A stretch of 64,000 nucleotides of DNA from positions 1,612,001-1,676,000 of the forward strand of contig NC_092353.1 of NCBI RefSeq assembly GCF_963676685.1, read 5' to 3'. Positions 1 through 64,000 of the stretch are shown here, in pieces. Below the pieces are notes generated by a model, which saw only the letters and a list, made by a program, of their open reading frames with translations, was not told the DNA's origin and did no database searches. Source of the stretch: Mytilus edulis (Eukaryota). A program made the position numbers and the translations under genes. Within the stretch, counting starts at the first letter, position 1, and each line of letters opens with the position of its first letter.

Positions 1-568
1 ATGTTTGTCAAATGTCATTTGTCCTTTGTGTGAGATAAGTTATTAAAAAAAAACTTTCATGGAAGACCAATTTTGAAAGGAAAATATATTTAAAGGACGA
101 TTTGGTCCAATGAAGAGAACATTAATGTATCTTTTTAGAAAAGTATTGTAAGTTTTACGGCCTGGCATATACATATCTGGAATATTTATACAGTTATACA
201 AAAAAAGGGGGATGTGAAATCTTTTGAAAATTATTTTAGACTTGAGAAAGAAAACTGTAATAAAAATAAATGTGCTTTAGACAAATCTATTCAATTGAAG
301 TATATATTATTTACCCCCTTATAAGAAGTTCTTCTAAACAGTACTACTATATGGTATCAGTCTTTATATGGGGGAAACTGTGATATTAAATAGTTAAAAA
401 GAAGGTTAAAACTGTAGCAATATACTCTGTAACCTAACTTTGGTGACTTTTGTGTGTAGAAAAATTAACATGAATGTGTGAAACTTAGATCTTTTCATAT
501 TGAACTACATCAAAATTAACTTGAAAATATTGCCATGACATTGGGCTAGATAGGGGTGAACACGTAAT

Positions 569-722
569 CATGGGCAGATCCAGACATTTTTGAAAGGTGG
601 GGGTTCCCAACCCAGAAAAAAGGGGAGGGGTTTCAACCATATGCCCCCATTCAAAAGCATAGGTCATCCAAAAAAAAACGGTCAGTTTCAATCCCCGGAA
701 CCCCGCTCTAGATCTGCCACTG
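569..722. mobile_element. Small MITE
   Basis: Imperfect TIRs catgggcagatccag / ctagatctgccactg. Confidence 0.6.
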
Positions 723-949
723 GAAATAAAGTATCAGTGAAAATAAGTTGGTTTACAGTAATTTGTGAATTTATTTGTTGAATTGCAGCTTGTTTAGGGA
801 AACACAGTGACTTCAGTAACTATTTCATCTGATTGTGTACATCGAGTAACCATTGAAAGCTTAGAAATATGGGGGTGGGGGCAGGGGAGGGAGGAAATCA
901 GTACATTTTAAAAGGAGGTCACTCAGATGTTAAAAGTAGGTCAGATATA

Positions 950-1156
950 GGTTAGATGCTTTGTTGGAGGAATAAGAAAGTTGAAGGTCAGGTGTTTAGC
1001 AGGAATCAGAAAGTTGAAGGTCATGTGTTTGGCAGGAATTAGAAAGTTGAAGGTCAGGTGTTTTGCAGGAATCAGAAAGTTGAAGGTCATGTGTTTGGCA
1101 GGAATATGAAAGTCAAAGGTCATGTGTTTGGAAGGAATCAGAAAGTTGAAGGTCGG
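950..1156. repeat. 33-bp minisatellite (~6 copies)
   Basis: Unit gcaggaatcagaaagttgaaggtcatgtgtttg. Confidence 0.9.
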
Positions 1157-4100
1157 GTTATTGAAAAATTATCACCCTTGGAAAAGAAGTTTTGATAAGA
1201 TATTTGAGGAAAAGATGGCAGAAATTTAAAAAGGTGATAGATAAAGTCATATATTGTAGAGGCTTTAAACTGTTTGATGAGGAGTTATAAGGAGTTCTGA
1301 TTTGGAGGAAGAAAAGAAACATTCTTAAGGATGAGGTCAATTATTTGAGATGACTTAAAATGTTTGTGGAAGATGTTATTCTTGGAGAGGACACAGAATT
1401 GTGATGGAGAGTCTAAAATATTGCCTTGAAATTAAAAATGTTAACAAAACTTTTAGTTTATGTACTTTTTCAAGTAGTGTTAATATGCTTTTTTCCATCA
1501 TTTTCAACTTAAAACAAAGCTTTAACTCACACAGTGTTTCAAATCAGTAGAGGTATTAGTGTTTCAAGCTAAGAAAGATTTGTTACATAGACTTGATAAA
1601 CAAGTGGAGCAACATGCATATAGGAGCAAAACTAAATTATTAGTATAATCAAATTTCACAGATGTTTTAATACCAAGACGTATTTTTGTATGAAAATATA
1701 GAAAACATTAACTGATCCATTGAAATGTATTTACTCAATAATATATTTCTTGATTAAGATTGAAAAATATTAAAATGATATTTACCTGTATAATAAAGTT
1801 ATGATCTGCCCTAAACATCTTATCCCATCTCTCCTCCAGTACAATCAATAGGTTATAATTGTGTTTATCATTACATCAAATGAACAACTCAGGTGTGAAA
1901 CTGCTAACCTATTTATACCTGAGGAAGATGTACCTCAGAGGGTCAGTGGAGGGTAATTGATTTGTATCTGAGGAGGCTGCATCTGTACCTCTCAGGTTTG
2001 ATGAAAACAGTAGATTTGGAATAACTAATTATTAACCTGAGAAAGATATGCATGAATACACTTGAGGGGAAACAATCTTATTTTAGCCACAGTTGGTTTA
2101 CCTTAGAGGCATAGGTGGGTAAAACAGGTGTGAGGCAAAGATTCTGCTCCTCAGAGTATGAGGTGTAACATTTGATTTTCAGGAGTTATGTCCCTTAGAA
2201 ATGAAAATTCCAGAGAAAATTGCATTGTATTTAGCACCCACAATTTTCTTGTCAGATATTTATGAAATTTGTTCAATTGGTTTATATCAGCAATGTCTTG
2301 GATGCTTTTGAAAATTAGTGTTGATCAACTCTTTATGAATGAATTATGCCTCTTAAATAATTTTATAGAAAATTGGATTATACACTTTCACTTGTACAAT
2401 TCTTTCCAGATTTTTATCAAATTTATATCAAAGTTTTTTTATCAGCAATGTTCAAAACAAAATGAGTGCTGTTATCAATTATATAATTATTCTTTTCAGG
2501 AGTTATTTCCCTAAGAAGTGTAAATAATAAATTCTACAGAAAAAAGAATAGTAATGGATTTCTCGTGTACAATTTTTTGCCAGATATTATTAGAATTTAT
2601 AAAAAAGTCATATGTCAGCATCTTCTTGGACAGTTTCAAAAATCAGTGTTGATCAACTTATTTTAAAAGAGTTATGCTTCTTGGAACTATTGATTTTGTG
2701 GAAAATAGCATTGCATTATATAAGCCACTTGTCGTATACCAATAGTTTGAATAGGACACTCATTGTACAAGGAAAATTTTGGTCTAAGTAATTTTCTGTG
2801 CATCATTGAAAAGGAATGATCAGTTATACTCGTGTAAACAATAACCTTAATTAAATGCATGCAGGGACACAGGTTCACACCTGGTATTGGTCTTGTTTAT
2901 ATTGTAAATATCGAAAATTTGACTTCTTGACCAATAATTTTGAATATTTGTAAACTGATAATTTAAAAAAATTTGTAACTTTGCTGAATCATTAGAGAAA
3001 CCACAAAGGAGTGATGAGGGAATTCACTTCTTTAACAATAATTAGGTATGCATATATGCACTTATAAACAATAGATTTATTTTAAATTGCAATAATTTCT
3101 ACATGTTACACATTAAATCAAATAAATGTTATAGTTTAAAAGAGAATTGCACAAAGAACATGACATTGGTTTTAATTATTTCCATCTTCTACAAAACTTT
3201 TATGTCTATTTTAGTGGCAATACTACTTGTAAAAATGTAAAATTAATCAAATGTATATTAATTAGAGAGTGTTATCTTTTTGTATCATAGCCAATTTCAA
3301 TGTTTTTATGTAATTGTTGAGTATTATAACACTGAAACGAATGTATAAGATTGAGAGTTTGGCAAGCATGAGAGAAGTAGTAAGCCAAACATACGACTTG
3401 GTTGTGTAGTAATATTGTAGTATAGATAGTAATTTGGTATATAATCATTACAAGTGATTTTTAACATTGATTAAATATTTGCACATTCCTAGATAAAAGC
3501 TTCTGGCAAGTAACTGACAATTTTTAGCAGGTTTATTCTCCCAAATGAACATTTATATAGATACTAAATTAGCAAAACTTTATAATCATGATAACGTGTT
3601 TTTAATACTAGAATGTTTATAACTGTGGAGAATTGCGCAATCACCGATCTTTGTTATTGTTCTGTCTGGCAGGGAACCAGTACTTGTGACGATATAGAAT
3701 TATGTAACGGTAGAATAAAAAAGATCTGACAACATTGGCATTTATACCTGGTGTAATTACAGCGCATTATAGAACTGTTGGAACTTTACCGGGTGTAATT
3801 ATAACATGTTATAGGTGTGAAGATGAGCCTTGCCAGTATTTTTATCGCAGGTACAAAATGCATGGTGGGGCACCCTCTAACTGAAATGTACCTAATCTCA
3901 TGAGACCTCTGTGGAAAAAAATTAACCAGTTTGTTTAGAATTGACACTAATTTTCTATTATCCAAGTGCATTACTAGAAATAGTACTTGTAAAAAAATGT
4001 AATATATAATTAGATGCACTTGTTCATCTATCTTTGTTTTTGAAGTTTGATGGGATAGTTTTTTCAGTACTGAGTAAACTTAGGAAAAGTGTGCATTGGC

Positions 4101-5099
4101 CTGTAAATGTCTTTGGGTTCTTGCTTTACCTTGACAAAGTTCTTCTCATTCTTTTTAGGCATGAACTATTTGCCACTTGTCATTTAAAGCAAGAAACAAT
4201 TAATCAATCTTTCAATACTGGGATGAAGGAAACCATGTCATCATAATGTGTTCATGTTTCTTACTTTTTATATATAATAAGTTTTCATCAAGCACCTTGA
4301 TTTCTATTAATAATTTTATGAATTAGCTTCAGAATACTGTAGATTATTTTTATGTATATAGATTCTGGTTTCATTTAAAGTTTACCTGACCTGATACTAA
4401 CTTTCCATGTTGTAAAGTTTAATGATGTAAAATAATACAGGCATGGGGGAATTGATTTTATATCAGATGTAAAACATATTAAAACATCATTGGAAATAAA
4501 TCAGGATGAAATATATATATAAATAGACTATAAAACACATCTCTTTTTCCTGAAACAGGTGGTAGCAGAAAACATATATTTCTTATATTAGTTTTCTTTT
4601 ATTTTTTTACAATTGAAGCAAAAATAAAAATAAGGAATTGTTAAGTATAATTGCCAATGAGACAACTCTCCAAATATATTATACATTAATATAGCACTTA
4701 CAACAGACCAATATCTTCAAGTCCTCTTTAAAGAATACTTCCTCTCAGGCCTGGTTTATCCTGATGAATTATAACATGTCCTTGTCCCTGCTTCTACATG
4801 CAACCTGTAACAACTCATGCTGTTTAGTTGCTGACCATTCAGTTTGTTATTTATGTCATTGAATATATATACTAAATGACATAATTAGTACTAAAGCTAA
4901 TTGGGTGTTTAACACCAATAACTGATGGGTTCCTGTTATTGATGATATCTTGGGTGATTATAGGCTCCAGTATAAAAATAAGATGATGTGGTATGATTGC
5001 CAAGGAGACAACTATCCACCAAATTTAAAATGAAGTGGATGTAAGCAATTATAGGCATCCAGGTTCCTAAAAAAAAATCAGTAAAACCTTAAGTTAATG

Positions 5100-6368
5100 G
5101 TGAGTGTTCCAGAATTTTTAAAATTGATCTTAATGCGTGGTGATCCATTTTTTAAGAATTCCTGTGGCTGTGGTGCCTTTAATGAATAGTGATTCATTTT
5201 GTTAGGATTCAGGTGGTGCTTGTAATAAATATAGATTCATTTTGCATGAATACAGGTGCTGCTCCTAATCCTGAACTCATGAGGATTCAGGTGGTGCCAA
5301 ATGAATAGTGATCCATTTTATAAGGATTCAGGTTGTGCTCCTAATGAATAGTGATCCATTTTATAAGGATTTAGGTGGTGCCAAATGAATAGTGATCCAT
5401 TTTGTAAGGATTCAGGTGGTGCTCCTAATGAATAGTGATCCATTTTTAGAAGGATTCAGGTGGTGCTTCTAATGAATAGTGATTCATTTTATAAGGATTC
5501 AGGTGGTACTCCTAATGAATAGTGATCCATTTTGAAAGGATTCAGATGATGCTCCTAATGAATAGTGATCCATTTTGTTAGGATTCAGGTGGTGCTCCAA
5601 ATAAAAAGTGATACATTTTGTATGGATTCAGGTGGTGCTCCTTATAAATAATTGATCTCTTAAGGATCAGGTAGTGGTCCTGATAAAAAGTGATCCATTT
5701 TGTATGGATTCAGGTGGTGCTCCTTTAAATAGTGAGCATTATAAGGATGGGGTAGTGGTCCTGATAAATGGTGATACATTTTGCATTGATTCAGGTGGTG
5801 CTCCTTTAAATAGTGATTAATTTTATAAGGATTCAGGTGGTGCTCCTTTAAATAGTGATTCATTTTATAAGGATTCAAGTGGTGCTTCTATTGAATAGTG
5901 ATCCATTTTGTAAGGATTCAGTTGGTGCTCCTAATGAATAGTGGTCCATTTTGCATGGATTCAGGTGGTGATCCTAATAAATAGGGATCCATTATGTATG
6001 GATTCAGGTGGTGCTAATTTTAAATAATGATCCTTGTAAGGATCAGGTAGTAGTCCTAATAAATAGTGATCAGTTTTGTATGGATTCAGGTGGTGCTGCT
6101 ACTTTTAAATGGTGATTCATTTTGTAAGGACTGGTGGTGGTCCTGATAAATGTTGATCCATTTGGCATGGCTTCAGGCTACTTTTGTAAGGATTCAGTTG
6201 GGGTTTCTAATGAATGGTGTTCCATTTTGTAAGGATTCAGTTGGGGACTTTTTAATAATGGTGATCCATTTTGCATGGATTCAGGTTGTGCTACTTTTAA
6301 ATGATGAACTATTTTGTAGGGATTCAGGTCGTGCTTTACATGAACAGTGATCCATTTTATAAGGATTT
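5100..6368. repeat. ~42-43-bp minisatellite (~30 diverged copies)
   Basis: Unit ggattcaggtggtgctcctaatgaatagtgatccattttgtaa. Confidence 0.9.
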
Positions 6369-7608
6369 AAACACAGAATAATGGACTGTTATATCACTGA
6401 TTAACTTATTAACATTATTAGGACTTAAAGATCAAGTACAGAAAATTAAAATTATTACCGCTAGATGTGAATTTCAGCCAGTGAGTTGAAAATGACCCTA
6501 GATCTGATTAAATGTATTTTAGGTACCATTCTGTAACAATCTCTGTTATATCCAAGTTGTTCTATAGAATTGTTTCTGTTCAGGTGAAGACAGAAGCTTG
6601 AGATACAGGTAATGGTTATAATGACATATATATTATAGCAGTAAACAGTGTATTGTTCTAATTTCTTTGTACTATAATTAGGTTATATTGTTTTTCCAAG
6701 TGGAAAATCCAGGAATATGGATTGATATGTCAACAGTTAATGTCAGATGCTGATTGTAAAATATTTCTATAAGTTTGTCCATTGTTTTGTGGTCTTGTAC
6801 CAATTCTAACTGATTAAGAAGTAACCTGGAAAACTGATAAGAATTTTTTAGAGTTACTTGACAATAATCTTTGTAGTCATGTTTGAGTTGTTGCTAGGAA
6901 GGAACTGAAACTAATGAGAGTTTTGTAGGGTTTGTTGACAGTGGCTCTGTGTCATCAGGTATGAGTTCTGTCTCAAATCTGTCACTGATAAGGTTTTTGT
7001 AGGCAGCAAACTTTGTGTCAGCAGGTATAAATTCTGGCTGAGATTGACAATAGGCTTTGTGTCATCAGGTATGAGTTATCTCTGAGACAAAAGAACTTAA
7101 CTGATAAGGTTCTTGACAGTCCATTGCTTAGTGGTATGAGTGCTTGCTGATTCAGAATGGACTGGGATAAGGTAAAAGTAGTACAATTTCTTGAGATATT
7201 CTGATTAAAAACTCATTGTATTTCTTTTTTCTTTTTTACTTTTACTTAGCTCAATGTTAACTTTATAGAGAAAAAAATCGCAGTTACAGTGAACAGTTTT
7301 GAAAATTGTTCTTTTGTTCTGTTAGCTGGATCATGATGGTTTTGTCTTTGTAAGAACACATTTTGATATTTTTTAACAGTATCTGCATGCATCTTCAAAT
7401 ATTTTGAGTGTTTTTCTCTCTTTTCAAGATTTACTGTGGTACATGTATATACATTGCCTGTGACAATCATTTTTTCAATCACTTCAAAATTGACTGATTT
7501 TTTATTTGATTTCTTTTTTTACAATAATTTATTTTGGTCAGTACTGAGATATAAAGAAAAAAGATAAATTTTCATATTTTTTAAAAATTAGCTCTTATCA
7601 AATAATAT

Positions 7609-7729
7609 AGGGTTATTGCATGAATATTGGGGAATATTGTCCCCAGTAGAATTTTATATTGCACGAGCTTGCGAGTGCAATATATGTTCTACGAGGAACA
7701 ATATTCCCCAATATTCATGCAATAACCCT
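7609..7729. repeat. Long palindrome/foldback element
   Basis: Perfect 32-bp arms (agggttattgcatgaatattggggaatattgt) plus inner imperfect pairing (tatattgcac...gtgcaatata). Confidence 0.9.
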
Positions 7730-8336
7730 TTTATTGTATAGCAATATAATATTTGAAAGTAAAAATTTGTTTAAACTAAGATTTTGTCGTTCATGACATC
7801 ATGAATTTTGATGATTTATTGCACTAGTGCAATATTATAATTTATTGCACGCTTATAAACTTTGGGTTACTTTCTGTTGGAAATATTGCTATGCAATAAT
7901 AATTATTACTGGTAAACCGTAATAAAGAATAATTGCAGTTTTTATAAACAAACAGATAGTCCACCCTTTGGGAAAGTGTTATGAGTTATCATCTATTGTT
8001 TATTAGACGGGGAAGAAATGTTGCTAATCATTAAAATTAGTAATAATAATGTTTCTCAGTTGATCTACCATTGCTATATGCAAATAAAACTGCTGATTTT
8101 AGATGATAATAAGTTTTGAAATTACAATTTAAGTAGTGTTATACATCTTTAATGAGAAATTTAATAGGGTATCTTAGCTTTTGAAGTACATTTTCTTCAA
8201 GAACTAACTGCATGTCAAAATAAAAACTACAGAACATGTCAATATTTATAGCTATAATTAGCACTTCAATCTCTGTAGAAATAGATAAGATAAATCTCCT
8301 GGTGTCAAGGACATATGCTTTTGTTAATGTTGGTAG

Positions 8337-8806
8337 TTTTTATGCCCCACCTACGATAGTAGAGGGGCATTATGTTTTCTGGTCTGTGCGTCCGTTCGTC
8401 CGTCAGTCTGTCTGTCTGTTCGTCCGTCTGTCCCGCTTCAGGTTAAAGTTTTTGGTCAAGGTAGTTTTTGATGAAGTTGAAGTCCAATCAACTTGAAACT
8501 TAGTACACATGTTCCTTATGATATGATCTTTCTAATTTTAAAGCCAAATTAAACTTTTGACCCCAATTTCACGGTCCACTGAACATAGAAAATGAAAGTG
8601 CATGTTTCAGGTTAAAGTTTTTGGTCAAGGTAGTTTTTGATGAAGTTGAAGTCCAATCAACTTGAAACTTAGTACACATGTTCCCTATGTTATTATCTTT
8701 CTAATTTTAATGTCTTATTATATTTTTTATCCAATTTCACGCTCCATTGAACATGGAAAATGATAGTGCGAGTGGGGCATCCGTGTACTTTGGACACATT
8801 CTTGTT
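8337..8806 (+). mobile_element. HINE/Helentron-like non-autonomous element
   Basis: T-rich insertion site, subTIR atgccccac...gtggggcat, (GTCY)n microsatellite, two ~170-bp internal repeats and a 3' hairpin (gtgtactttggacac). Confidence 0.8.
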
Positions 8807-9247
8807 TATATTCTAATTGTTGGCTGTATTTATTACGTACTTTGGAGTTTTTGTTTTATCTCAGGATACTCCCATTCTATAGATCTGGATAGATTTATCA
8901 AGCAACATTCATATAAATTGAGACACATATTACAGCTGAAAAATTTCTAGTCTCCAGGAGATGCTACATTAGACATCTCTGTTACATGTATGCAATTTAT
9001 AAGCATAAAATGTGTAAAGCAGCAAAATTCAGTGTAAACTTGGTTCAAGTGATCTACAACTTTTTTGAGCTGTGTAATATCTGTACATAAAATGTGTTTC
9101 CAGGAGAGTTTTTAAAAGTTATAATCCCTCTAGTTTAACTTGATCCCTTTACATGTTTGTCCAAGGATCTTTGTAAAGACTTTGAATGAAAAAAATCTAA
9201 GAGAAATTTCAATATTTCCTTGAAGTGCTTCATTTTTTATTCTCTGT

Positions 9248-9389
9248 GTTGGGTAGCTGAGTTAATGACATAGACTCTCACATCTTGTCTCTTTTGCACT
9301 ATCACCTCCGTTCCATCTTGTTGGGTAGCTGTGTTATTGACATAGACTCTCACATCTTTTTTTCTTTGCACCCTCAGCTCCGTTCCATC
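9248..9389. repeat. ~71-bp tandem duplication
   Basis: tgttgggtagctg...gacatagactctcacatctt...ctccgttccatc, twice. Confidence 0.8.
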
Positions 9390-10212
9390 AAGGCCTGCAT
9401 GATCACACAATGTTTACATAATGTATTAAGATGATGTTGGCAGTGTTCCATAGTTTTGTACTTATGTTAGACGTGATATAGTATTGTAGTAAAATAGTAA
9501 AAATACAACATGTTGTGATAAGAATCCTGGATCAGAGTCAAAATAATGACAAAAATAATCCAACTTATTGAAAAATAAATTCATGTTATTCCACCATTAT
9601 GTTTTTACTATATATTTTATCTTGTGCTATAAATATTCAGATTAAGATCTCAGAATTGCTCTTAACATCAATTGTTCTGTTGGAATTGATACAAATCCAA
9701 GAAAAAAAGCTTACGCTGGTATTTGAATATATCATTTACAGATTTGTCTGTGTTTTTTCTTATTTTTGTACTTCTTTTTCTTTTTTTTTTTTATCTTTCA
9801 ACGCTATATTCTAAATAAAAAAGAAAGAGTTACCAACCTTTTGTTTATCTGTCTGTCTTGTTATATCAGATTAGTTTTAAGACATATATATAACAAGCTG
9901 GTTGAAAGACAAGATGTTAACTTGTGGTCTAAATCTTGTTTTTTATAAGTTTATCACACAAACTTTCACTGATGAAAAACTGTATGAACAGGTATTACTG
10001 ATAGTAATCTAACAGACTATTTATTTTGATCTGTTTATTAGTTGTTTTAAGGATGAATGATGACAGAGAGTCTTAAGTCAATTTAAATCACACTTGTTAC
10101 ATCAACAAACAATATGTAAGTAGGGTGCATTTTTATTTACCTGGTTTTCAAAGGAAAAATCAGTTATTAAAATGTAGAGCCTGAAATTTCTTGTTTTTCA
10201 AATAGATTGGAT

Positions 10213-11008
10213 GGTTTCCATTTGAGTGGTTTTACAATAGTCATTTTTGGGGCCCTTCATTGCTTGCTGTTCAGTGTGAGCGAAGGATCCGTGTTGAAGA
10301 CCGTACATTGACCTATAATGGTTTACTTTTTATAATTAATGACTTGGATGGAGAGTGTCTCTCTCATTGACACTCATAACATATCTTATATCTATAGGGT
10401 ATTTTTTTATTCATTTTATTTTTATGTCAACTTCATAATAAAAGGGGAGATAATTCAGATAAATTGTCACTTTTATAAAGGATTTTTATAATGAACTACC
10501 TATTTTGTCATGTGGCAAGAAACCCTGAGTCAAGGGACCTCAAATTTTAGTTATCGTTTTGGAAAGAAAGTATCCACATGCATTTTTGTCCATCTGATTT
10601 CAGTTAAGCCTTTTTCACCTGATTTTTATAGTTCGTTCATATGTTGTATTGTTATACCACTGTCCCAGGTTAGGGGAGAGTTGTGATCCCGCTAACATGT
10701 TTAATCCTGCCACATAATGTATGTATGTGTCTGTCCCAAGTCAGAAGCCTGTAATTCAGTGGTTGTCGTTTATTAATGAGTTACATATTTGTTTTTCGTT
10801 CATTTTTTGTACATAAATAAGGCTGTTAGTTTTCTCGTTTGAATTTTTTACATTGTCATTTCAGGGCCCTTAGTATAGCTGACTATGCGGTATGGGCTTT
10901 GCTTATTATTGAAGGCTGTACGGTGACATATAGTTGTTAGTTTCTGTGCCATTTTGGACTCTAGTGGAGAGTTGTCTCATTGGCAATCATACCACATCTT
11001 CTTTTTTA
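10213..11008 (+). repeat. Two adjacent copies of an abundant SINE-like interspersed repeat
   Basis: Both end in tggagagttgtctcattggca..cataccacatctt. Related copies lie at ~24745-24905, ~60210-60392 and, reversed, ~43565-43690. Confidence 0.7.
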
Positions 11009-12179
11009 TATATAATACAAGAGCTGTAACTCTTCTCATATTTTATCTTCAAATTCTATTGTATGGTTTCTTTTTCTATCATACAAAATTTCGTTTTCTA
11101 TGTATAATGTATGCATAACCTGTAGCTATGAATTTATTAGATTAGAGGTATGCATGCAACCATGAGACAGCATCCCAAAAACACACATTACCGAGAAAAA
11201 AAGCATATTTTAACAGTAATAATAGGATTTTGTCTATACAGCATCTGGAGTCTAAGTAAACATATATTTAAATAAGTTTAAGATACTTTAATTTTGCCAT
11301 CAATACTGAATTCCCCTAAAAGAAAATAAAGTACAAAAAACAAAAACAAAAAAACATTAAGAAAGTCTGAAGTTAATTTCAGAGAATATTAGCCATTATT
11401 TGCTACCTGAAACATCTAACAGAATCAATGCCTACTTATGTTATAGTATATAAATCACATGTATACTAGAACATTACCTTTTCCTCAATCTGGTATTTAT
11501 CAATACACAATAATTCAATTGGTTTTAATTAACAGCATCAAAACTAACTATCTATTATACTGATGTTACAGTCAAACTCTGCTTTCAATTATAAAGGGGT
11601 GCCAAGTGATTTAAAAAAAACCAGGAAAGTACTCTGTACATTAAATTTTGCAGATTTTCAGCCTTACATATATATGTCTTAAATACTGTAGAGTCATTGG
11701 TAATGTTAATGAAGGTTTTGTGTTGGGTCCAAGTTTTTTATTAACGGAGCATACATTAAAGAAATAGAAATTGTAATTTGAATTGTTGAGATATGCAGTC
11801 ACAGGTTCCTCTTTAAATCATTATACTTTGCCAAATAAGATTGCTAACATTACTACATAGAAAAGATGTTTGGAAAAGTGCATTTTCTTTTATGCTGATT
11901 TTACATTTGTGAGAATTTAAAAATTTTGACTAGTTTTTGCAGAAAATTAAGTTTTGTTAAATATCCATGAAACTTCAATTTTCCTTCCATCCAGGAAATT
12001 CGTTTAATTTTTTTTTTAACTAATCCAAAGTATGCTCAAATCTCATTTTACATAGAAATGATATCTAAGCAAAGAAAATTAAAGAAAATTGCCCAAAAAA
12101 GAAAAAGCTAGCTAGATTCAGATGTTAAAAATGGGGGAATTTTTAATGAGACACAAATCGTTTTTTTTTTTTTTTTTTT

Positions 12180-15100
12180 TTATATATTTGAGAAATCTTT
12201 CTCATATTTATTTCTGAAACTGAAATTATAAGCATGGTACACATCTCTGTCATTTTCTGGTTCAGTCACAGTAAATCCACCATCTTGTCCATGATTCCTC
12301 CTAAAAGGGAAATTAAATGGTTAGTTCATATCATAGATTATCTTGTAAAAAGGTTAATTAATTTTAAGTGTTAAAAAACTTTCGCACAAGACCTCTCTGA
12401 CTGGTCAGGTCTCAGTTAAAAATTTTGAAGTTTTAAAGTTTTCAGCTATATTGTGTCCAAAAACTTTTACAAAAATTAATTCTAAATAGAAAGCATAAAA
12501 TTATATTTGCTAATTAAGGGGAGATAAATCAAAATGAATTTATGATTCTACTACTGTTGTATCCTACTTTAACTTTTGTCAAATGAAAGCTGATATATTA
12601 TTGCCTGAGAAGCTATTTTAATATTTTTTCCATTAAAGTTATTTTATAATAATTTTAAGTGTTATTAGAAGTACTATTATTCATATTTACCTATGTACAA
12701 GTATTCCTATGGCTACAAAAACAATGATGATTATTGTGAAGGCAATAACTGCTACGATGATAACTCTAAAGTCTACAATAGATAGAAGCAGCAGATTAGT
12801 TGTAATCACTTGCCATTAATGTTTTTAAAATGTATACAGTCCATCATAAAATGTAAGAAGGATATTCAAAATTAAATTTTGACCGTAACAGAACATGTGA
12901 AGGTCTGACTCCTACTTATAAAAGCTGGAATTTATTGCTCTATTGATTGGTGTTTAATGACACTTTTCAACGTTTTTCTGAATGGTAAGTTTTTTTGGTG
13001 TGAGATGGAGGAAATAACTTCAGACCATTGACAGGAAAACTGACAATCCTTTTCAATTAAAATTGAAGTCAAGTGCAGTTTTAAACTTGCAACCTCAGTG
13101 GTATCATGCGAGTTATACAGTAGTTCGACTAATTATACCACTTAGTCACTGTCAGACCCCTTTAGAGCTTGAAATTAGCTGTTTGGAAAAGGTTGAGTTT
13201 GAAGAAAACATATAAATTTATTATTGAAAAAAAGGTATAAAAAAAGTTTGAACATGAAGACACATGTATATTTTACCTGTATCTACATCTACTTGATGGC
13301 CATTCCCACCAACATCTATAATGATGGAAGGGTGAAAAAGTGAATATGATGAACTTGGTGTAATGCTGCCAAGTATTGTAGAGTCTGTTTGATTGGATAA
13401 AAACATTGAAGTTAGGTGTGTTTGATTGTCAAAGACTGATGAATTTGTCACTAATAATTGTAGTGACTCTGTTGTAAGGTGCAAGGATGATTCAGTAGAT
13501 AACAGCACTGTTTGATTGGATAAAAACATGGAAGTTAGGTGTGTTTGATTGGTAAACACTGATGAACTTGTCACTAATAATTGTAGTGTCTCTTCTGTAT
13601 GGTGCCATGATGAATCGGTAGATAAAAACACTGAATTATCAGTAGATAAAAACATTGAATTGTCAGTAAGAGTTTGAAAACTGAAATACTCTGATTGGTG
13701 AAAACTTGTGGAGATGAATTGCATGTGTGATGTTTTGATTGGCTCAGTAAATGTCTGTATAGACGGTACTTGGTCAGATATAAAACTGGTATACAGGATT
13801 GTGTTATAACTCTGAGGTGTTGATGGTATCACAATTGGATAGCTCATACACTGGATATTCATGCCTGAAGTATAAAAAATGTATTTTATTCCTAAAGATT
13901 TGTAAAATTCTATGAAGAGTGTAAAGAGCAGGAAAGGCTAGCCCTGACATGATTTTTTGTTGGTATGGTATTTGAATTGTCATGGTTTGGTCTTTTATTT
14001 TTGTTTGAATAATGGTTTTAAATCATGCCTCTATTACCTTATTCTTTTGTTGTCTTTCAGATTATTTTTATATTTTTCTCAATATATATTGTCTATTCTT
14101 TGAAGAAAGTCTCTTCCAAAAGAGAAAATAGATTTAATAAATGGCTAACAATAAACAAGCCAACAAAATTTAAATTAGAATTACGCCAAACATAATTACT
14201 GCGTCCTGTGATTTCCATCCATAGTTTGAACACTTCCTGTTTATCCTGATTATCTAGTAACAGTTCTACATAGTCCATACCACTAAAGATTATCTCACTT
14301 CTAATGTTCACATCATTGACATGAATCGTAGCTTTATTAGTCACAAACATAAACACAACTGGACTGTCATGTGATTTCTGATGATCGTAGATCTCAGCTG
14401 TAATATTCTGACCTGTTATATTACAGTGACAATTGGCGGGATCAAGTTTGTCTCCAGGATAGTCAGGAGATTTTAAGTAAAGTTTTTGTTTATTTTGAGC
14501 AGTGTATGGTTTGCAGACGTCAATCATTTGGTGCTCTGAAAATGAAAAAAATGTAGTTAAAGGGAGGTAATTCTATTTTTTGGGGTGTTAAATTTTACTT
14601 TATTTGATTATCAGAAATTGGATTATGACAGAGAAATTATTGGAAATGTAATAGAAAAATTCAAAAAATCATTCATAATAAAATATATTGCTTAGATAAT
14701 ATAATCATTTGTTACATTATATATTGTACCTTCATTCCTGAAATGAATTGCATTATAGACAGTACTTAGTCTAATTTCCGTGTTTTCAATGCTCAAACAA
14801 GTTTTTTTCATGACCAATAAATTGTACAATGTTATAAAATAGAAAATTAATCTTAGATAAACATCTTTGATATTTCTGATTCTTTTTAAAGAATGATAAA
14901 ATGGAGCTCTCATAAGTCAGGCTAAAATACTTACTTGAAAAACAGTCATAGAACACTGTGAAAGAAGAAGCATTCTGACTACCACAGACTTGTAGGATAA
15001 ATCCTGAGGATATCGGAAAGGAACAATGACTGTATCCATTACATTTCTGTGCACTGACTGGATTGATGATCTCTGCCTGACTACAATGACCAGGATCATA

Positions 15101-15681
15101 GTGACACTTGTCTGTAGGGCTGTAGGAATACTGTTCGTACAGGATGTGCAGAATATACTGGTCATTCCCACAGGAGAGAGAAAATATATTTCCGACACAC
15201 ACAGTAGCTTTCATTGATGATTCAACTTGGAATAAAAAAAAAAGGAATTAAATTTGTAGAAGTTATCTTTATGTTCTACATTTCAAGTAATTTAGTTTAC
15301 TTATTTTTATGGATTGGAAGAAATCATACAATGTAAATATGAAAGATAGCGGCAAAGGTTTAAACAACTCTACTGCTAAAAAATAACAAAAGAGTTTTAC
15401 AATGTGCCTAATTCAGTAAGATCTTAATGCTGTTTCTGCACCTATATTTCATAAACAATTCTTTCATACATGCCAAAAACAAGATTTAGATTTTTTCAAA
15501 GTTTTATCTGCAAACAGTATGTCAGTCCTTTTATTTTTTGCTGTATTTCTCAAAGACGCCTGATCAAGCTCTCAAAGAGTTTCAGTGAACTAAATATGAT
15601 AAATGATTATATTCTGTAACACTCACCCTTTCTAGACAACTCTATCATAACTAAAAGGATGAACCATGCTGTCCACTCCAT
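12180..15681 (-). CDS. Nested antisense type-I membrane protein (~490 aa): signal peptide, SUEL/Gal-lectin-like Cys domain, CUB-like domain, Ser/Thr-rich stalk, TM helix, short Tyr-containing tail
   Basis: Exons 15681-15627 (MEWTAWFILLVMIELSRK), 15225-14935 (TVCVGNIFSLSC...KCNGYSHCSF...VFYDC), 14535-14200 (IDVC...YLKSPDYP...NCHCNI...LWMEITG; this donor is the least certain), 13864-13277 (S/T-rich), 12772-12691 (DFRVIIVAVIAFTIIIIVFVAIGILVHR) and 12300-12180 (RNHGQDGG...DVYHAYNF...YEKDFSNI*). All junctions are GT-AG and phase-compatible; total 1473 nt. Confidence 0.88.
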
Positions 15682-16612
15682 TGTTTGTTATGTCATCTTT
15701 GTGTGAAGTAATATCATCCTATGGAAATATACAAGTATTTGTAAGATAAAATACTACATACTTTCAATCTGTTTGAGAGGTGAATCAGGATGCCCAGGAA
15801 AAATGGTTGGGCCAATTTCCCCTCTTTTTGTTTCGGGCTCAAAATATAAACTTTGCCATAACCTAAGCTTGCATTTAAAAATGAAAGAGTATACAATATA
15901 TACTTGAAACTTTCTTTTTTTTCTTTTTTGTCCGTTGATCTTTACTGTTTTTATGTACCAAGAACTTGAAGTTTAAGTTTTGTGTTTTTGCCCATACAAG
16001 TGAATAATATTTAGTATTTACCTATTTAGAATAAATCTAATGATATCCATATTTACATCTGACATTGACTCAATGAAGGGATGTTATGATGTAATTTGTA
16101 TTGTTAAATTGGTAATCAATGTCTTTTCTGTCACAGATGTTTTGTCTGGTCATGTGACCTAAAATGTCTCAAAAATAAATTGAAATATTGTCTGGGAAAT
16201 TAAACCAGTATGAACTGTCTTATTGATGCTGAGGATGTCTCTATGACACTTGAATCAATTATCTGATGAAGTTTTATAAAAGAAAACAATAATTTCTTAT
16301 GGCCATTGTATTCTGCTCAGACACTAAATTTAAGGGATAAAAATCAGTAAAGAAAATCCTTTATTGAGATATTGAGAGACGTAGAAATTATAACAAGGCA
16401 ATCATTATGTTTTCATTCATATCAGACTGAAGGAATATTTAAACAGCAACCAAACAACACAGTATTTAAAAAAAAACACACAAAAAACTTTTAGAAATAA
16501 GAATTGGAAATAGTTCTTATATTGGGAGTATAAAGCCTTTTTGTATTGACAGACTAAGAGTTTATATTTACATACCTTTCATCTGTACAAGTGATTTTGT
16601 TGTCTCAATACT

Positions 16613-17436
16613 TATTAGGGCCCTGCCTTTAGGCGGGTCGCCCTATAGTGATCAGTCTGTCCGTCCGTCCGTCCGTAACACTTTAACTTTGTGTCCGCTC
16701 CATATCTAGAGAACCATTATGATTTCATACTTTATACTTTACATGTTTATTAACCACCACCAGAGGGTGTGTCATGATGTATGTACAACTTCCTAGGTCA
16801 AAGGTCAAGGAAAAAAACTTTGGTTTCAGTTGACAACACTGTGTCCTGTGGTGAAGATCGTGTCCGCTCTATAACTTGAGAACCGTTATGATTTCAAAGT
16901 TTATACTTGACATGTATATGAACCAACACCAGAGAGTGTGTCATAATTTATGAACGACTGCCTAGGGCAAAGTTCAAGGTCAAAAACTTTGGTTTCAGTT
17001 GACAACCCCATGTCCTATGGTAAAGATCGTGTCCGCTCTATATCTTGAGAACCGTTATCATTTCAAAGTTTATACTTGACATGTATATAAACCAACACCA
17101 AAGGGTGTGTCATAATTTATGTGCAACTTCCTAGGTCAAAGGTCAAGGTCAAAAACTTTGGTTTCAGTTGACAACCCTATGTCCTATGGTAAAGATCGTG
17201 TCTGCTCTATATCTTGGGAACCGTTATCATTTCAAAGTTTATACTTGACATGTTTATAAACCAACACCAAAGGGTGTGTCATAATTTATTTACAACTTCC
17301 TAGGTCAAAGGTCAAGGTCAAAAACTTTGATTTCAGTTGACAAACTCATGTCCTATGGTAAAGATACAATTTTTTAATGCACATTATTCACAGCGGGGCC
17401 CACAGAGATGGCTCCCATCTCAATGATATCTAGTTT
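16613..17436 (+). mobile_element. HINE/Helentron-like element with four ~170-bp internal repeats
   Basis: subTIR gggccctgc / gcggggccc, (GTCC)n tract and 3' hairpin gagatggctcccatctc. Confidence 0.8.
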
Positions 17437-17464
17437 TATACAGTTAAGTGCCTTTCTGAACTGA

Positions 17465-17978
17465 TTTTTGTCTGGTCTTGACAGAGTCAAAAAGCAAAAC
17501 ATTGGAATGCTGTTTATGGTGGCGCTATGGTGGTGACAGCAACAATGTATATTTTGTGATTAGGTCAGTTTATGGGGAACCACTAGTAGATGGTCAATAA
17601 TATTTTGTATGCAGTTGTATAAGCATGGGCACATGTCATTGCCATAGAGATCATTTGGCCCTGCCCATCAATCATGGTCTATTGACTTTGAAACTTTTGC
17701 ATAGTTTACAAGTTCATGTTTGTGATTAGGTTTGTTCAAAGGGAACTACTTATAAGTCAATGGTATTTGGTATGCAGTTGTATTAACATTGGCACATCTC
17801 ATTTCCAAGGAGATTGTTGAGCCATGTACCTTCAAGTCGAGGTTCATCCTGGTACCTTTGATAACTGTTTTTCATTGACTTTGAATATTTCCTAATTTCC
17901 TGTATTGCTATTTCATTTCAACATTTGCATAATCAAAATAACAAAAAGGAGAGACATATCTCTGTGATAACAGTTTAT
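17465..17978 (+). mobile_element. Older HINE-like element
   Basis: Two diverged internal repeats (gtatgcagttgtat...gcacat.tcat) and 3' end gagacatatctctgtgataacagtttatt. Confidence 0.5.
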
Positions 17979-19059
17979 TATTGTTAATTTATTTAACATC
18001 ATTGAACTGATCAAAACGAAAACATTAATATTAAATGTTAGTATTAAAGTACTTAAAAAAGTAGAATATACCTGCCGACTATTGAAGTGCTTTTCCCAAG
18101 TAAACCTTGGTGGTTTTACTGGTAATTGTCAAAAGATGGTGAACAATTTATAGCTAATGACATGGGATACAGAACCATACAAGTCTAATTGACCACCTCT
18201 ATAAGTCTTTAATTCATTTCATGTTTGCAAATTAGAAATAAAGTCTAATTACCTTTTTACATCTTCAGTATTAAAATATCCAAAAAAATGAAACCTCTTA
18301 GTCTCAGAAATTCATGTTTCACATTCAACAGTAATGAACAGTGGGTTATGAGGTTTTGTACTTTAATACATTTAAATGGAATATCAGTATAAATGTTGAT
18401 ATAATGATCAGAGTGACAACAAATTAGGTATCTATGGTGAGAACTATGTGGTTATTACATTCAAAATACTATCATTTATAAATAACACCATTCATAAAAA
18501 AAGAATTGTTGTAAACTTAAAATTGAAGTTGTTTAAAATGGTCATAGAAGCCTAAAACATGAATAAAAAACGTGTCCATCATACAAAATGTTTTATATAC
18601 CAGGAGTAATGATGGTATTAGATGAACTGTATCTGAACTGTTACATTGTGTATTGAAAGTCCACTTTTTTTATTGTTAGAGGAAGAGATGTTTTTGGGTA
18701 AACTGATTTTTTAAATGTTAGTTCATATACCTTTTGTAAGTTTATTGATCAAGATTAAAAAGACAGAGGATTTGGATCTCACAAGACTAATTTAACCCTG
18801 CCAGGTCTTTGTGCTTGTCCCAGTCAACATTACATTTTTCCACAGACAGACAGACATAATTCTGGGGAAATCTTAACACATCCTTTTGTAGGGACACCTC
18901 CCTATGTTTATTTGAGAACTGTTGGTTTATCTTCAAAACTTAAAGCTTTGAAGTAAAATTATGTTTATTTGATAGATTTTGAACCAACACACAATATATG
19001 ATATGATCTGATATGTAAAAATAAACATGAGTAATTAATTATTGTTTCTTTATTTTCAG

Positions 19060-22000
19060 TTATTACAACTTAGATGATACAGATCATGACAGTATTAACA
19101 AGTTTTTGTCCAAGTTGGTGGAGCGAGCTCTGTATGAGCTGGAGTGCTCCTATTGTATTGCAGTGGGAGAGGTATGTACAAGTTCTTATCCAAGTTGGTG
19201 GAGCGAGCTCTGTATGAGCTGGAGTGCTCCTATTGTATTGCAGTGGGAGAGGTATGTACAAGTTCTTGTCCCAGTTGGTGGAGTGAGCTCTGTATGAGCT
19301 GGAGTGCTCCTATTGTATTACAGTTGGAGAGGTTTGTACAAGTTCTTGTCCAATTAATGGTTTCACAAGCTCTGTATGAGCTGGAGTACTCCTATTGTAT
19401 TGCAGTGGGAGAGGTATGTACAAGTTCTTGTCCAAGTTGGTGGAGCGAGCTCTGTATGAGCTGGAGTGATCCTATTGTATTGCAGTGGGAGAGGTATGTA
19501 CAAGTTCTTGTCCAAGTTGGTGGAGCGAGCTCTGTATGAGCTGGTGCTCCTATTGTATTGCAGTGGGAGAGGTATGTACAAGTTCTTGTCCAAGTTGGTG
19601 GAGCAAGCTCTGTATGAGCTGGAGTGCTCCTATTGTATTGCAGTGGGAGAGGTATGTACAAGTTCTTGTCCAAGTTGGTGGAGCAAGCTCTGTATGAGCT
19701 GGAGTGCTCCTATTGTATTGCAGTTGGAGAGGTTTGTACAAGTTCTTGTCCAATTAATGGGTTCACAAGCTTTGTATTCATGAGCTATCGAGTTCTTTTT
19801 GTTTTGTATTTTGAGAGATATGTTGATACCCCGAGTTATTAAGGACATTTTCTATCATCTGGTTAATAGTCATTTGTATGAGCCTCAGCACTCTTCATGT
19901 ATTGGGGGTAGACGATACATACTATAAAACTTGTCCTTAGTTGGTAAAACGACCTCTGTATTATATTCAGTGTTCTTATATTGTATGGCTGATACTTAAT
20001 CTGCTCTGGAAATGATTAGTTGTTACAAAATATTAGAAGTCTTTATACAGATAGGATAAATACTTGATCAGTGTTATAACAAATAAGAATGGATTGCAAT
20101 AAATACAAATCAGACATAAGATTTTCTGCATGCATGTGAAAGATTTAACTGCTACCTCATTACTTTTAATATTAATATGTTCTTGTTTCAGGACAACAGA
20201 ACCATAGACCCACAAACACTAGGTAGAATATCATCATATTATTATCTCAACCACAACACAGTACGCATGTTTAGAGATGAACTCAAACCAGAAAGTTCTA
20301 TAGCAGAACTGTTGGATGTTTTATCTGTAAGTACATAACTTAGGGTGAATGGAAAAATCCTGATTTTTTGGTTGTGTGGTTTAACTTTATTTTGACTCAA
20401 TCAAATGTTATGAAACATATACACAATGCTTATTTATACCAACATGACCAAAAAATCAAATCAAGCTCGAATTTTTATAGCATCACTTTTACTGTTCTTG
20501 AGTTATGGCCCTTTATCTGTAAATACTGTTGAATTTTTCATTTATTTATTTTGCCTCAATCAAATGTTAAAAAACTTATACACAATGCTACACCATAAAA
20601 CACAGATTTCAAGCAGTCACTCTTGAATTAAGTATGAACTTTTAAGTGATTGCAATAGACAGTTACAAGGAAAAGAATTTGAATTACAAAGAAAAGAGTT
20701 CTTTGATAACTGTTCATGTCTTGTTTTCAGTGAGGGCCTTCCGGTATTCTGAAAGATGCATAGAATTAACTTTGTATTAATTTGATTATATTTATTTCAG
20801 AACGCTAATGAGTATGATGAGTTACCTGTCAGACATAATGAAGATCAGCTTAACAGGTAAATGCATCCAAATCTATTTTAATATGTTATTGTAAATAGTG
20901 TAAGCATGTCACTGATTCAGTTTGCTTCGTTCTTTTACGCCAATTTAATAGTGCGTTTATTAATTAGAATATTTGCCTTTACCTAGAGTGCTTCGATCCA
21001 AAACCATTACCATATTTGTCCTATCGCTTGTGGTGAAATATTTAGGCTAAAAGTCTATTCTGTGGTAAAATTAGTATTAATTCAAGCCCCCATTAATTAT
21101 TTCTTAAATTAATGAGATAACTTTTAGTCTAGCAGTATGTGTTTCTACACACATTTCTCTTATACAGAATGATCAGTCAATTGTTTTTAAATAATAGGTT
21201 AAAAATCTTACAAAGAAAAGTAATTGACAGGATTTTGTCAGCAGCTCAACAATGATGAGTTTTATTCATGTGTGCTTTCAAAGTCTGTCAGATGTGTACT
21301 TTCTGTTTTCCAATACTTTGAATGACAATTTGGGTATGCTAAACAGCCCATCTCATGGCATTTTATTTCAACTGAATTTTATTGTTGTTTATATTTTATT
21401 TATTTAGTGAGCTTGCCAAGAAGTTACCTGTGGAAGTTAATCAGTACACATATGACTCGGCCCATACAAAAGCCAATCTGTTGTTACAGGCTCATTTTGG
21501 ACATGGTCAGGTTGGACTACCATCTACAGATTACAACACTGACACCAAGTCTGTTTTAGATCAGGCTATTAGAATATTACAGGTAAGGAAAGGCCCATGG
21601 TCATGGTCTCCATTAATAATTACAACACTAGCTTAGTTTTTGACGCATTTTTTAATTTTTCTCAGGAAGTACATTTTTAATGGAAAAATAAAAGTGTAAT
21701 GGTTCTGGTAATTGATGCTTCATAGAAACATAGAAATAAAACAAACACTTCATGATAATTTTATTTCTAGGCAATGTTAGATGTATCAGCTGATGAAGGC
21801 TGGTTAGTAACATCGTTAAGGATTATGCAGATGGTTCAAATGGTTATTCAAGGTCTCTGGTGTCATGACAACAATCTTTTGACCTTGCCACACATGATGC
21901 CTTACCACCTTGCTTGTTTTAGGTAGGTAGCCATAGCAACTATCTTTCTGCCATTGTCTCCAAAAGCTCATTTTCACACTTGAAGCACATTGTTCTTTTA

Positions 22001-25000
22001 CCATACAATAAGTTCTGTCACAACACAAGTTGCACAATCTCAAATATAAAAATAAGTTGCACAATCTTAAATATAAAAAATAATTGCACAAGCTCAAACA
22101 TGAACACAAGTTGCTTTCATATTTAAAAACAAGTTGCACAATCTTAAATATAAAAACAAGTTGCACAGTCTCAAATATAAAAACAAGTTGCTTAAACTCA
22201 AATATAAAACACATTCAATAAACCCTAAACCAGAAATGTTTGAGTGAATGTTTCTAACTATAATTCCAGGCCATGGAAAGGACATGGAGCTAAGAAGAAA
22301 GGATATCCTGACATAAAGAGCCCTATAGAAACTCTGCCTCAATTAATGGCTGTTTGTGATGGAAGGTTTGAGGCACTTAATGCTATGTTAGGGGAAGAAA
22401 TGGACAGAGCACATCTGGAACAAGTGAGATTTAATAAGACTACCATTTTTTTAATCTTTCAAATTGGAACGTTTTGTAATAAATAACCAGAAACAATATC
22501 AGATTATATAAAAATGCTTGTCTAATCATTGAACAAATGCTAAAATATCATTAGCAGCCATATTGTACCATATCTTAGGGATCACCAAAATCTAAAATCT
22601 AAACTTTAATTTGGTTGTCTTTGACATGTTGCATTTTCTCTAATTGCATTCTTGTTTTTATACGACCGCAAAAATTTAAATTTTTTGGTCGTATATTGCT
22701 ATCACTTTGGCGTTGTCGTCGTCGTCCGAATACTTTTAGTTTTCGCACTCTAACTTTAGTAAAAATGAATAGAATTCAATGAAATTTTAACACAAGGTTT
22801 ATGACGACAAAAGGAAGGTTGGGATTGATTTTGGGAGTTTTGGTCCCAACATTTTAGGAATTAGGGGCCAAAAAGGGCCCAAATAAGCATTTTCTTGGTT
22901 TTCGCACTATAACTATAGTTTAAGTGAATAGAAATCTATGAAATTTTGACATAAGGTTTATGACCACAAAAGGACGGTTGGGATTGATTTTGGGAGTTTT
23001 GGTCCCAACAGTTTAGGAATTTTAAAAGGGCCAAAAAAGGGCCCAAATAAGCATTATTCTTGGTTTTCGCACAATAACTTTAGTATAAGTAAATAGAAAT
23101 CAATGAAATTCAAACACAAGGTTTATGACCACAAAAGGACGGTTGGGATTGATTTTTGGAGTTGAGGTCACAACAGTTTATGAATTAGGGGCCAAAAATA
23201 GGCCCAAATAAGCATTATTTTTGGTTTTTGCACCATGACTTTAGTATAAGTAAATAGAAATCTATGAAATTTAAACACAAGGTTTATGACCATAAAAGGA
23301 AGGTTGGGTTTGCTTTTGGGAGTTTTGGTCCCAACAGTTTAGGAATAAGGGGCCCAAAGGGTCCAAAATTGAACTTTGTGTGATTTCATCAAAAATTGAA
23401 TAATTGGGGTTCTTTGATATGCCGAATCTAACTATGTATGTAGATTCTTAATTTTTGGTCCCGTTTTCAAATTGGTCTACATTAAGGTCCAAAGGGTCCA
23501 AAATTAAACTTAGTTTGATTTTAACAAAAATTGAATCCTTGGGGTTCTTTGATATGCTGAATTTAAAAATGTACTTAGATTTTTAATTATTGGCCTAGTT
23601 TTCAAGTTGGTCCAAATGGGGGTCCAAAATTAAACTTTGTTTGATTTCATCAAAAATTGAATAAATGGGTTCTTTGATATGCCAAATCTAACTGTGTATG
23701 TAGATTCTTAATTTTTGGTCCAGTTTTCAAATTGGTCTACATTAAGGTCCAAAGGGTCCAAAATTAAACTAAGTTTGATTTTAACAAAAATTAAATTCTT
23801 GGGCTTATTTGATATGCTTTATCTAAAAATGTACTTTGATTTTTGATTATGGGCCCAGTTTTCAAGTTGGTCCAAATCAGGATTCCATATCAAGTATTGT
23901 GCAATAGCAAGAAATTTTCAATTGCACAGTATTGCACAATAGCAAGAAATATCTAATTGCACAATATTGTGCAATAGCAATTAATTTTCAATTGGAGTTA
24001 TCTTTCTTTGAATAGAATAGTAGTTGATAATATATGTTGGAAATTTGCCAGACATGACTATGATGTCATTTTCTATTTTTATTTGCCAATAACTTTATGT
24101 AAATAACTTCATTGGAAATTTGCCAATATAAAATGTTGCTGATGAAGCTTTTTTTCCTTATCTTATCTAAAATGTTTTTAGATAATGTATGGTGGACATT
24201 TGCCAGACATGACTATGATGTCATTTTCTATTTTTATTTGCCAATAACTTTATGTAAATAACTTCATTGGAAATTTGCCAATATAAAATGTTGCTGATGA
24301 AGTTTTTTTTTATTGTTTTATACAATAAACAATGTATATTCACTTTTACTACCAACCAATCTTTACCATTCAGTGATAACAAGCACTTTATTTTACATTT
24401 TAATATTTTATGATGTATTTAAAAGAGTAGTTATTGTTGCAAACTCCATTAGAAATTTGAATTGATATCAGTTTTGGAAAAAGGGAAACGGGGATGTGAA
24501 AAAAAAGGGGGGGGGGGTTAAATTTTTCTCATTTCAGATTTCTTTAATTGATTTGTAAAATCTTGACATTTGTTTTGTGTAAAAAAAACCATGTAATGTC
24601 AAAATTTGATCACAATCCAAATTCAGAGCTGTATCACGCTTGAATGTTTTGTCCATACTTGCCCCAACTGTTCAGGGTTCGATCTCTGCGGTTGTATAAA
24701 GCTGCGCCCTGCGGAGCACCTGGTTATAGATTAAAATGTTGGTTTTCCTGTTTGAGTTGTTTTACACTAGTCATTTTAGGGCCTTTTATATTTTCCAGCA
24801 CTGTGTTAAAGGCGGTACTTTTACCTTAATGGTTTACTTTTTACACATTGTGACTTGGATGAAGAGTTGTCTCATTGGCACTCAGCCCACATCTTCTTAT
24901 ATCTTTTTGTTTGGATCTTGAATTTTAGTTTTTATTAGGAATACTAGAATTGCCAGTGAAATCAAGGTACAATTGGACAAGTGTTGAAACAATAAGTAAG

Positions 25001-28000
25001 AGGCAGTACTTCGAATATGTTTTTGCGAAAAACGAAAAGGAATAAGTCACGGATTGAAAACTGTCTCCAAATTTGGATCTTTTCTCAAAACTTGGTGTTT
25101 CCTGTGGATAAAAGATTGTTTCAAAGACAAATTAAGGAAGTACTAAACACTACATTTATAATGTCATATCACAAATATTTCCAACTTTGTATATTTTAAG
25201 AGGAATTTCAGCTCAAAGAAATCCGTCTTTTCCTTTAGTAATATAGATATAGACTTGTGGGATAGATTATGCCAAGAAATGTTCATTATTATATCCTTTG
25301 TTTCACAGATATACCAGACCATTAGTAAACTTCCCCAGATTTCTGTAAAATTATCTCTAGAAGGTTGGTGGGAGGGAGGAACAGGAGAACAGGAAAAACG
25401 GCCTATACATTCACCTTTACCAGGTAAGTTAATAATCTATAGAAGGTTGGTGGGAGGAAGGAACAGGAGAAACGACCTATACCTTCACCTTTACCAGGTA
25501 AGTTAATTATCTATAGAAGGTTGGTGGGAGGGAGGAACAGGAGAAACGACCTATACATTCACCTTTACCAGGTAAGTTAATTATCTATAGAAGGTTGGTG
25601 GGAGGAAGGAATAGGAGAACAGGAGAAACGACCTATACATTCACCTTTACCAGGTAAGTTAATTATCTAAAGAAGGTTGGTAGGAGGGAGGAACAGGAGA
25701 AACGACCTATACCTTCACCTTTACCAGGTAAGTTAATTATCTCTTAGAAGGTTGGTGGGAGGGAGGAACAGGAGAACAGGAGAAACGGCCTATACATTCA
25801 CCTTTACCAGGTAAGTTAATTATCTATAAAAGGTTGGTAGGAGGGAGGAACAGGAGAAACGACCTATACCTTCACCTTTACCAGGTAAGTTAATTATCTC
25901 TTAGAAGGTTGGTGGGAGGGAGGAACAGGAGAACAGGAGAAGCGACCTATACATTCACCTTTACCAGGTAAGTTAATTATCTATAGAAGGTTAGTGGGAG
26001 GGAGGAACAGGAGAACAGGAGAAACGACCTATACATTCACCTTTACCAGGTAAGTTAATTATCTATAGAAGGTTGGTGGGAGGGAGGAACAGGAGAAACG
26101 ACCTATACATTCACCTTTACCAGGTAAGTTAATTATCTAAAGAAGGTTGGTAGGAGGGAGGAACAGGAGAAACGACCTATACCTTCACCTTTACCAGGTA
26201 AGTTAATTATCTCTTAGAAGGTTGGTGGGAGGGAGGAACAGGAGAACAGGAGAAGCGACCTATACATTCACCTTTACCAGGTAAGTTAATTATCTATAGA
26301 AGGTTAGTGGGAGGGAGGAACAGGAGAACAGGAGAAACGACCTATACATTCACCTTTACTAGGTAAGTTAATTATCTAAAGAAGGTTGGTAGGAGGGAGG
26401 AACAGGAGAAACGACCTATACCTTCACCTTTACCAGGTAAGTTAATTATCTCTTAGAAGGTTGGTGGGAGGGAGGAACAGGAGAACAGGAGAAACGGCCT
26501 ATACATTCACCTTTACCAGGTAAGTTAATTATCTATAGAAGGTTGGTGGGAGGGAGGAACAGGAGAACAGGAGAAACGGCCTATACATTCACCTTTACCA
26601 GGTAAGTTAATTATCTATAGAAGGTTGGTGGGAGGGAGGAACAGGAGAACAGGAGAAACGACTTATACATTCACCTTTACCAGGTAAGTTAATTATCTAT
26701 AGAAGGTTGGTGGGAGGGAGGAACAGGAGAACAGGAGAAACGGCCTATACATTCACCTTTACCAGGTAAGTTAATTATCTATAGAAGGTTGGTGGGAGGG
26801 AGGAACAGGAGAACAGGAGAAACGACTTATACATTCACCTTTACCAGGTAAGTTAATTATCTATAGAAGGTTGGTGGGAGGGAGGAACAGGAGAACAGGA
26901 GAAGCGACCTATACATTCACCTTTACCAGGTAAGTTAATTATCTATAGAAGGTTGGTGGGAGGAAGGAATAGGAGAACAGGAGAAACGACCTATACATTC
27001 ACCTTTACCAGGTAAGTTAATTATCTATAGAAGGTTGGTGGGAGGGAGGAACAGGAGAACAGGAGAAGCGACCTATACATTCACCTTTACCAGGTAAGTT
27101 AATTATCTATAGAAGGTTGGAAGGAGGAAGGAATAGGAGAACAGGAGAAACGACCTATACATTCACCTTTACCAGGTAAGTTAATTATCTATAGAAGGTT
27201 GGTGGGAGGGAGGAACAGGAGAACAGGAGAAACGGCCTATACATTCACCTTTACCAGGTAAGTTAATTATCTATAGAAGGTTGGTGGGAGGGAGGAACAG
27301 GAGAACAGGAGAAACGGCCTATACATTCACCTTTACCAGGTAAGTTAATTATCTATAGAAGGTTGGTGGGAGGGAGGAACAGGAGAACAGGAGAAACGAC
27401 CTATACATTCACCTTTACCAGGTAAGTTAATTATCTATAGAAGGTTGGTGGGAGGGAGGAACAGGAGAACAGGAGAAACGGCCTATACATTCACCTTTAC
27501 CAGGTAAGTTAATTATCTATAGAAGGTTGGTGGGAGGGAGGAACAGGAGAACAGGAGAAACGGCCTATACATTCACCTTTACCAGGTAAGTTAATTATCT
27601 ATAGAAGGTTGGTGGGAGGGAGGAACAGGAGAAACGGCCTATACATTCACCTTTACCAGGTAAGTTAATTATCTATAGAAGGTTGGTGGGAGGGAGGAAC
27701 AGGAGAACAGGAGAAGCGACCTATACATTCACCTTTACCAGGTAAGTTAATTATCTATAGAAGGTTAGTGGGAGGGAGGAACAGGAGAACAGGAAAAGCG
27801 ACCTATACATTCACCTTTACCAGGTAAGTTAATTATCTATAGAAGGTTGGTGGGAGGGAGGAACAGGAGAAGCGACCTATACATTCACCTTTACCAGGTA
27901 AGTTAATTATCTATAGAAGGTTGGTGGGAGGGAGGAACAGGAGAAACGACCTATACCTTCACCTTTACCAGGTAAGTTAATTATCTATAGAAGGTTGGTG

Positions 28001-31000
28001 GGAGGGAGGAACAGGAGAACAGGAGAAACGACTTATACATTCACCTTTACCAGGTAAGTTAATTATCTATAGAAGGTTGGTGGGAGGGAGGAACAGGAGA
28101 ACAGGAGAAACGACCTATACATTCACCTTTACCAGGTAAGTTAATTATCTATAGAAGGTTGGTGGGAGGAAGGAATAGGAGAACAGGAGAAACGACCTAT
28201 ACATTCACCTTTACCAGGTAAGTTAATTATCTATAGAAGGTTGGTGGGAGGGAGGAACAGGAGAACAGGAGAAACGGCCTATACATTCACCTTTACCAGG
28301 TAAGTTAATTATCTATAGAAGGTTGGTGGGAGGAAGGAATAGGAGAACAGGAGAAACGACCTATACATTCACCTTTACCAGGTAAGTTAATTATCTATAG
28401 AAGGTTGGTGGGAGGGAGGAACAGGAGAAACGGCCTATACATTCACCTTAACCAGGTAAGTTAATTATCTATAGAAGGTTGGTGGGAGGAAGGAATAGGA
28501 GAACAGGAGAAGCGACCTATACATTCACCTTTACCAGGTAAGTTAATTATCTATAGAAGGTTGGTGGGAGGGAGGAACAGGAGAACAGGAGAAACGGCCT
28601 ATACATTCACCTTTACCAGGTAAGTTAATTATCTATAGAAGGTTAGTGGGAGGGAGGAACAGGAGAACAGGAGAAACGGCCTATACATTCACCTTTACCA
28701 GGTAAGTTAATTATCTATAGAAGGTTGGTGGGAGGGAGGAACAGGAGAACAGGAGAAGCGACCTATACCTTCACCTTTACCAGGTAAGTTAATTATCTAT
28801 AGAAGGTTGGAAGGAGGAAGGAACAGGAGAACAGGAGAAACGGCCTATACATTCACCTTTACCAGGTAAGTTAATTATCTATAGAAGGTTGGTGGGAGGG
28901 AGGAACAGGAGAACAGGAGAAGCGACCTATACATTCACCTTTACCAGGTAAGTTAATTATCTATAGAAGGTTGGTGGGAGGGAGGAACAGGAGAACAGGA
29001 GAAGCGACCTATACATTCACCTTTACCAGGTAAGTTAATTATCTATAGAAGGTTGGTGGGAGGGAGGAACAGGAGAAACGGCCTATACATTCACCTTTAC
29101 CAGGTAAGTTAATTATCTATAGAAGGTTGGTGGGAGGGAGGAACAGGAGAACAGGAGAAACGACTTATACATTCACCTTTACCAGGTAAGTTAATTATCT
29201 ATAGAAGGTTGGTGGGAGGGAGGAATAGGAGAAACGGCCTATACATTCACCTTTACCAGGTAAGTTAATTATCTATAGAAGGTTGGTGGGAGGGAGGAAC
29301 AGGAGAACAGGAGAAATGACTTATACATTCACCTTTACCAGGTAAGTTAATTATCTATAAAAGGTTGGTAGGAGGGAGGAACAGGAGAACAGGAGAAACG
29401 ACTTATACATTCACCTTTACCAGGTAAGTTAATTATCTATAGAAGGTTGGTGGGAGGGAGGAACAGGAGAACAGGAGAAATGACTTATACATTCACCTTT
29501 ACCAGGTAAGTTAATTATCTATAGAAGGTTGGTAGGAGGGAGGAACAGGAGAACAGGAGAAACGGCCTATACATTCACCTTTACCAGGTAAGTTAATTAT
29601 CTCTTAGAAGGTTAGTGGGAGGGAGGAACAGGAGAACAGGAGAAACGGCCTATACATTCACCTTTACCAGGTAAGTTAATTATCTATAGAAGGTTGGTGG
29701 GAGGGAGGAACAGGAGAAACGACCTATACCTTCACCTTTACCAGGTAAGTTAATTATCTATAGAAGGTTGGTAGGAGGGAGGAACAGGAGAAACGACCTA
29801 TACCTTCACCTTTACCAGGTAAGTTAATTATCTAAAGAAGGTTGGTAGGAGGGAGGAACAGGAGAAACGACCTATACCTTCACCTTTACCAGGTAAGTTA
29901 ATTATCTATAGAAGGTTGGTAGGAGGGAGGAACAGGAGAAACGACCTATACCTTCACCTTTACCAGGTAAGTTAATTATCTATAGAAGGTTGGTGGGAGG
30001 GAGGAACAGGAGAACAGGAGAAGCGACCTATACATTCACCTTTACCAGGTAAGTTAATTATCTATAGAAGGTTGGTGGGAGGGAGGAACAGGAGAACAGG
30101 AGAAACGGCCTATACATTCACCTTTACCAGGTAAGTTAATTATCTATAGAAGGTTGGTGGGAGGGAGGAACAGGAGAACAGGAGAAACGGCCTATACATT
30201 CACCTTTACCAGGTAAGTTAATTATCTAAAGAAGGTTGGTAGGAGGGAGGAACAGGAGAAACGACCTATACCTTCACCTTTACCAGGTAAGTTAATTATC
30301 TATAGAAGGTTGGTAGGAGGGAGGAACAGGAGAAACGACCTATACCTTCACCTTTACCAGGTAAGTTAATTATCTATAGAAGGTTGGTAGGAGGGAGGAA
30401 CAGGAGAACAGGAGAAACGGCCTATACATTCACCTTTACCAGGTAAGTTAATTATCTATAGAAGGTTGGTGGGAGGGAGGAACAGGAGAACAGGAGAAAC
30501 GGCCTATACATTCACCTTTACCAGGTAAGTTAATTATCTATAGAAGGTTGGTGGGAGGGAGGAACAGGAGAACAGGAGAAGCGACCTATACATTCACCTT
30601 TACCAGGTAAGTTAATTATCTATAGAAGGTTGGTGGGAGGGAGGAACAGGAGAACAGGAGAAACGGCCTATACATTCACCTTTACCAGGTAAGTTAATTA
30701 TCTATAGAAGGTTGGTGGGAGGAAGGAATAGGAGAACAGGAGAAACGGCCTATACATTCACCTTTACCAGGTAAGTTAATTATCTATAGAAGGTTGGTGG
30801 GAGGGAGGAACAGGAGAACAGGAGAAACGGCCTATACATTCACCTTTACCAGGTAAGTTAATTATCTATAGAAGGTTGGTGGGAGGAAGGAATAGGAGAA
30901 CAGGAGAAGCGACCTATACATTCACCTTTACCAGGTAAGTTAATTATCTATAGAAGGTTGGTGGGAGGGAGGAACAGGAGAAACGGCCTATACATTCACC

Positions 31001-33606
31001 TTAACCAGGTAAGTTAATTATCTATAGAAGGTTGGTGGGAGGGAGGAACAGGAGAACAGGAGAAGCGACCTATACATTCACCTTTACCAGGTAAGTTAAT
31101 TATCTATAGAAGGTTGGTGGGAGGGAGGAACAGGAGAACAGGAGAAACGGCCTATACCTTCACCTTTACCAGGTAAGTTAATTATCTATAGAAGGTTGGT
31201 GGGAGGAAGGAATAGGAGAACAGGAGAAGCGACCTATACATTCACCTTTACCAGGTAAGTTAATTATCTATAGAAGGTTAGTGGGAGGGAGGAACAGGAG
31301 AACAGGAGAAACGACTTATACATTCACCTTTACCAGGTAAGTTAATTATCTATAGAAGGTTGGTGGGAGGGAGGAACAGGAGAACAGGAGGAGCGACCTA
31401 TACATTCACCTTTACCAGGTAAGTTAATTATCTATAGAAGGTTGGTGGGAGGGAGGAACAGGAGAACAGGAGAAACGACTTATACATTCACCTTTACCAG
31501 GTAAGTTAATTATCTCTTAGAAGGTTGGTGGGAGGGAGGAACAGGAGAACAGGAGAAACGACTTATACATTCACCTTTACCAGGTAAGTTAATTATCTCT
31601 TAGAAGGTTGGTGGGAGGGAGGAACAGGAGAACAGGAGAAACGACTTATACATTCACCTTTACCAGGTAATAACAATTGTAACGCATTATAAAAACACAG
31701 TATTACCAGGAAATATAACTCTTTAGATAGGATTAGGGTAATTATAATGTGTTTTGATAGGTGGAGAAGATTTTGGGTTTAGTAAAGAAAGGCTTTTAGA
31801 ACTAATGGCCAGTGTGGCACCTAATACAAGTTCAAGGTCATATATCGTACACCTTTAATCATATAAATAAGCCTTTGACTGTTTTCTGCTCTTTGGTCAG
31901 GTAGTTGTATTTTTGACACATTCCCCATTTCCATTCTCAATTTTATGAAGTGCGGGAAAATAGGGTGGGTAAATTGATACATGTAAGTGATTCATGTTAT
32001 TGCTCTGATATTAGACAGCAACATATCAACATAATAAAACACAGAGAGACACACCAAGACAGCTAACCGTTGAGTCTTTATGAACTACAAGTGTCAAAAT
32101 CATTTGTCAGGCTTAAAATTGTCTAAAGTCTGACAAGTTTTTAGTGATTTGATTAGAGACTAAATTATCTACAAAAATGTAAAACATGCCAAAAGATTGA
32201 AACAATGATCATCATTAACAAGGCTTCCATTGCCAGTAGACATGACATTTAAGACTAGCTAATGGGAGTATTTAATCCACCGTTTTCACCTATTCCAATC
32301 AATTGAATGATAAGAAAAGTGATGTTTTTTTATACAGGTGCTAAAATACAGGATGATAATTGGATGGAGGTACATGCTGACCAAGAATATGTTCTGAGAG
32401 TTAATATGGACAGAATAAACAAAATAAAGGTAGAGTATGACAAAAATATTCACTCTTACTACCAGGTTGTATTAAGAAGGTGCGATTAGACCCTTTTTTG
32501 ACCAAAAAAAACAACATTATTACAAAATCTGTTAAGACATGAATATCCCTCCTGTATAAAGATTATTCATGGAGATTTTACAGTCAAGCATGCATGAATT
32601 AAAATTGTTTATAAATTATACTATAAATAACATTTTCAACACAGTGATTTTTTTCTTGACAACACAAAGAAAGGATATTTCAATGAAATCACTAACACAT
32701 TTATTGTATATTTTTTTAATCAACTTATAAAAAAATTAATGTAAATCTTATAATTAAAAGTTATTTGTTATAGTGAACAAAATGCCATAACAAGGTCCTA
32801 ATCTCAAATGATAACTTAGTTGCCTTTTGATGTTGCATTTATGTTGTCTCAAAATTCAGATAGAATTGTCTATCTTGGTCTGTAATGGGATTGTGATATT
32901 TATAAATGTTTAATCATTCACACATGTAAATATTAAAACTTTCTTCCAAATTTGCTGGGTACAATGAAGTGTTTCATTTTTAATTCCCAATGTAAAATGA
33001 ATGCTTTCTTTACTTCCAGTGCTCTCTAGCACTTTGATCTGTGTTTGGAGGTTTCTAGGTATACCCCACATTTGATCTGTGTTTGGAGGTTTCTGTCATA
33101 CTGAGGTATACCCCACATTTGATATGTGTTTGGAGGTTTCTGTCATACTGAGGTATACCCCACATTTCTTTTCTTCACATTAAAATCAGGGAAACAAATG
33201 AATTGTAATGAAATTCATTTTGAAGCAAAATCATTGATATATATAGCAAACATAATGTAACTCTAAGTATATGACATTTCAGAAGCATGACAGTAAAGCC
33301 TTTGCACCACGATTTCCAAAACCAAAAGACGAAGGATGGTTCCTATTAGTGGGTGACATAGAAAACAAAGAAGTTGTAGCATTAAAACGAGTGGGCTACA
33401 TCCGTGGTCGGTCCTCACAACAGATTGCTATAATCATGCCAGACATTGTAGGCCGTGTGATATACACTGTATATATGATGAGTGATTCCTATTTAGGACT
33501 AGACCAACAATATGACATATGTTTGGATGTGATACCTGCTAGTATAGAATCACAGGTCAACACAGAACTTGTCGGAGAACTAGATTTTGGTGACCTACAA
33601 TTGTAA
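19060..33606 (+). CDS. ASCC3: Activating signal cointegrator 1 complex subunit 3 (Ski2-like helicase), 3' portion (C-terminal Sec63 region); 5' exons lie outside the window
   Basis: Phase-compatible GT-AG exons: 19060-19171 (YYNLDDTDHDSINKFLSKLVERALYELECSYCIAVGE), 20192-20326 (DNRTIDPQTLGRISSYYYLNH...), 20801-20856 (NANEYDELPVRHNEDQLNS), 21408-21582 (ELAKKLP...HTKANLLLQAH...DTKSVLDQAIRILQ), 21771-21922 (AMLDVSADEGWL...), 22270-22423, 25309-25423, 32338-32429 (WMEVHADQEYVL) and 33283-33606 (PRFPKPKDEGWFL...MSDSYLGLDQQYDI, stop). The motifs match the C-terminus of vertebrate ASCC3. Confidence 0.96.
19099..19775 (+). repeat. Tandem array (~8.5 copies, 80-bp unit) of the 3' end of ASCC3 exon 19060-19171 plus its donor
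   Basis: Unit acaagttcttgtccaagttggtggagcgagctctgtatgagctggagtgctcctattgtattgcagtgggagaggtatgt; caagttggtg recurs at 19111 and 19191. Confidence 0.95.
22020..22212. repeat. 27-bp intronic minisatellite
   Basis: About 7 copies of aaacaagttgcacaatctcaaatataa. Confidence 0.85.
22655..24725 (+). mobile_element. Large HINE/Helentron-like element with two families of internal tandem repeats
   Basis: subTIR tttatacgaccgc / gcggttgtataaa, (GTC)n tract, four ~160-bp repeats followed by a second repeat family, and 3' hairpin gctgcgccctgcggagc. Confidence 0.82.
25345..31670 (+). repeat. Tandem array (~80 copies, 82/74-bp units) of the 3' end of an ASCC3 exon plus its 5' splice site
   Basis: Unit aattatctatagaaggttggtgggagggaggaacaggag(aacaggag)aaacggcctatacattcacctttaccaggtaagtt. 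The first copy is the real exon 25309-25423. Copy number is estimated from array length. Confidence 0.97.
33030..33166. repeat. ~47-bp tandem repeat x3
   Basis: Unit catttgatctgtgtttggaggtttctgtcatactgaggtatacccca. Confidence 0.85.
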
Positions 33607-33671
33607 CACACACTATTGATGGTCTAAGTTCTTGGTATAGAGATGATCTGGATTATGGCAGACATTTAAAC

Positions 33672-33677
33672 AATAAA
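33672..33677 (+). promoter_or_regulatory. Candidate ASCC3 polyadenylation signal AATAAA
   Basis: First AATAAA, about 65 nt after the ASCC3 stop codon and upstream of a transposon insertion. Confidence 0.5.
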
Positions 33678-33753
33678 TTTATTATGGAGCAGACTGTGGA
33701 AGATTGTTACTTTTATTTAATCTAGTCTCTTAGATTAAATGAGGTTGAATACA

Positions 33754-35108
33754 TTTTTATACGACCGCAAAAATTTTTGCAGTGGTATATTGGTATCACG
33801 TTGGCATCGCCGTCGTCATCAAGTTCAGCGTTGTCTGGAGACGGATGGTTTCCGGATAATTACTTTAGTAAAAGTTAATCAAAATCAATAAAATTTTAAC
33901 ACAATGTTAATAACCACAAAAGAAAGCTTGGGATTGATTTTGGGGGTTATGGTCCCTAAGGTTTATGAATAAGGGGCCCAAAAAAAGCATTTATCTAGTG
34001 TCAGTACAAACAGTTGTATATAAGTATTTCAATTGTTCTAAAATTGTACCACAATGTTTAATACCATAAGTAGAAGGTTGAAATATATTTTGTGGGTTAT
34101 TGGGCGAACAGTCTAGGAAAAAAGGCCAAAAACAAGCATTTTTGTAGTTTCAAGACAATAAATTGGAGTTATCTTTCTTTGTCCAGAATGGTTGTTGAAT
34201 CACCTAAAACCAATGCTTTATGAAATCTTCTTTGAAAATTGGAGTTATCTTTCTTTGTCCAGAATAGTAGTTAAATCAACTTAAATCAATGCTATATATA
34301 CAATATACAATGCAATATTCACTCTACTACCAACTGGTAAATTAAAGCAGTCTTTTATAACCATTTAGTGATTACAAGCACTTTGATTACCATTCTAGAG
34401 TTATGCCCCTTTACAATTGGAAATTGAAGAATTTTTTAGTTTCTGTTCTCTTAACTTAAGTTTGTCTGAACTAAATTTAATGAAATGTGTATATAATGCT
34501 TATTACCTCTTAATTAACTCAGTTTAAGTTCAATTTTTGGCAGCTTCACTTTTACAGTTCTTGATTTAAGTCCCTTTGTAACGTTATTTGCTAGCGGGGG
34601 CATCATCTGTGTCCCTTTGGACACATTCCCCATTTATTTTTTTAGAAGTTACTATTAATTATTATTAATATTAATTTTAACTATGACATTTTATATTTAA
34701 ATATTTTATGATGTATTTAAATGAGTAGTTATTGTTGCAAACTCCATTAGAAATTTGAATTGAGATCATTTTTGGAATAAGGGAAAGGGGGAGGTGAAAA
34801 AAAATTGGGGGGGGGTCAAATTTTCTCATTTCAGATTTCAGAAATTAAAAAGAAAATTTCTTCAAATTGTTTTTTTTGAGAGGATTAATATTTAACAGTA
34901 AAGTGAATTGCTCAAAAGCAAAAAAAAATAATTTAAGTTCATTAGACCACATTCATTCTGTGTCAGAAACCTATGCTGTGTCAAATATTTAATCACAATC
35001 CAAATTCAGAGCTGTATCCAGCTTGAATGTTGTGTCCATACTAGCCCCAACTGTTCAGGGTTAGACCTCTGCGGTCATATAAAGCTGCACCCTGTGGAGC
35101 ATCTGGTT
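33754..35108 (+). mobile_element. Second, more diverged member of the 22655 HINE family, just downstream of the ASCC3 stop
   Basis: Same termini (tttatacgaccgcaaaa ... gcggtcatataaagctgcaccctgtggagcatctggtt). Confidence 0.78.
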
Positions 35109-37579
35109 TGAGTTTTTATATTGATAATACTTTTTACTTAGTCACAAATATTGTTGTCATATATTAATTGGTGCATGTTTGTTTTATATCAATATCTGTT
35201 AAGAGTTGGATTATGATTTCTATTTTCTTTTAATTACAGCTAACTTGTGATTCATCACAGGATAATTTTCAAGTTCCATTCTCTTTTTTTGTTCAGAATT
35301 AACAGCTAAGGTTGAAAATTTATAGATGGTTGAACCCCTTTTTCTTGGCATATGCTTTGACCAAAGTTTTTACAATTAAATATGTCTTGATTGTTGACAA
35401 TTAAACAAACCAAAGTCATGACCCTCCCATACTTATCTTAAAAATTGGCTTGTACATTTGACAAAAAAACATTAGTTACTTAGAAGGTAAATTGATTACA
35501 CTGTATTTTTATAAGCATTTGCTTGTTTAGAATCACTTGAAGAGTATATGAAAAATGAATAAAAAGTGTTCAAAAATAGGTCCACTTTAATTTTTTTTGG
35601 ACCAAAAACTCAAGGTGAAAAATAGATCATGTTTAAAGTCAGAAGAAACGAGTGACCGGTGAAAAATAATGTTCTTCCAATTCTTGAACTAATGCATACA
35701 AACATCCTAAACTTCGTCTTCTGTGCTCGAATTTATCATTTTTTTCGTGTAAATTTCGTATAATTGTCAATTTTTTTTCTCAATCGGTCAATGTTGTTGT
35801 GAAAATATGGCAGGTAATTAAAGTTCGTGTTTTGAAGCTGAAGTTTAACGATTGTCACCTGTTTGTCAACAATTGACGAAAAATAAACAAAAAAGCATGG
35901 AAATTGAGCACGTGTTTAACATGTAAATTCAGATAATAGTTTATTTTAAGGACATCCATGCGTATTGTGGTCACCGGATTTTTACGAGATGGGTCACACT
36001 GAGGTCACCTTGCATACGGAAAATATGTCGGGGGAATAGCTTGCTGGAAGGAAGCTATTCAAATAAAGTAAACTTCTTCTAAATATGAATAAATTAAAGA
36101 ATTTTCTTCAGAAAAAAGTATATATACATAAGTTTTATAATGAAAACTATCCATTGAGTTATAAAAATCATATGCATTAATTTTTTTTGATTTGAGGTTT
36201 CTTATGACTTTAAGACAAATTGGTTTTAGTTGTATAAGATATACCATGCTTTTATTTGTATTGCAAATGTGTGTTGACATAATATCATGTTGTGATTGTT
36301 ATTAATATGTCGGTCGAGGAAAGTATAAGATTAACAGGAAGTAGAAAAAACAACACCTTCCTATCTCCATAGATTTGTTAAACGAATTAAAAGAGAGTAT
36401 ATTATAACATATTTGTTGGAATCCCAAGACTACCTCCTCATGTATGATTGATTGTAGCTATTTTATCACATGTTTGGATATTGACAACCTTATCTACCTA
36501 CCAAGGTAAATTATAAACAGAGTAAATCCAGCTATTATCAGAAAGTTATTCATACCTATAGAGCCTTCTATTTAAGTTTTATGAATTGAGGCAAAAAATA
36601 TAAAAAATAATTAAAAAAAAACAATATTTAACTAAATGTGATATGTGTATTGCTAAATTGATGGAGGTATTTTAACGCAAATTTACCCAAGCAAACATAT
36701 CATTGCCCATTTTATTGGTCAATGCACTATATAACTATACAGGTCTTTCTTAAAACATTATTTGTAGCTTTGTTTAGATACAAACTTTTCTTACAGTCAA
36801 CTAACTTACTCGGTAGAAATACTTGAATTTTTTTGCAGTTCCAGACCATTTGCAATTTGCATATTTTGACACAAAATGTAAAGCGACTTATCTTAGGATG
36901 TCTGCTGTCAATTACAGGTCTGACAGTGGAAACATTAGCATTCAGTCATTTCATCACTTTGTTTTACAGGATATTCAAAATGTTTTATTTCTAAACTTTA
37001 GTTAGTACTGCAATTGAACAGGAATAACAGAATTCTGTTGAAAGATTTGCTTGTGTTAATTCGGCTTTGATGGTGTCCACCATCCAAGCACTTCTAGTGT
37101 TCCTTAAGTCTAAACTATAGTGCTATACATGTTGTACTCTGCATCTGATAAAATGTAATTTAATTATATCCTGTATTTGACTTGTAAAAATCAAAGACAG
37201 AGTTAGTTACGCGTGGGAAGATTGATTTAACTGATTAAATATGGAAAATGTGAAAAAGTTTTAATTGAGATGTGAGAATGAATAAAAACAATGAAAAGGT
37301 GAACTTGTTTTATAGTCTGATCAATGAAAATTATGAGCCAGTTATTTATACATATCGAAACGAAAATGCCCACACAAAACATGCTTTACAAATTGTGTGT
37401 ATCCAAAGTACTTCTAGAATTAAATTCATCAGGAATGCTTCTGCTTAAAAACCAAAATATGAAAGCAAATAATGTATTAGTAACCAGGTCTTAAATAACC
37501 AACATGGACCTATGTTTGTTTAAAAAAAAAAGTAAAATCACGAAATTACTGAACTCTAAAGGAAACGGAAAGTCCCTAA

Positions 37580-39242
37580 TGCGGGGTTCACACATTGCCG
37601 ATTATTGCTCCCGTTTGAGATCAGACAGCGATACGACACGAAAAGTGAAAAAGTCGGATTAATATCCTCAATTATCTGGAATGTCCTATTATTGTCTGAA
37701 CGCAGTCGATTTAGTTCGTAACAGATTCCTACTGGTCGGGAAGGGTCCGAATAGTTCGGCAAAGCACCCCGACAGTTAAGTGCGTCCTGTAACATTCGGG
37801 GAAACTCAGCCGATTTTGTCTAGTCGGATTACAATCGTGCCTATGTCGTGACAGATTCTGCTGTATCGGATCGAATTCCTAACAATGTTCTGTGTATTCG
37901 GGACGGTGTCCTGTGGAACGGGAATGATCTGGAGAAGTCCCGACAATAACAGAATACAATACGACTGAGACCAGACAAAGCCGTTTGCAATGCGATAGAG
38001 CGGACCGTGATAGGATTACGTTCCGACAGTACCTGATCATCCCGATTATGCCGACAGCTTTCGAACGGATAACTTCCGTCAGCGTCGGTTCAATGTCTTG
38101 TCACTATCTGATCTCAGTCGGATTACATTCGGTAGAATCGGGACGCAGTCGTGACAGACTCGGTCGAATTTTACCTGGCGAAAGATACAAATCGAATTTC
38201 CATCCAGGGTCCTACTAAAATGCGCCCGGGAGCGCCCGGGTGAAGAAAAAGCGCCCGGGGAAAAGAAAAAGCGCCCGGAGAAGAAAATATAGCGCCCGGG
38301 GAACAGAAAAAGCGCCCGGGAAAAATATATTTATATTTTATTGGTATGAGACACCTTTGTTAAGTTATAAAAATTGATTTTTTTTTATTTTAGACAAGTA
38401 ATTTGCCAATTCAGATAATATATACGTTTGTAATAAAGCACAAAAACAAGTATGAATATTTCAATTTTAACAATAATATATGAATACTATTTCGAAAGAC
38501 TGATAATAATGGATCACAGTTTATGCGGAAGATTTATAACATGTAAGACATCAAAAGACATGTTTTTCAAAAACGATATGTACCGTAGTTAAAACAAGGG
38601 AGTAAAAAACAGAAGTTTGGTTTAAATTTAAGTCTAAGCATTTAAACCCTGATAACCATAGCCATTGAAACAGTTTTAGTTTTATAAAAAAGATATAATA
38701 AATCTATCTCAGCATCTGTATAAAAAAGTGTTCACCATGCCGTTGCGAAAATGTTAGACCTCAGGCACCGATTATTTTTAGTAACAAACTACATGTATAC
38801 ATTTTGATCGAGGACAATGTCTTTCATGATTCTTCTATATACTCTTATTTATATTTATTTACTTACTTTAATATACAATTTTGAAATCTAAAATGTAAAA
38901 GTACAACAACACTTTAGATGTAGCATCGTACATATCCCCATTTATATTAAGGACAAAACAAGCAAAGATTAGTTATTTTTTAAGGAGAAAAAATATTGTT
39001 ATAAAATATTATTATTTTCTTCTCCCGGGCGCTAATTTTCTTCTCCGGGCGCTAATTTTTCTTCTCCGGGCGCTAATTTTCCTTCTCCGGGCGCTTTTTC
39101 TTTTCCCGGGCGCTCCCGGGCGCTTTTTAGTAGGACCGTCCATCCACGATTCACAGGATCTTGATCAGACTTTTGACAAATTTTAATCGGGAATGGTCCT
39201 GTCAAGGACGGCAGTAAAAATCGTGAATGTGTGACCCCAGCT
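37580..39242. mobile_element. Non-autonomous PIF/Harbinger-like DNA transposon with TAA target duplication
   Basis: Imperfect TIRs tgcggggttcacacatt / aatgtgtgaccccagct; TAA at 37577-79 and 39243-45. It splits an interspersed repeat (ggaaagtccc|taa|tcaaatgacaaaatc) whose relatives are intact near 43290 and 53865. Confidence 0.8.
38207..39138. mobile_element. Foldback MITE with GCGCCCGG subterminal repeats and 8-bp TSD, nested in the Harbinger-like element
   Basis: TIRs gggtcctactaaaa / ttttagtaggaccg, about 6-7 gcgcccgg units per arm, and TSD TCCATCCA at 38199-38206 and 39139-39146. Confidence 0.88.
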
Positions 39243-40649
39243 TAATCAAATGACAAAATCAAAAGCCCAAACACATCAAACGAATGGATAACAACTGCCA
39301 TATTCCTGACTTGGTACAGGCATTTGCTTATGTAGTAAATGGTGGATAAAACCTGGGTTTTATAGCTAACCTGAGGGTGTTTGAAGAATACTTTCTTAAA
39401 ACCTAAATTTGGACCACCTATTAAATAAGATGTGTTGTACATATGAATTAAATCAATATCTTAAAGGAAACATTTGATAAAACCAGGAATGCCAAATAGC
39501 CTTAAAATATGAAGGAAAAAAGGCAACACTTCACAAGTTCAAGAAGTTATTATATCAAATCAGTTTCCAGATGGAGAATCTTCAATCCCTGACACAAAGT
39601 TTTAAACGGAAAACCCAGCTTTGAACAATTGATACCTGTGTCCTAGAAATCTTGTGACATTGACCAACGGAAATTAGAAGTGATATTGGGCAAATGTAAA
39701 CCTTAGTGATATGATATAAAACTAACATTTAGTTCTAAGTATTAAACAAAGCCCACACAAAACATGATTTACAAATTGTGTGTATCCAAAGTGCTTTTCT
39801 AGACTTAAATTCATCAGAAATGCTTCAGCTTGATAATTTTACACGATCGTGTGTAAACTCTGTGCATACAAAAGATCATATTGTCTAAGAACAGAAACCG
39901 ATGTAGACCTTTTGCAAGGCATTTTTAAAACCAATTCAAAGAATATCAACTAGTGGCATACCTATTTTGTTTGGTAGCGTATTATAACGTAACATAAAGA
40001 TCGAATGTTTTCAATGTTATTATTTGAGATATAGGGTATTTAACTTCATTCAGTGGCAATCTTCCATTTAATAATCACCGACTGTTTTCTTGTACAAATA
40101 GCTTAAAGTTACCGTGAAAACAATCTACTGATACGTATTACAAGGTGGAAATAGGTCAACCAAACTACCTATTGTTTGGATCGTGTTTACAAACTTTTGG
40201 TATAATCAAAGAAACCGATCAGTAATGATTGATATTAATAAATGAATTAATTCCTTGGAGATCGGTAGTTTTGTTAATTTAATTTGTGGTACTATGCATA
40301 AAACGATGCATTCTGGACTCAGTATGCCGATGATAGTTCATGCGAAAACACCAGTATGATTAAAAGACAAAATGGAATCGGCATACGCTCTTATAGTTTT
40401 TGAGTACCCCTCCTTTTTCTAACGCATCAGGCGTGCAATAAATATAAAAAATGTAGATATTATTTAAACTAAGTGTAAAATAAAACAGCGATACAAATAT
40501 TTAAATGTTTACTTTAAACAAAACACGAATAATAATGCGTGATTACCCAATACAATAAATTAAAACCTGGCAGTCCATGTAATTTAAACTTTCTTATGTA
40601 CATGTTGAACTTTGTATTTTCATGTTGAACACTTGTTTTATTTTGGAAT

Positions 40650-42527
40650 ATGCTGCGTTATTTTAAGGACCCTCAATCTCCAAACGTGCAAGTTGCGGAC
40701 GGCCTAGCACAAACGGTGGCGTTATGTCAGTTATGTGACAAAAATACAATCAAGTGGAAGTGTGTTGACTGCTCAGAATTACTTTGTAGTGATTGCAAGA
40801 AAATTCACGAACGCGGTAAAGCCACTCGGAACCATCAGATATCTGCCGTCAAAGATCTAAACGAGGAAATTCTTGAGAGTTCGGTTTTCAATTTGGAGTG
40901 CACTTTACACCATAATGCATGCTCCATGTACTGCGTCACGTGTAATCAATGTGCTTGCGCAAACTGTGTGACTGGCAATCATTCCGGACATACATTCCAA
41001 GATCTGAAAGCGCTGTTAGACAAGAAAAGGAAAGAATTAAAAACAGTTCTTAACGATGTGGAATCTAGGTTCATTCCGGAAACCCAACAGAGAATTGACT
41101 CTTTACCGGCGCATATTCGCGCGCACGAGAAAAACATAGAAGGTTTGAAATTACAAATGGAAAAGAGAGCAAGTGCATTGAAATTAGCTGTAGATAAATG
41201 TTTAAAACATCATTATACAGAACTGTATAGATATTCAGAGGACAGAATAAGCAAGTTCTCAGGACATAAAGTCAACTTATCACAACAAATGAAAGAACTG
41301 AAAGAAAACCAAATAAAATTGAGAAAACTTATTCAGCCTAACAGTACTTCTGACGTCGCAACACTGCTCATGTCCTCACTCAATATACTAGCACCGGAAG
41401 GTACAGAAATCGCTCATGTCGAGTTCTTAACAGGTAATCTGACCGAAAATGATATACAACAGGAATTCGGATCACTCGGATTTAGTAGACGGATTGAAAG
41501 ACAACACACGTTTGATGTCGAACCTACTAATAATACTGCCCAAATTAATAACCGGGTACGGAATGCAGTTCAACAAAATGATGACATGGTGCAAAGTGAC
41601 GTTCCACTAATTGACAATGTAGTCAGATCGTCTAGGTTAACTAGTGGCCTAGAACTCAAAACGTTAAATACAAGTTTGTCGTCCGTTACATCAATTTGTT
41701 TAGCTCAAAACGATACATTATGGGTAGGCTGCGCAGGAAGCCGACGATTGGAACTTATCAATAACAGTGAACGCGCTCGAGATTTGCCACCCGTTATGAC
41801 GAACGTTCTAGGATTCTCTTTGGCCGGAAACGGCGATCTTTTTATTACGGACTTTGATAACTGTAAATTGCGCAAACGTGAATACCCGTCAGGAAAGTTA
41901 ACACTGGTTAAGGATTTTAAACCTCAAAATCCGGTTTCTGTTTACGTTAACCTGCAGGAAAATTCTAGTATGATCTCTGTCGGTCTTATTGATTCCGCCC
42001 GAAAATTGACAGACGATTACGAAAACATAAAAGGAACTGTTGTGATGATTACTTCGAACGGTGTAGTGACAAACACGTTTGGAAATGGTCAGCCAATACA
42101 TTTTACTGTGCCAAACAGGATTACTGTCGGCGGATATTCCAACAGTTTACTTGTAATAGATTCCATCACACCAGAGAGTGGGCGGATAATATCACTTTCA
42201 AAGGATGGAAACATACAATTTACATACAACCCAATCCAGAATAACACACTGAACCTGTTCAACCCAACAGATCTTGTTTGTACATTAAATGGGCAGATCT
42301 TAATATGTGATGTTGGCAATGACCTTCTACATATTCTTGATCTTAACGGTTTACTCGACCACTACATTGATACAAAGTCTTGTGGAATAGAACGTCCGTG
42401 GAGTTTGGCTCTGTATGGTGACAGCACTCTTTTTATCGGAACGTTTACTTACAAAGGCGGGAAAAGGTCAAAGGATACACAGAAAGGGGTGGTTTATATA
42501 GTTCCAGACTTCAATAGTAATAGATAA
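40650..42527 (+). CDS. RING-less TRIM-like protein: two B-box zinc fingers, coiled coil, C-terminal NHL-like beta-propeller
   Basis: 625-aa uninterrupted ORF with B-box1 (CQLCD..KWKCVDCSELLCSDCKKIH...H), B-box2 (CTLHH..CSMYCVTCNQCACANCVTGNHSGH), a helical region and propeller repeats (FNPTDLVCT..GQILICD, RPWSLAL). The true start may lie in an upstream exon. Confidence 0.9.
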   Translation: MLRYFKDPQSPNVQVADGLAQTVALCQLCDKNTIKWKCVDCSELLCSDCKKIHERGKATRNHQISAVKDLNEEILESSVFNLECTLHHNACSMYCVTCNQCACANCVTGNHSGHTFQDLKALLDKKRKELKTVLNDVESRFIPETQQRIDSLPAHIRAHEKNIEGLKLQMEKRASALKLAVDKCLKHHYTELYRYSEDRISKFSGHKVNLSQQMKELKENQIKLRKLIQPNSTSDVATLLMSSLNILAPEGTEIAHVEFLTGNLTENDIQQEFGSLGFSRRIERQHTFDVEPTNNTAQINNRVRNAVQQNDDMVQSDVPLIDNVVRSSRLTSGLELKTLNTSLSSVTSICLAQNDTLWVGCAGSRRLELINNSERARDLPPVMTNVLGFSLAGNGDLFITDFDNCKLRKREYPSGKLTLVKDFKPQNPVSVYVNLQENSSMISVGLIDSARKLTDDYENIKGTVVMITSNGVVTNTFGNGQPIHFTVPNRITVGGYSNSLLVIDSITPESGRIISLSKDGNIQFTYNPIQNNTLNLFNPTDLVCTLNGQILICDVGNDLLHILDLNGLLDHYIDTKSCGIERPWSLALYGDSTLFIGTFTYKGGKRSKDTQKGVVYIVPDFNSNR

Positions 42528-42837
42528 AGTTTAAAAAGGGTTGGAATATATTATGCATTTCGATTCATTACCTTTCAAGAATACTAATTATGCTTTTACT
42601 TCGCAATATGTATATAAGTTTCGCAGATTGTTGATATATTCATATGGCCAGTTAATTACTTTTGATTGCAGATTTGTTTTAAATTTGAAATAACAAAACT
42701 CAATTAAAATCTTTTTAGTGTTATTCAAATTTTTTTTTATAACCATTTTATATCCAAGTTGATATAAGATTTATTTAGGAGACAGTTTTTTCCAAATATT
42801 GAAATTTCACAAATGTAGAAATTAAATTTTCGGTCAA

Positions 42838-45800
42838 TTATTTGCATCCGAATCCAAATCCAGTACAAGGTAATTCCAGTGTAATAAACATCGATATACA
42901 CCCGACGAGTTTGTTCCCTTGTAACATCTCCATCTGAACTCTCAATGCTGTTCCCTGTAAATAAAACGATAACATTGTTGACGAAGACGAAATAATTCCA
43001 TGGCACACACTAACATTTTTTTTTTTAATTTCAATAAATAATTTTTCGTTCTAAATATATGCATGAAACAGTTTCGAATGAACGTTTAGCGAGCAACAAT
43101 AATGAATATTCAGTCGATTTCGAAATTGTATACTTGAAGTGTTGATTTAAGACACATTGTCTATAAAGGCAACATAAGTATACCGATGTTAAAAGGTCAT
43201 TAACCGATTGAGTGAAACAGTCTATAACTGTGGTCAGTATGGCAGGAAGTCGTATTCGGAGCAACAAATAAAAATCAAAAAATCAAAAAGGAAAGTCTTT
43301 TATCAGAAGGCAAAATCAAAAGCTGAAACACGTCAAACGAATGGAAAACAACTATCATATTTATGACTTGGTACAGATATTTCCCTAGGTAAAAAAAATG
43401 GTGGATTAAACCTGGTTTTATAGCTAGATTAACCTGTTTCTTGTATGACAGTCGTATAGAATTCCATTAAATTGACAAGAATGTGTAAGCAAAATAAACA
43501 CATAATAAAAGTCAACATTGTGTTATAATCTTAATTACAAATAAAAACAAATACATATTACCAATGAGTGCCAATGAGACAACTATCCATCCTAGTCACA
43601 ATTTGTAAAAGTGAACTATACATTAAAGGCCAAAGTGCGGCCTCAACACAGAGCATTGGCTCACACCGAACAGCAAGCCATAATTGGCCCCATGAATATT
43701 GTTAAAAGTGAAATAACAAAAATACAAAACTGAGAGGAAAATTCTTAATATAAAGTGCCTAAGCTAATCGAAAAATCAAAAGCCCAAACGCATCAAACAA
43801 ATTCAATCAAAAAGGAAAACCAACATACAATCTATAAACAAAGCGAGAATCGAGAAACAATTAGAAACCACATGTATATCAACAAACGACTGAGTAGCAG
43901 CTACAAGCTTTTGACTACCGAACAATATTAAAATCGTCTTAATTATCATACTGGTACTGAGATGGACGCTTATGCCAAATTCGAGGTATAAGTCTAAAAA
44001 TGATGAAAATTAACAATAGACAAAACAAAACGTGAAATCCTGTTTTTCATAAATTTAAAAAATAATACACGAAATTGAGCTGTCAGCCTATTTACACTGT
44101 ATGGAACAATGTTTACTCGCAATTCGATTTTCAAAAACGCAAAAATATTACAACTTTTGGATATTGAGTTATTTTACTTTACGTTATAATATACTAACCG
44201 TCAGTCGACTCTTTACACCTTCTGCTGCCTTAGACAGATCAAAAGATACTATTGAATCTAGATGGTAATGAATCGTTAGTACTGTCGGCTCATTAAGCTT
44301 AAACCTTAGGATGCCGTATACTAGCGAGTCTAGGCGGAACGAATTGGGGTTTATATATACTAACCGTCAATCGGCTTTTTACACCTTCTGCTGCCTTAGA
44401 CAAATCGAAAGATACTATTGAATCTAGATGGTAAGGAATCGGGTCATAAATACTGAGTCCACTACATCCTGACCCTCGAAGTACTTTAGGACAGGTGTTC
44501 TGGTTAAAAAATGTTTTGACGAAATCACACATTCCATCGTAAAGGCTGAAATAATAAAGATATTCTACAATTAGTTTTCGCAAATATATAATTAGTAAAT
44601 ATATTGATCGTACATTTTCTGTGTAGATGTAGGTATATAAATTGTACTATTATCTTATTAGATATACGCACTAGTTTGGCGACTAACAATCAGGGTCTCC
44701 ATACAAGAAGTCAGAAAGCCAAACACAATACCTACGAAAAGGACAGCAAAAATGTTTATGAGCATTCCTAATGGAGACAACACAAGAAAAATGTCTCTAA
44801 GTAATTAATGAAAATAAGACGTTATAATTTAGGTGCGCCTAAGACGCTTTTCTGGAATTCACAAAGAACACTAAACCAATAACATTTGAAGGTCATGGAT
44901 GTATAAATACATACAAATGACAGGAGCTATGACTTATGGAGGACCTACAAAGAATAGCTAGATTCATCTACGGTATTCTAACACATTATGGGTATATATA
45001 TGATACCAGGTCTTTCCATTAGGACGATACCAACGCTGAATTTTAGTCAATTACTTCATTAAATGATCAATGGTTTTTTTTATAACATAGTTATTGTAAA
45101 AGTCATGACCAAGTTAACATAATTACCATGATCCTATTTTGTTTATACACGGAACAGTTGACCATGGCCCATTCAAGTTCTTCTCTATGGTAACATTGAG
45201 CTTAGGTGCGGCATGTAAGGCTGACTCTATGGATCCCTCAAAATGTACTGTCAAATTGCCTCTAGCGGAGTTAATATCTAGACTCGATACATGTATCAAA
45301 CTTCCCCGTCCAGAACCTGTAATATGATAAAACGTATCATGATAAAGCCTGATTGATTGTGTGTTGCTAATCATCCGGTGTCAAATAAAGAATGTTTAAA
45401 ACGAGAGCAAATGAACAATGAATACAATAGTTCATGTTATAAAACACGTTCGGGGTGAATTTCGGGGAAGATTATTGGAGTTGCCACTGGTAAATAAGGC
45501 ACCAGTAGTATACCGCTGTTAGAAATTTATAAAATTGAGAGAGAAAAAAAAACCTGGTTACAGACTAAAACTGAGGGAAACAAATCAATGAGGTAAATGG
45601 TAAGTGAGGGTATATTGGATAAGGATAACTTTGCAGCGAAAGGAGAACATTGGTATCACTCTACACGAGACAATACATTAAAGATCCACATTTTGACCTT
45701 ACGTGATAAAGTGGATTAACTACATGATACGATTCTCCAAGCTTACCAAACCAAATATTCATACCCCATTTCGACGTATTTTTTGTCGAGAGTTTTACTT

Positions 45801-47815
45801 GTTGATATCTATAGTTGATATGAATTAAACAGATATACTGTTAGGGCATGCGATCCAGTTTTGATCCCACAGTGAACTTCTGACAAAAATGTGCATACAA
45901 GGTATTTGTCACAGTGACAATTCAAATATGTGATAATATATATATATATATATATATATACAACTCGTCTAAACATCAACCCAACAATGTTAGATCTGTA
46001 AATTTGCTTTCGCAAATTTTTGGTTCTTCCCTCGCCGGGATTCGAACCCATGCTACTGTGATATCGTGACACCAAATCGCCTGCACTGCAGCCGTCCCGC
46101 TAGACCACACGACCACCTGGGCTCTCAAAAAAAAGAGCTTTCGCTGGCCGTGTGTTACCTTTCCTCGTCAGTTTTAATCTAGCGGCGTACTACAGTACAT
46201 GATATATAAGGCATGAAGATGTTATTGTTACAGATCAGCTAAATTATCTATAGTAAAGGATCCTACAAATTAATGTAATATACAGTCACAGAAAATAATT
46301 TTATTGATAAGTACGTCTGAGTCAGTGACAACTCTACAACAGATGTATCCATCGGATCGCCATCAATGATGGTGATACATGGCTGTGTACATAATGTATA
46401 TACAACTCGTCTAAACATCAACCCAACAATGTTAGATCTGTAAATTTGCTTTGGCAAATTTTTGGTTCTTCCCTCGCCGGGATTCGAACCCATGCTACTG
46501 TGATATCGTGACACCAAATCGCCTGCACTGCAGCCGTCCCGCTAGACCACACGACCACCTGGGCTCTCAAAAAAAAAGAGCTTTCGCTGGCCGTGTGTTA
46601 CCTTTCCTCGTCAGTTTTAATCTAGCGGCGTACTACAGTTCATGATATATAAGGCATGAAGATGTTATTGTTACAGATCAGCTAAATTATCTATAGTAAT
46701 ATATATATATATACATTGTATATATTAATGTGCTACTTTGAGAGATAAAATAGGGTCGAAACATTGAGCATTTATTCAAAAATTGGTTTCTTTGATTATG
46801 ATATTTTCAGCCTTTGGAAAGACAAACTTTTTGTTTTTTAAAAGATAAGCACATGTAGGTTTGTGTTGACACATTTTATATATCTTCTCTGCATAACTAT
46901 GCTCGGAATTTGGGTAATAATTTTTTGGGTAAGATACATTTTTATTAAATATCATGATTTTAGATAGAAAAAAACAACATTTTTGCTGAATATATATTTG
47001 ATTAGAAAAATAACCTATTAGTAAATTGTCCCTTGTACACAATCAAGCCAAATGAGGGGTCAATATACTCGTTTTCTGGAGGTCTAGAGGTCAACGTACA
47101 TCCGATAATATAATACAATACAAATATGTCATTGTAGAGTATATTCACCTAAAGTAAGGCTCCAAATGTATATCTCTACAGATTTGTTGGTTCACCAATA
47201 TGTCGAGACAAAGCATGACCACTATACTTAGTGGTATTTATAGGTACATGTACATTAGCATATAATTAGTATTGTACATCGGAATCAGTTGATAATACGG
47301 ATAAAGATTATCTGAGAACGTTGAGATATTTTTTTCGTGAGAAAACAGTGAAAACAGTGAAAACAGTTCTAAACATTTAAATAAAATAATCGGTTAGGGA
47401 GCTACCATTTGATTTTTAGGGGGGGGGGGGCTAGGATGAAATTTGAAAAAATAGGCAGGACAGGAGTTTTGAGTGAAAAAAAAGGCAGGATGAGACAGTT
47501 TGCGCAAAAAAAAAGGCAGGATGACAATTTAGGTAAAAAAAGTCAGGATAAACTAATAAAAAAAAAGGCAGGACCGAATAGAGTGAAAAATAAAAAGGCA
47601 GGACAGAGATTACAACTGAAAAAAAAGGCAGGACACAATTTTTCATCCTAGCCCCCCCCCCCCCCCCCTAAAAATCAAATGGTAGCTCCCTTAGTAATTA
47701 CTATGTATTACTGTCAGTCACATCGCAAAAAAGATTACATACCACAATCTGCCCATTGTAAGGACAGCTGGACAAAAGACAGCACACACAATACAACAAG
47801 TACGCAATATCCCAT
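42838..47815 (-). CDS. Ganglioside GM2 activator-like secreted ML-domain lipid-binding protein (~186 aa)
   Basis: Exons 47815-47743 (MGYCVLVVLCVLSFVQLSLQWADC|G), 45316-45127 (GNLTVHFEGSI...VTIEK...WSTVPCINKIGS|C), 44545-44365 (LYDGMCD...TCPKVL...SRLT) and 42954-42838 (GTALRVQMEMLQGNKLVGCI...CTGFGFGCK*). Phases 1, 2 and 0 are compatible. The WxxC, PCxxxxGSCxY and GC motifs follow GM2-AP. Confidence 0.88.
45958..46700 (-). mobile_element. tRNA-derived (Pol III) element, ~1.7 tandem copies with a 442-bp period, inserted in a (TA)n tract
   Basis: Minus-strand head 46122-46028 has A-box TGGTCGTGTGGTCTA and B-box GGTTCGAATCC and is repeated 442 bp away; (TA)n on both sides. Confidence 0.75.
47397..47690. 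mobile_element. Tourist/Harbinger-type MITE (TTA TSD)
   Basis: TIRs gggagctaccatttgatttttag(g)n-ctaggatgaaa and its reverse complement; TTA on both sides; internal aaaaaggcagga repeats. Confidence 0.88.
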
Positions 47816-48288
47816 AGTCTCCCTTCGTTCCTTAAACACTTGATAAAATGTGATTCCCTTCGTCCTAAAACACTCTACAGAAAGAGATAGACAAGATAGT
47901 GAAGATGTTTGTTATCTGACTTCCTGGTGCACTCTACCTACATACAGCATGGTGAACATAGAATGTTCTCTTATCTACCCGTAAACACTTAAAAGTATAT
48001 AAAATTCTTGGCGGTGGGGTTAAACACGATCAAAAAGGAAAAGCTGTTTCCCTACGTTCAAATCTAATAAATCCATAACGATGACACCAATCAGGCTTAA
48101 AAAAAGTCGCCTTTTTTTTTTTGCCTGTAGCACTCGCTATGAGAATCCAAACTTCAGTTAGAGTACATGATCAGAAATAAGACACAATCACTTTTAAATT
48201 TACTAAAAAGACTAATCTGGTCTCAGGCATTGAAGTTTCGGTGAAAACGGAAATGTTCATATTTCATGAAACAGCTACTCTTACTTAA

Positions 48289-48775
48289 GGTGGTAACTAA
48301 CACTACAGGGAGATAACTCTGTAAAGTCAGCTAAACGTTTTAATTACGTTGTGCTGTAAAGGGAATATTAAGTTTCTTAGTGATCAAAATTGGTGCCTGT
48401 CATTGTGGGTTTCATTGGGGTCTAAGCGTGACGCGGGATTGTCGTTTTTATGTAATCGTGATACGTGAAAGTCAAATTATTGTGCCGGGAAAACGGGAAA
48501 TGACACGGGAAATTACAAAAAAATGAGAATTGCTTAGGTACATAGTGTAAGCGGGATACGGGAATCTAACAAAGCAGTAAGCGGGATCCGGGATCAGAAC
48601 TCCCCAAATGAGACCCCCGTCAAACTGCTATATACCCAGTGTAATTTTTCTGATATAATGGTTAAAATTGTTGAATTTTTTATATTTTTGTTAAAGGGTC
48701 AAAGTAAATAATTTGTCAAAATTTTATGAAAATTAAACGAGCCAAATATATTTTAGTCAGGTGTTGGGTACCACC
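48289..48775. mobile_element. TTAA-targeting (Kolobok/piggyBac-like) MITE with a nested small TIR element (~48405-48620)
   Basis: ttaa|ggtggtaactaacac ... gtgttgggtaccacc|tcaa; inner gggtttcattgggg ... ccccaaatgagaccc. Confidence 0.65.
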
Positions 48776-49541
48776 TCAAAGGCAACAGGAGGGTATCGGT
48801 CAAATAATAATATTTCTTTCATGTATTTCTATTTCGAAAGGGGAATAACTTCTGTAAACTAAGTGGTCAGCACTCTTTTAATTAAAAAAGAGATGATCGG
48901 CACTGGTTTTAACTCGACGAAACGTTATAAATCGCATGATTTAAAATGAGGGACGCTCAAACAGAATATTTGAACGCCAATGCATGCATATGCTATACAC
49001 GTTTTTAATAGTTAATACACATATAACGTATTGTCGATAAATAATATTTCATTTAGTGGTTGTTGATCGATAGTTTAATATCTTTCGAGTTTTTTGTTTA
49101 ATAAACGATAAATACAGAGCACGTATGAAGATTTTGATTTTATAAAGATTTTTTCCTTTAGAAAAAAGATCACGTTCACTACTTTTTGAGTAAAACTTAC
49201 CCATTCAGGTATATGAAAATGTTTTATTTTATTTATTTTTGAAATTTCATATAACTTTAATAACATTTAAACGCAATTCACATTTTAATGGTATAGGGGT
49301 GGTGGCGTCACATTTTTTGTAAGAATGAGTATCATTATAAAGAGTACATTGAGAAAATAATGATTCAGAAGGAAAGTTAAAATTTGGGTACACATTTATA
49401 ATCTGAAGCACTGCAAAAGCAAATAACTGTTTAACAAAATACTACACAAAATGGCATATAGATAAAGTACATAAGCCAAAATTAAAGACAAGATCTCAAA
49501 AATTACCATAGCACTATAACACAATGGCGAGATGTATATAA

Positions 49542-49842
49542 GGCAGCAACCATTTGATTTTCTGGGGGGGGCTATGTTTTTTTTTTCTGGACAAATTTTT
49601 TTTTTCCCCTGCGGCGAAAAACAATCAATTTTTTTCGCGACAAGTTGAAAACAAATTTTTTCTTTCAATTTTAGCATTACATATAGTGGCAGCTGAGGGT
49701 GAAACAAACAATTTTTTTTTCTCAGAATCAAAAACAAATTATTTTTTTCTCCAAAAACTGGAAACAAACTTTTTTTTCCAAAAAAAACCATAGCCCCCCC
49801 CCCCCCCCCCCCCCCCCCCCAGAAAATCAAATGGTTGCTGCC
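49542..49842. mobile_element. Tourist/Harbinger-type MITE (TAA TSD), TIR related to the 47397 element
   Basis: TIRs ggcagcaaccatttgattttctg(g)n-ctatg / catag(c)n-agaaaatcaaatggttgctgcc; TAA flanks. Confidence 0.88.
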
Positions 49843-63029: not shown

Positions 63030-63480
63030 AAACTATAGACTAAGCAACACAATTCCCCTAAAACGGGAGTGGTCTCACGTGCAACATAAAGGGTAAGCAG
63101 ATCCTGCTCCAAGTATGGCACCCATTGTGTTGCTCATGTATTTACAAACTCGGTGATAAGTTTAATTCGGTATATGTCACAAACTCGGTGATAAGTTTAA
63201 TTCGGTATATGTCACAAACTCGGTGATAAGTTTAATTCGGTATATGTCACAAACTCGGTGATAAGTTTAATTCGGTATATGTCACATTGAACAATTAGAA
63301 CATATCCGTTGTCTTCTGAGAAACAGATCGAGATTTTAATAACGGTCAATCAACTTATGATGACGTCCGTAAAATTCTCTAAGGGATAATTTTAATAACT
63401 GCTCCGTTTTTCTTCTTCAAATCTTGGTCTAATAGCTTCCTTGTAGGTAACAACCCTCTAACAAGAATATTAGAATAGAA
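63030..63480 (-). mobile_element. Probable retroelement 3' remnant containing a 35-bp x4 tandem repeat (63144-63285)
   Basis: The tandem acaaactcggtgataagtttaattcggtatatgtc x4 is directly visible. The flanks resemble a Penelope-like tail (recalled, less certain). Confidence 0.45.
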
Positions 63481-64000
63481 ATGTAAGCGTAAGCTTAAAA
63501 AATGGGAACATAAGTTCCTCCGTATATTCTAACACAAACTAAATTTTTAATAAAATTAAGTCCCGCATATTCTTTTTGGTAGTATAATATTTTCACTGAT
63601 AAGTTTTAAATCATTATCATCGATACATGATATATGTCACACATAAGGAAAAGCAAAGAGTATCCCATTACAAAGGTACTTGTAAAAAATTAAATCAAGT
63701 TAACAATTTAAACAAATACGTTGAAATTATATATGATAGAAATAAAGGGAATGCAAACATGTCGATCAATGTAAACTTGAAGAGATTTAACAACTTATCA
63801 TTGAAAAGAACGCATTTAGAATATTATCTGCTGGAAAACAAACTCCACATTATTATTGACAATGTGATTACGACAGCTCAGCCACAGGGTTGTCTCCCCT
63901 AATATTGAAAACATATTAAACAGGACATTAAAGGAAATTGAATCATGAATAATTAACCATATCATTCTATATTTCTACAGGCTGTATACATGATGTCAAT

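Follow-up and report, generated by a model that had tools for sequence, protein, structure and literature searches.

Tandem repeats that cross an exon-intron boundary with their end unit and carry further copies of a splice signal have been described as mirages in amphioxus, where they occur in Adh3, the globin genes BflGb6 and BflGb9, troponin C and PGBD5 (PMC3087553, PMC3902484). They are reported to be spliced normally, to be unstable in length and to undergo concerted evolution, and they have been proposed as a route to intron gain (PMC3087553, PMC3902484); their mechanism is called unclear (PMC3087553). Kindred arrays in human genes comprise the 37-bp VNTR in IVS7 of F7 and those of CBS IVS13, LMNB2, PDGF intron 4 and gene 6-16 (PMC1557585). 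The most upstream donor of these arrays is normally used, and the accessible text of that report speaks of 'several genes', not of a genome-wide class (PMC1557585). In a more general scheme, the Rogers model, introns are gained by tandem genomic duplication (PMC3296678, PMC3087553). A further report, judging by its accessible part, concerns a different minisatellite (PMC4039745). The literature searched, which included few subscription papers, held no bivalve report of such repeats and no genome-wide count; a count of splice-site arrays against a null expectation is what is new here.

We examined an 80-bp array in the ASCC3 gene of the mussel Mytilus edulis, located in a 64,000-nucleotide stretch of contig C10 (the window, to which all positions lacking a contig prefix refer). 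The array belongs to the known mirage kind, as its end unit spans the boundary and the splice signal is repeated. It resembles the amphioxus mirages in being a minisatellite-like repeat of boundary copies (5' or 3' in amphioxus) with repeated splice signals, and in having homogenised inner units from which the outer unit is excluded (PMC3087553, PMC3902484). With the human F7 group it shares a first monomer that crosses the exon-intron junction and is followed by pseudo-donors, which are identical in the human arrays; the make-up of the unit differs, with 4 nt of exon and 33 nt of intron in F7 and 74 and 6 nt, respectively, in ASCC3 (PMC1557585). Compared with amphioxus as portrayed in the accessible text, the mussel differs as a host, in the counting of its arrays against a null expectation (4.4% of the splice sites sampled), in arrays reaching 22.5 kb and in carrying nine of them in one gene.

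The preliminary description of this DNA related the array to the tandem-duplication model of intron gain. The resemblance stands, as in that model the mRNA is not altered by duplicating a segment that includes a splice signal (PMC3296678, PMC3087553), but the locus has one exon and one intron and no new intron: the array lengthens an existing intron at its 5' end, and no acceptor of a later copy was seen in use. A new intron running from the GT of a first copy to the AG of a later one was not found at the 80-bp array, as the whole exon lies in the coding frame and in an RNA-type contig and the exonic GT has a donor score of -0.8.

An exon end and its donor are repeated in ASCC3

P0001, a M. 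edulis protein named ASCC3, is matched at 100% identity by the last exon of the gene (33283-33600), and tblastn placed ASCC3 exons on the + strand at 19060-19171, 20192-20326 and six other positions up to 33603. The remainder of the gene lies upstream of the window and reaches approximately C10:1,435,800. The coding exon at 19060..19171 (+ strand) belongs to a winged-helix domain (Pfam PF23445, E 4e-6), ends in phase 0 and has an acceptor score of 12.6; it matches residues 59-95 of P0001 at 100% and P0004 at 73%. The downstream exon at 20192..20326 (+ strand) is supported by tblastn, by an RNA-type contig and by an acceptor score of 13.1.

TRF detected a repeat at 19098-19753 with a period of 80, 8.2 copies and 93% matches. 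Based on unit alignment and donor scores, it resolves into eight + strand units of 78-82 bp (19098..19737) with seven extra donor copies. The units start at 19098, 19178, 19258, 19338, 19420, 19500, 19578 and 19658 and measure 80, 80, 80, 82, 80, 78, 80 and 80 nt in that order. The unit is composed of the final 74 nt of the exon followed by GTATGT, in agreement with the exon-end-plus-donor structure first proposed for it. The first unit (19098-19177) crosses the boundary, and its intronic part is the authentic donor GTATGT (19172..19177, + strand). Donor copies are located at 19172, 19252, 19332, 19414, 19494, 19572, 19652 and 19732. The divergent GTTTGT units noticed earlier at ~19330 and ~19730 were recovered, with GTTTGT in place of GTATGT at 19332 and 19732, the ends of units 3 and 8. 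Among the seven extra donors five score 11.2, equal to the authentic donor, and two score 8.2.

A higher-order duplication had also been suggested, and we found a 97% match between 19144-19377 and 19544-19777 that corresponds to a 400-bp step. The 82-bp unit at 19338..19419 (+ strand) is chimeric, its 5' half resembling the decayed end unit and its 3' half being fresh. Because of this chimera and the 97% match, we attribute the 400-bp step to unequal exchange. The eight units lie within the originally proposed span of 19090..19775, but the array does not end there. A decayed ninth unit occupies 19738..19823 (+ strand; score 62, versus at most 30 in 300 shuffles), and the exon end recurs as an older, decayed copy at about 19930..19990 (+ strand; score 51, versus at most 34 in 300 shuffles). 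A possible further decayed piece at 19875..19922 (+ strand) is marginal, its score of 27 being reached by 4 of 300 shuffles. No comparable exon-end match was detected in the intron upstream of exon 19060-19171 (p 0.56). The decayed copies beyond 19775 indicate an age gradient in the array, fresh near the exon and decayed distally, and because of this distal decay the original start of the intron is no longer visible. Apart from the one chimera, the inner units differ by few letters while the ninth unit is decayed; the inner units thus show concerted evolution from which the outer unit is excluded.

A 200-bp probe of the array matched the 1.37-Gb genome at its own locus only, among the matches listed, and the unit had no second place in 1.28 Mb of examined sequence. 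A dispersed, interspersed or transposon-borne satellite was rejected, as the unit occurs at one locus only in these two comparisons. A coding role for the array was likewise rejected, since reading frames across it reach stops. Pieces of the array were present in Logan contigs of all four DNA runs, which carry four other organism labels, and contigs from runs X4 and X5 contained the junction of the chimeric unit. No contig of the DNA runs crossed the whole array; in one X9 contig a diverged unit is joined to an intron of shorter length.

Exon position 19102 is A in runs X4, X9 and X15, and the unit pieces there keep G, as does the exon of the window; exon position 19105 is C in other runs, as in all units. 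These variants could reflect gene conversion between exon and array, in either direction. At 8 nt upstream of its donor, corresponding to 19164-19171 in the exon, each unit also has a site resembling an acceptor (score 6.7-7.8). Acceptor-like site and donor together could define an out-of-frame 8-nt micro-exon, of whose use the RNA runs gave no sign.

The first donor alone keeps the reading frame

When each donor copy was joined in silico to exon 20192, the donor at 19172 alone left the frame open, and all seven later copies led to a premature stop. This supports the earlier proposal that such duplications survive through an intact first copy. A contig of X15, a run that we took to be RNA, is compatible with this donor: it covers ~19057-19170, as implied by the distances of variants to the piece ends, and its next listed piece is 20190-20326, the joint itself not being displayed. 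Depth over 19320-20111 was zero in all three RNA runs mapped, with a raw depth of about one read on the exon, and runs X21 (small RNA) and X24 had almost no exon reads. RNA mapping over 18000-25900 was dominated by high-copy repeats at 22.5-25.1 kb. These thin RNA data fit use of the first donor, and rare use of a later donor would escape detection.

A second donor array at 25 kb

A second mirage, with units of 74-83 bp, extends over 25349..31670 (+ strand) and was seeded by the ASCC3 exon at 25309..25423 (+ strand). It contains 77 junction donors GTAAGT, which read GTAAGTT followed by the exon-derived AATTATC, and a last donor, GTAATA, at 31667 that reads GTAATAAC and is probably the original donor. 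The exon carries GTAA at 25345, 79 nt upstream of its donor. The preliminary description took GTAAGTTAATTATC for the donor of this array. That sequence is the junction, in which ATTATC derives from the exon; the GTAA common to the exon and the last donor GTAATAAC is real. Exon and last donor share GTAA only, and the junction holds three extra bases.

The donor now in use at the junction differs from the last, probably original, donor at 25424/31667 in the window and also at C4:15158519, C7:10549188 and C7:78722669. The swaps are GTAAGT versus GTAATA or GTAATG, GTAAGG versus GTCAGT, and GTAAAC versus GTAATA. It follows that duplication can replace the donor of a gene. Mirages also mislead gene prediction: approximately 1,000 residues of the public M. 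edulis ASCC3 model P0001 (1530 aa) are translated from the 25-kb array, and are an artefact of prediction.

Splice-site arrays are frequent in sampled exons

By itself the 80-bp array is ordinary, and the count of its surroundings is more useful. Exons were located with Pfam profiles of four families, and 316 of 356 rows were used (myosin 91/91, kinesin 118/127, SNF2 67/72, USP 40/66). The rows dropped were intronless or multi-exon matches, matches with many stops and duplicates on small contigs; one dropped SNF2 row (C1:5708623) later turned out to mark a genuine exon that carries a mirage. With the AMP-binding profile, which found mostly intronless genes, 0 of 15 rows were used. Splice sites were set by matrices learned from the 316 mussel exons, not by RNA, and arrays were called by TRF with a cut-off of 50. 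The survey covered 169 stretches and 956 kb, in which exons of the same gene are not independent.

Arrays enclosed 28 of 631 splice sites (4.4%, 95% interval 3.0–6.3%; one case doubtful), and 27 of the 316 exons, about 1 in 11, had one. In this family-based sample 13 arrays lay on donors and 15 on acceptors. Locus-specific arrays spanned a site in 26 of 166 cases, against 6.3 expected under uniform placement on collapsed stretches (p 5e-5), and interspersed arrays in 2 of 81, against 7.2 expected. The preliminary description had proposed a recurrent process and a comparison of TRF arrays with exon boundaries; on the sampled exons this comparison shows enrichment over random placement and bears the proposal out. 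For expanded locus-specific arrays (at least 3.5 copies, period at least 40) the count on annotated sites was 15 of 40, against 2.4 expected. The excess over uniform placement is therefore 4-fold overall and 6-fold for expanded arrays.

The remaining 25 expanded arrays had a strong donor on the strand of the gene in 12 cases and on the other strand in one (background 10% and 6%). Four + strand arrays that start beyond the first stretch were followed up, and three begin in an exon-like frame. When seven predicted array-start exons were compared with Pfam, four matched the host family, one of them weakly, and three had no match. The mirage share of expanded arrays, 15/40 on annotated sites, would become about half or more if unannotated exons were counted.

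SNRNP200 has four mirages at the 29 exons found. ASCC3 has nine over ~42 exons, amounting to 35.6 kb of the ~210-kb gene; together with the 4.4% of sampled splice sites, this turns a gene-by-gene oddity into a measurable class. By inference there would be thousands of such arrays, which would provide natural experiments on how the first donor is chosen and on whether duplication leads to intron gain.

Individual arrays vary in form. At C10:1469758-1492269 an acceptor-side mirage with a 113-bp unit precedes one ASCC3 exon and extends for ~22.5 kb at 98% likeness. A 101-bp donor mirage at C10:1464478-1467260 is parted from its exon, which retains 33 nt of the unit, by a 1.2-kb insert carrying an interspersed repeat. 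In the acceptor mirage at C3:81095373 the polypyrimidine tract is nearly all exon-derived, with an intronic part of ~1 nt and 7 nt shared.

Breakpoints cluster near the donor

Breakpoint geometry was compared in 22 donor arrays, 13 of them found through the families, six from ASCC3 and three from SNRNP200. The intronic part of the unit was at most 7 nt in 9/22 arrays against 3.3 expected (p 0.002); four of the 22 values were hand-corrected from alignments, and the uncorrected count is 7/22. It was at most 10 nt in 12/22 against 4.5 expected (p 0.0003). Under a stricter detection bound the p values are 0.013 and 0.003, respectively, and the 13 family-found donor arrays alone retain the skew (KS p 0.0013). 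Breakpoints therefore do cluster close to the donor in the sampled arrays, which calls for a mechanism; the accessible text on amphioxus calls the mechanism there unclear (PMC3087553). On the acceptor side breakpoints are widely spread, with an intronic share of 0.02-0.82. The median intronic part was 6.5 nt in donor arrays of more than three copies versus 18 nt in those of two to three (p 0.0015, post hoc), and the rank correlation of intronic share with copy number was not significant (p 0.18).

According to the preliminary description, such segments are bounded by a donor-like exonic motif, and in the 80-bp array exonic GTATTAACAAG resembles the donor GTATGTACAAG. One part of this resemblance is independent: the exonic GTATTA at 19092..19097 (+ strand), one 80-nt period upstream of the donor, shares GTAT (4/6) with it. 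The other part, ACAAG, is common to GTATTAACAAG and GTATGTACAAG by construction, because these are the first five letters of the unit. The two exonic GTs named in the description have donor scores of -0.8 (the site at 19092, not usable) and 0.1, compared with 11.2 and 13.2 for the real donors. As a general bound the motif did not hold up: an exonic GT stands exactly one period upstream in 1/22 donor arrays, the 80-bp array itself (background 5.7% each), and within 3 nt of one period in 10/22 (background 35%, p 0.21). We accordingly rejected it as a rule, a GT at one period being no commoner than background in this sample. Where the breakpoint falls inside the 6-nt donor, exon letters complete a good donor (GTAAGG, GTGAGA, GTAAGT, GTAACT), in one case without microhomology.

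Microhomology of at least 2 nt was found in 8/12 near-intact boundary arrays (2.5 expected) and in 24/36 other arrays (p 0.84 between them). Its mean was 3.0 nt in boundary arrays (12/25) and 3.7 nt in the others (36/71), compared with 0.84 in simulated duplications; old arrays, whose ends have eroded, inflate these figures, and 13/25 and 35/71 arrays fell outside the range admitted to this comparison. Microhomology special to splice-site arrays was not seen, though eroded ends blur the comparison.

Origin of the arrays

We think it likely that mirage minisatellites are born as short duplications across a splice site, grow by unequal exchange and stay silent through use of the first donor. The initial event would be a duplication of local sequence, broken at one end within the exon and at the other 0-6 nt inside the intron; arrays with intact ends in this genome typically have 0-7 nt of microhomology. 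Exon-proximal units are then amplified and homogenised as distal copies decay, as the unit alignment and the chimera show. Next comes a survival filter, passed by arrays with an undamaged exon and strong donor in their first copy, the later donors leading to stops in silico; where a breakpoint falls inside the donor, only junctions that rebuild a donor would persist. Such a filter would account for the donor-like look of the exon letters where the intronic part is short. Finally, the 4-fold excess suggests that units containing exon sequence have a higher rate of origin, expansion or persistence than intronic ones, because selection alone cannot lift counts above random. The simplest cause may be that exon-rich units expand readily and wholly exonic ones are purged; GC content is 39% in exons and ~32% in the window.

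A bolder reading, towards which we are more sceptical than not, is that tandem duplication has its hot spots at the exon edges of mussels, affecting about 1 exon in 11 and breaking the intron in its first 10 nt, and that expanded locus-specific minisatellites inside genes come mainly from mirages. If so, boundary-linked mutation would inflate introns genome-wide and selection would only filter its products, with repair tracts slipping at the ends of haplotype homology, or splicing-coupled breaks, as possible mechanisms.

Exon edges might more specifically act as points of breakage or template switching, either because a drop in haplotype homology stalls repair or through splicing-coupled breaks at R-loop edges or paused polymerase. 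The 4-fold and 6-fold excesses over uniform placement, the donor-side clustering within 10 nt (12/22 arrays) and its persistence in the 13 family-found donors speak for this, and the X9 haplotype diverges in the intron adjoining exon 20192 by 18 letters and 25 gaps in 232 nt. Amphioxus is a highly polymorphic animal. Mirages are reported from it as well (PMC3087553). We nevertheless regard this explanation as unlikely, as microhomology equals that of intronic arrays, acceptor-side breakpoints are widely spread, and an expansion bias of GC-richer units could yield the same picture.

Still less probable is amplification driven by homology between the authentic donor and an exonic motif that resembles it. 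It would account for GTAT at donor-80 in the 80-bp array and GTAA at donor-79 in the 25-kb array, for the nine of 22 breakpoints within 7 nt of the donor, and for the true microhomology (AGTT, AGT, AACTT) that some young arrays have within the donor. It is at odds with the background frequency of exonic GTs at or within 3 nt of one period, with acceptor arrays being equally common (15 versus 13 in the family-based sample), and with several young arrays that lack microhomology, among them the ASCC3 84-bp array and a kinesin 120-bp array in which GT and exonic AAGGTC form the new donor. We give almost no credence to functional extra donors, acting as a switch to nonsense-mediated decay or as U1-binding decoys: five copies score as the real donor, all lead to stops, and second and third sites are reported to be used in human 6-16 and CBS (PMC1557585), but the array has no RNA cover at a raw exon depth of about one read, its units carry indels and decay, and mirages are too frequent and too varied in the mussel genome to suggest design.

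Other features of the locus

Further upstream in ASCC3, at C10:1492351-1631058, introns of ~40, 46 and 49 kb are full of other arrays, including an 82-bp family in three blocks. Within the window, 22500-25100 is occupied by a very high-copy interspersed element with sub-repeats of 161, 135/260 and 35 bp; this element is also represented on both strands among the RNA runs and recurs in further ASCC3 and SNRNP200 introns. At ~61800-62400 the minus strand contains a 202-aa open frame with a bHLH-like stretch, putatively of achaete-scute type.

What the first reader, a model, noticed from the sequence alone, without database searches (positions are those of the whole stretch)
25345..31670. A 6.3-kb intronic satellite built from ~80 candidate recursive-splicing (ratchet) sites in ASCC3
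Seen: almost every 74/82-bp unit ends in ...cattcacctttacCAG|GTAAGT, a pyrimidine tract plus CAG acceptor fused directly to a consensus 5' splice site. The unit is a copy of the last ~75 nt of the real exon and its donor. Known: YAG|GT is the signature of recursive splice sites, and CAGGTAAGT is fully complementary to the U1 snRNA 5' end. Inference: splicing the true donor (25424) to the CAG of any later unit regenerates an identical CAG|GTAAGT. The array could therefore be removed stepwise as minimal-size introns with no change to the mRNA. That would explain why ~80 decoy donors are tolerated in a conserved gene, although direct use of any distal donor would cause a frameshift or a premature stop (the read-through frame stops at 25506). 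The AG|GT core looks nearly invariant while other unit positions vary. This would be a self-excising splice-site satellite.
Basis: partly seen in the sequence, partly recalled or inferred. Interest (0 to 1): 0.88.

Follow-up and report, generated by a model that had tools for sequence, protein, structure and literature searches.

The report
Exon-end splice-donor minisatellite in mussel ASCC3
An intron of the blue-mussel ASCC3 gene starts with 78 tandem copies of the preceding exon's last 79 bases, each carrying a perfect splice-donor signal; this is a large example of a known kind of repeat ("mirage" minisatellite), and stepwise recursive splicing of it is possible but neither shown nor needed.

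Summary
Exon 25309-25423 of ASCC3 is followed by 78 tandem units (25424-31666: 51 of 82 bp, 20 of 74 bp, 7 of 83 bp). 77 units end in CAG and all begin GTAAGT. The unit occurs nowhere else in the 1.37-Gb genome.

The whole unit is a copy of exon bases 25345-25423. The copy was probably seeded by a GTAA microhomology. The older, weaker donor context GTAATA survives after the last unit.

The splice core is not conserved above background (P about 0.28). Twenty units carry in-frame stops and 20 units shift the frame, so the units are under no coding constraint.

A public Mytilus edulis ASCC3 protein model from another assembly threads about 1,060 residues through this array. The array is therefore not an artefact of this assembly, and it corrupts annotation.

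The kind is known: amphioxus "mirages", and the human F7, IFI6, CBS, LMNB2 and PDGF boundary minisatellites. In F7 the most upstream of several identical donors is used, and no AG precedes the donors. This scan has already reported such arrays elsewhere in this genome.

The sequence permits recursive splicing.

Verdict: a new, very large member of a known kind.

The parts
25309..25423 (+). ASCC3 coding exon (C-terminal Sec63 region). Its last 79 nt (25345-25423) are the parent copy of the repeat. The authentic donor is CAG|GTAAGT at 25423|25424.
   Evidence: Translation and exon mapping. Exact 12-mer matches to the public M. edulis ASCC3 protein P0274. Alignment of the exon copy with the units.
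25424..31666 (+). 78 tandem units (51 of 82 bp, 20 of 74 bp, 7 of 83 bp; 34 sequence types; mean pairwise identity 96.4%). Each unit begins GTAAGTTAAT; 77 end in CAG and 1 in TAG. Each also holds an internal AG|AAGG that delimits a 63- or 55-nt pseudo-exon.
   Evidence: The unit is found only at this locus in the own genome.
31667..32337 (+). Non-repetitive remainder of the intron. It starts GTAATAAC, the probable ancestral and weaker donor context, and ends in the real acceptor with a T-rich tract and CAG at 32335-32337.
   Evidence: Sequence reading and the acceptor comparison.
32338..32430 (+). Next ASCC3 exon (begins GAKIQDDNWMEVHADQEY in phase 1).
33283..33603 (+). Last ASCC3 coding exon with its stop codon. 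It fixes the gene identity.
   Evidence: Best solved-structure match is 8alz_B, ASCC3, E = 6e-32, far above BRR2.

Best explanation
This is a 'mirage'-type minisatellite, a tandem amplification of the host gene's own exon edge into the adjoining intron.

Origin (inferred). The last 79 nt of the exon were duplicated. The GTAA inside the exon (25345-25348) and the GTAA that opens the intron probably provided the microhomology. A 3-nt insertion turned the junction into the perfect donor GTAAGT. Slippage and unequal crossing-over then amplified that unit to 78 copies.

Selection (tested). No selection on the units is detectable.

Tolerance (inferred from precedent). The spliceosome pairs the exon's acceptor with the first donor downstream of it (exon definition, or 5'-to-3' 'scanning'). 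The other 77 identical donors therefore lie silent inside a 6.9-kb intron, which is removed with the real acceptor at 32337. Occasional use of a later donor or of a unit pseudo-exon would give a premature stop and presumably mRNA decay.
For: - Unit anatomy and its end-to-end alignment with exon bases 25345-25423; the GTAATA donor context retained after the last unit.
- The unit is unique to this locus in 1.37 Gb, so it is not a dispersed satellite or transposon.
- 34 unit types, with distinct types at both edges and a homogenised centre, and no decay of identity with distance. This is typical of unequal-exchange turnover.
- Variation looks neutral. The splice core is not specially conserved. 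There are four kinds of nonsense change, and 31 of 78 units would disrupt the frame if used as pseudo-exons.
- The single-copy junction gives a loop of exactly the homologous length. From LPQI to ADQEY there are 49 residues in both mussel and oyster. The same loop is present in other molluscs.
- An independent M. edulis assembly holds the array with other unit variants: EKQP occurs 7 times there and 0 times here.
- A second exon-end array lies in the same gene, and earlier scan notes report many more in this genome.
- Published precedent. Mirage repeats do not disturb splicing (PMC3087553). In F7 the pseudo-donors are functional, but the most upstream one is the one chosen. The same paper lists IFI6, CBS, LMNB2 and PDGF boundary minisatellites (PMC1557585).
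Against: - No RNA data could be reached, so first-donor use at 25423 rests on homology and precedent, not on reads.
- The F7 work is mammalian. It reports that perfect-consensus pseudo-sites can shift some splicing toward themselves. All 78 sites here are perfect, so some mis-splicing is likely.
- The microhomology origin and the order of events are inferred from one haplotype.
- Earlier scan notes claim that donor-anchored arrays are enriched in this genome. If that is true, something more than neutral slippage may act. My crude pattern count showed no excess over its reversed-pattern control.
Confidence: 0.68

Rival explanations
1. Recursive ('ratchet') splicing. The donor at 25423 is spliced co-transcriptionally to the CAG of a later unit. 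This regenerates CAG|GTAAGT, so the array is removed in several steps that leave no trace in the mRNA.
For: - 77 of 78 units carry CAG|GTAAGT, which is perfectly complementary to the mussel U1.
- The 20 nt before each unit's AG are 75% pyrimidine, within the range of the gene's real acceptors (0.55-0.80).
- Each site is followed 74-83 nt later by another donor, the layout of a cryptic recursive exon (PMC8605326).
- The unit acceptors are transcribed well before the real acceptor 6.9 kb downstream.
Against: - The tract is poor in T (0.35, against 0.40-0.75 in the real acceptors).
- The regenerated donor and the next donor are identical. In known cases the ratchet donor is the stronger one, and that prevents inclusion of the cryptic exon. 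Equal strength predicts frequent inclusion of frame-breaking units.
- The intron is only 6.9 kb, 6.2 kb of it the array itself, whereas known ratchet points sit in long introns.
- The core is not conserved above background.
- The F7 array, whose donors have no AG, is tolerated all the same.
Confidence: 0.18
2. A bank of cassette exons. The internal AG|AAGG to CAG segment of the 82- and 83-bp units is a 63-nt in-frame pseudo-exon. It could be spliced in to lengthen a surface loop of the C-terminal Sec63 domain by 21 residues per unit.
For: 47 of 78 units give a clean in-frame 63-nt segment between an AG and a perfect donor. The gene predictor behind the public M. edulis model accepted many unit pieces as exons.
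Against: - 31 of 78 units are frame-shifting, stop-bearing or lack the AG.
- Four independent kinds of nonsense change have spread in the array (TGG to TAG twice, CGA to TGA, TTA to TAA).
- The internal acceptor has a weak tract (50% pyrimidine).
- The loop length with one copy equals that of other molluscs.
- The public model is an ab-initio chimera that switches between all three frames.
Confidence: 0.05
3. Assembly artefact. The array is real but its length or unit order is an error of the long-read assembly.
For: Tandem arrays of 6 kb are hard to assemble. No DNA reads could be laid.
Against: - 34 unit types in an irregular order with edge-specific variants.
- An independent assembly, on a 482-kb contig against a chromosome-scale one here, encodes about 1,060 residues (about 3.2 kb) from the same array, with different unit variants.
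Confidence: 0.05

Closest known systems
Amphioxus 'mirage' minisatellites (Adh3, globins BflGb6 and BflGb9; Canestro et al. 2002 as cited in PMC3087553)
   Same: Tandem repeats that span an exon-intron boundary of the host gene. Many units carry AG/GT. Splicing stays regular. Length is unstable, evolution is concerted, and the edge units escape homogenisation.
   Different: Those arrays have 2-6 or so units of 10-160 bp. This one has 78 units and 6.2 kb, in a mollusc, and every donor is a perfect U1 complement.
Human boundary minisatellites: F7 IVS7 37-bp VNTR, and IFI6 (6-16), CBS IVS13, LMNB2 and PDGF (PMC1557585)
   Same: The first monomer spans the exon-intron junction, so the authentic donor is followed by identical pseudo-donors. 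In F7 these are functional but silent, and the most upstream one is selected.
   Different: F7 has 5-9 copies of a weak donor, UGG|GUGGGU, with no AG, so no junction can be regenerated. IFI6 and CBS also use the next two pseudo-sites. Here there are 78 copies of CAG|GTAAGT, so recursion is at least formally possible.
Recursive splice sites / ratchet points of Drosophila and vertebrates (PMC8605326; bioRxiv 10.1101/006163)
   Same: A juxtaposed acceptor and donor, (Y)nAG|GTAAGT, followed by a short cryptic exon with its own donor. Splicing into the site regenerates a 5' splice site.
   Different: Known sites are single, ultraconserved and in long introns, and their regenerated donor is stronger than the cryptic exon's donor. 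Here the sites are 78 young repeat copies in a 6.9-kb intron, with equal donors and no excess conservation.
Intron gain by tandem duplication of an AGGT-containing exon segment (Rogers model; Hellsten et al. 2011, PMC3265369)
   Same: A duplication that carries AG|GT supplies both a donor and an acceptor, so one copy can be spliced out and the mRNA restored.
   Different: No new intron is created here. The duplication lies at an existing donor and simply lengthens the existing intron.

Membership tests
Exon-boundary ('mirage') minisatellite | Tandem repeat whose first monomer spans an exon-intron boundary of the host gene | tested here: met
   The parent copy 25345-25423 is the exon end, and units follow head to tail from 25424.
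Exon-boundary ('mirage') minisatellite | Unit derived from the host gene itself, not from a dispersed repeat | tested here: met
   The own-genome search with three units matches only G000:C10:1637349-1643666, which is this locus.
Exon-boundary ('mirage') minisatellite | Regular splicing of the host gene is kept (authentic, most upstream site used) | tested here: inconclusive
   Indirect only. The single-copy junction gives a loop of the same length as in oyster and other molluscs. No RNA reads.
Exon-boundary ('mirage') minisatellite | Minisatellite dynamics: variable units, concerted evolution, differences between alleles | tested here: met
   34 unit types, a homogenised centre and distinct edges. 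Another M. edulis assembly carries unit variants absent here. Copy-number polymorphism itself was not measured.
Recursive splice site (ratchet point) | Juxtaposed polypyrimidine tract, AG and GTRAGT | tested here: met
   77 of 78 units have CAG|GTAAGT. The tract is 75% pyrimidine but only 35% T.
Recursive splice site (ratchet point) | Downstream cryptic exon with its own donor, weaker than the regenerated donor | tested here: not met
   A downstream donor exists 74-83 nt away, but it is identical in sequence to the regenerated one. The criterion is from PMC8605326.
Recursive splice site (ratchet point) | Lies in a long intron | tested here: not met
   The intron 25424-32337 is 6.9 kb, of which 6.2 kb is the array.
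Recursive splice site (ratchet point) | Acceptor-donor motif conserved above its surroundings | tested here: not met
   Within the array, one of the 9 core columns varies. P = 0.28, and P = 0.49 for the invariant run. Conservation across species was not testable.
Recursive splice site (ratchet point) | Splicing intermediates: exon-to-site junction reads, saw-tooth coverage, lariats | not testable with these tools

The most novel reading that the evidence does not exclude
The array acts as a splicing treadmill. While the polymerase is still transcribing the 6.9-kb intron, the exon's donor is spliced to a unit's CAG. The identical donor is regenerated and the step repeats, so 78 perfect decoy donors are cleared stepwise without any trace in the mRNA. 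Boundary minisatellites whose exon ends in YAG would then be self-excising by construction. That could help explain why they accumulate so freely in this genome.
Probability: 0.15. Interest if true: 0.7.

Novelty: new member of a known kind. Interest (0 to 1): 0.32.

Why it matters
- It is a natural experiment in 5' splice-site choice. One authentic donor is followed by 77 exact copies of itself, all perfect U1 complements, in a conserved housekeeping gene. The human cases have 5-25 mostly weak copies.
- With RNA data it would separate three models: first-donor (scanning or exon definition), proximity to the acceptor, and recursive splicing.
- There is a practical cost. The array has already wrecked the public M. 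edulis ASCC3 model, which carries about 1,060 spurious residues, so such arrays need masking or RNA support in mollusc annotation.
- As an object it is not new. The kind is described in amphioxus and human, and this scan has reported it repeatedly in this genome.

Tried and rejected
- The look-up of encoding contigs for the M. edulis model P0274 was closed. The other assembly's array DNA could therefore not be compared unit by unit.
- A protein search with the read-through ORF 25162-25503 found no 63-200-aa fragment. The 50% representatives held no mussel sequence for the last exon. No Mytilus transcript-derived ASCC3 appeared in the two region searches, which list only the best 120 hits in the 0.55-1.75x length range, so fragments of 200-1200 aa were never searched.
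- Exons were searched one by one by reference. The joined (spliced) protein was not built or searched.
- A genome-wide count of triple AGGTAAGT at 55-85-nt or 25-55-nt spacing gave 1306 and 644 matches. The reversed-pattern controls gave 847 and 857, so this crude count shows no enrichment.
- Rejected: a dispersed satellite or transposon origin.
- Rejected: selective conservation of the splice core.
- Rejected: coding constraint on the pseudo-exons.
- Papers linking recursive splicing with tandem repeats or minisatellites: none found that propose it for such arrays.
- The original mirage paper (PMC117041) is not held. It is cited through PMC3087553.

Full report
WHAT IS THERE

The window holds the 3' part of ASCC3 on the + strand. 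The last exon matches human ASCC3 (8alz_B, E = 6e-32) far better than BRR2. Mapping of homologues and exact 12-mer matches to the public Mytilus edulis ASCC3 protein place exons at about 19060, 20192, 20801, 21408, 21771, 22270, 25309, 32338 and 33283. Earlier notes of this scan call the genome blue mussel. The identical exon peptides agree with M. edulis or a very close relative.

Exon 25309-25423 ends ...CCTTTACCAG|GTAAGT. From 25424 to 31666 there are 78 head-to-tail units: 51 of 82 bp, 20 of 74 bp and 7 of 83 bp.
- All units begin GTAAGTTAAT. 77 end in CAG and one in TAG.
- CAGGTAAGT occurs 77 times on the + strand, only here, and not once elsewhere in the window on either strand.
- The mussel's own U1 genes start ATACTTACCTG, so the 9-mer is a perfect complement.
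- The other seven ASCC3 donors in the window are all imperfect.

ORIGIN

The unit aligns over its full length with exon bases 25345-25423. There are three differences:
- a 3-nt insertion (exon GTAAAATT, unit GTAAGTTAATT);
- one or two substitutions;
- in the 74-bp variant, loss of one copy of an internal 8-nt direct repeat.

After the last unit the intron continues GTAATAAC. The simplest history is a duplication of the exon's last 79 nt, bounded by GTAA in the exon and GTAA at the start of the intron. The junction then changed to the perfect donor, and that unit was amplified. This order of events is inferred.

The exon is the parent and not the product. Its peptide (GWWEGG and the following loop) is shared with oyster, Mactra and other molluscs. 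The distance from LPQI to ADQEY is 49 residues in both mussel and oyster when one copy is joined to the next exon. I counted this from the separate exon translations. I did not build or search a joined protein.

The unit is found nowhere else in the 1.37-Gb assembly, so it is not a dispersed satellite or a transposon part.

DYNAMICS AND SELECTION

- There are 34 unit types. The edges hold private types and the centre is dominated by a few.
- Mean pairwise identity is 96.4%, with no decay with distance. This is the usual picture of unequal exchange.
- Of 83 alignment columns, 21 vary. Of the 9 columns of CAG|GTAAGT, one varies. That is not fewer than chance gives (P = 0.28).
- The 12-column invariant run around the core is what random placement gives (P = 0.49).
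- The internal AG|AAGG-to-CAG segment is a 63-nt in-frame pseudo-exon in 47 units. The other 31 are frame-shifted, stop-bearing or lack a splice dinucleotide.
- Four kinds of nonsense change have spread in the array. There is therefore no coding constraint.

INDEPENDENT ASSEMBLY

The public protein 'ASCC3 [Mytilus edulis]' (A0A8S3V832, 1530 aa, from a 482-kb contig) has the same flanking exons. Between them it runs for about 1,060 residues through array pieces in all three frames. It contains the unit variant EKQP seven times, and that variant does not occur in this window.

The array therefore exists at multi-kilobase length in another assembly, with different unit variants. It is not an artefact of this assembly. 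The model itself is an ab-initio chimera and is no evidence for splicing. Its Sec63 domain is split by the spurious stretch.

CONSEQUENCES OF USING OTHER SITES

Read-through stops at 25504-25506. Use of the donor at 25497 puts the next exon out of frame, with a stop after 19 codons.

HOW IT MOST LIKELY WORKS

The kind is known.
- Amphioxus 'mirages' are minisatellites that span exon-intron boundaries. Many carry AG/GT, they do not disturb splicing, they are unstable in length, and their edge units escape homogenisation (PMC3087553).
- Human F7, IFI6, CBS, LMNB2 and PDGF have minisatellites whose first monomer spans the junction.
- In F7 the pseudo-donors are functional, yet only the most upstream one is used, by a 5'-to-3' search that starts from the exon. 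The F7 donor is UGG|GUGGGU, so no acceptor is regenerated there (PMC1557585). Tolerance of reiterated donors therefore does not need recursion.

I take the same to hold here. The acceptor at 25308 and the first donor define the exon, and the rest goes out with the intron. This step is inferred, not shown.

RECURSION

The sequence allows it.
- The acceptor tract is 75% pyrimidine, within the range of the gene's real acceptors, though poor in T.
- A further donor follows 74-83 nt downstream, as at known ratchet points.
- The unit acceptors are transcribed long before the real one.

Against it stand three points.
- Known ratchet points have a regenerated donor stronger than the cryptic exon's donor, which keeps that exon out. 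Here the two are identical, so frequent inclusion of frame-breaking units would be expected.
- Known sites lie in long introns. This intron is 6.9 kb.
- Known sites are conserved above their surroundings. Here there is no excess (PMC8605326).

I put about 0.18 on an appreciable share of transcripts taking a recursive step. I put less on recursion being the reason the array is tolerated.

NOT TESTABLE HERE

No reads were laid.

CONTEXT

- A second array in the same gene (19098-19753, 8 units of 80 bp, exon end plus GAG|GTATGT) has the same build. The public gene model uses its first donor, but that is only a prediction.
- Three earlier follow-ups in this genome classed similar arrays as mirage minisatellites and found them frequent. 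I checked their two literature leads and they hold.
- My own crude genome-wide pattern count showed many arrays with a periodic AGGTAAGT. One on contig 1 has a 92-bp period and more than 85 units. The count showed no excess over a reversed-pattern control.

VERDICT

The object is a very large new member of a known kind. The recursive-splicing reading is a legitimate but untested hypothesis. It is not needed to explain tolerance, and it fails two of the defining features that could be checked.

Noticed in passing
window 19098-19753: A second exon-end array in the same gene: about 8 units of 80 bp that copy the end of exon 19060-19172 plus its donor GAG|GTATGT. One internal unit and the last partial unit carry a diverged stretch (CCAATTAATGG...) that continues into the intron, which suggests an older duplication.
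   Followed up: partly
protein P0274 (A0A8S3V832_MYTED), residues about 336-1392: The public M. edulis ASCC3 gene model is an ab-initio fragment. It has a spurious start (matching window 18288) and about 1,060 residues threaded through the array in three frames. Its Sec63 domain is split by them.
   Followed up: yes
G000:C8:42702771-42728200, also contigs C1204 and C1405: The U1 snRNA genes lie in tandem arrays with a period of about 1,353 bp. At least 42 copies score above the Rfam cut-off, and their 5' end is the canonical ATACTTACCTG.
   Followed up: partly
G000:C1:8977032-8985043 and beyond: Another array of at least 87 units with a 92-bp period, each unit carrying AGGTAAGT and a TTCTTACAG-like tract. 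It is at least as large as the ASCC3 array. Whether it starts at an exon end was not checked.
   Followed up: no
window 40629-42524 (+): An uninterrupted 632-codon ORF with two B-box zinc fingers (Pfam PF00643, E = 2.7e-12; PF22586). No family matched the C-terminal two thirds.
   Followed up: partly
window 16691-17365, 22739-23877, 5180-6367: Further intronic tandem repeats of ASCC3 (169 bp x4, 161 bp x3.9, 135/260 bp, 43 bp x24). None was examined for an exon-edge origin.
   Followed up: no
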